NCBI GenBank assembly: GCA_031425655.1
Contig: JANPJS010000292.1
Location: 1-61,636 of the forward strand
Length of the DNA stretch: 61,636 nt
Direction: 5' to 3'
Origin: Abditibacteriaceae bacterium
Lineage (GTDB): Bacteria; Armatimonadota; Abditibacteriia; Abditibacteriales; Abditibacteriaceae
Shown here: positions 1 through 61,636 of the stretch, piece after piece
Position numbering within the stretch: the stretch's first letter is position 1
Layout of the letters: every line of letters begins with the position of its first letter
Notes under the pieces: generated by a model
The model's database searches: none
Told to the model about the DNA's origin: nothing
The model's input: the letters and a program-made list of their open reading frames with translations, nothing else
Program-made: the position numbers and the translations under genes

Positions 1-123
1 GGCGGAAGGATGAGGGATGAGGGCGGAAGGATGAAATTCGGCGCGTTGCGCCGTTTGACCTCGCGCCGCAGGCGCTTTTTCATCCCTCCGCCCTCATCCC
101 TCATCCCTCCGCCCTCATCCCTT
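1..123. repeat. Heptamer-based inverted repeat (GGATGAG/GGCGGAA units versus CTCATCC/CCTCCGC units), probably cut by the window start
   Basis: 1-36 ggcggaaggatgagggatgagggcggaaggatgaaa is nearly the reverse complement of the tandem units at 78-123. It overlaps the stop codon of the HD-GYP gene. Confidence 0.75.
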
Positions 124-1908
124 CTGCGGCGGTGTGCAGGCTGCGTCGGGCGATTCATCGGTGCCCAAGATTTCGTAGATTTTTTGGCTGATGAATAAAT
201 CCACTACGTCGCTGTCGAGTTCGCCGGAAGCGGCTTCGCGGCGCAGGATGTCTAAAGCGCGCGTAATGGCCATCGGGTTTTTGTAAGGCCGTTGAGCGGT
301 GAGCGCCTCGAAGATGTCGGCGACGGTCATCATGCGCGTTTCGAGGCGTATTTCGGGCGCCGTCACGCCGCGCGGATAGCCTTTGCCGTTCAGCTTTTCG
401 TGATGTCCCCACGCGATCACAGGAATGCGCGCGTATTCTTCCGTCCAGCGAATTTTCTTCAAAAATTCATACGAAAGCTGGGCGTGGTCTTTTACTTTTT
501 GAAACTCATCATGCGTCAGACTGCCTTTGCGGATGCTGAGTGCGACGACTTCGTCGGCATCGAGAATCGGCTGGCGCCGTCCGGTTTCGGTTTCGTAAGT
601 CATCTGCGCCAAACGCTGCACCAATTCCTGCTGGCGAGCGAATTCGTCATCGGGCAAAAACGTCACGGCGGGGTCGTTGGCGCGCAGCAGCATCTGCAAA
701 AGAACGCGAAGGTCTTCTAATTCGGCGCTCAGTTGTGCTTCCAAACGCAGGCAAACGGCTTCGGCTTCGGCGCGCGATTCGTGTTCGCGCAGCGCCCGCG
801 CCATTTCCAGTGCATAATGCGCTCGCCTTTCCTGACGCAGCGAGAAAAGCCGGCCTTTGACTTTTTCAAAATCCGCCGGCTGCAACTTGTGGCTTTTGGT
901 GAGCAGATGCTCCGGCACGCCGATTTTCCCGAAGTCGTGCAATAGCCCGGCATAGCGCAGAGCTTCCAGTTCCAGCGGCGGGAACTTTACGTCTTTGAAA
1001 GGGCCGTCCGTCGCGGCGTGCGCGGCTTGGGCCATCGCCACCGTTAAAGCCGTGACGCGCACCGAATGGCCGCTGGTGCAAGGGTCGCGGTCTTCAATGG
1101 CGCTCGCCGAAGCCAAAACGAACGACTCAAACAAAGCGCGAATGCTTTCCACAAAGCGGCTGTTTTCAATGGCAACGGAAGCTTGTGACGCTAAGCTGGC
1201 GGCCATGTCTATGAGCGTGCCGTCGAAGGCCATTACTTCGCGCGTGACTATGGATTCGTCCAACAATTTGGCATCGCGGTGGCGCTTGCGGTTGATAAGC
1301 TGCAACACGCCGAGCATTCCGCCTTTATGATTGCGCATCGGCACGACCAGCATACTTTTGGTGCGATAGCCAAATTCGCGGTCGAAGGACGGGTTGAATT
1401 GATAAGGCGCATTGGCCGGCAAATGATAAACGTCCTCAAAGCACAGCGTTTGGCCGGTCAGCGCGACGTAACCGGCCAGATTGGTTGGGCCAACGGGAAA
1501 AGTGCGCGTTTTGTCAACGTGAATCGAATCGTTTTGTGCGTCGTAAAAATAAAGCGTGTCGTCGGCGGCATTGGCGGTGCCGGAATTGTTGACAAGATAA
1601 AGGCTGCCCGCATCGGCGCCGGTCAGTTCGCGCGCTTTGGATAAAATCAGCTTGATAAGCTGGTCAATATCGCGCACCGCCGAAAGCGCCAGGCCGATTT
1701 CGTTGAGCAATTTCAATCGCTCCTCGAAATGCAGAGCGGCTTCAGCCTGCTCGAAATCAATAGACGGCAAAAGGTCGTTCAACGCGGCGTCTAATTCGCG
1801 CCGCGCTGCCCGTTCCATCACATCGTCAGTTAAATACTCGCGCACTGCGTTCACTACTCCGCAAGAAGGACTACTGCTGATTTTGCCACAGAACGCCTCA
1901 CCGGGCAT
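115..1908 (-). CDS. GAF + HD-GYP domain protein (c-di-GMP phosphodiesterase); true start may be downstream (1854-1818)
   Basis: GAF-like region (ADAGSLYL, YRTKSMLVVPM, GVLQLIN); HD motif LLHDFGKIG; HHEKLNGKGYP; VADIFEALTAQRPYK. Confidence 0.92.
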   Translation of the reverse strand: MPGEAFCGKISSSPSCGVVNAVREYLTDDVMERAARRELDAALNDLLPSIDFEQAEAALHFEERLKLLNEIGLALSAVRDIDQLIKLILSKARELTGADAGSLYLVNNSGTANAADDTLYFYDAQNDSIHVDKTRTFPVGPTNLAGYVALTGQTLCFEDVYHLPANAPYQFNPSFDREFGYRTKSMLVVPMRNHKGGMLGVLQLINRKRHRDAKLLDESIVTREVMAFDGTLIDMAASLASQASVAIENSRFVESIRALFESFVLASASAIEDRDPCTSGHSVRVTALTVAMAQAAHAATDGPFKDVKFPPLELEALRYAGLLHDFGKIGVPEHLLTKSHKLQPADFEKVKGRLFSLRQERRAHYALEMARALREHESRAEAEAVCLRLEAQLSAELEDLRVLLQMLLRANDPAVTFLPDDEFARQQELVQRLAQMTYETETGRRQPILDADEVVALSIRKGSLTHDEFQKVKDHAQLSYEFLKKIRWTEEYARIPVIAWGHHEKLNGKGYPRGVTAPEIRLETRMMTVADIFEALTAQRPYKNPMAITRALDILRREAASGELDSDVVDLFISQKIYEILGTDESPDAACTPPQKG

Positions 1909-1950
1909 TGAAATACCCGATGACAGAACCGAAAATTGCGAGGCAGGCCT

Positions 1951-2385
1951 TTAATCGAGACCGCCTTTATAATCCCCGGCTTCGGCCAAGTCATCAATCG
2001 GTTCGTTTGGTTCTTTAGCCGGCTCTATCCAACCGCCGTTTTTTCGCCGTTCTTTTTTGCGGCGCTCGTTTTCGCCCTGACGGCGATCTGCGCCGGCTCG
2101 TCGCTCTTCATCGCGCCGTTCGTTGTCGCGCCGGTCGTCGAGCCTGCGGTTGCCGGCGCGCCAGTCCAGAGACGGCCAGACTCCGCCATCCTCGCGTTTA
2201 AGTTCGGGGTCGCTCAGGTGCGCCATCGCGGCGCGGCGCGCTTCCTGCCGGCGCTCGTCATCGCGCCGCTCCTGTTCGCGTCGGTCTTCCTCTTCGCGGC
2301 GCTCGACTTGCCGCCGCTCGTTTTGGCGTCGTTCCGGCGCCGGGTTTTGCCCCGCTTCGTGGTCGTCGGCGGATTGTTGGCTCAT
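1951..2385 (-). CDS. Small Arg/Glu-rich protein with 12 [DE]RR motifs in two blocks; candidate c-di-GMP binder
   Basis: ATG preceded by AAGGAAAAG; roughly 5-residue periodic ERRxx repeats; same strand and directly upstream of the HD-GYP gene. Confidence 0.7.
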   Translation of the reverse strand: MSQQSADDHEAGQNPAPERRQNERRQVERREEEDRREQERRDDERRQEARRAAMAHLSDPELKREDGGVWPSLDWRAGNRRLDDRRDNERRDEERRAGADRRQGENERRKKERRKNGGWIEPAKEPNEPIDDLAEAGDYKGGLD

Positions 2386-2594
2386 AACTTTTCCTTTTAA
2401 AAAGGCGGGCTACAGCATCGCTTTAGTATGCCCGCTCGTTTTGCGGCGCGCTCAAAACCCGACACGATTCATAGCTGTCGCCATAAACTTCACTGGCGCG
2501 GACGTTGATTTTGCCAAACGCAAGCTGCGTGGACAATTGAGAAGGGGTTTTCAAAGTCTATACAGCGTAAGAGCTGGGCCAAAACAGAAGCACT

Positions 2595-2669
2595 GTCATC
2601 CTGAGCTTGCGAAGGATCTCGGCGTGATGGGTGCGACAAAGCCGAGATCCTTCGCAAGCTCAGGATGAC
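2595..2669. repeat. Palindromic repeat element with 29-bp perfect inverted arms (GTCATCCTGAGC...GAAGGATCT type)
   Basis: 2595-2623 gtcatcctgagcttgcgaaggatctcggc is the exact reverse complement of 2641-2669; 17-nt loop. Confidence 0.9.
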
Positions 2670-2729
2670 GAAACTCTTATTTTCTGGCTTGATTAGGACT
2701 TTGCAAACTGATTCTTAGAAGGGATTTTC

Positions 2730-4589
2730 ATGAACCAGTCTTTGCCAAACGTAGAAGTGCGCCCAACTTATGCGGCGCTATGCCGCGAAGTCGCGGCGCA
2801 AATTGCGGCGCTGATTCGACGCAAACCGAACGCGGTTTTAGGACTCGCCACCGGCACAACGCCGATTGGCGTTTACGAAGAATTGGCACGTTTGCATCGC
2901 GCGGAAAATCTTGATTTTTCGCGCGTAATCACGTTCAATTTGGACGAATATTTTCCCCTCGCGCCAGACGCGCCGCAAAGCTATCATCGCTTCATGCACG
3001 AGCATTTATTTGGCCATATCAACTGCCAAAACTGGCACGTTCCCGATGGCCGCAAGCGCGACCGCGCGCTCGTGGAAGCCGATTGCGCGGCTTATGAAGC
3101 GCTGATTTCGCAATCCGGCGGACTGGATTTTCAACTGCTGGGCATCGGACGCACCGGGCACATCGGCTTCAATGAGCCGGGCAGCGCGCAGGATTCGCGC
3201 ACGCGCCTCGTCACACTCGATTCGGTCACGCGCGCCGATGCCGCCGAAGCGTTCGGCGGCCTGGAAAACGTGCCGGCGCGGGCGATTACGATGGGAATCG
3301 GCTCGATTTTGCAGGCGCGCGAAATCGTGGTCATGGCCACGGGCGCTCGCAAAGCCGAAATCGTGAAATTGGCGCTCGAAGGTAAAATCACCTCGAAAGT
3401 GCCCGCCAGTTTTCTGCGTGAACACGCGCACGCGACGTGGTTTCTCGACGACGCAGCCGCCGCAGAGCTTACGGTTTTCGCGCGTCCGTGGCACTTGAAC
3501 GATGCCGATTTCAGCGATGCCGCCTTGCGTCGTCGCACCTTGATTTCCGTCTCGCTGGAAATGCAAAAGCCATTGGGCAAGCTCGCCGCTGCTGATTTGC
3601 GCGAATTCGGCGCATCGCGTTTGGCGCGCGAAGTTGCTTCGCTCGAAGCCGCGTTGCAGGAAGTTGAACTTGACTTGAAAGCGTGTTTGGACGACGAAAC
3701 GCATTTGCCGCGCGACAAGAAAATCTTCTGTTTGTCGCCGCATCCCGACGACGATGTGATTTGCTGCGGCGCCACGCTTTTGAAACTCGCCGCGCGCGGC
3801 AACGCCGTGACAATTGCTTATGGCGTCAGTGGCTCGAATGCGGTCCGCGACAAAGACGTGCTGGCGCTGCTTCGCGCCCGCCATCCGCGATTGGTTTCGT
3901 TTATCGAAAGCGAAATCGAGCAGGGCAATCTGGCCGGTAAGACGTTTGAAGAAGCGTTCGCGCTGGTGCGTCAGGAGATTTTTGAGCGCGAAATTGGCGC
4001 GCCCGATGGCCGTCTGCTCACCAATTTGAAGCGCCTTTTGCGCGAAGGCGAAGCCGCCGATGCTTGCCGGCAAATGGGCGCGCGACCTGTTTTTCTCGAT
4101 TTGCCCTTTTACCACACCGGACAAGTGCAAAAATCGCCGATTGGCGATGCCGACACGCAAAAAATGCTCGCCGCTTTGCGCGCCGCCACGCCCGATTTGA
4201 TATTGCTGACCGGCGAGAAAAACGATCCGCATGGCACGCACGAAATGTGCGAGCAAGCGTTCAATGAGGCCGCGAAAATCTATCGAGGCGAAGGCGGCGC
4301 GCCGTTTGAAAAATGGAATTATCGCGGCGCATGGAACGAATACGAAGCGTGGCAGGGCAGTTATTTCAACGTCTTCGATAAAGCGTTGATGGAGCGCAAA
4401 ATCGGCTTGATTCTCGACCATATTTCGCAGCTTGACCCGGTTTTTCCCGGCGCAAGCGACCCGCGCGAATTCTGGGAGCGCGCCCGCGACCGCAATCGTG
4501 CCACCGCGCGCCAACTGCAAACTCTGGGCGTTTTGCCGGCCTCGCGCTCGTTCGCGCCGCTTTACGTCGAAGTGTTTCAGGCAGTGTAA
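2730..4589 (+). CDS. nagB: Glucosamine-6-phosphate deaminase fused to a C-terminal PIG-L/LmbE-like deacetylase domain
   Basis: LGLATGTTP, TFNLDEY, LLGIGRTGHIGFNEPGS, AITMGIGSI; C-terminal SPHPDDDVI and DPHGTH. Confidence 0.92.
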   Translation: MNQSLPNVEVRPTYAALCREVAAQIAALIRRKPNAVLGLATGTTPIGVYEELARLHRAENLDFSRVITFNLDEYFPLAPDAPQSYHRFMHEHLFGHINCQNWHVPDGRKRDRALVEADCAAYEALISQSGGLDFQLLGIGRTGHIGFNEPGSAQDSRTRLVTLDSVTRADAAEAFGGLENVPARAITMGIGSILQAREIVVMATGARKAEIVKLALEGKITSKVPASFLREHAHATWFLDDAAAAELTVFARPWHLNDADFSDAALRRRTLISVSLEMQKPLGKLAAADLREFGASRLAREVASLEAALQEVELDLKACLDDETHLPRDKKIFCLSPHPDDDVICCGATLLKLAARGNAVTIAYGVSGSNAVRDKDVLALLRARHPRLVSFIESEIEQGNLAGKTFEEAFALVRQEIFEREIGAPDGRLLTNLKRLLREGEAADACRQMGARPVFLDLPFYHTGQVQKSPIGDADTQKMLAALRAATPDLILLTGEKNDPHGTHEMCEQAFNEAAKIYRGEGGAPFEKWNYRGAWNEYEAWQGSYFNVFDKALMERKIGLILDHISQLDPVFPGASDPREFWERARDRNRATARQLQTLGVLPASRSFAPLYVEVFQAV

Positions 4590-4594
4590 GTGTT

Positions 4595-5374
4595 CTATTC
4601 CAACTCGAAACTCACCGTAACGCGCGCATTGACGGCGATTTGGCCGGGCGCGGCCAGGCTGTCGGGTGAAGCGCCGCCGCTGGGGTTGGAAGCCGCTATT
4701 TGCACTTGTGCGTTCATGGCCATGCCGCCTCCGTAGGGCGAGCCGCCGTAATAGGAATCGCCCCACCACGGGCTATACCACGACCACCAGCCCGAAGAAT
4801 CTTCACGAATCGAGTAAGGCTTGCCGACTTTAGCGCCGAGCGCGCCGGTCAGCGCGATGGCTTTTTCGTGCGCGGCTTTAATCGCCAGATCGCGCGCCTG
4901 ATCGCGGTATTTGCGAAGTTGCGTGGTGCGAAACTGGATGCTCTGAACCGAGTTGGCGCGGTTGTTTTGCACCATACGCGTTAAAACTTCCTCGAATTTG
5001 TCGAGTTTACGCAGCGTCACAACGGCGCGGCGGCGCACTTTGAAGGGGCGACTTGGCTGCCAACCCGGCTGGATGCTCAGAAAATCCACCCGCACGTCTT
5101 TGCGATCAATTTTGAATTGGTCGGCGATAGCCAAAACGCCTTTGAGCCGGTCGTTGTTGAGCTGTTTGGCTTTGGCGAGGTCGTTGTCGGAGGTTTCCAG
5201 CCCCAAAGTCAGTGCCACTTCGTCGGGCGTTACCTTGACTTCAGCATCGCCGGAAACAGTGATGAGACGGTGCTGCTGTGGCAGCACGAGCGTGGTTTCC
5301 TGAGCCGCGACGGGAAGCGCCGCCAAAATACAGACGGCAACCGGCACGAAACGAAGACTAAAATGAGCGCGCAT
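4595..5374 (-). CDS. SIMPL (DUF541/YggE-like) periplasmic protein
   Basis: Signal peptide; ITVSGDAEVKVTPD, ARDLAIKAAHEKA, PGQIAVNARVTVSFEL. Confidence 0.88.
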   Translation of the reverse strand: MRAHFSLRFVPVAVCILAALPVAAQETTLVLPQQHRLITVSGDAEVKVTPDEVALTLGLETSDNDLAKAKQLNNDRLKGVLAIADQFKIDRKDVRVDFLSIQPGWQPSRPFKVRRRAVVTLRKLDKFEEVLTRMVQNNRANSVQSIQFRTTQLRKYRDQARDLAIKAAHEKAIALTGALGAKVGKPYSIREDSSGWWSWYSPWWGDSYYGGSPYGGGMAMNAQVQIAASNPSGGASPDSLAAPGQIAVNARVTVSFELE

Positions 5375-5509
5375 GATGAATCTCCTTGAAGCAAATCAGC
5401 GTGCATTTTGCGTCGGCGCGCAGCTCTTGGCAAGTGGATTTTTAACAGCCTTGCTGCGCCGAGGGAACGCGCCTCTCTTAAACTGGACAGGACTTGCAAA
5501 AGGATTGAC

Positions 5510-6493
5510 ATGGATTCGATATTTGAAACGGGTTTATCGGCGGTGCGCGCGGCGGCGCGATTGTGCGGGTCGGTGCGCGCTGAAATGGTCGAAAGCGGCA
5601 CCTCGCAGCTCGATAAAAGCGACAAAAGCCCGGTTACCGTCGCCGATTTCGGCGCGCAGGCCGTGGTTTGCAAAATTATCAGCGCACAGTTTCCACATGA
5701 TGCTATTGTCGGCGAAGAAGGCAGCGCAGAGTTGCGCGAAGCCAAAAACGCCGCGCATTTGCAAAGCGTGCTGCGCTTTGTGAACGCCGAACTTGCGGGC
5801 GAAAGCGCGTGCGATGCCGAAACGGTGTGCGCTTGGATTGACAAAGGCGCGGGCGAAGCGAGCGGGCGTTATTGGGTGCTTGATCCGATTGACGGCACCA
5901 AAGGTTTTCTGCGCAACGACCAATACGCCGTGGCGCTGGCTTTGATTGAAAACGGCGTTGTCGAATGGGGTTTTCTGGCGTGTCCGGCTTTGCCGCGAGC
6001 GGGCGGAGCGGGTTCGATTTTCGTGGCGCAACGTGGACACGGCGCCCGCGAATTTTCTCTCGAAGGCGAGGAACTCGGCGCGGTTCGCGTCAGCGCGCAA
6101 AGCGACATCACGCAGGCGCGTTTGGCGGAAAGCGTCGAATCGGCGCACACCAATCAGGGTTTGGCGGCGCAACTGAGCGCCAAACTCGGTATTGTCGCCG
6201 AAGCGGTTCGCATGGATTCGCAGGCGAAATACGCCGCCGTATCGCGCGGGGACGCTGATATTTATTTGCGCTCACCGAACGCGAAAACCCCCGATTATCG
6301 TGAAAATATTTGGGATCACGCCGCCGGATTTATTGTGATGCAGGAAGCCGGCGGACGCGTGACCGACGTTTACGGCAATGCGCTCGATTGGTCGCAAGGC
6401 CGCCGATTGGAAAACAACATCGGCGTTTTGGCCACAAACGGCGTGCTGCACGATCAAGTCGTCGCGGAACTGGCGAAATTGCTGGACAAGTAA
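5510..6493 (+). CDS. 3'(2'),5'-bisphosphate nucleotidase, HAL2/SAL1-like (inositol monophosphatase superfamily)
   Basis: KSDKSPVTVADFGAQA, WVLDPIDGTKGFLR, MDSQAKY, ENIWDHAAG; ATG at 5510 after AAAGGA. Confidence 0.92.
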   Translation: MDSIFETGLSAVRAAARLCGSVRAEMVESGTSQLDKSDKSPVTVADFGAQAVVCKIISAQFPHDAIVGEEGSAELREAKNAAHLQSVLRFVNAELAGESACDAETVCAWIDKGAGEASGRYWVLDPIDGTKGFLRNDQYAVALALIENGVVEWGFLACPALPRAGGAGSIFVAQRGHGAREFSLEGEELGAVRVSAQSDITQARLAESVESAHTNQGLAAQLSAKLGIVAEAVRMDSQAKYAAVSRGDADIYLRSPNAKTPDYRENIWDHAAGFIVMQEAGGRVTDVYGNALDWSQGRRLENNIGVLATNGVLHDQVVAELAKLLDK

Positions 6494-6503
6494 CATCAAG
6501 TAA

Positions 6504-6527
6504 GGGCGTAACAGGTTACGCCCCTAC
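6504..6527 (-). repeat. Single GTAG-type REP-like hairpin
   Basis: Reverse complement reads GTAG-GGGCGTAAC-CT-GTTACGCCC. Confidence 0.6.
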
Positions 6528-6540
6528 AATTCTCAAAACT

Positions 6541-7416
6541 ATGACTATTAAGGCCGCTTCGAGCCGTTCGCCGCTGCAATCGCTGCAAGAATATGGACGC
6601 GGGGTGGCCGGCGGGCTGATTTTCAGCTTGCCGCTGCTTTACACCATGGAAATGTGGTGGCAGGGCTTCAGCGCGCATCCGAGCCGTTTGTTGCTTTATG
6701 TCTTCGCCACGTTTGGGTTATTGCTGGGTTACAATCGCTTTGCCGGATTGCGCCATGATGCCACATTCGCCGAAGTCGTCATTGATTCGGTCGAGGAACT
6801 CGGTCTTGGGCTGGCACTGTCGGGCGCGATTTTGCTGCTTTTAGGGCGTATATCTCCAGGCCAGCCGTTTAATGAAATCATCGGGCAAATCGTCATCGAA
6901 GCGATGCCGGTGGCCATTGGAATTTCGGTCGGCACTGCGCAATTGGGAGGCGGGCAGGGCGACGCGCAAAACGACGGCGGCTCGGAAGGCGACGAATCCG
7001 AATCGGCCTTTGGGCAAATTGCTATCGCGTTGTGCGGCGCCGTGCTTTTTGCCTTCAACGTCGCGCCGACCGAAGAAATCATCTTGTTAGCTGTCGAATC
7101 ATCGCCGTGGCATTTGCTGGCGATGGCATTGGTTTCGTTGTTTTTAGCCGCTTTGATTTTGCACTTCAGCGAATTTCACGGTGCCGAACGCTTCGCGGAA
7201 ACTTCCGGCGCTTTAGATGTCGTCGTAAGCGTAGCCATAACTTATGCCACGGCGCTCGTCGCTTCGGCAGCGCTGTTGTGGTTTTTCGGGCGCTTCGACG
7301 GCGCTGCGCTGCCGGTCTGCGTGGCGCAAACCGTGGTGCTGGGCGTGGCGGGCACGATAGGCGCGTCGGCAGGCCGGCTTTTGCTGCAAACCGGCAGAGG
7401 AAATGAAGGCCAATGA
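6541..7416 (+). CDS. TIGR02587 family (DUF2391) integral membrane protein
   Basis: RGVAGGLIFSLPLLYTMEMWW, FNVAPTEEI, GASAGRLL; several TM helices; paired with the next gene. Confidence 0.85.
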   Translation: MTIKAASSRSPLQSLQEYGRGVAGGLIFSLPLLYTMEMWWQGFSAHPSRLLLYVFATFGLLLGYNRFAGLRHDATFAEVVIDSVEELGLGLALSGAILLLLGRISPGQPFNEIIGQIVIEAMPVAIGISVGTAQLGGGQGDAQNDGGSEGDESESAFGQIAIALCGAVLFAFNVAPTEEIILLAVESSPWHLLAMALVSLFLAALILHFSEFHGAERFAETSGALDVVVSVAITYATALVASAALLWFFGRFDGAALPVCVAQTVVLGVAGTIGASAGRLLLQTGRGNEGQ

Positions 7417-7856
7417 GCGAATCAGAAACGCAAGATAAATCACAAGAAGAAAAGTCGCCGCCCGCCGTGCAGAAGAACTGGCTGGAATGGACGGTCTTTG
7501 TCTGCGGCCTTTTGCTGACCTTAGCCACAGTCGGGTATTTGGCTTACGATGCGCTCACGCTCGAAGAGAAGCCGCCGTCCATCGCTTTGAAGTTAGGCGA
7601 ACCGCGCATTTTATCCACGCCCGGCGGCGAAAAAAGCTTCATGGTGCCGGTCGAAGCCTTTAATCGCGGACAACAAACTGCCGAAGGCGTGCATATCGAA
7701 GTCAGCGCGAAATTCCCCGGCGCGCCGGAGCAAAGCGCCGATTACGACATCGCGTTTTTGCCGCGAGGCTCGTCGCGCGAAGGCTGGGTCGCCTTCGAGG
7801 GCGACCCCAAACAAGCCAAACTCGATGCGCGCGTGCTCGGCTTCGAAATTCCCTGA
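7413..7856 (+). CDS. TIGR02588-like membrane-anchored protein
   Basis: KNWLEWTVF, NRGQQTAEGVHIEV, IAFLPRGSSREGWVAF; ATGA overlap with the upstream gene. Confidence 0.8.
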   Translation: MSESETQDKSQEEKSPPAVQKNWLEWTVFVCGLLLTLATVGYLAYDALTLEEKPPSIALKLGEPRILSTPGGEKSFMVPVEAFNRGQQTAEGVHIEVSAKFPGAPEQSADYDIAFLPRGSSREGWVAFEGDPKQAKLDARVLGFEIP

Positions 7857-7886
7857 GCGCTTCTTTGGTCGTTCCAAAAAATGCAA

Positions 7887-7984
7887 AATGGAACACGGAT
7901 TACACGGAAACGACACAGATTTACACGGATTTTAAATTGATCCGTGAAAACCCGTGGTCGTTTCCGTGAAATCCGTGTTCCATT
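7887..7984. repeat. GGAACACGGAT-family palindromic element, copy 1
   Basis: Ends aatggaacacggatt ... aatccgtgttccatt with internal 9-mer acacggatt units; related copies at 36831, 38152 and 47219. Confidence 0.85.
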
Positions 7985-7990
7985 AACAAC

Positions 7991-9226
7991 ATGAAGACAA
8001 ACTTCGATAGGAATTCTTTTTTGCCCGACGTTGCGCCCGCGACACAAGCCGTTCACGCCGGAAAAGCGGATTTGCACGGCGCGCGGCCTTCTTCGACGCC
8101 GATTTATGCGTCCAGCGCCTTTCGCAGCGACAGCGCGGCGCAGTTGGATGCGATATTAGGCGGCGAAGCGGGCTTTGTGTATTCGCGCTATGCCAACCCG
8201 ACGACGACGGCGCTGGAAAACGTCATCGCGGCGTTGGAAGGCGCGACGGCGTGCGTGGCGTTTGGCAGCGGCATGGCGGCGCTGCACGGCGCGTTACTCT
8301 CGTGCGGCTTGAAAAGCGGCGACACAGTTTTGTGCGCCGAAGAAATTTACGGCGCCAGCCAATCGCTTATTCAACAATTGCTCGGCCCGCTCGGCGTGCG
8401 ATTGCAATTGGTGGATATTACGGATTTGACGGCAGTAATGGAGGCGCTGGAAGCGGGAAACGTGCGCGTTTTGTTATTCGAGCCGCTTTCCAATCCGCTA
8501 CTCAAAATCGCCGACGTGATGACTTTATGCGATATGGCACGAATGATGGATGCTCTGTCAATCGTGGACGCGACGTTCACGCCGCCGCCTCTGATGCGAG
8601 TTTTGGACGATCACGCCGATTTCGCTTTGCATTCGGCGACGAAGTATTTCGGCGGCCACGGCGACGCGACGGGCGGCGTGGTTTCGGTGCGCGACGAAAA
8701 CCTCGCGGCGAAATTGCGGCAGGTTCAGACGTTGGGCGGCGCGGTTTTAAGCCCGTTTGAAGCGTTTTTGCTGCTGCGCGGCGTCAAAACGCTGCCGCTG
8801 CGAATGCGCGAGCAGTGCCGCAACGCAGCGCACGTCGCAGCGTGGCTCACGGAGCGAGAAGAGGTTTCGCGCGTGTTCTATCCCGGTTTGCAAACTCATC
8901 CGCAGCACGATCTCGCAGCGCGCCTGCTGGAAAAGCAAAACAGCGAGCCGTTATTCGGCGCGATGTTGGCGTTTGAAATCAAAAATGCCGGGCGCGACGA
9001 AGTTTTTCGATTTATGGACGCGTTGCGCTTGGTCGAACCCGTAGCGACGTTGGGCGATGTGCAAAGCGAGGTTTCGTATCCCATTATTTCCAGCCATCGC
9101 GCTTGGAGCGAGGAACGCTTATCACGCGCCGGAATTACGCCGGGCGTGCTGCGTCTTTCAGTCGGCATCGAAGATGTGGCTGATATTATCGCCGATTTGG
9201 AGCAGGCTCTGATTTTATGTCGTTAA
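7991..9226 (+). CDS. PLP-dependent Cys/Met metabolism enzyme (cystathionine gamma-synthase/methionine gamma-lyase family)
   Basis: YSRYANPT, FGSGMAA, HSATKYFGGH (PLP lysine), RGVKTLPLRM, LRLSVGIED. Confidence 0.92.
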   Translation: MKTNFDRNSFLPDVAPATQAVHAGKADLHGARPSSTPIYASSAFRSDSAAQLDAILGGEAGFVYSRYANPTTTALENVIAALEGATACVAFGSGMAALHGALLSCGLKSGDTVLCAEEIYGASQSLIQQLLGPLGVRLQLVDITDLTAVMEALEAGNVRVLLFEPLSNPLLKIADVMTLCDMARMMDALSIVDATFTPPPLMRVLDDHADFALHSATKYFGGHGDATGGVVSVRDENLAAKLRQVQTLGGAVLSPFEAFLLLRGVKTLPLRMREQCRNAAHVAAWLTEREEVSRVFYPGLQTHPQHDLAARLLEKQNSEPLFGAMLAFEIKNAGRDEVFRFMDALRLVEPVATLGDVQSEVSYPIISSHRAWSEERLSRAGITPGVLRLSVGIEDVADIIADLEQALILCR

Positions 9227-9849
9227 ATTCCTGGAGCGAAACCATGCTGCGCGAAGGCACGCAGCAAGCGGAAATTTGGGTCGGGCAGTATGGCTATCAC
9301 GCCGTGGTGCCGACGCTGCTCATTGACCCTGCCGGCGTGCCGTGGGCGTGGGTTTTCCTGATTCTTTTTGCTGGAGCCGCCGAATTGCACGTTCCGGCGA
9401 TGCTGTTTTACGGCTTCGCCATTCTCAGCATTTTCGATCACGCAATTTATTGGCTGGCTTTGAAGGGCGGTCGCCCGTTAGTGGATAAAATCGGGCGGCG
9501 CTTTCCGAAAGTCGCGGTTGCGCTGACTAAATCGGAAGAAGCGATGCGTGGGCGCGGCATCTGGATGGTGACCTTTGGCCGCTATTTGCCGATTGTCGGG
9601 CGCTGGGTGGGCGCCGGCGCCGGGTTAGCCAGAGTTTCGTATGCGCGCTTCGCCCTTTATGATGCGCTCGGCGTCGGCCTCACCACGATTGGTTTCGGTC
9701 TGCCGACGCATCTCGTCGGCGAGCAAATCATGGATAAGCCGTGGTTCCCTCAGGCCGTCGGCGCGACGTTTTTAGTCAGCACCGTTATCACGATTGCCGT
9801 CATTATCTGGCAGGCGGCGCGGGCCAGACAACTGCAAAACGCAAAGTGA
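9217..9849 (+). CDS. DedA family membrane protein
   Basis: AGVPW, DHAIYWL, FGRYLPIV, GAGLARVSYARFALYD; hydrophobic. Confidence 0.8.
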   Translation: MSLNSWSETMLREGTQQAEIWVGQYGYHAVVPTLLIDPAGVPWAWVFLILFAGAAELHVPAMLFYGFAILSIFDHAIYWLALKGGRPLVDKIGRRFPKVAVALTKSEEAMRGRGIWMVTFGRYLPIVGRWVGAGAGLARVSYARFALYDALGVGLTTIGFGLPTHLVGEQIMDKPWFPQAVGATFLVSTVITIAVIIWQAARARQLQNAK

Positions 9850-9858
9850 ATCTTCACG

Positions 9859-10473
9859 ATGAACCGCAAGCGCGCCTTTGCCACGCTTTTCGTTGTTGTG
9901 ACGCTTTGCGGCGCGTTGGCTTTCTGGCGCTACTGGAAGGCTGCACAAACCTATGCCCACGGAAGGCCGGTGCCACAGGCGTGGGTCGAAAAAGTCATTT
10001 CGCCCACCAATTTTATGGCGCTGCAAGGAGCTGAAAAAGTCACCCTGTATTCGCTTTACCCTGAGTATTCGCTTTACTCTGATTACGGTGCGAGCCTTCA
10101 AGAAGCGCAAAGAAGGCTATCGAGTTTTCGCCCGCCTTTGCATACGACGGAGCTTTTTCACGGCTATCCCGTTTTGGGAAAGGTTGTGCTGAGCGCTTCG
10201 CAAACTAACGCGATGCTGCGCGCCTTTTATGACGGCATTCCTCAACCCGGCGGGTTCGATGGCAGAGCCGCCTGCTTCAGTCCGGGCCATTCTTTTCGCG
10301 TGGAACAAGCCGGTAAAATCACCGATTTCGTCATCTGCTTTAGATGCGGCCAATTTCTCATCAATCCGAAGCAGCAATACGGCAGGTCCATTTACATTAC
10401 CAAATCGCCTCAGCCGGTTTTCGACGCATTACTCAAAAGCAGGGCAATCGCATTAGAAATGCCGGGCGAATAA
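9859..10473 (+). CDS. Hypothetical exported protein; last 10 residues derive from an inserted MITE
   Basis: N-terminal hydrophobic segment; AACFSPGH and VICFRC motifs; see element 10440-10525. Confidence 0.75.
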   Translation: MNRKRAFATLFVVVTLCGALAFWRYWKAAQTYAHGRPVPQAWVEKVISPTNFMALQGAEKVTLYSLYPEYSLYSDYGASLQEAQRRLSSFRPPLHTTELFHGYPVLGKVVLSASQTNAMLRAFYDGIPQPGGFDGRAACFSPGHSFRVEQAGKITDFVICFRCGQFLINPKQQYGRSIYITKSPQPVFDALLKSRAIALEMPGE

Positions 10474-10525
10474 ATTCGCCCGGCATTTCCGTAAAACACC
10501 GAAAAATCCTAATGCGATTGCCCTG
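10440..10525. mobile_element. 86-bp non-autonomous element (MITE) with ISAs1-like CAGGG termini and a 9-bp target-site duplication
   Basis: Perfect 17-bp TIRs cagggcaatcgcattag (10440-10456) and ctaatgcgattgccctg (10509-10525); flanking direct repeat actcaaaag at 10431-10439 and 10526-10534; internal hairpin gaaatgccgggcgaat-aa-attcgcccggcatttc. Confidence 0.85.
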
Positions 10526-10560
10526 ACTCAAAAGCGCTTCCATCCCGCTGTCTCCAATGT

Positions 10561-10597
10561 AAAAAAGAGCGCATTGCAAATTTGCAATGCGCTCTTT
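10561..10597. terminator. Probable bidirectional intrinsic terminator
   Basis: aaagagcgcattgcaaatttgcaatgcgctcttt palindrome with A and T tracts, directly after the reconstructed original stop codon (10560-10562). Confidence 0.7.
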
Positions 10598-10642
10598 CCT
10601 TGCCTCAGTTTTCACATCATCTCAAAGTGCGCAGGCGCACAG

Positions 10643-10674
10643 GAAGTGAACAAGAAGTGAACAAGAAGTGAACA
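10643..10674. repeat. 11-bp tandem repeat (GAAGTGAACAA) x3
   Basis: gaagtgaacaa gaagtgaacaa gaagtgaaca in the long intergenic region upstream of 11146. Confidence 0.8.
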
Positions 10675-11145
10675 GATAATGCACTGGGTATCGCATCGGC
10701 CTCTGATTATAATGTCCGCTAATAACACATATGAATCGGGCAAAAGAAGGCCTGCGACTGCGTGTTCCGCTGAAAAACAGGGCGATTCGATGCTGTTTTC
10801 TGTTAAAAAGCGGACGTTTTCAGCGATTTTGCGATAGCGAGGAGGACATTGGTTTTGTAAAGGCACACGCACTTCAATTTTGGCTTGTAGCGCACCGGAT
10901 GCACTCCGCCAGCGGTTACCTCTACTTTCGACCTTCGGAGGCAATAGCATGGTGAATTCCGCTTCGATCCGACCTCCCCCGACACTTTTGCACCAAAGCG
11001 CCGTTTCGTAGAACCCCCTGACTACGACCCGTCTTTGAATAGCCAACTTGCTTCCCGGTGAAAAGATGCCGTATTCGCCGGACAATCTGATTGCGCCGTT
11101 TTAATCAGACACTTCGCTGTAACCGATAACACAGGAACGTTTTTT

Positions 11146-14100
11146 ATGAACCGAAAGTTTTTTCGATGGATTTGGATTTTGATGTTGGCCGCGCTGACCA
11201 ACGGCGCGAGTCGCAATGCGCACGCGGCGACCTTTACCGTGACTTCGAGCGCCGATCCCGGCAACGGCGCCTGCACTGCGGCGGGCGTAAACGGCGGCTG
11301 CACGCTGCGCGAAGCGATTACTGAGGCAAACAGCACCGGCGCCAGCGACACCATTAACTTCGACGCCGGCGTGACCGGCGCCATCGTGCTGAGCGGCACG
11401 CAACTGACGATTACCGCCCCGGTGGCCATCAATGGGCCGGGCGCGACTACTCTGGCCATCAACGGCAATAATGCCAGCCGCGTTTTCAGCATCAGCGGCG
11501 GCAGCGTTGGGACGCCGGTTAGCATCCTCGGCCTGGCCATTATCAACGGCAACTCGGCGTCTTCGCCCACGCCGCAACACGGCGGCGGCATTCTGACAAC
11601 CGGCGTCGTTCATATCGCCAATAGCACCATCGGCGGCAACATCTCCGCCGGCGCGGCCATCGGTGAAGGCGGCGGCGGCTTGGCCGCAATCGGCGGCAGC
11701 GTTAGCATCACCAATAGCACGATTGCCAATAACACGGCGACTGCTGGTGTGGCGAACGGCGGCGGCATTTTCATCGGGCCGGGAACGGTCTTGACTGTCC
11801 ACGGCGGCACGATTGACAGCAATAATGCGGCACGCGCGGGCGGCGGCATCGAAAACAACGGCGGCACGGTTACGATGACCGATGTCGCTTTGCGCTTCAA
11901 CACTACGGGCATCAACGGCGGCGGGTTGCACACCAGCGGCGCCGGACAAGTCACCATCAACGGCGGCAGTGTCGTGGAAAACGGCGCCGGGCAAGAAGGC
12001 GGCGGCTTGTGGAACTCGGTGGGTGGCTCCATGACGGTGCAAAGCAGCATCGCCGGCATGGTTTCCATTCTGCGTAACAGGGCCAACGGCGATGCGGTCG
12101 AGCAGGGCGGCGGCGGCATTTTCAACGACGGCGGCAACGTCGTCGTCTCCAACGCGCTGATAAATGCCAACAGGGCGTCGGCTGCGGCCATCGGCAACGG
12201 CGGCGGCGGCATCTTCAATGACGGCACGCTGAGCTTAATTAACAGCACCGTGACCGACAATCTGGCCGATATCGGTGCGCTGGGCAACGGCGGCGGCATT
12301 TTCAACTCCGATGGCGGCACGCTCAACGTCACGCGCGGCGGTGTTAATGGCAACCGCGCCAATCGGGCCGGTGGCGGCATCGAAAACAATGGCGGCAACG
12401 TCACGCTGACCGATGTCGCCTTGCGTTTCAACACGACCGGCATCAACGGCGGCGGATTTCACACCAGCGGCGCCGGACAAGTCACCATCAACGGCGGAGT
12501 TGTGGCCGATAACACCGCCGGGCAGGAAGGCGGCGGCCTGTGGAACTCGGCGGGCGGCTCCATGACGGTGCAAAGCAGCGTGGCCGGCACCGCTTCCATC
12601 ACGCGCAATGTAGCCAACGGCGATGCCGTTGAGCAAGGCGGCGGCGGCATTTTCAACGACGGCGGCACGGTTATCGTTTCCAACGCCTTCATTACTGCCA
12701 ACAGGGCCACGGCGGCGGCCATCGGCAACGGCGGCGGCGGCATTTTCAACGACGGCGTTTTGACAATGATCAACAGCACCGTGACCGATAATCTGGCGAA
12801 CATCGGCGCACTGGGCAACGGCGGCGGCATTTTCAACTCGGATGGCGGAACGCTCAACGCCACGCGAGGCCGCATCAGCCGCAACCGCGCCAACCGCGCC
12901 GGCGGCGGCATCGAAAACAATTTGGGCGATGTCACGCTGACCAACGTGACGCTAACCGCCAACATTACAGGCATCAACGGTGGCGCGATTCATACCAGCG
13001 GCGCCGGGCAGGTCACGATAAACGGCGGAGTCGTCACCGATAACGTCGCCGGGCAGGAAGGCGGTGGCCTGTGGAACTCGGTTAGCGGCTCCATGACGGT
13101 GCGTAGCAGCGTGGCGGGACGAGCTTCGATTCTGCGCAACCGGGCTAACGGCGATGCTGTTGAGCAGGGCGGCGGCGGCATTTTCAACGACGGCGGCATC
13201 GTCGTGGTTGACAACGCGCTGATCCGTGACAATCGCGCCACGGCGGCAGCGATTGGCAATGGTGGCGGCGGCATTTTTAACGACGGCACGCTGACTTTGA
13301 CGAACGCAACTCTGACCGCCAATCTGGCGAATATCGGCGCGTTGGGCAATGGCGGCGGCATTCTCAACTCGGATGGCGGCATCCTCACCGTTACGGGTGG
13401 CAGCATCGGCAGCAACGTCGCCAATCGCGCCGGCGGCGGCATCGAAAACTTAGGTAACGTCACGCTGACCAATGTGATCTTGAACCTCAACAGCACCGGC
13501 ATCAACGGCGGCGGCTTGCACACCAGCGGCGCCGGACAGGTCAGGATAAACGGCAGCGACGTGCTGCGCAACTCTGCCGGGCAGGAAGGCGGCGGCCTGT
13601 GGAACTCGGCGGGCGGGTCTCTGACCGTCAACAACAGCACCGTGACCGATAATTTCGCTTCCGGCGTTGACCCCGATCAAGGTGGCGGCGGGATTTACAA
13701 CGATGGCGGGCCGGTCATCGTAAACAACTGCAATCTGCTTCGCAATCGCGCGAACGGAACATCCGGCAGCGGCGGCGGCATTCTGAACAAAGCCGGCACG
13801 CTTGCGGTTAACGGCGGCACCATCGCCGACAACAACGCACAACGCGCCGGCGGCGGTATCGAAGACAACGCCGGAACCGGCATCACGCTCAACCAGGTGA
13901 CGCTGCGTGGCAATATGACCGGCGCAGCTCCCGGCAACGGCGGTGGCTTGCACATCACGGGCGCCGGCACGGTCGAAGTGAACGACAGCACTGTGGCCAA
14001 TAACACCGCCAGCGCCGAGGGCGGCGGCTTGTGGAATTCCTCAACGGGAACTCTCAGCATCAACAACAGCACCATCAGCGGCAACACCGCGAATGGCCCC

Positions 14101-14631
14101 AGCGCCACGCAGCAGGGTGGCGGCGGCGTTTACAACGATGGCGGCACGTTAAACATTTCTAACAGCACCATTGCCTCCAATCTGGCATCTGCCGGCGACG
14201 GCGGCGGCATTCTCAGCATCGGCGGCACAGCCACAGTCGGCAGCACGATTGTCGCGCTCAATACCGCAATCACGGCCCCCGATGTCTCCGGCACCTTCGT
14301 TTCGGACGACTTCAACCTCATCGGCATTGCCAACGGCAGCACCGGCTTTACGGGCGCCAATGACCAGACCGGCTCGACGGCTACGCCGATTGATCCGCTT
14401 CTTGGGCCTTTGGCTAATAACGGCGGCCCCACGTTCACGCGCGCTTTGCTACCCGGCAGTCCCGCGATTGATGCCGGCGGCGACAGTGGCGGCAACCAGT
14501 TCGATCAACGCGGCCCCGGTTTCCCGCGCGTGCGAAACGGACAAGTGGACATCGGCGCTTTTGAAGTGCAGCAGGGAAGCACGTCGAATAGTGCCGCCTC
14601 GCTGGAAAATAGCGACGAGCCTTCCAAGTGA
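11146..14631 (+). CDS. Large secreted CSLREA-type/choice-of-anchor Q protein with Gly-rich beta-helix repeats
   Basis: Signal peptide ending AHA; FTVTS...CTLREAI; many GGGI(F/E)N repeats; C-terminal DPLLGPLANNGGPT..L.PGSPAIDAG..DQRG..DIGAFE; internal 531-bp (177-aa) repeat. Confidence 0.88.
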   Translation: MNRKFFRWIWILMLAALTNGASRNAHAATFTVTSSADPGNGACTAAGVNGGCTLREAITEANSTGASDTINFDAGVTGAIVLSGTQLTITAPVAINGPGATTLAINGNNASRVFSISGGSVGTPVSILGLAIINGNSASSPTPQHGGGILTTGVVHIANSTIGGNISAGAAIGEGGGGLAAIGGSVSITNSTIANNTATAGVANGGGIFIGPGTVLTVHGGTIDSNNAARAGGGIENNGGTVTMTDVALRFNTTGINGGGLHTSGAGQVTINGGSVVENGAGQEGGGLWNSVGGSMTVQSSIAGMVSILRNRANGDAVEQGGGGIFNDGGNVVVSNALINANRASAAAIGNGGGGIFNDGTLSLINSTVTDNLADIGALGNGGGIFNSDGGTLNVTRGGVNGNRANRAGGGIENNGGNVTLTDVALRFNTTGINGGGFHTSGAGQVTINGGVVADNTAGQEGGGLWNSAGGSMTVQSSVAGTASITRNVANGDAVEQGGGGIFNDGGTVIVSNAFITANRATAAAIGNGGGGIFNDGVLTMINSTVTDNLANIGALGNGGGIFNSDGGTLNATRGRISRNRANRAGGGIENNLGDVTLTNVTLTANITGINGGAIHTSGAGQVTINGGVVTDNVAGQEGGGLWNSVSGSMTVRSSVAGRASILRNRANGDAVEQGGGGIFNDGGIVVVDNALIRDNRATAAAIGNGGGGIFNDGTLTLTNATLTANLANIGALGNGGGILNSDGGILTVTGGSIGSNVANRAGGGIENLGNVTLTNVILNLNSTGINGGGLHTSGAGQVRINGSDVLRNSAGQEGGGLWNSAGGSLTVNNSTVTDNFASGVDPDQGGGGIYNDGGPVIVNNCNLLRNRANGTSGSGGGILNKAGTLAVNGGTIADNNAQRAGGGIEDNAGTGITLNQVTLRGNMTGAAPGNGGGLHITGAGTVEVNDSTVANNTASAEGGGLWNSSTGTLSINNSTISGNTANGPSATQQGGGGVYNDGGTLNISNSTIASNLASAGDGGGILSIGGTATVGSTIVALNTAITAPDVSGTFVSDDFNLIGIANGSTGFTGANDQTGSTATPIDPLLGPLANNGGPTFTRALLPGSPAIDAGGDSGGNQFDQRGPGFPRVRNGQVDIGAFEVQQGSTSNSAASLENSDEPSK

Positions 14632-14688
14632 GTCTCTTGAGTCGTAGTGCGAAAAGTCTCTGCGTAAAGCCGTGAGTCTGATCGCATA

Positions 14689-14730
14689 ACAAAGCGCGCT
14701 CTGCGAAATTCGCAGAGCGCGTTTTGTTTT
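14689..14730. terminator. Intrinsic terminator between convergent genes
   Basis: Stem gcgcgctctgcg-aaatt-cgcagagcgcgt followed by a T-rich tract. Confidence 0.7.
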
Positions 14731-14738
14731 CTGTGGTT

Positions 14739-15287
14739 TTACGGCAACTTCACGCTTAAACCAGAGTTCGGGCCGGGCGGAATGACCATTTGCGTCATCG
14801 GCTCGTTGCGATCTTGCGATTCGCCAGCGCGCAATTGGTCGAGCAACTCCTGCGCGTTCAAGCGGCGGCCCAAAATCGCTTCGGATTGCGGACGCGGGCG
14901 ATGTGGCTGCTTGGCCCGATAAACCACCACGTCGCGCAAGCCGGCTTCCATCGCGCGGCGGCAAACACCGCGCACGTAATAACGGTTGAATTCGCCTTCG
15001 GCTAAAGTATCCGCCGCCGTGTAAGGCACTTTCGCCTCGACGACGTTGCCGTTTGGCCTGTGGCGCGACTCCCAATCTTTGATGCGATGATTAACACGCA
15101 AAGCGTCGGCTAACAGCACGTCGTTGAGGCTTTCAATCGCCGCGCGCAGCAAACTTTCGTAGTCGCGCCGACCGCGCTCGCTGAGGCGCGGGCTGAAATA
15201 CAAGCTGCCTTGCTCGACATCGTGTTCCAACTCGTCGAGCATATATTGCCGCGTCTGCGGGTCTAAATTCACTAAACGCAGTGCCAT
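14739..15287 (-). CDS. Hypothetical protein downstream of recA
   Basis: AAGGAG RBS before ATG; globular 182-aa sequence with AEGEFNRYYVRG and PPGPNSGLSV; no function recognised. Confidence 0.8.
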   Translation of the reverse strand: MALRLVNLDPQTRQYMLDELEHDVEQGSLYFSPRLSERGRRDYESLLRAAIESLNDVLLADALRVNHRIKDWESRHRPNGNVVEAKVPYTAADTLAEGEFNRYYVRGVCRRAMEAGLRDVVVYRAKQPHRPRPQSEAILGRRLNAQELLDQLRAGESQDRNEPMTQMVIPPGPNSGLSVKLP

Positions 15288-15304
15288 AACACTCCTTCGG
15301 AGAA

Positions 15305-15370
15305 TTTTGAATTTTGAGTGATGAGTTTTGAGTTGGAATTAACTCAAAACTCATCACTCAAAATTCAAAA
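15305..15370. repeat. 30-bp perfect inverted repeat built from heptamers (TTTTGAA/TTTTGAG/TGATGAG)
   Basis: 15305-15334 is the exact reverse complement of 15341-15370; it abuts the recA stop codon. Confidence 0.9.
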
Positions 15371-16462
15371 CTATTCTTCGTCTTCGACCGGAACGGGCTG
15401 TGTGCCGTTCGAGGCGCCGTTTTCGGGGCGGCCTTTGAGGCCGCAAACCTCGCGGATTTGATCTTCAAGCGCAGCAGAGAAATCAGGATTATCCTGCAAA
15501 TACTGCCGCGCGTTGTCGCGTCCCTGAAAGCGCTCTTCGTTGACCGTAAACCACGCGCCGCCCTTTTGGATTAAGCCTTTGGCGACCGCCAAGTCGAGAA
15601 TATCGCCGTATTTGTTGATGCCTTTGCCGAAGATTAAATCGAATTCGGCATCGCGGAACGGCGGCGCGATTTTGTTCTTGAGAACCGTGACTTTGGTTCG
15701 GCTGCCAAGCTGCTCAGTGCCGCTTTTGATGGCTTCGCCGCGCGAAACGCGCAAGCGCACGCTGGCGAAAAACTTCAAAGCGCGTCCGCCCGGCGTGGTT
15801 TCGGGCGAACCGTAAATCACGCCGACTTTTTCACGAATCTGGTTAATGAAAATCACGGTGGCGTTGGCTTTTCCTGCTGTCGAAGCCAGCTTGCGGCAAC
15901 CCTGGCTCATCATGCGCGCCATGGTGCCGACTTGCAAATCGCCCATTTCGCCCTCGACTTCCGAGCGCGGCGTCAAGGCAGCCACGGAGTCCACGACAAT
16001 CAAGTCAATCGCGCCGCTGCGAATCAGCGTGTCGGCGATTTCCAACGCCTGCTCACCGTTGTCGGGCTGCGATACGAACAAGTTGTCTACGTCCACGCCC
16101 AAAGCGGCAGCGTAAGTCGGGTCAAGCGCGTGTTCGGCGTCAATAAAGGCGCACACGCCGCCGGCTTTTTGCGCTTCGGCCACGCAATGCAGTGTGAGCG
16201 TGGTTTTGCCGCCGCCTTCCACGCCGAAAATCTCGACTAAGCGCCCGCGTGGCAAGCCTCCGCCCAGCGCCAAATCGAGGGACAGCGAACCCGTCGGCGT
16301 GGTGTCCACCAACATATGCGACTTGTCGCCCAAACGCATCACGGAACCTTTGCCGAAGGTCTTTTCCATGCGCGCGACTGCGTCTTCCAATGCTTTCAGC
16401 TTTTCCGCAGCGGGCGCGTTCGGATTGCCATGCGACTTGCTTGAAACGAATTCTTTAGCCAT
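15371..16462 (-). CDS. recA: Recombinase RecA
   Basis: FGKGSVM, GGLPRGR, GGGKTT (Walker A), [51 protein letters not shown] 16462 after AAGGAG. Confidence 0.98.
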
Positions 16463-16636
16463 TTCTTGCTCGTTCTCCTTAAACTTTTCCGTCTTTTCTG
16501 ATGACTGAACCAATGACGATTTGCGCGGCTCTTCGTTGCCGCTGATTGCTCCTGAAACGCCATAAATTCGGCAATTTCACTCATATCAGTGATAGCATTA
16601 GTGTAGCCGAACCGCGTCGTGAAAACAAGTGAAATT

Positions 16637-16933
16637 TCACGGTAAATTTTGGGCCTCTTTATCACCCAAAGAATCTCCTTGTCGGCTCTCTTTGGTGTGC
16701 TGGTGGTGCGTTTTGCTAATGGTTAACAACTCTGCAAAAGCCCGAAATGAGGAAGCACAGAAAACAAATCCTAAAGCTATTGCCGCCACAGCTAAAGTTG
16801 CACAAAGAATAGAAACGATAACGAGCATTGGAGTGGTAAAGGAAAAGACCAAAAAATCCACGCCAGACCTGATCATCGTCAAACCAACGATGAAACCGAA
16901 GAGAATTGTAGCGACACTTCTCAATGTTTTCAT
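16637..16933 (-). CDS. Small (98 aa) AT-rich 2-TM hypothetical protein between cinA and recA
   Basis: GGAGG 7 nt before ATG 16933; MKTLRSVATILFGFIVGL...; two hydrophobic segments. Confidence 0.65.
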   Translation of the reverse strand: MKTLRSVATILFGFIVGLTMIRSGVDFLVFSFTTPMLVIVSILCATLAVAAIALGFVFCASSFRAFAELLTISKTHHQHTKESRQGDSLGDKEAQNLP

Positions 16934-16985
16934 GATGTGTCCTCCAATGGTTCCACGACGCTTTTGAAGGCTGCTGTCACCTGTG

Positions 16986-18230
16986 TTATTCGCGCAACTG
17001 CCGCCGCAAAATATCAATGGCGGCCAGCGATGCGCGACGGCGAATGGCGTCGCGGTCTCCGCTGAAATGACGTTCGACGGCGCGGCTGCCGTTTGCGTCC
17101 GCAATGCCGATGAAAACCGTGCCGACATCGGCGCCCGATTGCGATTGCGGGCCGGCTTCGCCCGTCGTTGAAAGGCCGTAAGTCGCACCGCTGATTTTGC
17201 GAACGCCTTCGGCCATCGCGATTGCGGTTTCCGCGCTGACTACGCCTTTTTCCGTGATAAGATCGCGCGAAACGCCCAAAATATCGGCTTTCATGTCAAT
17301 GGAATAGGCGATGACGCCGCCGCGCAACACTTTGCTGGCGCCGGGCACGTCGCTGAGAAAGGCATTCGCCACGCCGCCCGTCAGCGATTCGGCGACGGCC
17401 AAAGTTTCGCCGCGCTCTTCGAGTGCGTTTAAAAGCACGGCGGGCAGCGTTTGCTCGTCCACGCCGAAAATGTGTTCGCCGACGCGCTCGCGGATTGTGG
17501 CTTCCAGTTCATCGAGCAAAATTTTGGCGGCGGCTTCGCTTTCGGCTTTGGCGGTCAGGCGCAAATGGACTTCGGTGTTGCCGAAAATGAGCGGCGCGGC
17601 AGTCGGATTTGTCGCTGTGGTGAGAATGTCTTCAAGCGGCTCGGCGATCATGCTTTCGCCGATGCCGAATGAGCGCAGCAGGCGCGAAACGATGAGTTGC
17701 GGTTTGCCTTCGACGCGCTCCAATAAAAACGGAATGATGCTGTTGTCGAGCAGCACTTTCATTTCGCGCGGCACGCCGGGGACGGCGAAAAGCAGCTTCT
17801 TATCGGGCGTTTCGGCGCGCAATCCCGGCGCGGTGCCGGCAGGATTGTCCAATGCGACGGCGCCGCGCGGCACGTAAGCCTGACGTAAAATACTGTCTAC
17901 GATGGTGATTTGCCGACCAGCGAACCAATCGCGCAGATGCTGAGCGATGGCTTCGTCGAATTCCAGCGGCGCATCCAAAGCAAGGGAAATGGCATCGCGC
18001 GTTAAGTCGTCGGTTGTTGGGCCTAAGCCGCCGGTGATGACTAAAATATCGGCGCGTGAAAGCGCACCGCGAATGCAATCTACGATGCGCTCTAAATTAT
18101 CGCCGGCGGTTTGCTTGCGATGCACGTCAATACCGGCCCGCGCTAATCGCTGGGCGATATAAGCCGCGTTGGTGTCAATGATTTGTCCGAGCAGCAGTTC
18201 GCTGCCCACGCATAAAATTTCCGCGCGCAC
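16986..18230 (-). CDS. cinA: Competence/damage-inducible protein CinA (MoCF-like domain + NMN deamidase PncC)
   Basis: GSELLLGQIIDTN, GGLGPTTDDLT, GTAPG, PGVPREM, AESLTGG, GVVSAETAIAMAEG, STTGEAGP. Confidence 0.95.
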   Translation of the reverse strand: MRAEILCVGSELLLGQIIDTNAAYIAQRLARAGIDVHRKQTAGDNLERIVDCIRGALSRADILVITGGLGPTTDDLTRDAISLALDAPLEFDEAIAQHLRDWFAGRQITIVDSILRQAYVPRGAVALDNPAGTAPGLRAETPDKKLLFAVPGVPREMKVLLDNSIIPFLLERVEGKPQLIVSRLLRSFGIGESMIAEPLEDILTTATNPTAAPLIFGNTEVHLRLTAKAESEAAAKILLDELEATIRERVGEHIFGVDEQTLPAVLLNALEERGETLAVAESLTGGVANAFLSDVPGASKVLRGGVIAYSIDMKADILGVSRDLITEKGVVSAETAIAMAEGVRKISGATYGLSTTGEAGPQSQSGADVGTVFIGIADANGSRAVERHFSGDRDAIRRRASLAAIDILRRQLRE

Positions 18231-18300
18231 GAGAATGTCCTGTAGACTGGATTTACAACGCAGTTAACTTTAACTCAGATGCGCGTTGTGCTTTCGCCCG

Positions 18301-21300
18301 ATGAAAATCCCCTTTTCGCTCCAAGAACATCCCGCTGCTCCGGTGAGCGCGCGGCGCCGTGCTCTGAGCTACGCTCTGGCCGTAACCGTGGTGGCGCTGA
18401 CAACAATCGCTAAAGCGCAGTTCTCGCTTTTAGGCGGGCTAAGCGTGCCGTTTTTGACTTTCGCCATTCCCATTTTTTTTAGTGCCTGGTTCGGCGGTCT
18501 GGGGCCGGGTTTGGCGGCGACGGGGCTTTCGCTGCTTTCGATTGAGCTTTATTTCACCCAAGTTGACGGAGTGCCCACGATGACCGCTTCCAGCGTATGG
18601 TGGGGCACCGTCATTCTGGTTTTTGAAGGCGTGGTTGTCAGTTTTTTGGGCGAAGCGCGTTTGCGCGGTGAAGGCGTTCTGCGTGCGGCGCGCGACTGGC
18701 TTGAAGACAGCGTGGCGCAGCGCACCGCAGAGCTTCGCGTGGCCAACGAGCAGCTTGCCGGGCAGATTGTCGAACGCGAAAACGCTCAGGCGCTGCTGTT
18801 GGAATCGGAAGCGAAATTTCGCTCCGTGGTGCAAACCGCCAGCGATGCCATCGTGATGAGCGATGCCGCCGGCATCATTACCTTCTGGAATCAGGGCGCG
18901 CAGGCGATGTTCGGTTATGGCGTCGAGGAAGTCATGGGCCAATCGCTTACGATGCTTATGCCCGAAGAATTGCGCCCTTTGCATTCGGCGGGCATCAAAC
19001 GGGTCTCAGAAGGCGGTGCGCCTCGTCTTGTCGGAGGCACGGCTGAAGTGCGCGCCCGGCGTAAGGATGGGCTTGAATTTCCCGTGGAGTTGTCGCTGGC
19101 GGCGTGGCAGGTCGGGGAAAACACCTTTTACAGCGGCATTTTACGCAATCTGACGGCCCGCAAGCAGGCTGAAGATGAGCGTGTGCAATTAGCCGCAGAG
19201 TTGGCTAAAACTTCTGAGGCGCAGGCCGGCGAAGCGCGTTACCGCTTGTTGGCCGAGGCGATTCCGCAGATCGTGTGGACGAGCGACCCCGACGGCGCTC
19301 TCGATTATTACAACCAGAACTGGTTTGAATATACGGGCCTGACTTTAGAACAAACACAAGGCTGGGGCTGGGAACCTGTTCTGCATCCCGATGATTTGAG
19401 CAATTGTCTCGACCGCTGGACACATTCTGTGGCCACAGGCGCAGACTACGAGGTGGAGTATCGTTTCAAGCGGCACGACGGCGTTTATCGCTGGCATCTG
19501 GGCCGCGCCTTGCCGTTGCGCGACGGGCAGGGACGCATCGTCAAATGGTTCGGCACCTGCACCGACATTGACGACCAAAAACGCACCGAACACGCCTCGC
19601 GCTTTTTAGCGCAGGCGGGCGCCGCCTTAGCCGCGCAACTCGACGAACGCGCCATCGCGCAGCATTTAGCCGAGCTTTGCGTGCCGTCGCTGGCCGATTG
19701 GTGCTTCGTGGACATCGCCGACACCGATGACGCGCCGAAATGGGAAGTTCAAGCGCCTGCTGCGCTGTGGCGCGCAGCGCACAGTGGGCCGCATACGCTA
19801 CCGGTCAGCGCGCCGGGCCGCTTTGAGTTGTCGGACGACGAAGCGGCCACGCCGCGCGGGCCGTGGCTGGCGCTCTGTGCGCATCACGCCGACAAAATCG
19901 AAAGCATGACGCCGGGACTTCTTTCCACGCTGACACGGCGCGGCGCGCCTCTGGAAGCCTTGCGCGGCGCGCCGGTGCAATCTTTAGCCTGCCTGCCGCT
20001 GATGGCGCGCGGGCGCGCCTTGGGCGTGCTGACTTTGGCCGTGGCTTCGCCCGAAAAACAGCCCGGCGCCGTCGAAATGGCCATGATCGAAGACCTGGCG
20101 CGCCACGCCGCTTCAATGATGGACAACGCGCGTTTGTTTCACGAATTGCAGCAGGCCAATCGCACTAAAGACGAGTTTTTAGCGATCCTTTCGCACGAGT
20201 TGCGCACACCTTTGACGGCGATTCTTGGTTGGGTGCAACTGCTGGGCAGTGGCCGCTTGGACGAAGAAACCCGCTCGCGCGCTTTGCAAACCATTGAGCG
20301 CAACACGCGGGCGCAGGCGCGGATGATCGAAGATTTGCTCGATTTATCGCGCATCGTTACGGGCAAACTGCGCCTGGAAATCGCGCCGCTGATGATGGCT
20401 TCGGTCATTGAAGCCGCCGTCGAAGCGATTCGCCCGGCGGCGCAGGCCAAAGGCTTGGAGATTTTCGTATCACTCCAACCTGATCTCGAACTCATCAACG
20501 GCGATGCCCATCGTTTGCAGCAAGCGGTGTCGAATTTGTTGTCGAACGCCGTGAAATTCACGCCTGCGGGCGGGCGCGTCGAAGTGCGAGCACAGCAAAC
20601 GGAAGTGATGCTTGAAGTTGCGGTCAGCGACAGCGGACAGGGCATCGCGCCGGAGTTTTTGCCGCACGTTTTCGACCGCTTTCGCCAAGCCGACAGCAGT
20701 TCCACGCGGCGCCACGGCGGGCTGGGATTGGGCTTGGCCATCGTGCGCCACGTCATGGAATTGCACGGCGGCAGCGTGCGGGTGTTCAGCGAAGGACAAG
20801 GACGCGGCTCGACCTTCGTTTTGGGCTTGCCTTTAACCGCTCCGACCGCATCTGCGCCGCGCCCTCCAAGTTCTGAGACGGCGCCGCTGGAACCGGACGC
20901 TTTCGCCGAGCTTTTGCGCGGCGTTCGCGTGCTGGTTGTGGACGACGAACGCGATGCGCGCGACATTCTGAGCGCGTCGCTGGTGCGTTACGGCGCGGAA
21001 GTGCAGGCGTGCGCTTCGGTGCGCGAGGCGCTCGAAGCCTTGCCCGGCTGGCAGCCGCGCGTTTTGGTTTCCGATATTGGAATGCCGCAGGAAGATGGCT
21101 ACGATCTGATTCGACAAGTGCGCGCTCTTGCGCCCGGCGACGGCGGGCAGGTGCCGGCGATGGCTCTCACCGCCTACGCGCGCTCGTCCGACCGCGAACG
21201 CGCGCTCGAACTCGGTTTCAACCGTCACGTTTCCAAGCCGATTGACCCGGCTTCGTTAGCCGCCATCGTCGCAGAATTAGCCGCCACCAATGGCGCCGCC

Positions 21301-21312
21301 AATGGCGCCTGA
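18301..21312 (+). CDS. Hybrid sensor histidine kinase (TM sensor, PAS x2, GAF-like, HisKA, HATPase, receiver)
   Basis: FLAILSHELRTPL, NLLSNAVKFT, DSGQGI, GGLGLGL; receiver VLVVDDE, VSDIGMP, SKP; PAS motifs. Confidence 0.95.
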   Translation: MKIPFSLQEHPAAPVSARRRALSYALAVTVVALTTIAKAQFSLLGGLSVPFLTFAIPIFFSAWFGGLGPGLAATGLSLLSIELYFTQVDGVPTMTASSVWWGTVILVFEGVVVSFLGEARLRGEGVLRAARDWLEDSVAQRTAELRVANEQLAGQIVERENAQALLLESEAKFRSVVQTASDAIVMSDAAGIITFWNQGAQAMFGYGVEEVMGQSLTMLMPEELRPLHSAGIKRVSEGGAPRLVGGTAEVRARRKDGLEFPVELSLAAWQVGENTFYSGILRNLTARKQAEDERVQLAAELAKTSEAQAGEARYRLLAEAIPQIVWTSDPDGALDYYNQNWFEYTGLTLEQTQGWGWEPVLHPDDLSNCLDRWTHSVATGADYEVEYRFKRHDGVYRWHLGRALPLRDGQGRIVKWFGTCTDIDDQKRTEHASRFLAQAGAALAAQLDERAIAQHLAELCVPSLADWCFVDIADTDDAPKWEVQAPAALWRAAHSGPHTLPVSAPGRFELSDDEAATPRGPWLALCAHHADKIESMTPGLLSTLTRRGAPLEALRGAPVQSLACLPLMARGRALGVLTLAVASPEKQPGAVEMAMIEDLARHAASMMDNARLFHELQQANRTKDEFLAILSHELRTPLTAILGWVQLLGSGRLDEETRSRALQTIERNTRAQARMIEDLLDLSRIVTGKLRLEIAPLMMASVIEAAVEAIRPAAQAKGLEIFVSLQPDLELINGDAHRLQQAVSNLLSNAVKFTPAGGRVEVRAQQTEVMLEVAVSDSGQGIAPEFLPHVFDRFRQADSSSTRRHGGLGLGLAIVRHVMELHGGSVRVFSEGQGRGSTFVLGLPLTAPTASAPRPPSSETAPLEPDAFAELLRGVRVLVVDDERDARDILSASLVRYGAEVQACASVREALEALPGWQPRVLVSDIGMPQEDGYDLIRQVRALAPGDGGQVPAMALTAYARSSDRERALELGFNRHVSKPIDPASLAAIVAELAATNGAANGA

Positions 21313-21347
21313 CTTCGCAAAGCAGCGATAAACGGCCAGAGAAAATT

Positions 21348-21387
21348 AAAGGAGGGGAAAGCCAATGGCTTTCCCCTCCTTTGTTTT
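21348..21387. terminator. Bidirectional intrinsic terminator
   Basis: aaaggaggggaaagcc-aat-ggctttcccctccttt between convergent genes. Confidence 0.8.
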
Positions 21388-21398
21388 GCGGACGAATG

Positions 21399-22235
21399 TT
21401 ATTTTGCCTTGCGCGCCAACTGAGTCAGCACGGCTTGTTGCGCTGTGTAATGCTCCTTGAGACGCTCCTGCATCCGGTCGGGCAAGGCTTTGACTTCCTT
21501 ATAAGAGCCAACCGGGTAAAGAGGATTGAATGTCTCCATGAAGCCGCGCATTTTTTCCATGCGCTGACGCATTTCCTGCATCTGCTGCGCAGTGGGTGGC
21601 GCTCCGCCGAAGCCGCCGCCCGGCCCGCCGGGGCCACGCATTCCGCCGAAGCCGCCCGGCCCGCGCATTCCGTCTTGTCCACCGGGGCCGCGCATTCCGC
21701 CGGGGCCGCCCGGCCCACGCTTGTCATCGTGATCTCGTGGCCCGCGCATCCCGCCGGGGCCGCCGTCTCGTCCCGGCCCGCCGGGGCCGCGCCCGCCGAA
21801 GCCTCGGCGAGGCGGTTTCATCGCGGCTAACGCGGTTTTTTGCGGCGTCGTCAGAAAGCTGTTGAGCTTGGCCGAGACGCTTTTGGCTTCAGCTTCGCTC
21901 ATTTTCGGCTTCTTCTGCCAGACTTTAAGCGTTGCCACGATTTTCTTCGCCTGATCTTTAGAAAGAGGCGTCTTTTTCTGCGTTTCCAGCACGCCAATGC
22001 CGCGAATCAAGCCGCCGATTTGCATTTTTGCATTTCGACGAAAGCTGCCCGGCCCACCAGGACCACGCATTCCTCCGGGGCCGCCCGGCCCGCGCATTCC
22101 ATCGCGCTTTCCGTCATGACCTTGCATCGCGCCGGGGCCATCGCCATGCCCTTTATATCCGCCCGGCGGCTGGGCTTGCGCTACCAAAGGCATCAGTAGC
22201 GCCGCCATACCCGCTAATTTAACAATCGTTTTCAT
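21399..22235 (-). CDS. Secreted Gly/Pro-rich hypothetical protein (GGPGGMRGP repeats)
   Basis: AGGAG RBS; signal peptide ending AQA; helical core LSKDQAKKI...LTTPQK between low-complexity blocks. Confidence 0.8.
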   Translation of the reverse strand: MKTIVKLAGMAALLMPLVAQAQPPGGYKGHGDGPGAMQGHDGKRDGMRGPGGPGGMRGPGGPGSFRRNAKMQIGGLIRGIGVLETQKKTPLSKDQAKKIVATLKVWQKKPKMSEAEAKSVSAKLNSFLTTPQKTALAAMKPPRRGFGGRGPGGPGRDGGPGGMRGPRDHDDKRGPGGPGGMRGPGGQDGMRGPGGFGGMRGPGGPGGGFGGAPPTAQQMQEMRQRMEKMRGFMETFNPLYPVGSYKEVKALPDRMQERLKEHYTAQQAVLTQLARKAK

Positions 22236-22273
22236 GTCGTCTCCTGTTCGGCAGAACGGCTGCGCTTTGAAGC

Positions 22274-22347
22274 GCGGGGCTAACGCCCTCTTCCAAACTT
22301 GCGCCTATGATGCGACTTTGTTTGGAAGAGCGCGTTAGCCCCGCTAC
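22274..22347. repeat. REP-like inverted pair
   Basis: gcggggctaacgccctcttccaaac (22274-22298) versus gtttggaagagcgcgttagccccgc(tac) (22320-22347), one mismatch. Confidence 0.75.
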
Positions 22348-22390
22348 GCAAGGTTTAGTGCCATCCATTACTCGGCGTTTGCGTTCGGTT

Positions 22391-23239
22391 TCACGCTCCG
22401 GCTCGCGGAGTGTTGCCGCCCTGACCATCGCGTCCGCCACGTCCGCCGCGCCCGCCGCGTGGGTTTCCACCCTGTCCGCCGCCTTGTGCTCCGCCTTGTC
22501 CGCCACCTAAGTTCGGCCCGCCTCCGAAACCGGGGCCGGGGCCGTCTTGACCGCCGCCACCGCCCGGCCCGCCACCACCCGGCCCGCCACCGCCCGGCCC
22601 GCCAAATCCGCCGCCTCCACCGAAGCCACCGCCACCAAATCCGCCACCGAAGCCTCCACGACCGCCACCACCAGCAGCGGCGCCTTCGGCGACGGCCATT
22701 TCATCGCCGGTGAGACCGAGCAGAGTCAGCACGGCGGCCAAGCGCGGCTGCGTGCTGTATTTAATTTTCTCGTCCAGCGCGGTCAGTGCGGTTTTGCGCC
22801 GTGCGGTTTCGTCTTCCACACCGCCACGAAAGCCGTTCATCAAGGCGCTCACTTGTGCGTTGCTGCTGGCCTGATCGTAGGCCGAGCGCATCAGTTCGCG
22901 GTTCTTGTCTCGCAGCGTTTGCGTTGCGTTTTCTTGCGCTATCGAGAAGGCCACGATAGCGTCCTGCACCGCTTTGTCGGTGACTTCAGCGTTTTCCAGC
23001 ATCAAGCGCAGCGTGCGGTCGCGCATGAAATCGCGCATTTCTTCCATCAGCGTGTCGCGCTGTTCGGGTTTCAGATTGCGAAAATCGGGCGGCTGCGGCG
23101 CGCCATCGCGGCCACCTCCGAAACCGGGGCCGCCGCCGGGCGCCGGTTGAGCCTGCACGGCGCTCAGCGTCGTGCCCATCGCGGCTCCCAGAGCCAAAAA
23201 CGTCGTCAGCCATTTGCGTTGTGTTGAATTCTTTGTCAT
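22391..23239 (-). CDS. Secreted Gly-rich hypothetical protein, paralogue of 23271-24005
   Basis: Signal peptide; shares PDFRNxxPEQR, QDAxVAF, ARRKTAxTALD and KYSTQPRL with its neighbour. The longer ORF to 23428 is an off-frame read of the neighbour's repeat. Confidence 0.8.
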   Translation of the reverse strand: MTKNSTQRKWLTTFLALGAAMGTTLSAVQAQPAPGGGPGFGGGRDGAPQPPDFRNLKPEQRDTLMEEMRDFMRDRTLRLMLENAEVTDKAVQDAIVAFSIAQENATQTLRDKNRELMRSAYDQASSNAQVSALMNGFRGGVEDETARRKTALTALDEKIKYSTQPRLAAVLTLLGLTGDEMAVAEGAAAGGGGRGGFGGGFGGGGFGGGGGFGGPGGGGPGGGGPGGGGGQDGPGPGFGGGPNLGGGQGGAQGGGQGGNPRGGRGGRGGRDGQGGNTPRAGA

Positions 23240-23270
23240 GGGTTTCATACCTTTTAATGTCGCTTGCGCG

Positions 23271-24005
23271 TTATCGTCTCGGAGCGTTGCCGCCATCACC
23301 ACCACGGCCTCCGCCGCCAAAGCCTCCGCCGCCAAAGCCTCCGCCGCCAAAGCCTCCGCCGCCAAAGCCTCCGCCGCCAAAGCCACCGCCGCCAAAGCCG
23401 CCACCACCGAAGCCGCCACCGCCGCCAAAGCCTCCCATCATGCCGCCGGCAGCGTTGCCGCTGTTTAGCAGCAAAGCCTCGTCGCCGATAATGCCGAGAC
23501 TTGTCAGCAACGCGGACAAACGGGGCTGCGTGCTGTATTTAACCTGAATATCGAGCGCGGTCTGCGCGGTTTTGCGGCGCGCTTTTTCGGCGGCGGCGGC
23601 ATCCTGAAATTCTTTGAGCAAGGCCGCAATTTTCGCATCCGGTGTGCCTTTGGTGCTGACTGCTTCGACCAGCTTGCGGCTTTTTTCGCTCAGCGATTGT
23701 GTTGCGGTGTCCTGCGTATTCGCAAATGCGACAACCGCGTCTTGGGCCGGCTTGGCCGTGAAAGCGGCGTTGGTCATCATGCCGCGCACCATGCCCTCGC
23801 GCATCTGAGTGCGCATCTGCTGCATCGCCGCCGTGCGTTGTTCGGGCGTCATGTTACGAAAGTCGGGGCGATTGCCGCCTCCCTGCTGCCAGTTCTGCGG
23901 GTTTTCGCCCGCTCCGGGCGCGGCGATGTTGGGCTGAGCCAGCGCGGCGCCCGTCAGGCACAGCGAAAGCGCCAGCGGCGCGGCGATTCTCAATTTCTGT
24001 TTCAT
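23271..24005 (-). CDS. Secreted hypothetical protein with C-terminal (GGGGF)n tail
   Basis: GGAG RBS; signal peptide ending ALA; about 8 GGGGF units encoded by a 15-bp tandem repeat. Confidence 0.82.
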   Translation of the reverse strand: MKQKLRIAAPLALSLCLTGAALAQPNIAAPGAGENPQNWQQGGGNRPDFRNMTPEQRTAAMQQMRTQMREGMVRGMMTNAAFTAKPAQDAVVAFANTQDTATQSLSEKSRKLVEAVSTKGTPDAKIAALLKEFQDAAAAEKARRKTAQTALDIQVKYSTQPRLSALLTSLGIIGDEALLLNSGNAAGGMMGGFGGGGGFGGGGFGGGGFGGGGFGGGGFGGGGFGGGGFGGGGRGGDGGNAPRR

Positions 24006-24290
24006 GTTGTTCTCCATTTCCTATGGCGTTATCCGGCTGTCAACCGGTTTGTGTTTTATATTTTATGCGCTGCCGCCCCCGCTGTTGGTGAACCGCTCTT
24101 GAAGAAACGTGAGATTTTGTGAAGGGAGGCGGCGCAGATTGCTCTCGTGCAGGAGCGACCAGAAGATTCCGTAATGCGCTCAGGACGCGATCAAAAGTTT
24201 TCTTCGGCACTTTGTAAACTTACAGCGCAACAGCAGCTTCTGTCGAGATGGCTCTGCCTGTTGTTGAAGCTAATCAAATCACTTACTGCG

Positions 24291-25415
24291 ATGATTTACC
24301 TTGACCATAACGCCACCACGCCGATTTTGCCGGAAGTGCGCGAAGCGATGCTGCCGTATTTCACTGATGAATGGGGCAATGCGTCCAGCAGCTATCGTTT
24401 CGGCTCGAAACTCAAAGGCGTGATTGAAGCGGCGCGCGGCGAAGTGGCGTCGTTGATTGGTGCCGGTGCGCGTGAAATCATCTTCACCGGCTGCGCGACC
24501 GAAAGCAATAATGCGGCGATTCATGCCGCGCTCAAAGCCAATCCCGCTAAACGTCACATTATCACTTCGCAAGTCGAGCATTCCGCTGTGCTGCAAACCT
24601 GTCAGGCGTGGGAAAAAGATGGTTATCGCGTCACCTATCTCGGCGTTGACCGCAACGGCTTGTTGGACTTGGGCGAGTTGGAAAGCGCGCTTTCGGACGA
24701 AACCGCCGTTGTCTCGCTGATGTGGGCCAACAACGAAACCGGCGTGCTGTTTCCGGTGCAGCAAATCGGCGAACTCTGCCGCGAACGCGGCGTGCTTTTT
24801 CACTGCGATGCCGTGCAAGCCATCGGCAAATTGCCCGTTGATTTATCGAAAGTGCCGATAGATTATCTGGCCTTAGCCGGACACAAAATCAACGCGCCCA
24901 AAGGCATCGGCGCGCTTTACGTCCATCGCAAAGCGCCGTTTACGCCCCTTTTGCATGGCGGGCATCAGGAAAAAGGCCGGCGCGGCGGAACCGAAAACGT
25001 CGCGCTCATCGCCGGATTGGGTAAAGCCGCCGAGTTAGCTAAAAAACGCCTGCCCGATTACGACAAATCTGTGAGCCCACTGCGCGACGCTCTGGAAAAA
25101 GGCATCCTCGAAGCGATTCCCTGCGCCGAACTCAACGGCCACAAAACGCAGCGATTGCCCAACACAACTAACATCACATTTCGCGGCATCGAATCCGAGA
25201 GCCTGCTTTTGCTGCTGGACGGCGAAGACATCTGTGCCTCATCCGGCTCCGCGTGCCTCGCCGATTCCGACGAGCCTTCGCACGTCGTCAAATCCATGAA
25301 ACCCAACACCGACGCCCGCCAAACCGTGCGTTTTTCGCTGGGCATGGGGAATACAGCGGATGAAATTGGGCGCGTGGTGGAAACCGTGAAGCAGGCGGTT
25401 GAGGCGTTGGCATAG
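24291..25415 (+). CDS. dndA: Cysteine desulfurase (group I, IscS/NifS type), probable DndA sulfur donor
   Basis: MIYLDHNATT, ATESNN, VEHSAV, MWANNETG, HCDAVQ, GHKINAPKG, SSGSAC; stop lies 7 bp from the end of the dnd operon. The dndA label rests on context. Confidence 0.85.
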   Translation: MIYLDHNATTPILPEVREAMLPYFTDEWGNASSSYRFGSKLKGVIEAARGEVASLIGAGAREIIFTGCATESNNAAIHAALKANPAKRHIITSQVEHSAVLQTCQAWEKDGYRVTYLGVDRNGLLDLGELESALSDETAVVSLMWANNETGVLFPVQQIGELCRERGVLFHCDAVQAIGKLPVDLSKVPIDYLALAGHKINAPKGIGALYVHRKAPFTPLLHGGHQEKGRRGGTENVALIAGLGKAAELAKKRLPDYDKSVSPLRDALEKGILEAIPCAELNGHKTQRLPNTTNITFRGIESESLLLLLDGEDICASSGSACLADSDEPSHVVKSMKPNTDARQTVRFSLGMGNTADEIGRVVETVKQAVEALA

Positions 25416-25422
25416 CGGAAGC

Positions 25423-26706
25423 TTATTTCAATTTGCACACACGTTTGTAATCGACTTGCTCATCCTCGTCCAGATCACTGAATTTTCTGATGCCAAGGCA
25501 GAGTTCCAAACTCTTGCGAATTCTTTGTTTCCCTCTGCCTGACGCTTCAAAGAAGTGATCAGAAAAGTCGATTTCCGCACACGGCTTCATCCGTTCCTCA
25601 AAAAATGCTTGGCTTATATCCCTTCTCTCAGGTGCTACGGCTTCTACACAAAGCGTTTTGAGAACGTCAAATAAAGCCTGAATGCCAACGGTCTTTTGGA
25701 TGGAGGTTGATGCGGCATCCCGCCACAACAATTTACTGACTGCGTTGAAGTAATTATTAACAAGAGTGTAAATGACTAAATCCCGATTAGCTAAAAAATA
25801 TCCACGCAGAGGCGACCTATCCGCAGGCTTAATTTCACTTAACAATCCACGTTCGCGCCCACCCCCCAACTCTTTTTTCAGCATTAAATCTCGATCACGT
25901 TTCGGATTACTGGCAAAAAGAGTTAGCAATCCCTCGACAATAGTAGCTGTCGAAACAATCCATTTTTCCCCTTTCTCTTTAGCTGCGGCTTTGAGTGACT
26001 CTTCATCCTGAGCTGCAACTGAAATATGTCCTTTAAATACTGATTTCGCATCCGTGTTTAATTTACGGCAAATAAAAACGGCTGCTTTATCAGGAGACCA
26101 AGATTCAGGCGGTTCTTTCTCAATGCTGTATGCAAAAAGTTCATAAGTTAAACTTTTATCGACTTGCTTTTGGTTGAAGTTGATGGTTGCAAATAATCCC
26201 GCTTGATAAGCGTTGGGTAAATCTAAAAAAACTGCACAAACTAAGGGCATATCTTGTCGGCCTGGAATAGATGTTTTCTCAAATCCATAAAGCCTATGTT
26301 GTCCGTCAACAACAGCAGCAATTTTGTCTAATGAAGGGATTAGTAATTGTCCAGTCATACGATCTGAAAACAATTCTACAGACCACCTTTTCATTCCTTC
26401 AAACTCGTCTGTTTCTTCAATCAGTTTGCCGGTTTGGTTATCGTAATTCGCTGCCAAAATAATGGAATTAGGCAGGCAAGATTCAACTCCATCTAAATAG
26501 CGGCCTATAGCTTTTAGACGATCTTCATCTAATCGACGTTGATTCCCTTCGGGTTTGTAACCTACTGTGTCCGAGGCCTCCATTTCCACCCAATCAACGT
26601 AAGCCACTTTTAGCAAAACGTTGGCAGGAATAGAACAAACAAAAAATTCACCAAGTGGTTGCACCACTCGCAGCACAGGAAAACGCAAAGGCAGTTCGAA
26701 AGTCAT
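25423..26706 (-). CDS. DGQHR domain protein (DndB-like superfamily; phosphorothioation-associated DGQHR type)
   Basis: QPLGEF, GNQR, PNSIILAAN, VVDGQHRLYGF, FATINFNQKQVDKSLTYELF; visibly AT-rich. Confidence 0.9.
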   Translation of the reverse strand: MTFELPLRFPVLRVVQPLGEFFVCSIPANVLLKVAYVDWVEMEASDTVGYKPEGNQRRLDEDRLKAIGRYLDGVESCLPNSIILAANYDNQTGKLIEETDEFEGMKRWSVELFSDRMTGQLLIPSLDKIAAVVDGQHRLYGFEKTSIPGRQDMPLVCAVFLDLPNAYQAGLFATINFNQKQVDKSLTYELFAYSIEKEPPESWSPDKAAVFICRKLNTDAKSVFKGHISVAAQDEESLKAAAKEKGEKWIVSTATIVEGLLTLFASNPKRDRDLMLKKELGGGRERGLLSEIKPADRSPLRGYFLANRDLVIYTLVNNYFNAVSKLLWRDAASTSIQKTVGIQALFDVLKTLCVEAVAPERRDISQAFFEERMKPCAEIDFSDHFFEASGRGKQRIRKSLELCLGIRKFSDLDEDEQVDYKRVCKLK

Positions 26707-26708
26707 TT

Positions 26709-27215
26709 TCAGCTCCCACGAAAATCAGACAGATCACCAGGCAACTCTTCTTTTGGATTGCCACCCATTGCTGCCTCCTGAGAGATAGGTTTATCCGCTA
26801 AGTCCGGGTTCTCTCCATTTGCTATCCACCACAAGAACAGCGATAGGATTGTTCCGAATATAGCTGGATACATGGACCGCTCAGGACTTGGCCCAAAGGC
26901 TACCAAGACTGCACAACCAAATGCAATGACACCGCAGATTGAAAGCACTACCTTCGTTGGCTTTTCCAGATCAAGTTTGAGTTGAATGTCAACGAGAGCA
27001 GTGGCAGCGACGGCAACAAAATAAGAGTAACTTGCCGTCACGATTGTCTTGAGAAGTTCGGTTTTCGGCAGCGAGCCAAACCACCACCACCGCAGCACTG
27101 GTTCCCATAGGCCAAAACTACCTAACCCTACAACACAGCCAAAAAAATAAAACCAAAAGGTCTCTTGCTTCATGGGCTGGCACAACCGCCGTTTAAGGTC
27201 AGTAGAAAAAATCAT
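26709..27215 (-). CDS. Hypothetical 4-TM membrane protein in the dnd operon
   Basis: Four hydrophobic segments; GAGGAAGGA before ATG 27215; stop 2 nt before the DGQHR start; AT-rich. Confidence 0.75.
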   Translation of the reverse strand: MIFSTDLKRRLCQPMKQETFWFYFFGCVVGLGSFGLWEPVLRWWWFGSLPKTELLKTIVTASYSYFVAVAATALVDIQLKLDLEKPTKVVLSICGVIAFGCAVLVAFGPSPERSMYPAIFGTILSLFLWWIANGENPDLADKPISQEAAMGGNPKEELPGDLSDFRGS

Positions 27216-27237
27216 GGTAAAAAATTCCTTCCTCTTC

Positions 27238-28713
27238 TCACTTTCCTCCATCCCGCCAGAATTGCCGGGCGGGGCCTGATTCCAATTTGCCACCTAAACG
27301 CAGGGCGGCTTCGGCTTTTTCAAGCTGTTTGGTTATCGTGGTGCCTAAAATCTTCTTTTGCTGAGAGGCATTCAGCGTGTGCGGCGAAAAGTGGATGCCT
27401 GCCGAGGCGAGGTCGGCGAAGTCGGCGCCCGCGCTGAGAAACTTGTCGGCGTCTTGGGAAGCGAGCCACAACGGGAAGCCCCACGAGCGGCCTTCGCGCG
27501 CCAAGCGTTCGAGCAGTTTGGCTTTGCCGTCTTTGGGCAGGATGTTGTGCGCTTCGTCCACGAATAGCACCATTTGCAGGGGCTGGATGCCGTCGCGGAT
27601 GGAAAGGTTCTGGTTGAGGCGTTCGATGAAAAAGTTGAGGATAAAAGCCACGCTTAAGGCCCGTGTATCGTTGTCCAATGGCTTGAAATCAATGACAATC
27701 GAGCGCGCCATCCATTCCTCGAAGGGCCGGGCGGCGTTCGCTGCGGCGAAGATGTTGAGGTCGAGCAGCTTGCTCAGGATGGAAATGGCGACGCCTTTTT
27801 CGCCGTCCTTTTTGAGTTCGGCGACCAGCGAGGCGAAATCGGGCTTTTTCAATTGCTGGTAAGCGGTGCGAATGGCTTCTTCCTGATTGGCGCCCATTTG
27901 CGGCCCGAAAGAGCGCACTAATGACGCGATGCGCGAAGCGATATTGGCGGTTTCGGGTGCGGTCTTGCCGACGAAAAGTGGGTTGATGGGCAGACTGTTG
28001 TCAATCAGGCGCAAATACTGCGCGCCGGTCTGCTCGAAAAAGCGGGCGCGGTTAGCCGCTTTTTGGCGGTCGTCAACAGCGATTTCGAGTTCGCCTTTCA
28101 AGTCGAAGAACAGGAATCTCATGCCCTGACGCGATAGCTGCGCCAGTAAATCGAGGGCAAGCTGGCTTTTGCCCGAACCCGGCTCGCCGGAAATCACCAG
28201 CAGGCCGTTGTTGGTTTCCGGGCCGTTCATGCTCCATTCTTCGGCATCGTTTAGCAGCTTTAGCTTGACTTCTTTTTCGACAATCGCTTGCGTCGAAGCG
28301 CTGCCTCGTGCAGTGTGCGAATCGGTGATAGGCGCGCCCGCACCAGCGATTTTTAACAGTTCCGAGACAAAACGAACTTGGTCGTTGCCGCTGTTTTCCC
28401 ACAGTTGTTTCAAGCGAAAGCAGCCGTATTCAAAGTGCAAGCGGAATTGTTGGCGATAAGCGGTTTCATCGAGCGTGCGCCCGGCGCGATGATTCAAGGC
28501 CGAGCGCACGACATCGCGCAGGTCATCGCCGATGACGGTTTCGTCGTCTAAATCCTTGCCGCCCGAATCGGCGATTTTGAACGCGGGCGCGACGCCTTCG
28601 CCGAGCGCCAAAAACAGCGCCGAACGCCCTAAAACCGCCTTATTGCGCGCTCCAACACGGGCGTGGATGTTTTCGATGAACTCTTCGGCGGCTAAGCTGG
28701 GTTTAAATCTCAT
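27238..28713 (-). CDS. dndE: DndE-like N-terminal domain fused to a HerA/DUF87-type P-loop ATPase (DndEi-like)
   Basis: N-terminal about 105 aa with DndE-like pattern (NKAVLGRSALFLAL, GKDLDDETVIG, FRLHFEYG); Walker A GEPGSGKS; FFDLKGE; Walker B LFVDEAH; REGRSWG; LASQ. Confidence 0.78.
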   Translation of the reverse strand: MRFKPSLAAEEFIENIHARVGARNKAVLGRSALFLALGEGVAPAFKIADSGGKDLDDETVIGDDLRDVVRSALNHRAGRTLDETAYRQQFRLHFEYGCFRLKQLWENSGNDQVRFVSELLKIAGAGAPITDSHTARGSASTQAIVEKEVKLKLLNDAEEWSMNGPETNNGLLVISGEPGSGKSQLALDLLAQLSRQGMRFLFFDLKGELEIAVDDRQKAANRARFFEQTGAQYLRLIDNSLPINPLFVGKTAPETANIASRIASLVRSFGPQMGANQEEAIRTAYQQLKKPDFASLVAELKKDGEKGVAISILSKLLDLNIFAAANAARPFEEWMARSIVIDFKPLDNDTRALSVAFILNFFIERLNQNLSIRDGIQPLQMVLFVDEAHNILPKDGKAKLLERLAREGRSWGFPLWLASQDADKFLSAGADFADLASAGIHFSPHTLNASQQKKILGTTITKQLEKAEAALRLGGKLESGPARQFWRDGGK

Positions 28714-29101
28714 TTTCCGAATCTCTGCTGTTTTGCGGTTCGTAGCTTTTGAATTCCCATTCGACTTCGCGTTTTAACCAACGATAAACTGCCGCCATCG
28801 CCGCCTCGCGGGTTGGGAAAAAAGCGCTGCCGTTGACGAACGTATAAGTGGCATCGTTAGCTTGTTCGTGTATCAAAGTAATTGGGCTTTGCTCGTCCTG
28901 ATTTTCGACACTGTTATGCCAATCGCCCCATGCGAACCATGAACCATCAATCGCCGGAGCGACGTAAAAGCGATTTTCTCCGGCGTGATTAACGTCCATT
29001 AAACGAGCGACACAGGTTTTTTGGTCGTGGGCAAAGGTGCGGTTTTCTTGGTCAATACCAAGTTCTTCGTGATGAAGCGCGTAATGCTGCCAACTCGTCA
29101 C
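28703..29101 (-). CDS. Hypothetical 132-aa protein between dndD and dndE
   Basis: ATGA overlap with the dndD stop and 11-nt overlap with the dndE start; GGGAGG RBS; no motif recognised. Confidence 0.65.
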   Translation of the reverse strand: MTSWQHYALHHEELGIDQENRTFAHDQKTCVARLMDVNHAGENRFYVAPAIDGSWFAWGDWHNSVENQDEQSPITLIHEQANDATYTFVNGSAFFPTREAAMAAVYRWLKREVEWEFKSYEPQNSRDSENEI

Positions 29102-30048
29102 AGCGTCCTCCCGAAATAATCGCCGCTCACGCGCACCTGATAATCAACGCTGTCTTCTTCGCCATGCGGATGCAGCGTGTAAACGCGCGCCAGTCGCCCG
29201 CTGATATTTTTGAAAAGCGGCCCATTGGGATCAATTTCCGAATTGGTGGTGAGAATCAGCGATTGGTGGCCGCTGAGGTAAAGCTGGTCGAGCACATTAG
29301 CGCGCACTTCCAAATCGAGGCGTCCCAGCGGCGTATCAACCACCAGCGGCGGCTTGAGGCGCGCCATGCGGCGCAGCGCTTCGTAAAACGCCAGCATTCG
29401 CACTTGTCGCTGCCCTGCCGAAGTGTTGGTGTCTTCCCACGCCACACGCTCGCCATCTTGACGCACCAAGAAACAACGCCAGTGTGAATCGAATTCGAGA
29501 CTTTTGAATTCGCGTTCGCGCTCGACGATTTGCGTCCATAATTCGCCGACGCCTTGTGAAATCTGCTCGCGCAGTTGCACCGCAGCGACTTCGCGGATGC
29601 GCTTGGCGGCTTCGCGGTAACTTGAGACAAGGGACGCTAAATTTTGCCCTTTTTGCATCTTCGCGCGCGTGTCGTCCAAGAGGGTTTCCTGCCCGCGTAG
29701 TTCAGTCAGGCTTTTATCGAGATTGGTGATTTCGACGAACAAATCTTCGTGTTGCTTTTGCAATCCGGCGTGTTTGCGCTTCAAGTCGCCGCGACGCTCA
29801 TGCAACTCCTGCCCGCGTTCGAGCGAAAAGCGGTTGCTTTGCATTTGCTTGAGGCGTGTGTCGAGTTCGCTCAAGTCAATACCGGGCGTTTCCAATTTGC
29901 GGCAGCGCTCATCCAAGTCGGAAATCGCTGTCGGATTCCCTGTCACCAAAGCGCGAACCTGCGCGCTGATGTCGTTGCGAGAAGTGAGAAACGGACTGCC
30001 TTCGCTCATGCCTTCGGGCGGCGGATGAAACAAGCGATGCAAGGCTTT
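29098..30048 (-). pseudogene. dndD: C-terminal half of DndD (SMC-like ATPase); Walker A half missing
   Basis: Coiled coil then SAGQRQ (signature), PLVVDTPLGRLD (Walker B/D-loop) and QSLILTTNSEID. In-frame TAA at 30049-30051, no Walker A and no convincing start; about half the usual DndD length. Confidence 0.8.
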
Positions 30049-30087
30049 TTAGAAGATGGAGGAGGAAAATACGTCGAAGTTATCTGT

Positions 30088-30993
30088 TTATATGCTGCCG
30101 AGTTTGTTTTTGCGGTGCCAATCGAGGTGTTTTTTATCCGGCCAATAATTGCGGTCTTTAGGAAGATGGATTTGCGTGCCTGCTAATTTCAAGAGGGAAA
30201 GTGCTTCGTTGCCGGATTCGTGAAAGCGCCAATCGGCGACGAGGACACGGTAATCATTATCGAGCGACCACAAACCCTGATCGAACATCCAATGGGCATT
30301 TTTGGATAGAGCGATGCCATTTTGCGGATGATTATTGCGGCTATCGGAAAATTGGTGAATATGCGCGGCGTCAACGATGCTGCCCGCACCTACAGTAATT
30401 AGGCGGTAACGTGTTAAAGCACAGGTGTAATTGTAGGCCGGAACGACGGTCAAACGAAAACGGGCCTCGCGTCCTCGTTCTTGTGCTGCTTCGTAAAGTT
30501 TGGCATCGGCTTGCACAATATCATCGGGCGGAACAGGCAAACCAACAAGATCATAAAGTGCGGCGCGTTCAGTGGAATCTTCAAAATACTTCGCAATAAG
30601 CACACGCCGCAAATGTTCACGAAAATCAGAGTCTTGCAAACACGCAAAAAAATCCTTGTCTAATTGCACAGCAACAGCGCGGCGTTTTTCCAGAGTTGGC
30701 TGTCCGGTTTCATCCAATGGTGTCCAAACACCTGAGCTTTTCAAGTGATAAAACGGCAAGTGAATTTCTGGTTTTTGCGGACGACGCGCTGCAACAATTG
30801 TCCAAAAGGCAAGAAAGCGAAAAGCGAGTTCGCCGGTAAGTTCTAAGAGGGGCTGCGATAGTTTGTTTTGCTCGGCAAGTTCGGCGATAACTAATAAAAG
30901 AAGCGGCTGATGCGGTGCTGGCCCGGCGCTACGATCAATACGAAGGTTAGCAACACTTTTTAACCAATATTCAGTTTGAAGCGATTCGTTCAT
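30088..30993 (-). CDS. HNH endonuclease with N-terminal SBD-like (sulfur-binding) domain; putative phosphorothioate-dependent restriction enzyme
   Basis: N-terminal LRIDR..APHQPLLLL ... LPFYHLKSSGVW; C-terminal REARFR..V..AYNYTCALT, DAAHI, NHPQNGIALSKNAHWMFDQG, LDWHR. Confidence 0.82.
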   Translation of the reverse strand: MNESLQTEYWLKSVANLRIDRSAGPAPHQPLLLLVIAELAEQNKLSQPLLELTGELAFRFLAFWTIVAARRPQKPEIHLPFYHLKSSGVWTPLDETGQPTLEKRRAVAVQLDKDFFACLQDSDFREHLRRVLIAKYFEDSTERAALYDLVGLPVPPDDIVQADAKLYEAAQERGREARFRLTVVPAYNYTCALTRYRLITVGAGSIVDAAHIHQFSDSRNNHPQNGIALSKNAHWMFDQGLWSLDNDYRVLVADWRFHESGNEALSLLKLAGTQIHLPKDRNYWPDKKHLDWHRKNKLGSI

Positions 30994-31001
30994 TTCATCC
31001 G

Positions 31002-32297
31002 TTAGTTTTGGCTGGTTTTCAATTTTTGTTCTGCTAATTCATCATTCAAAATCCGCACTAACTCGTCGGGCAAACCGAAGCGGCGATGGCTTTCGGAGTA
31101 TTCTTCGACTTTGGAAACCAGGCGGCGCAGCGTTTCGTGCGACAAGTGTTTTTCTTCGCAAACCTGTTCTTCCATGAGGCGCAGTTTGTCCATTTCTTTG
31201 AGGTCGTTCATCATGATGCCTTTGTGTTGATGCACGATGCGCGCGACGCCGTTGCCGTCGTCGGGTTTGCGCGCCGAGTTCCAAAATCGTTGAATCAACA
31301 ACAATTCCTCCTCGTTAATGAGCTTCAAAGCCGTTTCTTCCTGCAAATCCAGCAAGCGCGTCAATAATTCGCGGCGCGCATCCATCGTCAAAGGGCCGGG
31401 GCCGTCGTTGCCATTCATGCGCCGCATATCGCGGTAGCCGTTTTCCGGTTCGCGCACTGTTAATAAAATATCGCGGAACGAAATCAGCTTTTCCATGCGC
31501 TCGTCGCCCGCATTCATCAAGCCCTCGCTGGCCTTGTCTTTATCCACGACGGTGCAAGTCCAGCAGCCAAAGCGCGAATTGCCACAACTGGGCGTGCTTT
31601 TATCAATCTGCACCGGGCATTCGCCGCCCGACGCATCGGCATACAAGCGATACAAATCGCGGTTGCTGCCTCCCCACGGCGGCTTTTTTTGCAGCAGATA
31701 TGCCCACACTTCTTCGGTCGTCAGATGCTCAATCGGATTATTAATCCACACGCGCGGCAAATCGTTGTGCTTGCGTAATCCGCCGCGAGTTTCGCGCTTG
31801 GCCATCGTTTGGGCGCGGCTTGAACTTTCGGCGCGGCGTGCTCCCAGTTGAAAAATCGCTTCGCCCCAGTGTCCGACGCGGTTTTCGACAAAGCGCGACA
31901 TCGGATCAATTTTCAAGCGCGAAGTGCACCAGCGAAACACGCGATTGGGCGGCGGATAACCGCGCCCGATGACATTCACCCAGAACGATTGCTCGGCAGG
32001 CGGACGCAGCAAATGCACTTCGATGTTGAGTTTGTTGGCATCCGAGCATTTTTTCATGCGCGCAAGCGTGGTTTCGACCATTTCGACGATGGCCGGAATT
32101 TCCACGCGCGTGTCGCTGCACAAAATGGCAATCGGTTTGGTGCGCTTTTCGGGCGCGAGGCCCAAAACCACATCGAAAATCAGCGACGCAACCATCGAGC
32201 TGTCTTTGCCGCCGCTAAAACCGACGAGCCATGGTCGTTCGTCTTCAAGATAAAGGGTTTCGAGATTATCGCGGATTTCGCTAAAAAGAGTGGACAT
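31002..32297 (-). CDS. dndC: DNA phosphorothioation sulfurtransferase DndC (PAPS reductase family)
   Basis: PWLVGFSGGKDS, DTRVEIP, FWVNVIGRGYPPP, RWCTSRLKIDP, GECP, CGNSRFGCWTCTVV. Confidence 0.95.
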   Translation of the reverse strand: MSTLFSEIRDNLETLYLEDERPWLVGFSGGKDSSMVASLIFDVVLGLAPEKRTKPIAILCSDTRVEIPAIVEMVETTLARMKKCSDANKLNIEVHLLRPPAEQSFWVNVIGRGYPPPNRVFRWCTSRLKIDPMSRFVENRVGHWGEAIFQLGARRAESSSRAQTMAKRETRGGLRKHNDLPRVWINNPIEHLTTEEVWAYLLQKKPPWGGSNRDLYRLYADASGGECPVQIDKSTPSCGNSRFGCWTCTVVDKDKASEGLMNAGDERMEKLISFRDILLTVREPENGYRDMRRMNGNDGPGPLTMDARRELLTRLLDLQEETALKLINEEELLLIQRFWNSARKPDDGNGVARIVHQHKGIMMNDLKEMDKLRLMEEQVCEEKHLSHETLRRLVSKVEEYSESHRRFGLPDELVRILNDELAEQKLKTSQN

Positions 32298-32464
32298 AAG
32301 AAGTGGTTTTGCCCAAGTATAAGCCATGTGCTGAGGTAAAGAAAAAGCCGCTCAGAGTTTGTTTACTGATTACCTCGAACCTTTAATCGCGGCTAAGGCA
32401 TTCGCGCCGTTTACTTTTCCGCCCCCGCGCCGCGCTTTGTATCCTTATGTATGAGGAAAATTCC

Positions 32465-34537
32465 ATGACTTTATCGAAATTCATTTCTGGCGCCGCAGTT
32501 GGCGCGGCGTTGATGACAACGCAAATTATCGGGCCGTCACACGCCGAGGGCTTGCACTATTACGACCCGGCGGCAGTCAAGCCATTGGCGCAAACGCTGG
32601 AAACCGACATTTGCATTTATGGCGGCACTTCGGCGGGCGTGGTGGCGGCGCTGCAAGCCAGTCGCATGGGAAAAAAGGCGATCATCCTCGAACAAAACGC
32701 GCATTTAGGCGGCATGAGTTCGGGCGGGTTGGGCGAAACCGACATCGGCAACAAAGCCGCAATCGGCGGCGTATCGCACGAGTTTTACAAGCGCGTCGGC
32801 CAGAAAAACGGCATGGCCGAAAACTGGAAATTCGAGCCGCACATCGCCGAACAGGTTTTTATAGAAATGGCGCAGGAAGCCAAAGCGCCGGTTTTCTATC
32901 GCCAGTTTTTGAAATCCGTCGAGAAAAACGGCGCGCGATTGCTTTCCATCACGATGGAAAGCGGCCTCACTGTCCGCGCCAAATTCTTCATTGACGCCAC
33001 TTACGAAGGCGATTTGATGGCGAAAAGCGGCGTGAAATATCATGTGGGCCGCGAAGCCAATGCGGTTTACAACGAAACCGTCAATGGCGTTCAAGTGCGC
33101 GGCGCCCATCAATTCGACCGCGCGGTTAGCCCTTATATTGTCGAAGGCGACGCGAATAGCGGCCTTTTGCCCGGCATCAATGGCGGCGACCCCGGCGAGC
33201 AGGGATCGGGTGATAAGCGAGTGCAGGCTTATAATTTCCGGCTGTGCCTGACCAAAGTGCCCGAAAACCGCATCGCTTACGAAAAGCCCGCAGGCTACAA
33301 TCCGCTGGAATATGTCTTACTGGCGCGACTTCTTAAAGCCGGCTGGCCCGAAAGCGAGGTTTTTCGGAAATTCGACCCGGTTTTCAATAAAAAAGTAGAT
33401 AAAAACAATCACGGCGCGGTTTCGACCGACTTTATAGGCCGCAACTACGATTGGCCCGAAGCCGATTACGCGACCCGCGAGAAGATGTTTCAAGCGCACG
33501 TCACCTATCAAAAAGGCTTGATGTGGTTCTTGGGCAACGACCCCAGCGTGCCCGAAAGCATTCGCACCAAATGGAGTGAATGGGGCTTGCCCAAAGATGA
33601 ATTTCAGGATACGGGCGGCTGGCCGTATCAACTTTACGTGCGCGAAGCGCGGCGCATGATTTCGGATTACGTGATGACCGAGCATAATTGTCGGGGCAAA
33701 ATCGTGGTCGAAGACCCGATTGGCATGGCGGCTTACACGATGGATTCGCACAACTGCCAGCGCTTTGTCAAAAACGGGCGCGTGTGGAACGAAGGCGATG
33801 TGCAAGTCGGCGGCTTTCCGCCGTATCCGATTTCTTATCGCTCGATTGTGCCGAAAAAGGCCGAATGCGAAAACTTGGCTGTTCCGGTTTGCCTGTCCAC
33901 TTCTCACATCGCTTACGGCTCGATTCGCATGGAGCCGGTTTTTATGCTGCTCGCTCAATCGGCGGCGACGGCGGCCTCGATGGCGATAGATGAAAAAATC
34001 GCCTTGCAAGACGTGAGTTACGCCAAACTGCGCGAGCGCCTTTTGGCCGACGCGCAAATTTTGGAATGGAAAGGCAAACCGGCGACCGCGGAAAACGACC
34101 AGAACCTCCCATTGCGCGCTTTGACCGGACTTTTGGTGGACGACGCGCAAGCCAAAAAAACCGGCGAGTGGATTGATTCGCCGCGCAACGAATTTCGTGT
34201 CGGGACGGGCTACATTCACGACGACAACGCGCGCAAAGGCGAGCTTTCCATCGCTTTTACACCGCAGATTTCCGAAGCCGGCGAATACGAGTTGTTTTTC
34301 GTTTTCACGCCCAACGGCAACCGCGCCTCGAACGTGCCGGTCACCGTAGCAATTGACGGCAAAGACGTGAAAACCATTGCGGTTAATCAAAAGCCGCCCG
34401 GCGAAGGCGTGGTTTCGCTGGGCAAATTTCAGCTTGCCAAAGGCGCCGGAGCGACGGTTACGATTTCCAATAAAGGCACCGACGGCTTCGTCGTCGTGGA
34501 CGGAGTGCAGGTTGTGGCGTCGAAGCCGGCGAATTGA
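32465..34537 (+). CDS. Secreted FAD-dependent oxidoreductase (xanthan-lyase-annotated type) with C-terminal beta-sandwich domain
   Basis: Signal peptide; IYGGTSAG, GGMSSGGLG, FIDATYEGDL, YVREARRM, MDSH, YGSIRMEP; GAGG RBS. Confidence 0.9.
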   Translation: MTLSKFISGAAVGAALMTTQIIGPSHAEGLHYYDPAAVKPLAQTLETDICIYGGTSAGVVAALQASRMGKKAIILEQNAHLGGMSSGGLGETDIGNKAAIGGVSHEFYKRVGQKNGMAENWKFEPHIAEQVFIEMAQEAKAPVFYRQFLKSVEKNGARLLSITMESGLTVRAKFFIDATYEGDLMAKSGVKYHVGREANAVYNETVNGVQVRGAHQFDRAVSPYIVEGDANSGLLPGINGGDPGEQGSGDKRVQAYNFRLCLTKVPENRIAYEKPAGYNPLEYVLLARLLKAGWPESEVFRKFDPVFNKKVDKNNHGAVSTDFIGRNYDWPEADYATREKMFQAHVTYQKGLMWFLGNDPSVPESIRTKWSEWGLPKDEFQDTGGWPYQLYVREARRMISDYVMTEHNCRGKIVVEDPIGMAAYTMDSHNCQRFVKNGRVWNEGDVQVGGFPPYPISYRSIVPKKAECENLAVPVCLSTSHIAYGSIRMEPVFMLLAQSAATAASMAIDEKIALQDVSYAKLRERLLADAQILEWKGKPATAENDQNLPLRALTGLLVDDAQAKKTGEWIDSPRNEFRVGTGYIHDDNARKGELSIAFTPQISEAGEYELFFVFTPNGNRASNVPVTVAIDGKDVKTIAVNQKPPGEGVVSLGKFQLAKGAGATVTISNKGTDGFVVVDGVQVVASKPAN

Positions 34538-34557
34538 AAAGAGTGAGGCGTTAGCCC

Positions 34558-34763
34558 AATGGCATTAAGTTAGTGAAAGAAGAGCAGCTTCGCTGCTCCT
34601 GAAAACCCCCAACCCCCTTGGTAAGGGGGCTAAGTTCAAACGCTACGGCACTATTCCAACTTGGCTTTGTGCAACAGCGTAATAAATTTAGCCCCCTTAC
34701 CAAGGGGGTTGGGGGTTTTCAGGAGCAGCGAAGCTGCTCTTCTTTCACTAACTTAATGCCTTA
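34558..34763. mobile_element. MITE-like element with 73-bp perfect inverted arms and IS4-like ends
   Basis: 34561-34633 is the exact reverse complement of 34688-34760; flanks ggcgttagccc and gtcgtcagccc match at 9 of 11 positions; the inner CCCCCTT..AAGGGGG motif recurs at 61522. Confidence 0.7.
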
Positions 34764-34803
34764 GTCGTCAGCCCCGCTCTCAAAGACCAAAGGAAAACTA
34801 AGA

Positions 34804-35031
34804 ATGGCGAAAGAAAGCACTCAAAAAGCCACGCAACCGGCGGGCAATCCGATTTTTGAAGTCGGCTCGGCGAAGCCAGTGAAAAGCCCGATTCGCTGTG
34901 GCATTGTCGGTTTGGGGCGCATCGGCTGGTGCCATCACGCGCAGACGATTTCGCAGCACGGCGGCTTTGAACTCGCCGCCGTGTGCGATGTGGAAGCGGA
35001 GCGCCTTGACGAAGCCAAAGCCTTAGCGAAT
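34804..35031 (+). pseudogene. Duplicated 5' fragment of the downstream Gfo/Idh/MocA gene
   Basis: 34825-35031 aligns without gaps to 37045-37251 (offset 2220) at roughly 90% identity; reads in frame into the next gene. Confidence 0.85.
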
Positions 35032-35040
35032 TGGGTCTTC

Positions 35041-36777
35041 ATGCGAAAACATTCAATCTTCCTGTCGCTGTCGGCCCTGCTGGTTTTCGGTTTCGCGCCG
35101 CCGCAATCGGCGGCGCAGCGCACATCGCTGGCCGCCGGCGCGAAAAGCCCCGCGAAAATCGGTGTGGACTTCGATTTACAAGGCTTTATTGACGGCGAAA
35201 TCAAAGCGGGGCGTAAACTCATCGTAGTGCCGCCGGGGCGTTATCGCGTGAGGCCGCGTAACCGCGAGCATCTGGGTTTGCGCGACTTAAAGGATGTGCA
35301 AATCATCGCCGATGGCGTGGAGTTGATCTGCACCGAAACCACGCGCGCCCTGACTATCGCGGGCTGCAAGAATCTCACACTGCGCGGCTTGACCATTGAT
35401 TACGATCCGTTGCCGTTTACGCAGGGCCGCATCACGGCGCTATCGCCTGACAAAACGGTGCATGACATTGAGATTTTCGACGGCTATCCATCGGCGAAAA
35501 CGGCGATCAATTTCAAATACGAAATTTTTCAAAGTGACACGCGCACTCTGCGCTGCGAGGCGCCCGGCCTGGAAAGTGTGGAAGCCCTTGACGCAAAGCA
35601 CTTGCGTCTCACCAAAAATCGCGGCAGCGCCGCGGACCCAGAGCAAATCGGGGACATCATCGCCATCGGCAGCGAAACCGCGCCCGGCGGCAGCATTCCG
35701 CACGCGGTCGTCACTGAAAAATCGGCGGGCGTGCGCCTCGAAAACATTGATTTGTGGGCGTCGAATTGCTTCGGTTTTCTCGAATACGAATGCGACGCCA
35801 CCACTTATCAACGTTGCCGCATTGACCGCCGCCCGGCCAAAGGTGATCTCGTCGTGCGCGGCGATGCGCGTATTCGCTCATTGGATGCCGATGCGTTTCA
35901 CAGCAAACACGCCATCAAAGGCCCGCAGCTTATCAATTGCGTGGCGAAGTTTATGGGCGACGACGCGGTGAACATTTGCGGCAACTATCACATGGTCACG
36001 GCAGGCAACGGTGCCGAACTGCGTGTGCTGGCCAAAGACAAGATTTTCGCGGTCGGCGAACCGGTCGAATTGTGGAGCTACGCAGGTGTGCGCCTGCCCG
36101 ACGCGAAGGTTCTTAAAATCGAGCCGGACGGCAAAATCAACGAGGATGAACGCGCGTTTTTGCTGAAGCAGCGCATGAACGAAAGCATCCGCACGAAATG
36201 GAATGCCGACGCTTATAAAGTGACCTTAGAGCGCGCGGTGCAACTCCCTCAAGGCTCGCTGATCGCTTCAACAAAGCGCATGGGCAATGGCTTTTTAGTG
36301 CAGGGCTGCGATTTTGGCTTTAATCGCTCGCGCGGCATTCTCATCAAGGCCAGCGACGGTAAAGTCATCGGCAACAAAATCAGCGGTAGCCGCATGATGG
36401 CGATTTTAGTGGCGCCCGAATACTGGTGGCTCGAATCGGGCAGTTCCAACAATGTGGAAATTAGCGGTAACACCATCACCGATTGTCTGGACGTGGGCAT
36501 CGAAGTGGTGGCGCACGCCGGAACGGGCAAGCTCGCGCCTTCCGGCGCGCATCGTAAAATCGTTATCAGCGGCAACAAAATCAGCAATAGCCCGCTGCCG
36601 AACATCGTCGTCACTTCGACGAGCGAATTAAGAATCGAAGGCAACTCAATTACGCCATCGGCAGGCAAAATCTCCGACTGGTCACTGCATATGCTCGATT
36701 TGAAAACGGCCAAGCTTGAAGCGGTAATGACGAGCAACTGCGAGGCGCCGCTGGTGCAGGGCAACAAAATTAAATAG
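35041..36777 (+). CDS. Secreted right-handed beta-helix protein, GH110 (alpha-galactosidase)-like
   Basis: Signal peptide MRKHSIFLSLSALLVFG; TIDYDPLPFTQG, DADAFH, MGDDAVNI, RSRGILIK; PbH1-like IxGNxI repeats. Confidence 0.75.
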   Translation: MRKHSIFLSLSALLVFGFAPPQSAAQRTSLAAGAKSPAKIGVDFDLQGFIDGEIKAGRKLIVVPPGRYRVRPRNREHLGLRDLKDVQIIADGVELICTETTRALTIAGCKNLTLRGLTIDYDPLPFTQGRITALSPDKTVHDIEIFDGYPSAKTAINFKYEIFQSDTRTLRCEAPGLESVEALDAKHLRLTKNRGSAADPEQIGDIIAIGSETAPGGSIPHAVVTEKSAGVRLENIDLWASNCFGFLEYECDATTYQRCRIDRRPAKGDLVVRGDARIRSLDADAFHSKHAIKGPQLINCVAKFMGDDAVNICGNYHMVTAGNGAELRVLAKDKIFAVGEPVELWSYAGVRLPDAKVLKIEPDGKINEDERAFLLKQRMNESIRTKWNADAYKVTLERAVQLPQGSLIASTKRMGNGFLVQGCDFGFNRSRGILIKASDGKVIGNKISGSRMMAILVAPEYWWLESGSSNNVEISGNTITDCLDVGIEVVAHAGTGKLAPSGAHRKIVISGNKISNSPLPNIVVTSTSELRIEGNSITPSAGKISDWSLHMLDLKTAKLEAVMTSNCEAPLVQGNKIK

Positions 36778-36830
36778 ACGCCCGATATTGTTATGCTCTC
36801 ACCGGTTTAACCTGAAGTTGAGACTCCTTT

Positions 36831-36958
36831 AGTGGAACACGGATTTCACGGAAACGACACGGATTTGCGCGGTTAACAAGGAAAAGGTGTGCTTGGCAGA
36901 GTCACCTCCAAGAAATCCGTGTTGATCCGTGTCGTTTCCGTGAAATCCGTGTTCCATT
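36831..36958. repeat. GGAACACGGAT-family palindromic element, copy 2
   Basis: tggaacacggatttcacggaaacgacacggat ... atccgtgtcgtttccgtgaaatccgtgttcca. Confidence 0.85.
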
Positions 36959-37002
36959 AAAAGTCTTGATTGCAGCCGATGTAACAACAACGGAGCAAAA
37001 TT

Positions 37003-38151
37003 ATGGCAAAAGAAAACCTGAAAAAGAACGAAAAAGCCGCCCCGAAAGCCACGCAACCGGCGGGCAATCCGATTTTGGAAGTCGGCTCGGCGAAGCCAGT
37101 GAAGAATCCGGTTCGCTGCGGCATTGTCGGATTGGGACGCATCGGCTGGTGCCATCACGCGCAGACGATTTCGCAGCACGGCGGCTTTGAACTCACCGCC
37201 GTGTGCGATGTGGAAGCCGAGCGCCGCGACGAAGCGAAGGCGGCGGCGAACTGCGCGACGTATGCGCGGTTTGAAGAATTGCTGGCCGATAAAAACATCG
37301 AATTAGTCATCGTCGCCACGCAATCGGTTGACCACGAAGCGATGACGATTGCCGCGCTCAAAGCCGGTAAGCACGTTTTGTGCGAAAAGCCGGCGGCGCA
37401 AGGCGCGGCGGGCGTCAAACGTATGATCGCGGCGGCCAAAAAGTCGGGCACGCTGCTGACGATGCACCACAATTATCGGCTGAACCCGGAATTTCTTTAC
37501 GTGCGCGAAGTGATGCAAAGTGGCATTTTAGGCAAAATCGTGCGCATGAAGCGCAGCCATCAGGGTTTCGCGCGGCGCAACGATTGGCAGGTGCTGCGCA
37601 AATACGGTGGCGGCATGACCGGCAACTGGGGCATTCATCTTGTGGACGCCTGCCTGCAACTGCTCGATTCACCGGTGCAAGATGTTTGGGGCGATGTGAA
37701 GCAGGTTTTTAATCCCGGCGATGCCGAAGACGACATCAAAGCCATCATTCGCGGGACGAGCGGCATGACTTTGGACATTGACATGAACAGCACCAACGCC
37801 GCGCCCGAACCGAGTTGGGTCGTGGCCGGCGATTGCGGAACGCTTTGGCTCGACGGCAAAACCGCGCATATTAAGTTCTTCGAGCGCAAAAAGCTGCCCA
37901 AACTCGCCGTCAACGATTTGCACTTGGCTTTAGGCCGCGCTTACGGCGTGCAGCCCAACCCCGATTTAATTCCGTGGCAGGAGCGTGAAGAAGCCATCGT
38001 GCCCAAAAAGAAGTATGCGAGCTTCTACGACAACCTTTTCGATGCGATTCGCAAGCAAAAACCGTTGCTCATCGAGCCGGAAAGCGCCTTACGCACTTAC
38101 GAAGTGCTGGACAAAATTCGCAAAGGCAGCCGCTTTGCGCCGGGGAAATAG
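37003..38151 (+). CDS. Gfo/Idh/MocA family oxidoreductase
   Basis: GIVGLGRIG, ALKAGKHVLCEKP, GGGMTGNWGIHLVD; GGAG RBS. Confidence 0.93.
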   Translation: MAKENLKKNEKAAPKATQPAGNPILEVGSAKPVKNPVRCGIVGLGRIGWCHHAQTISQHGGFELTAVCDVEAERRDEAKAAANCATYARFEELLADKNIELVIVATQSVDHEAMTIAALKAGKHVLCEKPAAQGAAGVKRMIAAAKKSGTLLTMHHNYRLNPEFLYVREVMQSGILGKIVRMKRSHQGFARRNDWQVLRKYGGGMTGNWGIHLVDACLQLLDSPVQDVWGDVKQVFNPGDAEDDIKAIIRGTSGMTLDIDMNSTNAAPEPSWVVAGDCGTLWLDGKTAHIKFFERKKLPKLAVNDLHLALGRAYGVQPNPDLIPWQEREEAIVPKKKYASFYDNLFDAIRKQKPLLIEPESALRTYEVLDKIRKGSRFAPGK

Positions 38152-38270
38152 CTTTCAATAGAACACGGATTCCACGGAAACGGCCACGGATTTTCGCAGA
38201 TCAGTTCAAAGAAAATCAGCGAAACTCCGTGGCCGTTTCCGTGTGCCGAAGGCCCGTGTTCCATTGAAAG
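38152..38270. repeat. GGAACACGGAT-family palindromic element, copy 3
   Basis: ctttcaatagaacacgg ... ccgtgttccattgaaag; fills almost the whole intergenic gap. Confidence 0.85.
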
Positions 38271-38277
38271 TTATGAC

Positions 38278-38694
38278 ATGATTCAAATTACGCCGCTCAC
38301 AGCGATAAACGAAAGCGATATTACGCTGGATTTCGTGCGTTCGTCGGGCGCGGGCGGCCAAAACGTCAATAAAGTCTCGACGGCGGTGCAACTTCGCTTC
38401 GATTTGGCGCGTTCGGCGCTGCCCGATGACCTGAAAGAGCGATTAGCGAAGTTGGCCGGCAAGCGTTTGACGCAGGACGGCGTGCTGATTCTCAAAGCGC
38501 AGTCGCATCGCACGCAGGAGCGCAACCGTCAGGACGCGATGGAGCGCTTGGCCGAACTGATCGCGCAAGCCGAAAAGCGGCCAATTGTGCGCCGCCCGAC
38601 CAAGCCAACACGCGCCTCGCAGCGTCGCCGTCTCGATTCCAAACGGCGGCGGGGCGAGATCAAACAGGCGCGCGGCGCGGTGCCGGACGAATAA
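38278..38694 (+). CDS. arfB: Alternative ribosome rescue peptidyl-tRNA hydrolase ArfB (YaeJ)
   Basis: RSSGAGGQNVNKVSTAVQLRFD, RTQERNR, basic tail RRPTKPTRASQRRRLDSKRRRG. Confidence 0.95.
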   Translation: MIQITPLTAINESDITLDFVRSSGAGGQNVNKVSTAVQLRFDLARSALPDDLKERLAKLAGKRLTQDGVLILKAQSHRTQERNRQDAMERLAELIAQAEKRPIVRRPTKPTRASQRRRLDSKRRRGEIKQARGAVPDE

Positions 38695-38811
38695 GCGGGC
38701 AATTATCAGGTATTGAGGCGTTGAGGACGGATGAAAGCCTACCTTGCCGCACACGCGACATCCTGTGATACAATAAGAGCGAAGTAACTTCCAATTATCA
38801 ACAAGGTCGTC

Positions 38812-39555
38812 ATGCGCAGTGCAAAACTTCCCGATGCAGATGTCTTGCTGCACCTGAACTTGTTAAACGTCCTTTCGCCTATTCAAAGAGCGCAATTACA
38901 TTCGCGGATGCAATTTCGTGTCTTCCTCGCCGGAGAACTCATGCTTGAGCATGAGAAGCGCAGCAAAGCGCTGTTCTGGATTCACGAAGGCAGTGTCAAA
39001 GTCGTGACCGGCGCGAAGGCTGCCCCGACATCCGGCACCCGCGAAGCGGTGTTGAACGTGCGCGGTGCAGGAGCCATTCTCGGCGAATTGAACGCTTTTG
39101 ACGGCAACGGGCACACGGCCAGCGTCGTGGCGCTCGAAGAGACTACGTGCTTCATGCTCGCGATTGCCGATTTTCATCAGGCCATCGAAAACGCGCCGGC
39201 GTTGGGACACGCGGCCACGCGCTACTTTGTAGATTGCATCCGCCTTAATACCGAGCGGCACGAAGTGATGGCACTGCACAACGTGGCCTGCGTGCTGGCC
39301 GGCCAATTCTTGCAGCTTTCCGACACTTGGGGACAGGCTGCTGATGAACATGGGGCAATGCTGCTGCCTTTTCCTCTCACACAAACTTTGCTGTCCGGCC
39401 TGACCGGGCATAGCCGCGAGCGTGTCAGTCGCGCCGTTGGAAGTTTTGAAAGCGCCGGTTATATCTGCTGCGCTCCTCGCCACCGCATCGTCATTCGCAA
39501 TCACGCCGCGCTTCGCCAAGTGCTGACTGGCTGTGTGCCCCAAGCCGGATTGTAA
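38812..39555 (+). CDS. Crp/Fnr family transcriptional regulator
   Basis: cNMP-binding fold (IHEGSVKV, ILGEL, TASVVALE) and C-terminal HTH LTQTLLSGLTGHSRERVSR. Confidence 0.9.
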   Translation: MRSAKLPDADVLLHLNLLNVLSPIQRAQLHSRMQFRVFLAGELMLEHEKRSKALFWIHEGSVKVVTGAKAAPTSGTREAVLNVRGAGAILGELNAFDGNGHTASVVALEETTCFMLAIADFHQAIENAPALGHAATRYFVDCIRLNTERHEVMALHNVACVLAGQFLQLSDTWGQAADEHGAMLLPFPLTQTLLSGLTGHSRERVSRAVGSFESAGYICCAPRHRIVIRNHAALRQVLTGCVPQAGL

Positions 39556-39620
39556 AAAAGCCACGCCGTTCTGCAGATTTGCGGCCCCTTTCCACGTTTC
39601 AAGCCCTTTTTAACGCGTTT

Positions 39621-39659
39621 TGTGACAAATGTCACAATCTGAGTGTGACAAATGTCACA
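39621..39659. promoter_or_regulatory. Two identical CRP-consensus sites (TGTGA-N6-TCACA)
   Basis: tgtgacaaatgtcaca at 39621-39636 and 39644-39659, between the Crp-family gene and the 1451-aa secreted protein gene. Confidence 0.8.
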
Positions 39660-40021
39660 TTTCGGGGCCGTTTTGTGCCAATAAAGCCACATATAATCAG
39701 AAGGCACATTATTATTTTCGCGTCGTGATACCTCTTCGCTTCGCTCTTTTGTGCGCCGTAAATCCCTATTTTGCAGCGGTTTTTAACAAAGCGGCCATTC
39801 CATTAACAGTGGCACCGCGTTTTTGACGAACAAGCGTCGCATTATCTGCGACCGATTATCAAACTTCAAATTTGGGTCTGCTACAAGGAGTGAATTCATC
39901 AAGTAAGCCACATCCCACCGTTTGAGCCGTTGAACTATGCTTGCGCTGCAAAGCGCGGCCTAAGCCGTAGAACTCAGAAGTAACGGACATTTCCTGTGAC
40001 AAGGAAAGCAAAGGATTTCTC

Positions 40022-43000
40022 ATGAACAAAATTTTTAGAACGATGACAATGTCGTTCCTCCTGCTGGCAGGGCTATTCGCCTTAGGGGCCAAACCTGCTC
40101 ATGCCACTTTGAACGCTTATACCGACCTGGCCAGTTTTCAAGCTGCAGCAGGGGCCACATCAAGCGAAAACTTCGACGCCGAAACCCCACGAAACCTCGC
40201 AACGCCATCTTCTCCGACCTTTAACGGCACCTTCAGCAAGTTTTCCGTATCCGGAAACGCCCAGGGTGACTACTATTCCATTGCTCCCGGCACGGCAAGA
40301 GGCAACATTAACGGCACGAACTTCCTATATTGTTCAGAAACTGCTCCCGGCACCACGAATTACGATGGCAATGGCTTCACTGGCCCCGATTACCAATTCA
40401 ACTTTACGGCGCAGATAACCGCTATTGGCTTCAATTGGACGGATACCGACCCCAGTGATAACTACAAAGTCACCATCAATGGCAGAGATTTTACTAGTCC
40501 CCCATTCGTTTCCGGCGGAACCGGCAGCGGCTTCTTCGGCGTGGTAGCAACCGGCGGCGAAACTTTCACCCTCGTGAGCTTTTTGCAAAACGCCGCCGGA
40601 GGAAGGGTCGATCCGTTTGGCATCGACAACGTGCTCTTCACCGATGCAGCGCAGTCCGGGCCGAATTTCCTGGTCAATGTGGCTACTGACAAGGACGATG
40701 GCGTTTGCAGCACCGGCGATTGCAGCCTGCGCGAAGCGATTAACGCCGCCAACAGCATCGCGGGCACCGATACGATCAACTTCGTATCGGGCATCACCTA
40801 CATCTCGCTGACTCAGGGCGCACTGCCCGCTCTTGCGAGCAATGTCAGCATCATCGGCAACACGGCTGGGGTGACGGTGGATGGCGAGATCCTGGCGTTT
40901 AGCGTCCTCAAGGTGAACAACGGCGCCACTGTGAGCCTGAGTCGCCTGACCCTCACCAACGGCTCCGTTGGGGTCGGGAATAGCGGCGCGCTGACCGTCA
41001 ACAACTGCACCTTCAGCTTCAACGCCGGTTCTGGCCTCTACAACGAGAGCACGGTAAACGCCACGAACTGCACCTTCGATAGCAACGTCGGCAGCAGCGG
41101 CTTCCATACCGTTGGCGGGAATGCGACTGCCGCTAACTGCACGAGCACCGGCAACCGCATCGGCGCCAATGCCGAAAACGGCGGCACCTTGGATTTGCTC
41201 AACTGCACCATAAGCGGCAACAACGAGCTTGCACTTTACAACTTTGATAGCAGCATAACGGTGAAGAACACCATCGCGATTGGCGGCACCAGCGGCGCCG
41301 TCAACGACGGTGGCAACAACATCATCGGTGGCACGGCGGCAGAGGCAGGTCTCGACCCCGCCGGTCTGAAAAACAACGGCGGCCCGACCCAAACCATCGC
41401 GCTGACGACCAGAGGCACGGCGGTCAATTCGGGCAGCGATGCAGCGGCAGCCGGACTGACATATGACCAGCGCGGCACAGGTTTCCCCCGCAAGATTGGC
41501 AGCAGCGTGGACATTGGCGCTTATGAATCGAGTTTCGTCAACCAGGCGCCCACTCTCCAGTGCCCGGCAGCGGCCAGCACGCAATGCACGACTGATAATG
41601 TGACGCTTAGCGCTCATGTCGAAGACGCCGACGGCAACCCACTCACGGTAACCTGGGTCATCAATGGCAACATTAAGCAGACGACCCTTGTGCCCACAGG
41701 CGGCCCGCCAACTTCGGCCAATGTCAGCTTTACGCACACCTACGCGGTGGGCACAACAATCGTCCAGGTCAACGTGTCCGATGGCACGGCGGCTGCCGTC
41801 AGTTGCACCACGACAGTCACGGTCAAAGACAACACGGCACCAGTGCCGGATGTCGCTCCCCTGGCTGACGTAACGGGCCAGTGCTCCGCGACCATAGCCG
41901 CCGCGCCCACAGCGACCGACAATTGTGCCGGTCAGCTCACCGGGACAACCACCGATGCTCTGACCTACACGACGCAGGGCACTCACGTAGTGACCTGGAC
42001 CTACGATGACGGCAATGGCAACACGTTCACGCAGACGCAGAACGTGGTCGTCAAAGACACCACCAAGCCGGACGTAACCAAGGGCACTATCGCCGCTTGT
42101 TACAAAACTGCTGGCGACGCTGAGGCCGCAGCCCTGGCCGCAACCACGGCGACGGACAACTGCTCCGCTGCAGCTAACTTGGTCAAGAGTGCATCAACGG
42201 TTGGAGACTGCGAGGCAACGATCACGGTGACGGTGACCGATGAATATGGCAACTTCGACAGCGTGAACTATGCGACGCGCATTGACAACACGCCGCCGAC
42301 AGTAACCAAGGGCACCATCGCTGCTTGCTACAAGAGCACTGGTGACGCTGAGGCCGCAGCCCTGGCCGCGACCACGGCAACGGACAACTGCGAGGGCGCT
42401 CTGACCAAGACGGTTTCTACGGTTGGAGATTGCGAAGCTGTGATCACGGTGACCTTTACCGATGGCTGCGGTAACGCCGCCAGTGTGGCTTACAAAACAC
42501 GCATTGACAACACGCCACCTGTCATCACTTGCCCGAAGGCTGCGACCGTTGATTGCAGCGAGTCAGCATACCCACCCCACACCGGCACTGCTACCGCCAC
42601 TGACAATTGTGGCAAGGTCGAAGTGACTTTCACCGACGTTTTACACATTAACGCGAGCAAGCCCCGTCAGGGCACGATCGACCGCACATGGACGGCCAAA
42701 GACGAGTGTGGCAATGTCTCGACGTGCCTCCAGATCATCACCGTGACTGATACCAAAGCACCCGTTATCGTGTGCCCGGCTCCTACAACGGTGGATAACG
42801 ATCCCGGTCTTTGCTCGGCCAAAGTCACTATTGCTCCCCTCTACGCTGCAGACATCTGCGACGTAAGCGTTGAGGCCACGGGCAAGCGTAGCGACAACCT
42901 GGCGCTCACCGCTCCTTACCCGGTTGGCACCACGACCATCCGCTGGACAGCCACAGATAGTTCCGGCAATGCAGTAAGCTGCGACCAGACTATCACGGTG

Positions 43001-44377
43001 AAAGACGTGGAGAAACCAAAGGCCAACGCGGATACGGCAACAACCAACGAAGACACCGCCGAAACCATTGCGGTGCTGGCCAACGATACGGACAACTGCG
43101 GCTCGGTGACACTGACAAGCGTTGGAACGGCTTCTCATGGCACTGTAACGAAAAACGCCGATGGAACGGTGAAATACGCGCCGGCTGCCAACTTCAACGG
43201 CACCGATACTTTCACCTACACCATCACCGATGCACATGGCAACACGATGACGGGCACCGTTACCGTTACCGTGAAACCAGTCAACGACCAGCCCAAACTG
43301 GCCGACGTGAAAGTGGCTCCGAGCGAGATCGACGAGAACAACTTAGCGACCGTAACAGGCACCTTCAGCGATGTTGATCTGGCTGACACTACACCTGACA
43401 CTCACAAAATCGTCATCAACTGGGGCGACGGTTCGACTAACACCGTGATTAACCCGGCTACGAGTCCCTTTACAGCGACGCACTTGTATGCGGACGACAA
43501 TCCGACGGGCACCGCCTCTGATGTAAACACCATCACGGTCACGCTGACCGACAGCAGCAGTGCTGCCAACAACAGCGATACCGCGACGACTACCATCAAG
43601 GTCAACAACGTGGCGCCTGTTATCACCAGCGCCATCGCAGGCTTGCCGGTCGCGCCCATTCAAGACGGCACGGCAGCAGCGACGGTCACAGCCAATGCCA
43701 CCTTCAGCGATGTGGGCACGCAGGACACCCACACGGCGACATGGACTTGGGGCGACGGAGCCACCTCGGCTGGCACTGTTACCGAAACCAACGGCTCCGG
43801 CTCGGTCAGCGGCAGCCATACTTACACCACAGCGGGCGTTTATACCATCACGCTGACGGTGGAGGACGATGACACCGGAGTCTCCAATGTCGTGACCTAC
43901 CAGTTCGTGGTGGTCTACGCTCCAGAGGATGGCTTCGTGACCGGCGGCGGTTGGATCAATTCGCCCGCCGGAGCTTACAAGGCCAATCCGACCCTCACGG
44001 GCAAAGCCAACTTTGGCTTCAACTCGAAGTATAAGAGCGGCCAGAGTGTGCCCACAGGCAACACCGAGTTCCAATTCCATGCAGGCAACATGAACTTCAA
44101 GAGTTCGGTCTACGAATGGATGGTTATTTCGGGCCAGAAGGTGCGCTATCGTGGCACCGGCACGATCAATGGCAGCGGCAGCTACGGTTTTGAGCTGACG
44201 GCCATTGACAGTAAAGTGTCGGGCGCCATTACCAGCGACCGCTTCCGCATCAAGATCTGGGATAAGAATAAGGGCAACAGCGTTGTCTATGACAACCAGG
44301 TCAATGGCGACGCCGCCGATGGCGCCGACCCGACGACAACATTAGGCGGTGGCAACATCACTATCCACAAATCGTGA
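40022..44377 (+). CDS. Large secreted multidomain protein: CSLREA, choice-of-anchor Q, HYR/Ig-like repeats, PKD-like domains
   Basis: Signal peptide ending AHA; literal CSLREAI; NNGGPT..DQRG..DIGAYE; repeated ATDNC/D.T.P units; NEDT..VLAND..FNGTDTFTY; WGDG; 228-bp internal duplication (42074/42302). Confidence 0.9.
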   Translation: MNKIFRTMTMSFLLLAGLFALGAKPAHATLNAYTDLASFQAAAGATSSENFDAETPRNLATPSSPTFNGTFSKFSVSGNAQGDYYSIAPGTARGNINGTNFLYCSETAPGTTNYDGNGFTGPDYQFNFTAQITAIGFNWTDTDPSDNYKVTINGRDFTSPPFVSGGTGSGFFGVVATGGETFTLVSFLQNAAGGRVDPFGIDNVLFTDAAQSGPNFLVNVATDKDDGVCSTGDCSLREAINAANSIAGTDTINFVSGITYISLTQGALPALASNVSIIGNTAGVTVDGEILAFSVLKVNNGATVSLSRLTLTNGSVGVGNSGALTVNNCTFSFNAGSGLYNESTVNATNCTFDSNVGSSGFHTVGGNATAANCTSTGNRIGANAENGGTLDLLNCTISGNNELALYNFDSSITVKNTIAIGGTSGAVNDGGNNIIGGTAAEAGLDPAGLKNNGGPTQTIALTTRGTAVNSGSDAAAAGLTYDQRGTGFPRKIGSSVDIGAYESSFVNQAPTLQCPAAASTQCTTDNVTLSAHVEDADGNPLTVTWVINGNIKQTTLVPTGGPPTSANVSFTHTYAVGTTIVQVNVSDGTAAAVSCTTTVTVKDNTAPVPDVAPLADVTGQCSATIAAAPTATDNCAGQLTGTTTDALTYTTQGTHVVTWTYDDGNGNTFTQTQNVVVKDTTKPDVTKGTIAACYKTAGDAEAAALAATTATDNCSAAANLVKSASTVGDCEATITVTVTDEYGNFDSVNYATRIDNTPPTVTKGTIAACYKSTGDAEAAALAATTATDNCEGALTKTVSTVGDCEAVITVTFTDGCGNAASVAYKTRIDNTPPVITCPKAATVDCSESAYPPHTGTATATDNCGKVEVTFTDVLHINASKPRQGTIDRTWTAKDECGNVSTCLQIITVTDTKAPVIVCPAPTTVDNDPGLCSAKVTIAPLYAADICDVSVEATGKRSDNLALTAPYPVGTTTIRWTATDSSGNAVSCDQTITVKDVEKPKANADTATTNEDTAETIAVLANDTDNCGSVTLTSVGTASHGTVTKNADGTVKYAPAANFNGTDTFTYTITDAHGNTMTGTVTVTVKPVNDQPKLADVKVAPSEIDENNLATVTGTFSDVDLADTTPDTHKIVINWGDGSTNTVINPATSPFTATHLYADDNPTGTASDVNTITVTLTDSSSAANNSDTATTTIKVNNVAPVITSAIAGLPVAPIQDGTAAATVTANATFSDVGTQDTHTATWTWGDGATSAGTVTETNGSGSVSGSHTYTTAGVYTITLTVEDDDTGVSNVVTYQFVVVYAPEDGFVTGGGWINSPAGAYKANPTLTGKANFGFNSKYKSGQSVPTGNTEFQFHAGNMNFKSSVYEWMVISGQKVRYRGTGTINGSGSYGFELTAIDSKVSGAITSDRFRIKIWDKNKGNSVVYDNQVNGDAADGADPTTTLGGGNITIHKS

Positions 44378-44415
44378 TTCCCGCCTGCTTAGTTGTTCCG
44401 TCGTAGCGAATGAGT

Positions 44416-44459
44416 AAGCCAACAGCGGCTGTATCGAAAGATGCAGCCGCTGTTGGTTT
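44416..44459 (+). terminator. Probable intrinsic terminator
   Basis: ccaacagcggctgtatc-gaaa-gatgcagccgctgttgg-ttt after the stop at 44377. Confidence 0.6.
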
Positions 44460-44501
44460 GCACTACGCATGATGTCAAATAAAATAAGAGAATTCAAAAC
44501 A

Positions 44502-45764
44502 ATGCATAGAAAGAAATTTGCGAAGTCCGCGACTCAGTCCGGCTTGAACCTCATTGGTTGTGGCCTGTTGCTTGGCCTGCTGCCGACGTTGAGCATCCCG
44601 GCAGGCGCCGCCGACACGAAGGCGGCTTTGTCCGCCCTCGGATTGACGGTTGTTGCCGTCGACGGCGTCAAAAGCCGGAGCGCTACCGTTGGAGTTTTGG
44701 AATCCGGCGCGGTAGATTCGCTGACTCATTCCACCATTGAACATGATTTCACCTTACGCAACGATAGCAAGGCGCCGATTGTAATCGGGCGTCTCCAGCC
44801 GACGTGTGGTTGCACCAGTGTCTTGTTAGGCGAGGCCAAGGAAACGACCAAAACACTGGCTCCCGGCGAACAAGTCAAGGTGCACGCGTCCGTAAATATC
44901 GGCAACTTTCACGGCAGCATTTATAAGGCGATTCGGGCGATGGCCGAGGACAATAAAACGGTGCTGGCGACGATGGAAATCAGCGCTATCATCAAAGACC
45001 CCATCAGCTTTTCGATGAACCAGATTCGGTTTGACAATGTCGTCGCAGGCACTTCACGCTCCATGCCGCTGACTGTGACTGTTGATCCGCGTTTGGCCGC
45101 CATGGGAACGCTCCCGCAACTGGTTTCCTCGAACCCGGATATTCAAGTCGCATTGGTGGCCTCAGAGAAAGTCGAAGACGGCAAAAACAAAGGGGCCGAA
45201 ACCAATCCGCCCGTTGGTGCAGCCGCCGAGCAGCGTTATACCGTGACGGTAGCGCCCCAAACGCCCGGCGGATTGCTGAGCGGCACGATTTCCTTCTCGC
45301 CGCTTGCTGCCAAAAGCACCCCGCCTGCGGCTTCTGCCACGACACCGGCGCAGCCCGGCGCGATTACGCTTAGCCCAGAAGCGCTATCGGCGATTTTGCA
45401 GAAGACAACGCTTGATGTAGCCGGTGAAGTGGTTGGTAACATCAAAGCGGCACCGAGCATGGTTGTCTTCGGCACCGCCAAAGATTCCAAGCAGCAAGTC
45501 ACCCTGACCGGCACGACGCCCCAGGCTTTGGGAAATCTCCAGGTCGCTTCTTCCAATCCGTGGGTGCTTGTGCGCCTGACGCCTGCGTCACCGGCCACCG
45601 GAGCCGCTGATAAGCAGACGGCAAGCTTGGAATTATCAATAAAACCAGATGCGCCTGTTGGCGGTTTGCAAGCGCAAGTGCTGATCACCAACGCGGCGGG
45701 CGAACGCCTGCGGCTGCCGGTTTCCGCTTACATCGCGCCCGCACCGGCCCCGGCGACTCCGTAA
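44502..45764 (+). CDS. Secreted DUF1573-like Ig-fold protein (start may be 44469)
   Basis: Signal peptide; HDFTLRN...IGRLQPTCGCT...LAPGE. Confidence 0.78.
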   Translation: MHRKKFAKSATQSGLNLIGCGLLLGLLPTLSIPAGAADTKAALSALGLTVVAVDGVKSRSATVGVLESGAVDSLTHSTIEHDFTLRNDSKAPIVIGRLQPTCGCTSVLLGEAKETTKTLAPGEQVKVHASVNIGNFHGSIYKAIRAMAEDNKTVLATMEISAIIKDPISFSMNQIRFDNVVAGTSRSMPLTVTVDPRLAAMGTLPQLVSSNPDIQVALVASEKVEDGKNKGAETNPPVGAAAEQRYTVTVAPQTPGGLLSGTISFSPLAAKSTPPAASATTPAQPGAITLSPEALSAILQKTTLDVAGEVVGNIKAAPSMVVFGTAKDSKQQVTLTGTTPQALGNLQVASSNPWVLVRLTPASPATGAADKQTASLELSIKPDAPVGGLQAQVLITNAAGERLRLPVSAYIAPAPAPATP

Positions 45765-45799
45765 AGAGGCCTCACGAAAATCACAAAGGAGTAGGGAAG

Positions 45800-46297
45800 A
45801 TGATACGACACAGGTCAATAGGTTTATGCGCCGGCATCGTGCTGCTGGGCGCTGTGGGTTGCACGAAGCAAGACGCGAATGTAGATAATGCTGCGGATAG
45901 CAGTTCGGTGCCAGCCACCAAGCCAACCGCGCCAAAAGCGGGAGCACCAAAAGCGGGAGCACCAAAAGCGGGACCACCAAAAGTGATAGCACCAAAGCCC
46001 GCAGGCCAGAAACCAGGCGGTCAGAAGCCAGCCGCATTGGCGCCGAAAATGACCAAAACACAAACGTTAGGCGTGGATATAATCAAGGCGATTAGTCGCG
46101 ATCCCAAACTCAAAGGCGCACGGATTAGCGTTGGCACCACCAACGATACGGTGAGCTTGGAAGGCACAATCATCACGCCGGGGCAAAGCAAGCAAGCCGA
46201 GAGCATCGCCCGCCAGAAATCACCCGGCTATAAGCTGGTAAACCATTTAAAAACCGCGTCCGCAACTCCAAGTGGCAAGCCCCAAACGAAAAAATAG
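45800..46297 (+). CDS. BON-domain lipoprotein with Pro/Lys linker
   Basis: Lipobox AVGC; PKAGA x3; C-terminal ISV..TVSLEG..AESIAR..VNHL. Confidence 0.8.
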   Translation: MIRHRSIGLCAGIVLLGAVGCTKQDANVDNAADSSSVPATKPTAPKAGAPKAGAPKAGPPKVIAPKPAGQKPGGQKPAALAPKMTKTQTLGVDIIKAISRDPKLKGARISVGTTNDTVSLEGTIITPGQSKQAESIARQKSPGYKLVNHLKTASATPSGKPQTKK

Positions 46298-46326
46298 AAT
46301 GGAGCAGGAAGGCCATCACAAACAAC

Positions 46327-46360
46327 AAAGGCGACTGCATGAAAATGCAGTCGCCTTTTT
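46327..46360. terminator. Bidirectional intrinsic terminator
   Basis: aaaggcgactgcat-gaaa-atgcagtcgcctttt between convergent genes. Confidence 0.8.
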
Positions 46361-46374
46361 CGTATTCCGTCAGC

Positions 46375-47202
46375 TTACCCCTTCATGCCCGTCATGGTAA
46401 TGCCCTTAACGAACGTGCGCTGCGTGAAAAAGAAGAGCACTATGAGCGGAACAGTCACGACAGTTGAAACCGCCATCATTTGTCCCCACTGCGCGCCGTA
46501 TTGGCTGCGAAAACTCGCCAAACCCAACGACAGCGTGTATTTGCGGTCGTCGAACAAGTAAATCAGCGGCCCCAGATAATCGTTCCACGCGCCGATGAAG
46601 GCAAACAGCGCAATCGTCCACAACGCAGGTTTTGCAAGGGGCAAAACAATCAGACGATAATTGTCCCATTCGCTGGCGCCGTCCAAGCGCGCCGATTCCG
46701 TCAACTCTTTGGGAATGGTGCGGAAAAACTGGCGCAGCAGAAAAATGTTGAAGGCGCCTCCCAAAAAGTGCGGGACAGTCAGCGGCAAATAGGTGTCGAG
46801 CCAGCCCAACGTCTTGAAAATGCTGAAAACCGGCACCATCGTGACTTGCGGCGGCAAAAGCATCGTCCCAACGAGAAGCGCGAACAAAATCTCGCGTCCG
46901 CGCCACGGAATGCGGCTCAATCCGTAAGCCACAAGCGACGAGGAAAACACCGTCCCAACCACGCTAATCGCGCAAATAAAGAGCGTATTGCCCAAATAAA
47001 GCCCGAAGGGAATCGCGGTCAGGCCATCGCTGTAGTTTTTCCACTGCACAGGCTGCGGAATCCAGACCGGCGGATGAACTAAAATCTGCGTGTCCGGCTT
47101 GAGCGAAGTGCTCACCAGCCACAAAAACGGCGCGATAAACACGATACTGAGCGAAATCAGCAGAAAATAAGTAATGAACGCCTGAAGTTTTTCGGTTCGC
47201 AT
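46375..47202 (-). CDS. Carbohydrate ABC transporter permease (MalG-like)
   Basis: FLLRQFFRTIPKELTESARLDGA (EAA loop), WNDYLGPLIYL; AAGGAG before ATG 47202. Confidence 0.93.
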   Translation of the reverse strand: MRTEKLQAFITYFLLISLSIVFIAPFLWLVSTSLKPDTQILVHPPVWIPQPVQWKNYSDGLTAIPFGLYLGNTLFICAISVVGTVFSSSLVAYGLSRIPWRGREILFALLVGTMLLPPQVTMVPVFSIFKTLGWLDTYLPLTVPHFLGGAFNIFLLRQFFRTIPKELTESARLDGASEWDNYRLIVLPLAKPALWTIALFAFIGAWNDYLGPLIYLFDDRKYTLSLGLASFRSQYGAQWGQMMAVSTVVTVPLIVLFFFTQRTFVKGITMTGMKG

Positions 47203-47218
47203 GAATTTCTCACTCCTT

Positions 47219-47354
47219 CTTTCAATGGAACACGGATTTACCTGCCCAGAGGGCACCCGAAACAGCCACGGATTTACACGGTTCAATCCACAGAAAAATC
47301 TGTGTAAATCCCTGTCGTTTCCGTGTAGGCGAAGCCTCCGTGTCCCATTGAAAG
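47219..47354. repeat. GGAACACGGAT-family palindromic element, copy 4, inside the ABC operon
   Basis: ctttcaatggaacacgga ... tccgtgtcccattgaaag. Confidence 0.85.
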
Positions 47355-47366
47355 CCTTAACTTCCG

Positions 47367-48269
47367 TCAATCGCCGCCGTAATAAACGAAGCGCGCCGAG
47401 CCGCGAAACAGCAACACCGTGATGAAAATCAGCACGACAGCCAAAGCCCACGCCAGCGCGCAGGCGTAGCCCATTTTGAAGAATTGAAACGCGTTCTGGA
47501 ACAAATATTGGGCGAAAAACAGCGTGCTGTCGGCGGGGCCGCCGTTTGTCATCACCATCGGCTGCGCGAAAAACGACGACACGCCGATTACACCCATGAC
47601 CGAAGCAAACAGCAAATGCGGACTCATAAACGGCAGCGTGACGTGACGATAAGCGGCAACCGCTCCGGCGCCGTCCAATCGCGCGGCTTCTTGCAACTCG
47701 ACGGGCACGTCCTGCAATCCCGCTAAAAAAATCACCATCCAGCCGCCCACGCCCCACACGCTCATCAACGAAAGCGCGGCTTTCGACCACGCCGGGTCAC
47801 TGAGCCAGCCCGGCCCCGCGATGCCGACAGCGGCCAGCGCCGTGTTGAGCAGGCCATATTGCGGATTGAGAATCCACAGCCACAAAACCGCGCCTGCGAC
47901 GGCGGGAACGACGCTCGGCAAATAGAAAATCGTGCGAAAAAACGCCATGCCGCGCACTTTCTGATTGAGCAGCGTCGCCAACAAAAACGCCGCCGCGATG
48001 CCCAGAGGAATGGACATCGCGGCGAAAATCACGGTGTTTTTCACCGCGACGCGGAGTTGCTCGTCGTGCGCTAAGACACTGTAATTAGCCAGCCCAACCC
48101 ACTGCGGCGCCTTGAGCACGCTGTAATTGCAAAACGAGTAATACAACGACGCGAAAACCGGATAAATCGTGAAACCCAGCAACCCGATAATGCCCGGCAG
48201 CGTGAAAAGCAGACCGTCGCGCAGATGGTGTTTTTCCAGTTTCGTCATGGGTTTGCGGATGGAAGTCAT
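47367..48269 (-). CDS. Carbohydrate ABC transporter permease (MalF-like)
   Basis: WVGLANY, FRTIFYLPS, FLAGLQDVP.ELQEAARLDGA, MGYACALAW; AAGGA RBS. Confidence 0.93.
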   Translation of the reverse strand: MTSIRKPMTKLEKHHLRDGLLFTLPGIIGLLGFTIYPVFASLYYSFCNYSVLKAPQWVGLANYSVLAHDEQLRVAVKNTVIFAAMSIPLGIAAAFLLATLLNQKVRGMAFFRTIFYLPSVVPAVAGAVLWLWILNPQYGLLNTALAAVGIAGPGWLSDPAWSKAALSLMSVWGVGGWMVIFLAGLQDVPVELQEAARLDGAGAVAAYRHVTLPFMSPHLLFASVMGVIGVSSFFAQPMVMTNGGPADSTLFFAQYLFQNAFQFFKMGYACALAWALAVVLIFITVLLFRGSARFVYYGGD

Positions 48270-48286
48270 ATAGTCCTTGACTAACA

Positions 48287-48349
48287 AGCGACCCCGGAGC
48301 GTGAGTGACGGGCTAAGTTTCAGCCCATCGCTCACGCTCTGGGTTCGCT
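48287..48349. repeat. REP-like imperfect palindrome (CCCGGAGCGTGAG type)
   Basis: agcgaccccggagcgtgagtgacgggct ... agcccatcgctcacgctctgggttcgct. Confidence 0.7.
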
Positions 48350-48357
48350 GTAGCTGC

Positions 48358-49680
48358 TCATTTCGGCTTTTTGCCCAAAATCAAATCCAGTTCGCGCTGG
48401 GTTTCCGCCGTTGCCTGATCCATCGCTTGCTGCGGCGTTTGCTTGCCATAAACCGCGCGGTCAATGGCGCGGTCGAGAGCGCCCATAAAATACGCCTGCA
48501 CCGGCATAACGGGCCGCTGATGCTTCGATTCTTCGAGGATTTTCACGAACATTTTCAATTTCGGGTCGCGTTTGACTTTAGCGATGGCCGGCGAGCGGCG
48601 AAAGCCCGGTAAAAGCCCCATTTCGTCGGCGATAGCCTTCGTGCCTTCGGGTGTAGCGCACATCCAGCGAATGAAATCCCAGCCTTCCTGCGGGTGGCGG
48701 CTGCCGCGCGGCAAACACAGCAGCCAGCCTCCCACCCACGACGAGCCGATTTCGCCGTCCGGCGTGCCCGGCAGCGGTGCGATGCCGTAATCGAGGTTCG
48801 GCGCGTATTTCGTCAGGTCGTGCAGTGTTGAAATATGCACGCACTTCATGCCCAAATTGCCAGTCGAAAACGGGTCGCTGACCCCCGTTCCCCAACCCGA
48901 CGCCGAAGCGTTCACGCGCGTGATGCCGAGCCGTTTAGCGTGCGAAACCATCCATTCGACTGCTTTGACGATTTTCGGATCGTTGGCCGTAATAGTTTGC
49001 GTTTTTTCGTCGTAGAATTGGCCGCCGAAGGCCCAGCCCCATGTAAAAGTGCTGTTGGCCGCGCCATATTGCGACCAGGGAATGATGCCTAACTTGTCCA
49101 AGCGCCCGCCTTTATCTACGGTGAGGGCTTTGGCGATACGATCTAATTCTTCAATGGTGCGCGGCGGTTTTTCGGGGTTGAGTCCGGCGCGGCGAAACTC
49201 GCTTTTGTTCCAACAAAACGCGAAATTCGGGTCGGCGCAATAGGTCATGGCCCAGACGTGATTTTTGTAAAGCGATTGCTTCCAGCACGGCGCGTAGAAG
49301 TCGTCGGGGCGCACTTTGTCGCGTTGAATAAATTCGTCGAGCGGTTCCAGCGCGTTCCACTCGGCCCATTGCGCCACCTGAGTGCCGTCCACGAACGAAA
49401 CATCCGGCGGCTTGCCCGCGGCGACGGCAGTGAAGAACTTCTGATTAGTGCTTAAATCGGTTGGCGTGAAAACAAGGCGCACGCGCGTTTTTTGCTGCAT
49501 CGCGTTGTAGCGCGCGACGATTTTCGCCAAGCCTTTGGCGTTGTCCTGCCCCCACGGATGCCAGACGGTAATCTCGGTTGGCCCGCCGCTCGTGACTTCA
49601 TCCCGCGAACGGCAGCCTCCCAAAAGCAGGGAAAAGCAGCAGAAAAAAATCAACCGGAGCGCAGCTTGGGAACGGGGCAC
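48358..49680 (-). CDS. Sugar ABC transporter substrate-binding lipoprotein (start uncertain)
   Basis: Lipobox LGGC; ITVWHPW, AAGKPPDV, WNK..FRRAGL..PP.T..EL; GTG start inferred. Confidence 0.9.
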   Translation of the reverse strand: MPRSQAALRLIFFCCFSLLLGGCRSRDEVTSGGPTEITVWHPWGQDNAKGLAKIVARYNAMQQKTRVRLVFTPTDLSTNQKFFTAVAAGKPPDVSFVDGTQVAQWAEWNALEPLDEFIQRDKVRPDDFYAPCWKQSLYKNHVWAMTYCADPNFAFCWNKSEFRRAGLNPEKPPRTIEELDRIAKALTVDKGGRLDKLGIIPWSQYGAANSTFTWGWAFGGQFYDEKTQTITANDPKIVKAVEWMVSHAKRLGITRVNASASGWGTGVSDPFSTGNLGMKCVHISTLHDLTKYAPNLDYGIAPLPGTPDGEIGSSWVGGWLLCLPRGSRHPQEGWDFIRWMCATPEGTKAIADEMGLLPGFRRSPAIAKVKRDPKLKMFVKILEESKHQRPVMPVQAYFMGALDRAIDRAVYGKQTPQQAMDQATAETQRELDLILGKKPK

Positions 49681-49786
49681 ACCAAAATGATAGCAAGGAA
49701 CGCGCAGAGCAACATCAAGCGGCTGCGCCTCTCCAATTCTGAGCGTGGTCAAACTCTGCACAAGCGAGGCTGCCTCTCGAAATTTT

Positions 49787-51184
49787 ATGAAACAACTTTT
49801 GCTTTTAATATGCGCTTTGCCACTCCCACTTCTGAGCGCAAACGCTGCGTTTGCAGCGGGCGCAGCGGCGCCGGAGGCCAAAATGAGCTACCTGGATAAC
49901 GGCGAAATTCGCTTAGGCGCGGATTTATCCATCGGCGGCGCCGTAACCTATCTTAGCGATGCAAAAAAGCCCGACAATCTCATCAACAGCTTCGATTGGG
50001 GCCGTCAGGTGCAAATGTCGTTTTATTCCGGCCCGGTGCCGTTTCAACCTGAAGGCAGCAAGTTAGCGCCCGAATGGAAAGGATTGGGCTGGAATCCGAT
50101 TCAATCCGGCGATCATTTTCATCATGGTTCAAAAGTGATTGAACATGATAACGACGGCAAAACCCTGCGCGTAAAGTGCATTCCGATGATCTGGCCGTTG
50201 GATAACATTGCGGCGGAATGCACCTTCGAGAGCATTTATAGGCTCAAGGGCCGCACTGTCGAAGTGACCTGCCGCCTGAATAATCAGCGCGCCGATAAAA
50301 CCCAATATGCGGGGCGCGATCAAGAGCTTCCCGCCGTTTATACCAACGGCCCCTGGTATAAATTGGTGACTTATATGGGCGACAAGCCGTTTACGAATGC
50401 GCCGCCGACCGTCGTGGTGGACAAAAACGACGGCAAAGGCTGGCCCTGGCGCAGATTTTACGCGCCTGAACATTGGACGGCCTTATTAAACAAAGACGAT
50501 TCGGGCGTGGGCGTTTTCAACGCGCAAAGTTATCGCGTCAGCGGTGGCTTCGCGGGCGTCAAAGGCAGCGGCGGCCCCAAAGACGGCCCGACTGGCTACG
50601 CTTCGCCGCTCGCGCAGGAGATTTTAGACCACAACATCGTTTACGAATATCGTTATGTGTTGATTGTCGGCAGCTTGCAGGAAATCCGCGCTTACGCTTA
50701 TCAACACGCGCCGCGACCGGCCCCGCCCAACTGGAATTTCACGCGCGACCGCCAGCATTGGATCGTGGAAAACACCGTTGACGAAGGCTGGCCGATTAAC
50801 GGCGAGCTGCGCGTGCCCTTTGCGCCCAAAGGCGCGGCGATGCTCTCGCCCGTCACGTTTTGGCGCGCCGAGGAAGCGCCGAAATTGTATTTAAATGCTG
50901 CTTTTGAAACCGCCGCAAGCGAAGTGCAAATCGCCGTCGAGCCTTTTGCCGAGCAGGAAGCGCGCGATTGGCCGCAGTGGGGCGAAGGCTCGCAGCGTCC
51001 ACCGAAAACGCAGCTTGCCCCAGTTCGCGTGCCGATTATCGGCGACGGCGTTTATCGCACTTACGAAGTAGATTTAAGCAAGCTCGAAAATTATCGCGGC
51101 GCGATGGTGCGCTTGAAAGTTTTACTTCCAGCAGGGCAGGGCAAAGCGAAAGTGCGCGCGGTTGGTTTTGCCAAGCCCGACTGA
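49787..51184 (+). CDS. Secreted hypothetical protein, possibly carbohydrate-active
   Basis: Signal peptide; NLINSFDWGRQVQMSFYSGP, WNPIQSGD, QELPAVY; Trp-rich; function not recognised. Confidence 0.8.
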   Translation: MKQLLLLICALPLPLLSANAAFAAGAAAPEAKMSYLDNGEIRLGADLSIGGAVTYLSDAKKPDNLINSFDWGRQVQMSFYSGPVPFQPEGSKLAPEWKGLGWNPIQSGDHFHHGSKVIEHDNDGKTLRVKCIPMIWPLDNIAAECTFESIYRLKGRTVEVTCRLNNQRADKTQYAGRDQELPAVYTNGPWYKLVTYMGDKPFTNAPPTVVVDKNDGKGWPWRRFYAPEHWTALLNKDDSGVGVFNAQSYRVSGGFAGVKGSGGPKDGPTGYASPLAQEILDHNIVYEYRYVLIVGSLQEIRAYAYQHAPRPAPPNWNFTRDRQHWIVENTVDEGWPINGELRVPFAPKGAAMLSPVTFWRAEEAPKLYLNAAFETAASEVQIAVEPFAEQEARDWPQWGEGSQRPPKTQLAPVRVPIIGDGVYRTYEVDLSKLENYRGAMVRLKVLLPAGQGKAKVRAVGFAKPD

Positions 51185-51190
51185 GAAGTT

Positions 51191-51412
51191 TTAGAATTGG
51201 TCTGAGAATTCATGACAACCTGACACCGAAGACTTTTCAATAGGACGCGGAGCTTCGCTTCGCGGACGTTGTGCGCTGATTTTCGCGGTTTTTTCGGTAA
51301 AACCGCGCCTTCAAAGCCGTTTCGGGCGCCCTCGGGACAGGACAGCGAAGCTCCGCGTTCTTTTTAAAGCGGCTCAACTCACGATTATTGGTTATTCTCA
51401 GACAGCTTCTTA
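51191..51412. repeat. Nested inverted repeats: degenerate outer TIR-like ends around a REP-like pair
   Basis: Outer ttagaattggtctgagaat / attctcagacagcttctta (15 of 19 complementary); inner gacgcggagcttcgct (51244) / agcgaagctccgcgtt (51344). Confidence 0.55.
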
Positions 51413-51437
51413 AATAATCGAAATCTTCTGCGATGCT

Positions 51438-51538
51438 GTAGGGACGTGATTTATCACGTCCGCTCTCATCAATGGGCGCGTGTGCCGCCTTCATTTCGCA
51501 GGGCGCTTCGCAGCGGACGTGATAAATCACGCCCCTCC
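51438..51538. repeat. GTAG-type REP doublet (REPIN-like)
   Basis: gtagggacgtgatttatcacgtccgct ... agcggacgtgataaatcacgcccctcc; each unit is itself a hairpin. Confidence 0.8.
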
Positions 51539-51567
51539 ATTTTGCCGTTTTTATTTTTCGTGGTTAC

Positions 51568-54500
51568 TTAAACCACGCGCACTTCCAGCTTTTGCCCGGC
51601 TTTGACGACCACTTCAGCGGCGAAAGTCAGCAATGCGCGGCCATTTTCGGCAGACATTTTGGCCGCGATGGGCTTGCCGTCTAACGTCACTTTTGCGGTT
51701 TTGCCGGACGCGCTAAGCGCCAGCGTTTTCAAGCGAAGTCCGCCGGATTTGACCTCAACTTCCGCCTTCCGCCCTCCGCCTTCATCCCTCTGCGAAAAGC
51801 TACCCCAGCCTTCGGCGCTTGTGAAGGCGGCTTTGAAATTCTCCGGCGCGATACGCGGCGCGAAGCCCAAATGCGCTTTCGGGCCGTGATATTCGTAGCC
51901 GCACGTCGCTACGAAAACGCCGTAACTGGCCATCGAACGTGCGTAATGATCGCCGCATTCGACTTCGTTCCACGGATTGCGCCGCGCCGCGTGATAACGG
52001 TCGTGAACCGCGCGTGTGACTGCCAGGCCTTCCTGCACCAAGCCTTCAGCGACCATGTGCCCGGCGGCCTGATATTCAAAGCCGTTCATGCACTCGTTGA
52101 AATAACCCGCTGCCCAATCGGGGCCTTTGCCTTCGGCTTGTTTGTAATCCCAATCGGTGCGCGGAAAGCTGCACATCAGCAACCCGGCTTCGCCCGCCAT
52201 CGCATACCAACGGCCCGGCTTGTAAGCCGCGCGATACGGGCCGACATCGGGCGTAAAATTGTATTTGTAAAGCGAAGCGAGCGCGGTTTTGGTCTGCTCC
52301 GCGGGCAAAACGCGGCCTAATCCCACTTGCCACGCCCAGCTTTGCCCGAAAACCTGATCTATCTCGCAGCCGGTGCCGGAATTGATGGTATCGGCTTTTT
52401 TCGGGTCAACCAAATTCATGTAATATTCGCCGTTGAACAACTGCTCGGTGATGCTCTTCGAGCCGCGTTCGGCGATGGAAGTGCAACGCGCGGCAAACGC
52501 GGGATCGCCCATTTCGCTTGCCATCGCGGCTCCGGCTTGCAAGGCCGCGACGTAAAGCGAACTCAGCCACGCGATTTTGCCATACCACGCCGTGTCCAAC
52601 GTGTTCATCTGGTCGCCTTCCAGCACGCCGTCGCCGTCGGGATCGCGCGCCAAAAGCGGGTCGAAGGCCTTTTTGATTTTTGGCCAGTTGCGCTTCAAAA
52701 ACGCGCCGTCGGGCGTCATTTGATGCTCGCGGTAAATGCGAAGCAGCGTCCCGGCCTGTCCATCTACGGCCAAGTTCTTATCAAACTCGGCGCGAAATCC
52801 CATTACGCCATTTGCTTGGTTAAATGCGATGCCCAAATCTACACGCTCGCGCGTGTCGCGTTCGAGTTCAGGAAAAAGCCTCGCCATCGCTTGCGCGTAA
52901 TGCCAGACGTGCGCGCAGGTGCCGGGACAGCAGCCGACGCCTTCCCACGCATAAAAGCGCCCGTTGGCGAAACGAAAACACGTCGAAGTCGCCAAAATCG
53001 AAGCGTTAAGCAGCGTGCGGTCGAGCAGCCAGAACGGCAGCGTCGAGTCATACCAGGTGTCGTGAAAGAGCTTGGTTTGCGACGATAATCGCGCGAAATT
53101 CGTGGCCACATATTGCGCGACAGCCTGTGCCGAATCGAATTTCGTAGCGTAATAACGCCCGACTTTGCCCAAGCCTTGAATTTCCAGATTCGGGAAATGC
53201 CACGCTAAAACGAAGTCAACTGTTGCCGCTTGACCCGGCGCGAGATTCAATTTGCGGCCAATCGAGCCGACAAGCGTTTCCGAATTGGGCGCCGAAGTGT
53301 CGGCGCCGGCGAAACCGCCGTGCCCGCCCGCAGCCAGCGCAATTTCCGGCCCTGCGCCGAGCAATCCCAACCCCATTGTGCCGAAATCGGGCAGCGTTTC
53401 CAACGCGGCGCCGATGGCCGGCTTGTCGCTAAAAGCAATCTTGCCCACGCCGATATTGCCCCACGCGCCCGTTCCGTTATCAACAATCTCCAGACTGGCC
53501 TCTTTGCCTTTCAAGGCGCGCACATCCAGCGTTTTCAGCGCCATTTTGTTGTTGTCGTTGCCGGATAGGCTCTGTGCGGTTTTGCCGTCTACCATTAAAT
53601 GCAGCGTGGTTTGGCTTTTGTCCGCGCCGCCGCCAATCCAGACGTGAATGAAGTTGCGCTCAATTTTAAAACGTGCGCTGATTAGCTTGCCCGTTGCCGC
53701 GTCGCGGGCGCCTATGTCTTTACCCGACGCTGAGGCGTGCGAGTTCACTAAACGGTCGCCTTCGCCGCCAACATCGCCCTGATAATCCATGATTTCGTTG
53801 CGGCGCAGAGGACGCGTGCCGAACGCCAGCCCTTCGACTGTCCACGGCGCGAAAGCATCGCGGTTCCAGTCCTCAAAAACGATGTCGGGCTGTGCGGTTT
53901 GAACAGGCGCGACAGATTTTTCGACCGCGCAATTCAAAAAGCTGAGATTTTCGCCGCGCACAACTTGGTTGCGCCGCGTCGCGCCCGGCCACGGATTCGC
54001 CCGCGCAACGGCGTTTTGCAGCCAGCCGGCTAATATCGCTTCGACGGGTGCGTTCGAGGTGTTTTTGACGGTGTAGCGCAGAATCGTCGCGGGCAGGCTC
54101 GAATCATCGGCGTTAAGCGGAATAAAGGGCGAAAACGCTTCTAAAGTAACCGCGACGGGGCAATTTGCATCACGGTATTCGACAGTCGCCAGTGGATATT
54201 GGCCGTTGAAAGAAATATCCGCAAACCCGCCGCGCGCAAGATCGCGCGTTTGAGTTTTCCCTTCGGAGGTAATTTGCAGCGCGAAGCCTTGTTCGAGCGG
54301 CGATGAAGGCGTCAGCGGGCCGGCGTAATGCGCGGCGCCCGTGCCGATGTGCTGGTTGAAAATGTCCCAGTGCCACAATTTGCCGTCGCCGCCCAAATAC
54401 ACCTGCCCGGCGCCGATGCCGCCGATCGGCATCCCGATAAAGCGCAGTTCCTCGCCGCGATACAGGGTTGGCGTGCCGCGCTCTGTAAGTGAGCGGAGCC

Positions 54501-54711
54501 ACGCCGCATCTAACTTTTTATCGGAAGGCACCAATTTATCGAAGTCGGCGCGGTCGAACGGCCCGGCCATCACGGGAAACTGCGCCGTGAGCAGAGCCGC
54601 CGCGCCCAGACCGATCAGTTTCACGGCGTCGCGGCGCGAAACGCCGTTCTCAGTTGTGCAGGCGCACGCGGCTCCGCAGCCACTTTGCGTGTCTTCGATG
54701 AGTAATTTCAT
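51568..54711 (-). CDS. GH116-family glycoside hydrolase (non-lysosomal glucosylceramidase-like), Tat-exported
   Basis: Tat motif SRRDAVK; GMPIGGIGAG, AFSPFIP, WEGVGCC.GTC.HVW.Y, DGQAG, NTLD, DQVFGQ, NPWNEVECGDHYARSM. Confidence 0.9.
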   Translation of the reverse strand: MKLLIEDTQSGCGAACACTTENGVSRRDAVKLIGLGAAALLTAQFPVMAGPFDRADFDKLVPSDKKLDAAWLRSLTERGTPTLYRGEELRFIGMPIGGIGAGQVYLGGDGKLWHWDIFNQHIGTGAAHYAGPLTPSSPLEQGFALQITSEGKTQTRDLARGGFADISFNGQYPLATVEYRDANCPVAVTLEAFSPFIPLNADDSSLPATILRYTVKNTSNAPVEAILAGWLQNAVARANPWPGATRRNQVVRGENLSFLNCAVEKSVAPVQTAQPDIVFEDWNRDAFAPWTVEGLAFGTRPLRRNEIMDYQGDVGGEGDRLVNSHASASGKDIGARDAATGKLISARFKIERNFIHVWIGGGADKSQTTLHLMVDGKTAQSLSGNDNNKMALKTLDVRALKGKEASLEIVDNGTGAWGNIGVGKIAFSDKPAIGAALETLPDFGTMGLGLLGAGPEIALAAGGHGGFAGADTSAPNSETLVGSIGRKLNLAPGQAATVDFVLAWHFPNLEIQGLGKVGRYYATKFDSAQAVAQYVATNFARLSSQTKLFHDTWYDSTLPFWLLDRTLLNASILATSTCFRFANGRFYAWEGVGCCPGTCAHVWHYAQAMARLFPELERDTRERVDLGIAFNQANGVMGFRAEFDKNLAVDGQAGTLLRIYREHQMTPDGAFLKRNWPKIKKAFDPLLARDPDGDGVLEGDQMNTLDTAWYGKIAWLSSLYVAALQAGAAMASEMGDPAFAARCTSIAERGSKSITEQLFNGEYYMNLVDPKKADTINSGTGCEIDQVFGQSWAWQVGLGRVLPAEQTKTALASLYKYNFTPDVGPYRAAYKPGRWYAMAGEAGLLMCSFPRTDWDYKQAEGKGPDWAAGYFNECMNGFEYQAAGHMVAEGLVQEGLAVTRAVHDRYHAARRNPWNEVECGDHYARSMASYGVFVATCGYEYHGPKAHLGFAPRIAPENFKAAFTSAEGWGSFSQRDEGGGRKAEVEVKSGGLRLKTLALSASGKTAKVTLDGKPIAAKMSAENGRALLTFAAEVVVKAGQKLEVRVV

Positions 54712-54814
54712 AGTGTTTTCCAAAATTCAGCGCTGGTTTCGGACAACGCAAAAGGCGATTGCGTTAGTTTTAACTCAACCGCCTTTTTTCTGTTTTCTGT
54801 CAATTTGTGCGCGC

Positions 54815-55537
54815 TTACCTCAGTCCATCGGGGCTAAAAACGACCTTCGCATTAGGTGGAGTCAAAAGATAGGCTTCTCTGGCAATCCATTTGACATGAC
54901 CATCGGCAAAACACACGGTGTAACCATCGAAGTGCGGGCCATTTTGAGCGAAAACGCCAGTCCTCTCCGTATTGACGGTCCCGGCGCCGTTTGCATTGCA
55001 ATCGTTAGCGACAGGCGTCGCCGCATACTGATACCCAACCGGATCTGGCCTGAGAAAACACCGGTCATAAGATGTTCCGCTGCCCGGATCACGAAACACA
55101 GCGGTTTTAGAAACCGACGCCAGGTTCGCTATCGCAATGCCGTTCATGCAACCATTCATATGGTAGCTGACCCTCGGATTCGGATCGCCGATTTTTGGGC
55201 AGGAAGGGCATTTCCAAACCTGCTCGTTTTTAATGTAAGGCTGAATCAGGTCGGCGAATGTGCGTCCTGCCGGAATGCCCATTTTGGCACCTAAGGCTCC
55301 ACCCACAGGAATGTTATCTTGAAATTGATAAACAAAGTTCTCGTCGTAATCCTGCACTTATTGCATTAAACCAATGCCCACCTGCTTCAGATTGTTCATG
55401 CAGGAAGAGCGGCGCGCATTTTCGCGTGCTCTTGCGAAGACCGGAAACAGGATGGCCGCGAGCAAAGCGATTATCGCGATGACGACCAACAGCTCAATCA
55501 GGGTGAAGCCACCAGACTGCCGATTACTGCGTTGCAT
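54815..55537 (-). pseudogene. Prepilin-type N-terminal / DUF1559 / H-X9-DG protein interrupted by one in-frame TAA
   Basis: Manual translation from ATG 55537: [65 protein letters not shown]..., stop at 55358-55360; C-terminal HFDGYTVCFADGHVK. Confidence 0.88.
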
Positions 55538-55689
55538 GACATTCCTTTATTCAATAAAGCGTTGCCGTCATTATATCCAATCTTGTCTCTCGTTAAACGA
55601 TAGATTTATCCCAGAAACCCGGACGTGTTTTCTGCGCATCGTGTAGCGCAGCCGCAACTCGCGGCTGGAAAAAACAGTCCCCAAAAATT

Positions 55690-56451
55690 ATGTCGCAAAT
55701 CGCAGCCGATTATTGCCTGAGCGCCGAAGAAATCGCGCGCTTCCACGAGCAGGGCTTTTTAGGCCCGTTTGTCGCCGTTTCGCAGGGTGAAATGGCCGCG
55801 ATTCGCGCGCAGATTGACGACGAGATTTTGCAGCGCGATGGCCCGAATCCGCGCACGCGCGTGCAGTCGCGGCACATGGATTCCAAAGTGATTTACGATT
55901 TGGCCTCGCATCCGGCCATTATTGACCGGATGGCGAGCCTTTATGGGCCGCATCTGATTTTGTGGGCGACCAATTTCTTCATTAAAGAGCCGGGCGGCGT
56001 GGAGATTCCCTGGCATCAGGACTTGAATTACTGGCCTCTGGAGCCGCTGCTCAACATTTCGGCGTGGATCGCTATTGACGACGTGAAAATTGACAATTCA
56101 TGCGTGCAGGTTTTGCCCGGTTCGCATAAGAAAATCGTGCCGCACGTCAAAGCGCGCGACGGTATGGCTTTTGGCGAAGAAGCCGATGACAGTTACTTTT
56201 CACAAGACAAAATCGTCAACATGGAATTGAATCCGGGCGAGTTTTTTTTGTTCAACGAAAAGCTGCTGCACCACTCGGAAAAGAACCGCTCCGATCGGCG
56301 CCGCATGGGAATGTCGGTGCGCGTGACGATTCCGATTGTGAAAATTCAGCAGGATATTGCGCCTTTGCATCCCGGCCATTGTGCGATTTTGCTGCGCGGC
56401 GAAGATTACATGAATTTCAACCGCTTGATGGAGCCGCCGATTACAGGTTAG
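55690..56451 (+). CDS. Phytanoyl-CoA dioxygenase (PhyH) family Fe(II)/2OG dioxygenase
   Basis: FHEQGF, IPWHQD, SAWIAIDD, LPGSH, LLHHS..NRSDRRR. Confidence 0.92.
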   Translation: MSQIAADYCLSAEEIARFHEQGFLGPFVAVSQGEMAAIRAQIDDEILQRDGPNPRTRVQSRHMDSKVIYDLASHPAIIDRMASLYGPHLILWATNFFIKEPGGVEIPWHQDLNYWPLEPLLNISAWIAIDDVKIDNSCVQVLPGSHKKIVPHVKARDGMAFGEEADDSYFSQDKIVNMELNPGEFFLFNEKLLHHSEKNRSDRRRMGMSVRVTIPIVKIQQDIAPLHPGHCAILLRGEDYMNFNRLMEPPITG

Positions 56452-56455
56452 AACT

Positions 56456-57061
56456 TCAAGTGCCGTTGCGTTCAACGATGTGCAAATCGGCGGGGAGTTC
56501 GAGTCGCTCGTAGATTTCCGCGAGTGGTAACTGAACGCCGATTTCCGATAATTCGACGACATCAGAAAGTTGGCGAAAGACGCGCGTGTTCCATGCTCCG
56601 GCGCCGCGCGTGCGGACTTCGACACGCACGCGGTCTTGAGAAATCAAAACGTAAGCCGCGACAGAGGCGATTTGAAAATAGCCATCGCTTTTGGTAGTCA
56701 GGTCATTCTCGGCGGTGGAAGGGGAAAGCACCTCAAAAACCACAGTGGGGTTGAGCAGTGTGCGCCCATCGCGTTCATCGAAGCGCGTGGGTGGGCAAGC
56801 CACCGTCACGTCGGGATAAAAACCATCCTCGCCGGTTTCAGCACGCACGCGCTGGTCGGACGACATGGGATAGCAGGGACGGCCACGCAACCGGCTACCT
56901 AAAGCGACAATGGTATTCGCCGTAATCAGCGCGTGATGCGGACTGCCACCGGCCATTGCCACGATGCAGCCGTTGATAAATTCCAATTTCTCCGGCGAGG
57001 CTTCATCCTTCGCGTGATACTCGTCCCACGTTAGGGAAACTAATGGGCGCAAGGCGGACAT
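56456..57061 (-). CDS. Uma2 family (DUF820) putative endonuclease
   Basis: LEFING.IVAMAGGS..H, YPDVTV, NP.VVFEVLSPST..D..K, YVLISQD. Confidence 0.92.
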   Translation of the reverse strand: MSALRPLVSLTWDEYHAKDEASPEKLEFINGCIVAMAGGSPHHALITANTIVALGSRLRGRPCYPMSSDQRVRAETGEDGFYPDVTVACPPTRFDERDGRTLLNPTVVFEVLSPSTAENDLTTKSDGYFQIASVAAYVLISQDRVRVEVRTRGAGAWNTRVFRQLSDVVELSEIGVQLPLAEIYERLELPADLHIVERNGT

Positions 57062-57142
57062 TGTTTTCTCCCATTTTTCACTTTATAGTTTGCCGCATCG
57101 CTCTTCGCGGCGCGAAGTCTCAAGGATGTTGAAAGGACAATT

Positions 57143-58459
57143 ATGCACAGAAATTTGAACAGATGGCTCATCCTCGCCGCACTGGCGCTGTGTTCGGCAC
57201 GCGGATTCGCGCAGGAAATCGCCGTCACCGGTGCGAAAGCGAGCGGCGTTTATGCGACGGGTGAGAAAATCGTCTGGCGCGTGGAAGTGAAAGGCGCTGA
57301 AGGCATCGAAAAAGTGGATTACGTCCTCAAAAAAGGTGGACGCACCGAGATGGGAAAAGGCGCGCTCACGTTGAATAACGGCGTGGCCGAAGTGGAAACC
57401 AAGCTCGACGAGCCGGGAACGATTTTAGCCGAGTTTTCCATCGCTCCACCGGGCAAAACCGTCGTTAAAACGCTGGCGGGCGCGGCTGTCGCGCCCGAAA
57501 AAATCGCGCCTTCGGCACCAGAACCGGCGGATTTCGACGCCTTCTGGAAAAGCAAAGTCGAAGAATTGCAAGCCGTGCCCACCAACGCGATTTTGGAAAC
57601 AAATGACAGCGGCAGCGCAGCGGTTGAATATTGGAAAATCACGTTGGATAACATTCGTGGCAGCAAAATTCGCGGGCAGTTAGCGCGTCCCAACGCGACG
57701 GCAAAGCCCGGCGCCAAATTTCCCGCGTTGCTTGTGGTGCAATGGGCCGGCGTTTATGCTTTGGACAAAAACTGGGCGCTCAATCCGGCCAAACAAGGCT
57801 GGCTGACCTTAAACATCAACGCGCACGATTTGCCGATTGACCAGCCGAAAGAGTTTTACGATCAGCAATCGCAGGGCGCGCTGAAAAACTATCCGGGCAT
57901 CGGCAACACCAACCGTGAAAGCAGCTACTTTTTGCGGATGTATTTGTCGTGCTACCGCGCCGCCGATTACTTGGCGTCGCGCGACGATTGGGACGGCAAA
58001 AATCTCGTGGTCATGGGCACCAGTCAGGGCGGTTTGCAGGCTATTATGACCGGTGGTTTTCATCCGAAAATCACCGCGCTGATGGCGAACGTGCCTGCCG
58101 GCTGCGACCATACCGGGCCGCTGGTCGGACGCTCCGGCGGCTGGCCGCAGTGGCTGGGCTGGGGCAGTGCATCAACCGACGAAAAGCTCGTTGAAACCGC
58201 GAAATACTACGACGTGGTGAACTTTGCGCGCCGTGTCAAATGCCCGGCGTTGGTTTCGTGCGGCCTGATAGACACAACCTGTCCGCCCGCCGGAATCATG
58301 GCCGCGTTTAATCAGATGCAAGGGCCGAAAGAATTGCTGGTTTTGCCGCTTTCAAATCATCACGGCACCGGCAACACGCAAGCGGCGTATTTTTCGCAAT
58401 CCGGCGTGTGGCTCAAAACTCTGGCAGCGGGCCAATTCGCGCCAATTCGCACCAAGTAA
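57143..58459 (+). CDS. Secreted acetylxylan esterase (CE7/AXE1-like)
   Basis: Signal peptide; PADFDAFW, GTSQGG nucleophile elbow, YYDVVNFA, GLIDTTCPP. Confidence 0.9.
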   Translation: MHRNLNRWLILAALALCSARGFAQEIAVTGAKASGVYATGEKIVWRVEVKGAEGIEKVDYVLKKGGRTEMGKGALTLNNGVAEVETKLDEPGTILAEFSIAPPGKTVVKTLAGAAVAPEKIAPSAPEPADFDAFWKSKVEELQAVPTNAILETNDSGSAAVEYWKITLDNIRGSKIRGQLARPNATAKPGAKFPALLVVQWAGVYALDKNWALNPAKQGWLTLNINAHDLPIDQPKEFYDQQSQGALKNYPGIGNTNRESSYFLRMYLSCYRAADYLASRDDWDGKNLVVMGTSQGGLQAIMTGGFHPKITALMANVPAGCDHTGPLVGRSGGWPQWLGWGSASTDEKLVETAKYYDVVNFARRVKCPALVSCGLIDTTCPPAGIMAAFNQMQGPKELLVLPLSNHHGTGNTQAAYFSQSGVWLKTLAAGQFAPIRTK

Positions 58460-58463
58460 TTCC

Positions 58464-59123
58464 ATGCGCCACGCTTTTTATGTCGCAGCCCTGCTGCTGA
58501 TTTTCGCTTTTCCCACTTACGCCGACACGCCGATGCCGCAGCGCGTGCTGTGCTTTGGCGACTCGATTACGGCGGGCGGCGCTTTGCCGGCGGCTGAAAA
58601 AGCCTCATTGTGGCTGCTGACCGTCGAGAAAAAATCCGAGGGCAAACTGCGCCTCATCAACGAAGGTAAAGGCGGGCGTCCGACGGCTTCGGTCGAAGAA
58701 TTTCGCGCTGCGTTGAAAAAGCACGACGGCGCCTTCGATATACTGCTTATTTCGTTGGGAACCAACGATTCGCGCGATATTTCCGAGAAATGCGTGCCCG
58801 AAGCCGTGAAAAACGTGCGCCGCATGATCGAATTAGCGCGCGAAAAGTCGCCGAAACTGCGTGTTCTGCTCGTCGGCCCGGCGAACATCAACAAAAACGC
58901 GCTGGGGCCGACCAAACCGATTGCCAACGAGCGCGAGCAAAAATTGAAAGACTTGGGTGAAGCGTTCAAAAACTTGGCGACAGACACGCAAAGCAAATTC
59001 GTTTCACTGTTTGGCGCCGTGCCGGACGAATGCCTGCTGCGCGACGGCGTGCATCCCGACGCAAACGGCAACGACGCGATTGCCAAAGCGATTTTGCCCG
59101 CTTTGCTGGAAACGGCGAAATGA
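58464..59123 (+). CDS. Secreted SGNH/GDSL hydrolase
   Basis: FGDSIT, NEGKGG, LGTND, DGVHP. Confidence 0.93.
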   Translation: MRHAFYVAALLLIFAFPTYADTPMPQRVLCFGDSITAGGALPAAEKASLWLLTVEKKSEGKLRLINEGKGGRPTASVEEFRAALKKHDGAFDILLISLGTNDSRDISEKCVPEAVKNVRRMIELAREKSPKLRVLLVGPANINKNALGPTKPIANEREQKLKDLGEAFKNLATDTQSKFVSLFGAVPDECLLRDGVHPDANGNDAIAKAILPALLETAK

Positions 59124-59269
59124 AATAATAAATACCCGACCATAAATGGCCGGGCTACCTACAAAGCCTCTTCGAGGCTTTCATCCAGCCCCGCAGGGGC
59201 TTCGTATATCAGCCTGGGCGCCCTCTGGGCAGGCTTTAGCGCCGGGCTGTGCTAAGAGGAGCAATGGAA

Positions 59270-61501
59270 ATGCGTTTATTGACGACTATCGGTGTGCTGG
59301 CAAGTCTGGCTTTACCGGCGAAGGCCGCCACGATTTTAGTGGAAGCGGAAAACTTCGACAAAATCGGCGGCTGGGTCAACGACCCGCAGGCGATGGACGT
59401 AATGGGTTCGCCTTATTTACTGGCGCACGGTTTGGGCGAGCCGGTCGCTGATGCCGGCACGACGATAACAGTGCCACAGGCCGGCACTTATCGCGTGTGG
59501 GCGCGCACCATGGACTGGGTGGCGCGTTGGAAAGCGCCCGGCGCGCCCGGCAAATTTCAAGTGCTGGTTGGCGGCAAGCCATTGGCGACGACGTTCGGAA
59601 CCGAAGGCGCCGACTGGCACTGGCAGGACGGCGGAACCGTCGCGTTGAAACAAGGCGCGAACGAATTGGCGCTGCACGACTTGAGCGGCTTCGAGGGCCG
59701 CTGCGATGCCATCGTTTTCAGCAACGAACCGAATTTCACGCCGCCCAACGCTGGCCGCGCGATGAACGATTGGCGTCACAAAACGCTCGGTTTGCCTGAT
59801 ACGCCCAAAGACGGTGGGACTTATGATGTCGTGGTGGTCGGCGGCGGCGTGGCCGGTTGCACCAGTGCCATCAGCGCGGCTCGGTTGGGCTTAAAAGTGG
59901 CGCTGATTCAAGACCGGCCCGTTTTGGGCGGCAACAGCAGCAGCGAAATTCAAGTTTGGATTATGGGCAAAACGCGCCAGCCGCCGTATCCGATTTTGGG
60001 CGAAATCGTGGACGAATTTCTGACGCGCCCGAAAACCAGTCCGGGCAAAATCGAGGAATTCGGCGACGACAAAAAGCTCAAAGTCGTGCAGGCCGAACCG
60101 AACATTTCGCTGTTTCTCAACGAGCGCGCTTTTGCTATCGGGCAGGACGGCAAGCGTGTCACTACCGTGACTTCGCGTCACACCAAAACTTCGCTGCAAA
60201 CCGTTTATCGCGGGCGCTGGTTTGTGGACTGCACCGGCGACGGCACCATCGGCTATTTGGCGGGCGCCGATTTTGAATACAACAAAGAACAGCATCAAGG
60301 CTCCAGCAATATGTGGCTGCCGCGCGACAGCGGCGCGCCGGTCGCGTTTCCCAAGCAGGCGTGGATGACCGATTTAACCAAGCGCAGTTATCCGGTTCAC
60401 CTCGATCAACTGGGCAAATGGAACTTTGAAAGCGGTTTCGCCAAAGACATCGTGAATGATGTCGAAGAAATCCGCGACCACAATTTGCGGTCGATGTATA
60501 GCATTTGGGCGGCGATCAAAAACGACAAAAAAATGCACCCGAACCACAAAATCGCGTGGGCGGCTTACATTTCCGGCAAGCGCGAATCGCGGCGCTTAGT
60601 CGGCGATTATTATCTCAAGGGCGAAGACATCACCAAGCGCAATATCTTCCCGGACAGCATGGTTTCCTGCACTTGGAGCATTGATATTCACTACCCGGAG
60701 CCGACGCAGGCCAAAGAAGCGCCCGGACAGGAATTCATGTCCATCGCCAAGCACGGCAAATATGAAGGCGGGCCGTATCCGATTCCGTATCGCTGCTTTT
60801 ACTCGCGCAACATCCCGAATTTGTTCATGGCCGGACGCGACATCAGTGTGGACGGTCTGGCGCTCGGCCCCGTCCGCGTGCAGGGCACGACCGGCATGAT
60901 GGGCGAAGTCGTGGGCCGCGCCGCATCGCTTTGCAAAAAATACAATTGCACACCGCGCGAGGTTTACGAAAAGCATTTGGACGAATTGATTGCGCTGGTT
61001 AAGACGCCGCTGAGCAAAGTGCCGCCGCCCAAAGTCAACGAAATCAAAGCGCCGGTGAATCCGTTAGCCGGGAAAGTTGGCGACAACGTAGCGCGGCTGG
61101 CCAAAGTGACTGTCGGGGAAACCTTTGCCGGCACCGCCGCGCTGCTAACCGACGGCAACTTAACGCCCGATAACAAACTACGCTGGGTCAGCAAAGCGCC
61201 CTTCCCGCAGAACGTCGAATTCGCGTGGGACACGCCGCAAACCATCGCGGCGGCGCGCTTTTTTTCGGGCTACACCGTAGACAACACCATCGCCGACCCG
61301 ATTAGCGATTTCGTTTTTCAGCATTTCGATGGCAAAGAATGGCGCGATATTCCCGGCACACGCACCGAAGACAACCGCGAGATCAACTGGAGCGCGCAGT
61401 TCGCGCCCATCACCACAAATCGCGTGCGTTTAGTCGTTGAACACGCGCCGGTCGGCACCATTCGCTTGTGGGAAGTGGAATTCTACGCGCCGAAGAAATA
61501 G
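59270..61501 (+). CDS. Secreted FAD-dependent oxidoreductase with N-terminal beta-sandwich and C-terminal discoidin-like domain
   Basis: GAGGAG RBS; VVVGGGVAG, QDRPVLGGNSSSE, DCTGDG, KRESRRL, PYRCFYSRN..NLFMAGR. Confidence 0.9.
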   Translation: MRLLTTIGVLASLALPAKAATILVEAENFDKIGGWVNDPQAMDVMGSPYLLAHGLGEPVADAGTTITVPQAGTYRVWARTMDWVARWKAPGAPGKFQVLVGGKPLATTFGTEGADWHWQDGGTVALKQGANELALHDLSGFEGRCDAIVFSNEPNFTPPNAGRAMNDWRHKTLGLPDTPKDGGTYDVVVVGGGVAGCTSAISAARLGLKVALIQDRPVLGGNSSSEIQVWIMGKTRQPPYPILGEIVDEFLTRPKTSPGKIEEFGDDKKLKVVQAEPNISLFLNERAFAIGQDGKRVTTVTSRHTKTSLQTVYRGRWFVDCTGDGTIGYLAGADFEYNKEQHQGSSNMWLPRDSGAPVAFPKQAWMTDLTKRSYPVHLDQLGKWNFESGFAKDIVNDVEEIRDHNLRSMYSIWAAIKNDKKMHPNHKIAWAAYISGKRESRRLVGDYYLKGEDITKRNIFPDSMVSCTWSIDIHYPEPTQAKEAPGQEFMSIAKHGKYEGGPYPIPYRCFYSRNIPNLFMAGRDISVDGLALGPVRVQGTTGMMGEVVGRAASLCKKYNCTPREVYEKHLDELIALVKTPLSKVPPPKVNEIKAPVNPLAGKVGDNVARLAKVTVGETFAGTAALLTDGNLTPDNKLRWVSKAPFPQNVEFAWDTPQTIAAARFFSGYTVDNTIADPISDFVFQHFDGKEWRDIPGTRTEDNREINWSAQFAPITTNRVRLVVEHAPVGTIRLWEVEFYAPKK

Positions 61502-61521
61502 GTAGGTTTTGCTGTTCATGG

Positions 61522-61636
61522 AAACCCCCAACCCCCTTGCTAAGGGGGCTAAAGAATAACTTACTGGGAGAAACCCTATTTTGGTTTCTCCCAAAGCGCC
61601 GGAATATAGCCCCCTTAGCAAGGGGGTTGGGGGTTT
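61522..61636. repeat. CCCCCTT..AAGGGGG-type palindromic element reaching the window end
   Basis: 30-bp arms 61522-61551 and 61607-61636; inner hairpin tgggagaaacc/ggtttctccca; near-identical to the core of 34558-34763. Confidence 0.85.

Follow-up and report, generated by a model that had tools for sequence, protein, structure and literature searches.

A DndEi-type locus for writing DNA phosphorothioates (PT) has probably been converted into a PT-restriction locus by a cassette switch like that of pneumococcal DpnII/DpnI, judging from comparative sequence analysis. A single chromosomal slot seems to alternate between placing the mark and attacking DNA that carries it. In the literature searched we found no description of such a swap from PT writer to PT cutter.

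Organization of the locus

The locus occupies positions 24291..32297 of the window, by which we mean the whole stretch of 61,636 nucleotides analysed. ORF and profile analysis show that all eight of its ORFs are real genes. As the first-pass annotation had stated, a cysteine desulfurase on the plus strand faces seven converging minus-strand ORFs, which overlap or lie no more than 45 nt from each other:

31002..32297, minus strand: dndC, PP-loop sulfurtransferase (TIGR03183, 395.9 bits, cut-off 290.4)
30088..30993, minus strand: SBD-HNH endonuclease of the PT-dependent restriction family (HNH_2 above cut-off; NF045808, 115.7 bits over the full profile, below the cut-off of 180)
29098..30051, minus strand: 3' remnant of dndD, open frame 29098-30042, 314 aa (TIGR03185, 73.7 bits, C-terminal part only)
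28703..29101, minus strand: 132-aa ORF, orf132 (no family match)
27238..28713, minus strand: DndE fused to a HerA/FtsK ATPase, DndEi-type (PF08870 at residues 2-102 plus a HerA/FtsK-like ATPase)
26709..27215, minus strand: 168-aa four-helix membrane protein, 4-TM (no family match)
25423..26706, minus strand: DGQHR protein, TIGR04172-like (TIGR04172, 417 bits over nearly the whole profile, cut-off 450; TIGR03187 above cut-off)
24291..25415, plus strand: iscS, cysteine desulfurase in the IscS/DndA role (PADLOC DndA, 485 bits)

The backbone, dndC–dndD–DndE::HerA/FtsK facing iscS, is an already described DndEi-type variant, and the eight ORFs are not one fixed new system. The dndC motifs SGGKDS, CTSRLKIDP and RFGCWTC are all intact, and the likely start is the ATG at 32297, in a frame that stays open to 32327. 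The DndE-ATPase fusion (834 homologs) has intact Walker A, Walker B and R-finger motifs, matches DptH (PDB 7ES4, E=3e-10) as well as PADLOC DndH/HerA, and is DndEi-type, clade-3 of Rakesh et al. With DndEi/clade-3 Dnd (PMC10853773; for DndEi, the summary in PMC6435447) the locus shares this fusion beside a DndD-type ABC ATPase, dndC, a cysteine desulfurase and, as far as the searches below show, the lack of DndFGH. It differs in that DndD is without its N-terminal half, dndB is missing, and iscS converges on the other genes across a variable cargo slot.

The DndFGH models TIGR03236-8 gave no match in the genome, the same models being silent in all controls, and the PADLOC DndH model, positive in 4 of 14 controls, matched only the DndE-fused ATPase. 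No PbeA match was found among the eight ORFs; the dndD remnant scores best with DndD. Base composition bears out the earlier remark that HNH (47.7% GC), 4-TM (48.5%) and DGQHR (41.9%) are AT-richer than the dnd core (53-57%; whole genome 56.7%). orf132 stands at 48.4%, and GC3 is 0.36-0.50 in these four genes versus 0.64-0.69 in the core. Promoter and terminator counts did not depart from chance.

Loss of the 5' half of dndD

The first-pass annotation rightly saw a dndD fragment and overlooked that HNH replaces the missing half. The remnant corresponds to residues 372-687 of the intact DndD of locus L002, with 79% identity to its C-terminal half. A motif check shows that the ABC signature, Walker B and H-loop are kept and that Walker A is gone. 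Junction alignment places an in-frame stop (30049-30051) within the aligned stretch, immediately before the remnant's open frame. A genome-wide search of the 97%-complete host genome (G000) found no N-terminal half with Walker A elsewhere, and on this ground a split dndD with that half at another site was rejected. Among the hallmarks of a DndEi-type Dnd writer, the window has the DndC motifs, the DndE-HerA/FtsK fusion motifs and a linked cysteine desulfurase; it lacks a full-length DndD with Walker A. A caveat to the switch is that little decay is visible in dndC, the fusion or the dndD remnant.

The SBD-HNH nuclease

Directly behind dndC, in place of the dndD 5' half, lies the gene for a two-domain protein of 301 aa. 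Its SBD is homologous to the solved Hga SBD (8H0L; E=2e-5 with the single sequence, 1.2e-12 with profile A2). The HNH triad H211/N225/H234 is present, and is invariant in alignment A2. We assign the protein to a putative divergent subfamily. H28 and P80 of the SBD pocket are present, and Gln29 occupies a sulfur-contact site that is usually basic (K/R); among the 120 closest relatives position 29 is Lys in 110 and Gln in 9. The equivalent substitution in ScoMcrA, R117Q, reduced PT binding (PMC6224610), and because of this Gln, PT binding in the window's sub-lineage may be weak or different. The two-domain build, the triad and the SBD His and Pro are shared with known SBD-HNH enzymes (EcoWI, SprMcrA; SBD of ScoMcrA and Hga; PMC7461809, PMC3009677, PMC6224610), whereas the window's enzyme lies inside a writer operon and has Gln at the Lys/Arg site.

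Purifying selection acts on the HNH genes (omega 0.05-0.12). The HNH gene of the sister locus L001 carries 19 one-base insertions, yet its omega is 0.07 on gap-free codons; the insertions probably reflect either assembly error or recent decay, and L001 is counted as an HNH locus with this caveat.

HNH and intact dndD exclude each other

We surveyed 90 related loci on metagenome contigs and in MAGs. Both dndC and the DndE-ATPase fusion occur in 60 of them (49 clusters at 95% identity): 51 have intact dndD without HNH, 9 have HNH with broken or absent dndD, and 0 are mixed. The raw Fisher p for exclusion, 7e-11, is overstated because kin loci are not independent. Monophyly of the HNH loci was assessed by parsimony and nearest neighbours. 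They are scattered over the trees; the HNH state takes 8 changes on the DndE-ATPase tree versus 8.6 with shuffled labels, and for 6 of the 9 the nearest DndE-ATPase comes from an intact locus. The same replacement recurs in separate lineages, with dndD always broken or gone.

A search from the HNH side across 401 genomes of the phylum placed all five close members after dndC, none with intact dndD there; a full-length dndC match within 1.5 kb was found at 0 of 25 distant SBD-HNH loci. A complete writer was found in none of the eight HNH genomes checked genome-wide (G000, G116, G266, G347, G252, G402, G406, G695). G406, with a close HNH and a full DndD above cut-off, was rejected as a counter-example: this DndD and a DndE-ATPase stand next to an N6-methyltransferase, and the genome yielded no dndC (completeness not given). 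Viral contigs yielded one HNH relative and no dnd genes. SBD nucleases and dnd together are lethal (PMC3009677), and such nucleases are seldom dnd neighbours, with <3.6% near dnd genes according to Lutz et al. (PMC7461809).

Probable footprints of allele replacement

The near-identical loci L077 and L078 differ only in one tract, consisting of a diverged dndC end, HNH and a diverged dndD arm. In L078 versus L077 the dndC end is diverged (82%, 61%), and the dndD arm is diverged over ~130 nt (71%), where conserved sites are altered too, for example from W to C and from E to G. There are 4 differences in the first 300 nt and 0 in 5,157 nt downstream. The HNH frame of L078 can begin at dndD's own ATG. 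L091 versus L086 shows the same step, 65-72% and then 96-100%. We interpret the L077/L078 tract as the trace left when homologous recombination replaced one allele by another. Both marks of a DpnI/DpnII-like switch were found, namely mutual exclusion at one locus and, in L077/L078 and L086/L091, within-group homologous exchange. The best intact matches to the window reach 79-86% and no near-identical one was found, which leaves the swap footprint visible in relatives but not in the window itself. The dndC end, which in the window has a weak Sp-DndD-like fused tail (PF20306, E=0.018 at residues 387-423), is the putative upstream homology arm of the swap. iscS, convergent in 61 of the 90 loci, is the fixed distal boundary of the cassette.

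The arms bear on an account that we regard as unlikely, in which HNH is ordinary defence cargo, inserted several times independently behind dndC, and dndD was deleted secondarily against self-cutting, with no cassette exchange. The HNH family is large (2,107 matches). Three close relatives have no dndC beside HNH (L126, L131, L132), which stands alone in the first two; breakpoints vary, and in L064 a NERD-domain gene sits between dndC and HNH. All this suits insertion. Diverged homologous arms flanking HNH on both sides inside otherwise identical DNA do not, and an intermediate with HNH and intact dndD occurs in 0 of the 60 loci. Around the window's block we saw no tRNA integration site, target duplication or integrase.

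Fate of the remaining dnd genes

It is quite unlikely that the HNH allele functions as a derived system of its own, keeping DndC, IscS, DndE-ATPase and half of DndD, for example for marking invading DNA for SBD-HNH. Consistent with such a system, DndC, the fusion and IscS of HNH loci retain their catalytic motifs and show no surplus of changes at conserved sites, and dndC is intact in G347 and G252 despite the loss of D and E. Furthermore, the breakpoints of four Abditibacteriaceae-type loci lie no more than 9 codons apart, and omega of the remnant is 0.07-0.13 in two HNH/HNH pairs (window/L001, L015/L017). So low an omega is unexpected of a long-dead gene, and a switch would therefore need recent swaps or recombinational refreshing. 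Another point against the switch is that the C-terminal dndD half is nearly whole, with its frame open, in 5 of the 9 HNH loci.

The remnants themselves argue against a working system. They start at residues 334, 370, 372, 373, 378, 420 and 511, two loci have none, and their size runs from 354 aa down to nothing. The other genes form a decay series: L005 carries a nonsense codon in its fusion, D and E are missing from G347 and G252, HNH in G406 lies beside nothing but an iscS scrap, and neither G406 nor G695 yielded a dndC. Donor arms, moreover, are visible in L078 and L091.

The 4-TM and DGQHR pair

The first-pass annotation also considered the extra genes as serial cargo in a defence slot, which finds support for 4-TM, DGQHR and orf132. 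The slot before iscS is variable: its contents in 61 loci fall into 35 sequence clusters, 20 of them singletons. orf132, present in 2 of the 90 loci, aligns with the C-terminal half of a 201-aa ORF of L001. 4-TM belongs to a family of 42 homologs. Of 11 loci carrying the family, 9 have a DGQHR gene following it and the remaining two stop at the edge of a contig; the DGQHR gene also follows in all 5 plasmid loci inspected. The recurrent linkage of this pair to dnd loci is real, as is that of HNH.

The 4-TM model is all helical (pLDDT 91.7). Fold searches returned generic helical bundles only, no consistent Pfam family was found, and the Atlas matches for one homolog were hypothetical only. The DGQHR protein has an N-terminal ParB/Srx fold (model pLDDT 92.2; PadC 6RYK, Z 8.4, rmsd 2.7 over 99 residues). 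A predicted complex of the two scored 0.26, below the mark of 0.32. The DGQHR protein probably belongs to the family of TIGR04172, 'DNA phosphorothioation-associated DGQHR protein 1' (PMC3226654), and like it adjoins dnd genes; the window adds a constant upstream 4-TM partner, for which we found no family model or literature mention. IscS-DndBCDE-DndI (PMC11662687) links a DGQ(H/Q)R-motif protein to PT defence without DndFGH. DndI is an NTPase, DUF262 fused to HNH, and spares PT DNA, whereas the window's DGQHR is without HNH, its HNH being a separate SBD protein. The pair is a mobile satellite of dnd loci, made up of two genes and independent of the rest, in the variable cargo slot. That it acts as a ParB-like NTP sensor with a membrane effector is the likeliest but still tentative reading, with the odds slightly against it.

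It is highly improbable that all the interleaved genes are one conserved PT-linked defence operon replacing DndFGH. The genes are co-directional and tightly spaced, and 4-TM with DGQHR recurs beside dnd genes in distant taxa. Against such an operon, the seven-gene set was found in 1 of 90 loci; the window is the only one of the 9 HNH loci with the 4-TM family, HNH never accompanies intact dndD, and the contents of the slot vary as described. Least credible is an assembly or binning artefact behind the missing dndD half: the genome is a MAG in 327 contigs (97% complete), but one unbranched 8,125-nt contig (possibly from the source run) matches 24717-32841 with 0 differences, a 151-nt piece from a separate study bridges the HNH/dndD junction (29998-30148, 2 differences), and the same arrangement occurs in eight other loci.

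Discussion

Under the cassette switch that we favour, loss of the Walker A half of DndD would mean that the cell no longer writes PT, and SBD-HNH, read from the dnd operon's transcript, would cut PT-marked DNA. Its targets would be phage or plasmid DNA that comes from PT-positive hosts, or the cell's chromosome should a writer arrive. No cell can hold writer and cutter together, and the cutter would for this reason spread as a cassette recombining into writer loci; its homology arms would be the 3' end of dndC and a stretch inside or downstream of dndD. Since these arms lie in the writer's own genes, a single event would gain the cutter and kill the writer, as with DpnI/DpnII, and leftover dnd genes would be lost later.

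According to PMC2993543 and PMC12707154, cutter and writer of the Streptococcus pneumoniae DpnI/DpnII(/DpnIII) system are likewise exclusive alleles exchanged via flanking homology. The mark is backbone sulfur here and methyladenine there; arms within the writer's own genes mean that the swap truncates the writer and does not remove it; and it spans at least two phyla-level samples, whereas Dpn lies within one species.

A further idea, which we hold doubtful, makes SBD-HNH a selfish homing element directed by the modification. Once inside a PT-positive cell, the cutter would cut the sulfur-marked chromosome, survivors would be cells with the cutter recombined into dndD, and destroying the writer would destroy the cutter's own target. 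Across phyla, writer and cutter alleles would then alternate in populations, and attenuation in the Gln variant could make establishment easier.

Together our data offer an answer to why PT-cutting nucleases sometimes occur inside PT-writing clusters: in this family the writer would be replaced, not partnered. Replacement would speak against the model of Rakesh, Aravind and Krishnan (2024), who proposed such nucleases as the writer's restriction partners (PMC10853773), and would support a guess by Lutz et al. about mutated clusters (PMC7461809). Defence-system finders will tally such loci as PT writers. L077 and L078 provide a natural near-isogenic allele pair, and 4-TM with DGQHR a small, clonable candidate accessory module. 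As a PT counterpart of the DpnI/DpnII switch, the swap would provide a path by which PT modification spreads patchily.

Backbone and surroundings of the locus

All eight closely packed ORFs reported by the first-pass annotation are present between 24291 and 32297; seven lie on the minus strand and point towards a plus-strand cysteine desulfurase gene (iscS). Family scans of the window ORFs identified a dndC product above its family cut-off, behind it an SBD-HNH nuclease (SBD, sulfur-binding domain), a DndD matched over its C-terminal part only, an orphan 132-aa ORF (orf132), a DndE joined to a HerA/FtsK-type ATPase (the fusion), a membrane protein without a named family (4-TM), a TIGR04172-like DGQHR protein and, convergent to these, an IscS/DndA-type enzyme. 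Composition bore out that the HNH, 4-TM and DGQHR genes are AT-richer than the dnd core, and than the genome; orf132 is likewise. The source genome (5.98 Mb, 97% complete) contributes the window as one entire contig. A single unbranched contig from a possible source run covers 24717-32841 with 0 differences, and a second study supplies a short piece that spans the HNH/dndD junction.

DndE-HerA/FtsK adjoining DndD is described as clade-3 by Rakesh et al. 2024 (PMC10853773), and a review names such a fusion type DndEi (PMC6435447). The backbone is an already known variant of the writer, the Dnd genes for phosphorothioate (PT) modification. Scoring of 8,000 candidates yielded 834 homologs of the fusion. 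We collected 89 related loci (7 from GTDB contigs, 80 from metagenomes as the best among 258 confirmed stretches, and 2 from family genomes; the 6 short duplicates L008-L013 were left out), giving 90 with the window. In 61 of these the fusion is followed by an iscS in convergent orientation.

Elsewhere in the window, a palindromic element of ~114 bp (34604-34718) and a second, shorter repeat (about 36835-36960) recur at many sites, in either orientation, in three genomes of the same genus and are REP- or MITE-like. Positions 21399-24017 encode, in tandem on the minus strand, three proteins that look secreted and contain long repeats rich in Gly and Pro (GGPGG, GGGGF); the one scanned gave no useful Pfam match. 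The N-terminus of a 657-aa ORF (34804-35030) is nearly a copy of that of a downstream 382-aa oxidoreductase-like ORF (37003-37200), which suggests a local duplication.

The nuclease gene stands in place of half of dndD

Alignment indicates that dndD was replaced, and not just interrupted. The 314-aa dndD frame aligns with residues 372-687 of DndD in the related locus L002, where the protein is intact and 687 aa long (79% identity); Walker B, the H-loop and the ABC signature are present, Walker A is not. The distance from the dndC stop to a landmark common to both dndD sequences is 1,135 nt in L002 against 968 nt in the window, where the HNH gene takes up almost the whole stretch. A stop codon lies in aligned dndD sequence directly ahead of the open frame of the remnant, and neither tblastn nor TIGR03185 found the N-terminal half of DndD in the window's genome.

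The replacement is recurrent. Both dndC and the fusion are visible in 60 of the 90 loci. Of these, 51 carry intact dndD without HNH, and in 9 an HNH gene follows dndC and dndD is truncated or missing; mixed classes (HNH with intact dndD, or neither) account for 0 of 60. The absence of coexistence argues, for this HNH family, against the proposal that dnd-adjacent SBD nucleases are the writer's restriction partners (Rakesh et al., PMC10853773). At 95% identity the 60 loci form 49 clusters, 2 of which contain both states. Remnants start at residue 334, 370, 372, 373, 378, 420 or 511, or none is left. Trees built from the fusion, from DndC and from the C-terminal half of DndD place HNH loci next to intact ones at about seven points, and the HNH state requires 8 changes versus 8.6 with shuffled labels.

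Allele pairs carry an exchange footprint. L078 (HNH) and L077 (intact) show 4 differences in the first 300 nt and 0 in 5,157 nt downstream; between these flanks, L078 has a diverged dndC end, HNH, and a dndD stretch of ~130 nt, 71% identical, in which conserved residues are altered. Its HNH frame can begin at the ATG of dndD. Between L091 and L086, identity likewise steps from 65-72% up to 96-100%. Recombination of a foreign cassette, flanked by homologous arms, into a writer locus explains both pairs. No near-identical intact partner of the window allele was found among the loci collected.

From the nuclease side, the HNH profile matched 41 of 401 genomes in the phylum, from which we retrieved 30 loci. 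The five close members, in G000 (the window's genome), G116, G266, G347 and G252, all lie behind dndC without intact dndD. None of the 25 distant members has a full-length dndC match within 1.5 kb; downstream of one lies a weak, partial match. Another phylum sample (301 genomes) gave 2 close members without dndC, one of them adjoining a 5' fragment of this convergent iscS, and one close member stands on a viral contig that has no dnd genes. Genome-wide checks of 8 HNH genomes, several of them incomplete, turned up no complete writer. Genome G406 has a full DndD beside a methyltransferase, and no dndC was found in it; at this locus (L139, G406:C3:58000-76000) DndD and a DndE-HerA/FtsK fusion are coupled to an N6-methyltransferase/HsdR_N protein and RhuM. 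The Klebsiella pneumoniae title of L005 (G402) looks doubtful, as it comes from the same phylum sample as Deltaproteobacteria and Binatia records.

Cargo between the fusion and iscS

The gap between the fusion and iscS holds 35 sequence clusters (20 singletons) over 61 loci, with a DGQHR protein in 28 and a GHKL ATPase plus methyltransferase-fold gene in 13; the latter pair (GHKL ATPase and Methyltransf_35; L004:6879-9241 and 12 other loci) is an alternative cargo. Published work treats TIGR04172 as a PT-system satellite (PMC3226654). Of the 11 loci with the window's 4-TM family, 9 have a DGQHR gene next and 2 stop at the contig edge. A search with a 4-TM homolog gave 6 plasmid records; in 5 of 5 opened, 4-TM precedes a DGQHR gene and the pair adjoins dnd-type genes of differing layouts. 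Plasmids NZ_CP006373 and NZ_CP013565 (L136, L137) show the order dndC, small protein, dndD, FtsK-annotated gene and TusA-family sulfur carrier, the last at the place of the cysteine desulfurase of other loci. In 26 of 28 slots (L002, L014, L015, L020, L024, L034, L043, L053 and others) DGQHR has an upstream partner of 160-240 aa from several unrelated membrane families or soluble proteins; PADLOC matched none of 11 scanned.

The 4-TM protein matched no family model and gave no clear fold match, and the predicted structure of the DGQHR N-terminus is a ParB/Srx fold. The two may form a sensor and a membrane effector. The DGQHR protein is not the DndI of PMC11662687. In locus L001, orf132 forms the tail of a longer ORF of 201 aa; the head of that ORF is a member of a family of 85-100 aa that recurs in this slot. 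A recurrent 85-100-aa protein that has no Pfam family occupies the gap between dndD and the fusion in ~30 loci (for example L004:5099-5380, L014, L077).

Probable conversion from writer to cutter

Several observations bear against a conversion to a cutter (the SBD-HNH nuclease). The window SBD reads His-Gln-Pro where 110 of 120 closest relatives have His-Lys-Pro, and ScoMcrA R117Q is reported to bind PT more weakly (PMC6224610). HNH loci show no excess of conserved-site changes in DndC, the fusion or IscS; the dndD remnant does (p=0.027), mostly at changes common to intact sisters. Between HNH loci, remnant omega is 0.07-0.13. This fits recent swaps or refreshing by recombination, a reading helped by HNH dS above flank dS in two pairs, but also leaves room for retained function.

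SBD nucleases and dnd genes together are reported as lethal (PMC3009677). According to Lutz et al., <3.6% of SBD-HNH genes lie close to dnd clusters, with mutated clusters named as one possible reason (PMC7461809). Searches of an open-access library turned up no description of writer-to-cutter replacement; the supplement of PMC7461809 may hold cases. The closest precedent is DpnI/DpnII cassette exchange (PMC2993543, PMC12707154).

The locus is not an undescribed seven-gene defence system. On the sequence comparisons, we consider it likely to be a known variant of the writer, converted to a cutter and probably inactive; its new part is the recurrent writer-to-cutter replacement. One recombination would bring in the cutter and disable the writer; the cutter would use the transcript of the dnd operon, and may then restrict PT-marked DNA or block re-entry of the writer.

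Follow-up and report, generated by a model that had tools for sequence, protein, structure and literature searches.

The window analysed here, a 61,636-nucleotide stretch of DNA from an Abditibacteriaceae bacterium (contig JANPJS010000292.1, assembly GCA_031425655.1), contains a dnd gene cluster in which a nuclease gene stands in place of dndD codons 1 to about 371, including those for the Walker A motif. Published work is cited by PMC number. The cluster comprises the following features:

31002..32327, minus strand: intact dndC, 441 aa (TIGR03183, 395.9 bits; cut-off 290.4)
30088..30993, minus strand: SBD-HNH nuclease, 301 aa (matches to NF045808, PF13391 and 8H0L; AlphaFold/Foldseek)
30043..30087, minus strand: 45-bp spacer, readable in register as degraded dndD and containing an in-frame TAA (30051-30049)
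29098..30042, minus strand: 3' remnant of dndD, codons about 372-687 of a 687-aa gene (aligned to the intact DndD of close kin)
28703..29101, minus strand: 132-aa open reading frame matching no family; the slot that it occupies, between dndD and dndE, is variable
27238..28713, minus strand: intact 491-aa fusion protein of DndE and an ATPase of HerA/FtsK-like type, akin to the DndH C-terminus (PF08870, E = 5.5e-11; PADLOC DndH, E = 3.7e-22)
26709..27293, minus strand: 194-aa hydrophobic protein without family match, which recurs before the DGQHR gene
25423..26706, minus strand: DGQHR (DndB-like) protein (TIGR04172, 417 bits, cut-off 450; TIGR03187 above cut-off)
24294..25415, plus strand: dndA-type cysteine desulfurase, convergent with the operon (PADLOC DndA, E = 5e-146; TIGR03402, 526 bits)

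A nuclease gene replaces the 5' half of dndD

The start codon (ATG) of the nuclease gene lies 8 bp beyond the stop codon of dndC, as stated in a preliminary description of this DNA, and all motifs listed there (APHQPLLLL, LPFYHL, GVW, CALT, DAAHI, QNG and LSKNAH) were recovered when the translation was re-read. Its broader claim, that the nuclease resides in a phosphorothioate (PT)-writing operon, needs to be amended: dnd genes do surround it, but the writer is not intact, with DndD reduced to codons about 372-687. The remnant, which is 79% identical to the intact DndD of genome G125 and 60% identical to that of genome G237, retains the ABC signature (SAGQ) and the Walker B region (VDTP) and lacks the Walker A motif (GKNGAGKT, located at position 38 in the intact gene of its kin). 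ABC ATPases of the DndD type require both halves, and no N-terminal half of dndD was found elsewhere in the genome of the window (97% complete). Because the ATP-binding 5' half of dndD has been replaced, the locus likely no longer writes PT marks. A dnd system without DndD is also called nonfunctional in PMC10853773.

The in-register reading of the 45-bp spacer as dndD was made by inspecting the alignment by eye. No terminator-like hairpin was detected in this spacer (z = 0.56), and neither promoters nor terminators above chance level emerged when the window region was scanned. A Logan contig spanning positions 27000-32841 agrees with the assembly without a single difference, although it may derive from the source sample, and a 151-bp contig from a second study crosses the junction between the HNH gene and dndD with 2 differences. 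The uniform contig cover and the second-study contig rule out an assembly artefact at the junction. Elsewhere in the window, the start of a 657-aa open reading frame (34804-35100) nearly repeats the start of an oxidoreductase gene (37003-37300), pointing to a partial duplication or else to local misassembly.

In the fusion protein, the DndE part scores above the cut-off of PF08870 and below that of TIGR03184. The same fusion to a HerA/FtsK-like ATPase is present, alongside full-length DndD, in loci L097 and L100 and in most intact loci of this subtype, and the intact DndD proteins of the kin reach 183-184 bits, less than the TIGR03185 cut-off of 245.85. The fusion marks a divergent, putatively PT-writing dnd subtype whose DndD falls under that cut-off. 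In the accessible parts of the literature searched, we met no description of such a fusion in operons with full-length DndD. Small open reading frames without NCBIfam match, differing between loci, occupy the slot between dndD and dndE (28703-29101 in the window, L101:8869-9474 and L100:9582-10031).

The nuclease belongs to a zinc-free sister clade of a PT-reading family

The designation of the 301-aa protein as an SBD-HNH nuclease, with a sulfur-binding domain (SBD) ahead of an HNH domain, is borne out by several comparisons. A Pfam search returns HNH_2 alone (PF13391; E = 2e-10, 40.8 bits, cut-off 21) and detects no SRA domain in the protein. Residues 10-296 align with NF045808, the family of "phosphorothioated DNA-binding restriction endonuclease" (E = 2e-33), at a score of 115.7 bits, which lies below the curated cut-off of 180, as do those of three members of the clade (114-130 bits). 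Using phmmer, the protein also matches SBDHga (PDB 8H0L; E = 2e-5). An AlphaFold model based on 120 homologues (mean pLDDT 71.5, pTM 0.52, with values partly below 50 in the HNH core) retrieved in Foldseek only SBD structures as its top 12 matches (8H0L, 7CCD, 7CC9, 7CCJ, 5ZMO, 5ZMM and 5ZMN), with a best E of 5.8e-5 and a TM-score by target of 0.64-0.73 for the Hga and Spr domains. The N-terminus is thus predicted to take the SBD fold, in agreement with the preliminary description. A 77%-identical homologue at NCBI is labelled Abditibacteriaceae.

The predicted sulfur pocket consists of H28, Q29, L79, P80 and H83, arranged around the central proline. In the sequence alignment, these residues correspond to H25, K26, L75, P76 and H79, which line the sulfur cavity of SBDHga (PMC10602919); their correspondence to the cavity of SBDSpr, formed by Y31, Q32, Y78, P79 and A82 (PMC7470945), is by motif position only. 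H28 and P80 are invariant across the 120 homologues, and H83 as well as the predicted catalytic residues H211, N225 and H234 are each kept in at least 90% of them. Q29 is found in 4 of 58 dndC-linked nuclease rows, all four with a broken dndD, whereas 52 of 58 have a lysine. Because glutamine occurs in the SBDSpr pocket and leucine in that of SBDHga, the HQP and LPF motifs give no sign of lost sulfur reading. The earlier suggestion that these substitutions changed or abolished sulfur recognition therefore finds no support: every one of the pocket residues is matched in a PT binder of known crystal structure, and Q29 appears only beside broken dndD. The reduced set of zinc-binding cysteines, also pointed out before, is real (C191xxT194 and S230xxA233) but not special to the window copy, with the second and fourth ligands missing clade-wide while H211, N225 and H234 are retained. 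The pocket counterparts and the clade-wide zinc loss rule out Q29, LPF or the degenerate zinc site as the cause of the coexistence of nuclease and dnd genes. We place the protein in a zinc-free sister clade of NF045808 that likely works like the family, without filing it as a member. It is predicted to bind and cleave PT-modified DNA.

Replacement of dndD recurs and excludes the full-length gene

Within the phylum, 301 genomes were sampled and dndC matches were present in 13; five of the 13, not counting the window's own genome, belong to its family. Two of these five, G237 and G125, carry a full dndD, and the dndD of a third, G152, is nearly complete but frameshifted late; no nuclease was found genome-wide in any of the three (85-92% complete). 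The -1 frameshift at the dndD 3' end of G152 (L099) leaves a 636-aa reading frame and may be an error or a separate inactivation. G116 and G266, like the window, combine the nuclease with the 3' half of dndD. In G116, dndD codons 1-18 survive ahead of the nuclease, and the remnant shares 89% identity with the intact gene of G237. Since the remnant of G116 falls in the G237 sublineage and that of the window groups with G125, the nuclease entered dndD in at least two backgrounds. The 18-codon stub (L098:7453-7506; at the same place in L119 and L120) shows only synonymous differences, also relative to intact G237; its conservation might reflect a renewed recombination arm or selection.

The window and G266 are sister loci. 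Between them, dN/dS is 0.11-0.16 for dndC, the dndD remnant (0.12), dndE and dndA, and 0.07 for the nuclease. At synonymous sites, the nuclease is more diverged (pS 0.58) than the backbone (0.41-0.48), and a mosaic signal at the dndC 3' end is suggestive only. The nuclease gene of G266 contains about 23 small indels, probably read errors, and its row was dropped from one comparison.

Metagenome loci were then picked by dndC alone, taking the best 80 of 279 confirmed matches. Within this set, 45 loci carry the nuclease (two of them as a fragment only), 30 have dndD straight after dndC without a nuclease (full in 19 loci, split in 2 and contig-cut or short in 9) and 5 are uninformative. Among these best 80 of 279 matches, full-length dndD was seen in none of the 45 nuclease loci, of which 33 offer enough downstream DNA to judge. 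After dereplication of the best 80, 32 nuclease loci, 19 with full dndD, 1 with split and 8 with contig-cut dndD, and 3 uninformative loci remain. On a dndC tree of 77 dereplicated rows (21 duplicate or uninformative rows and any shorter than 420 nt were left out), the nuclease/dndD label changes 22 times, with 19 changes forced by starred branches; this is no fewer than in shuffles (mean 24.4). The 22 label changes rule out a single origin of the dndC-nuclease arrangement.

The junctions differ as well. Endpoints in nuclease loci fall at D263, D365-378, D482, E8-17, E53, E176, E197 and E316, and 5' remnants of dndD end at D407 and D433. Seven right breakpoints lie at dndD codons 365-378, in a cluster overlapping locally conserved DNA (62nd-88th percentile of the gene). 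Most nuclease loci have no dndD at all, and many also lack dndE. A second subtype of dndC, with 43-47% identity to that of the window, is represented by L008-L011, L049, L050 and L063, where the nuclease directly follows dndC; dndD of the second-subtype loci is 5'-truncated or not seen, with the same truncation in L010 and L011. Sampling 401 genomes from the phylum that includes G306 added just 3 new loci of the window's subtype. One of these, L197, has lost dndD without a nuclease: two other genes stand in its place (L197:3562-5432; no nuclease match), presumably resembling a pair of a DUF5131 protein and its three-Cys-motif partner.

The nuclease moves horizontally with short flanking arms

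Distances in the nuclease gene are decoupled from those in dndC (Mantel r -0.01, 35 rows), whereas dndC and dndD distances are correlated (r 0.85, 24 rows). Within the same 13 nuclease loci, r is 0.85 for dndC against dndE and -0.12 for dndC against the HNH gene. L141 and L143 share a 1,050-bp tract that is 98.5% identical, between flanks of 87.4% and 77.1% identity, and which begins about 100 bp within dndC and ends just beyond the nuclease. From the position of this tract edge, we infer that the dndC 3' end serves as the left homology arm. L126, a nuclease locus whose dndD remnant contains a stop, is 94.6% and 94.7% identical in its two flanks to L116, which has a full dndD; their near kin L115 carries a different nuclease. 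Close relatives of the nuclease were found neither on plasmids (best match 33%) nor in phages (best 32%), and one viral contig bears a member of the clade; a plasmid or phage was thus not retained as the vehicle.

As the swap recurs in about half of the sampled related operons, the nuclease gene is likely a mobile cassette. Our preferred explanation, with a probability of about 0.72, is that this predicted PT-restricting cassette overwrites dndD by homologous recombination, leaving a likely dead writer and a nuclease that would restrict incoming marked DNA. One of three options offered in the preliminary description was that the arrival of the nuclease inactivated the writer. The evidence goes beyond this proposal, because the nuclease physically substitutes the 5' half of dndD, both here and recurrently elsewhere.

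Fate of the remaining dnd genes

Of 25 nuclease loci, 14 have a broken dndE or none, as opposed to 0 of 17 dndD loci (Fisher p = 1.2e-4, with kin that are not independent). Stops interrupt the dndD remnants of L126, L168 and L177 and lie just ahead of that of the window, and dndC is split in 7 of 46 against 1 of 31 loci, a difference that is not significant (p = 0.13). We saw no excess of amino-acid change in dndC on nuclease branches (287/683 versus 357/822, p = 0.74) and no relaxed selection on what remains of dndD in the window, G266 and G116; a pooled amino-acid excess in dndD (p = 0.008) is gone without L039. The low dN/dS of dndC was rejected as proof of a new function, since the same pattern fits recent conversion.

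Between the nuclease and the dndD remnant, G116, L119 and L120 possess a terminator-like hairpin, with a 13-16-bp stem, a T run, compensatory changes and z values of -2.8 to -5.9, at these positions in the three related loci:

L098:8475-8510, L119:3739-3772 and L120:5244-5276: terminator-like hairpin

By its sequence, this element argues against co-expression of the remnant with the nuclease in these loci. A general terminator after the nuclease was discarded, with candidates in 6 of 41 loci compared with 6 of 25 controls and strong ones confined to the same three loci.

The persistence of these genes raises the alternative that the beheaded DndD is functional, its C-terminal half forming a new selected complex with DndC, the DndE-HerA fusion and the nuclease, perhaps a translocase-guided restriction machine in which the HerA-type ATPase substitutes for the lost Walker A motif. 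Were the window and G266 to share one event, their remnants would be under selection, and such a complex would account for the C-half frame being open in eight loci (the window, G266, G116, L119, L120, L028, L141 and L143), for the dN/dS of 0.12 and the missing relaxation on the Abditibacterial branches, for the clustering of seven right breakpoints at codons 365-378 and for the purely synonymous variation of the 18-codon stub. We nevertheless regard it as unlikely. In most nuclease loci dndD is wholly gone, and in many dndE too; the endpoints range from D263 to E316; stops affect the remnants listed above and precede that of the window; the hairpin separates nuclease and remnant in three loci; the codon-370 cluster lies in conserved DNA, as expected of a crossover site; and the synonymous divergence of the nuclease exceeds that of the backbone between the window and G266.

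Coexistence of the nuclease with canonical dnd genes

Three Planctomycete loci (L033, L037 and L042) harbour a nuclease of this clade whose pocket and catalytic residues are preserved, next to a complete set of canonical dndBCDE. In L037 (3729-10789), these genes are accompanied by a tandem NF045808 member above the cut-off (377.7 bits), and L046 and L066 each contain two SBD-HNH genes in tandem. By analogy to ScoMcrA, which restricts GpsGCC dnd clusters and spares GAAC/GTTC ones (PMC7470945), a motif mismatch would explain the coexistence in the Planctomycete loci. It is here that another earlier option, in which PT binding regulates cleavage rather than triggering it, has its only relevance; at the window, it is superfluous, because no complete writer is left there.

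These loci, together with the selectivity of ScoMcrA, speak for a nuclease that is compatible with the writer, owing to another target motif or to regulation, with the slot between dndC and dndD acting as a recombination hotspot for defence cargo and the loss of dndD being a by-product or favoured by the cost of PT. Different cargo indeed occupies the place of dndD in L197, and PMC10853773 proposes that dnd-linked SBD nucleases cooperate with the writer. Even so, this alternative appears quite improbable: a harmless insert could often land between genes, whereas none of the 45 nuclease loci among the best 80 of 279 dndC matches retains a full dndD, despite many separate junctions, and the identical truncation is seen in the second dndC subtype (L010, L011). 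Hardly any weight falls on the last possibility, that HQP and LPF abolished sulfur recognition and left a non-specific or dead nuclease, since the sub-threshold NF045808 score, the missing zinc ligands and the low-confidence HNH core of the model are set against pocket residues that all recur in some crystallised PT binder, the conservation of H28, P80, H83, H211, N225 and H234 among the 120 homologues and a dN/dS of 0.07.

A proposed switch between writer and anti-writer alleles

In the preferred reading of a cassette that overwrites dndD, homologous recombination would use as its left arm the 3' end of dndC, which is conserved, or the start of dndD, and as its right arm a conserved stretch in dndD, dndE or dndA. 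The survivors would comprise only events that abolish dndD function, because a host with both the nuclease and a working writer would die. The dnd genes left behind would look fresh because the conversions are recent, and decay afterwards, while the two alleles, writer and anti-writer, would be maintained as a polymorphism in the manner of DpnII and DpnI. A bolder and rather doubtful extension is a gene drive directed by the epigenetic PT mark: once inside a PT-marked cell, the nuclease would cleave the chromosome, promote recombination at the dnd locus and eliminate every cell whose dndD escaped replacement. If so, the cassette would home into the very gene that makes its own target and keep the two alleles near parity across several phyla.

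Replacement of dndD by the cassette would do away with an apparent paradox, that of a PT-writing operon encoding a PT-cutting enzyme, and put in its place a testable switch between writer and anti-writer at a single locus, a backbone-sulfur counterpart of DpnII/DpnI that spans several phyla. The cassette likely converts mark-writing bacteria into mark-attacking ones. Surveys that score dnd genes plus an SBD nuclease as a working restriction-modification pair may partly count dead writers. Similarly, the missing DndD in about 250 taxa, ascribed to poor assembly in PMC10853773, may in part reflect dead writers. The natural pairs L116/L126 and G237/G116 permit a direct comparison of PT as a self mark and as a liability, and the clade offers zinc-free SBD-HNH enzymes with a motif that may suit the uncharacterised dnd subtype with the DndE-HerA fusion.

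Comparison with known systems

In-place replacement of dndD was not found in the openly accessible literature searched; Table S4 of PMC7461809, which covers dnd-adjacent nucleases, may hold similar cases. Measured against a Dnd writer, the window has an intact DndC, DndE and cysteine desulfurase and lacks a full-length DndD with Walker A. Its nuclease shares with SprMcrA and EcoWI (NF045808) an SBD fold followed by HNH, a length of about 300 aa, the H[K/Q]P...xPFxxLxxxxxW motif and the catalytic H-N-H residues, but it is without the CxxC/CxxH zinc finger of EcoWI homologues and remains under the family cut-off. SBDHga (8H0L), a promiscuous sulfur-binding domain, is its best match in both sequence and structure, although the nuclease domain of Hga is of the PD-(D/E)XK type rather than HNH and identity in the structural alignment is 21-22%. 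According to PMC7461809, less than 3.6% of SBD-HNH enzymes adjoin dnd genes, with mutated clusters suggested as one reason; for the clade of the window, by contrast, a dnd-like match lies nearby in 34 of 80 GTDB loci, and the other 46 have no dnd gene nearby.

The dnd-linked wHTH+SAD+HNH nucleases of PMC10853773 are likewise SBD-type enzymes in a dnd neighbourhood. However, they possess a SAD/SRA domain, follow downstream of the genes for modification and have been proposed to partner the writer, whereas the two-domain enzyme of the window removes DndD. In a type I complex, mcrBC was inserted as a helper, not as a replacement (PMC2614495). A free-standing homing endonuclease, which drives its own copying by cleaving the empty allele, uses one fixed insertion site, while both left and right endpoints vary in the present clade; a co-conversion-like tract was seen in L141/L143. 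ScoMcrA provides the precedent for incompatibility, as its combination with dnd kills the host and selects for dnd deletion (PMC3009677), so that expression of the nuclease favours dnd loss. ScoMcrA has the SBD-SRA-HNH architecture and is encoded on a separate element, though, and the whole 93-kb island is lost; here there is no SRA domain, and dndD is overwritten in place.

The closest parallel is provided by DpnI and DpnII of Streptococcus pneumoniae, which are mutually exclusive at one locus and exchanged via flanking homology (PMC2993543; for the genetic logic, see also PMC12707154). Mutual exclusion is mirrored by the 45 nuclease and 30 dndD loci among the best 80 of 279 dndC matches, and exchange through flanking homology by the conversion-like tract and the decoupled distances. 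Given this exclusion, the nuclease would, as in the DpnI/DpnII pair, cut the mark that the other allele writes. Unlike in that pair, remnants of dndD persist because the homology arms are the writer genes themselves, and the system differs further in that its mark is backbone sulfur, its endpoints vary and it extends over several phyla rather than one species.
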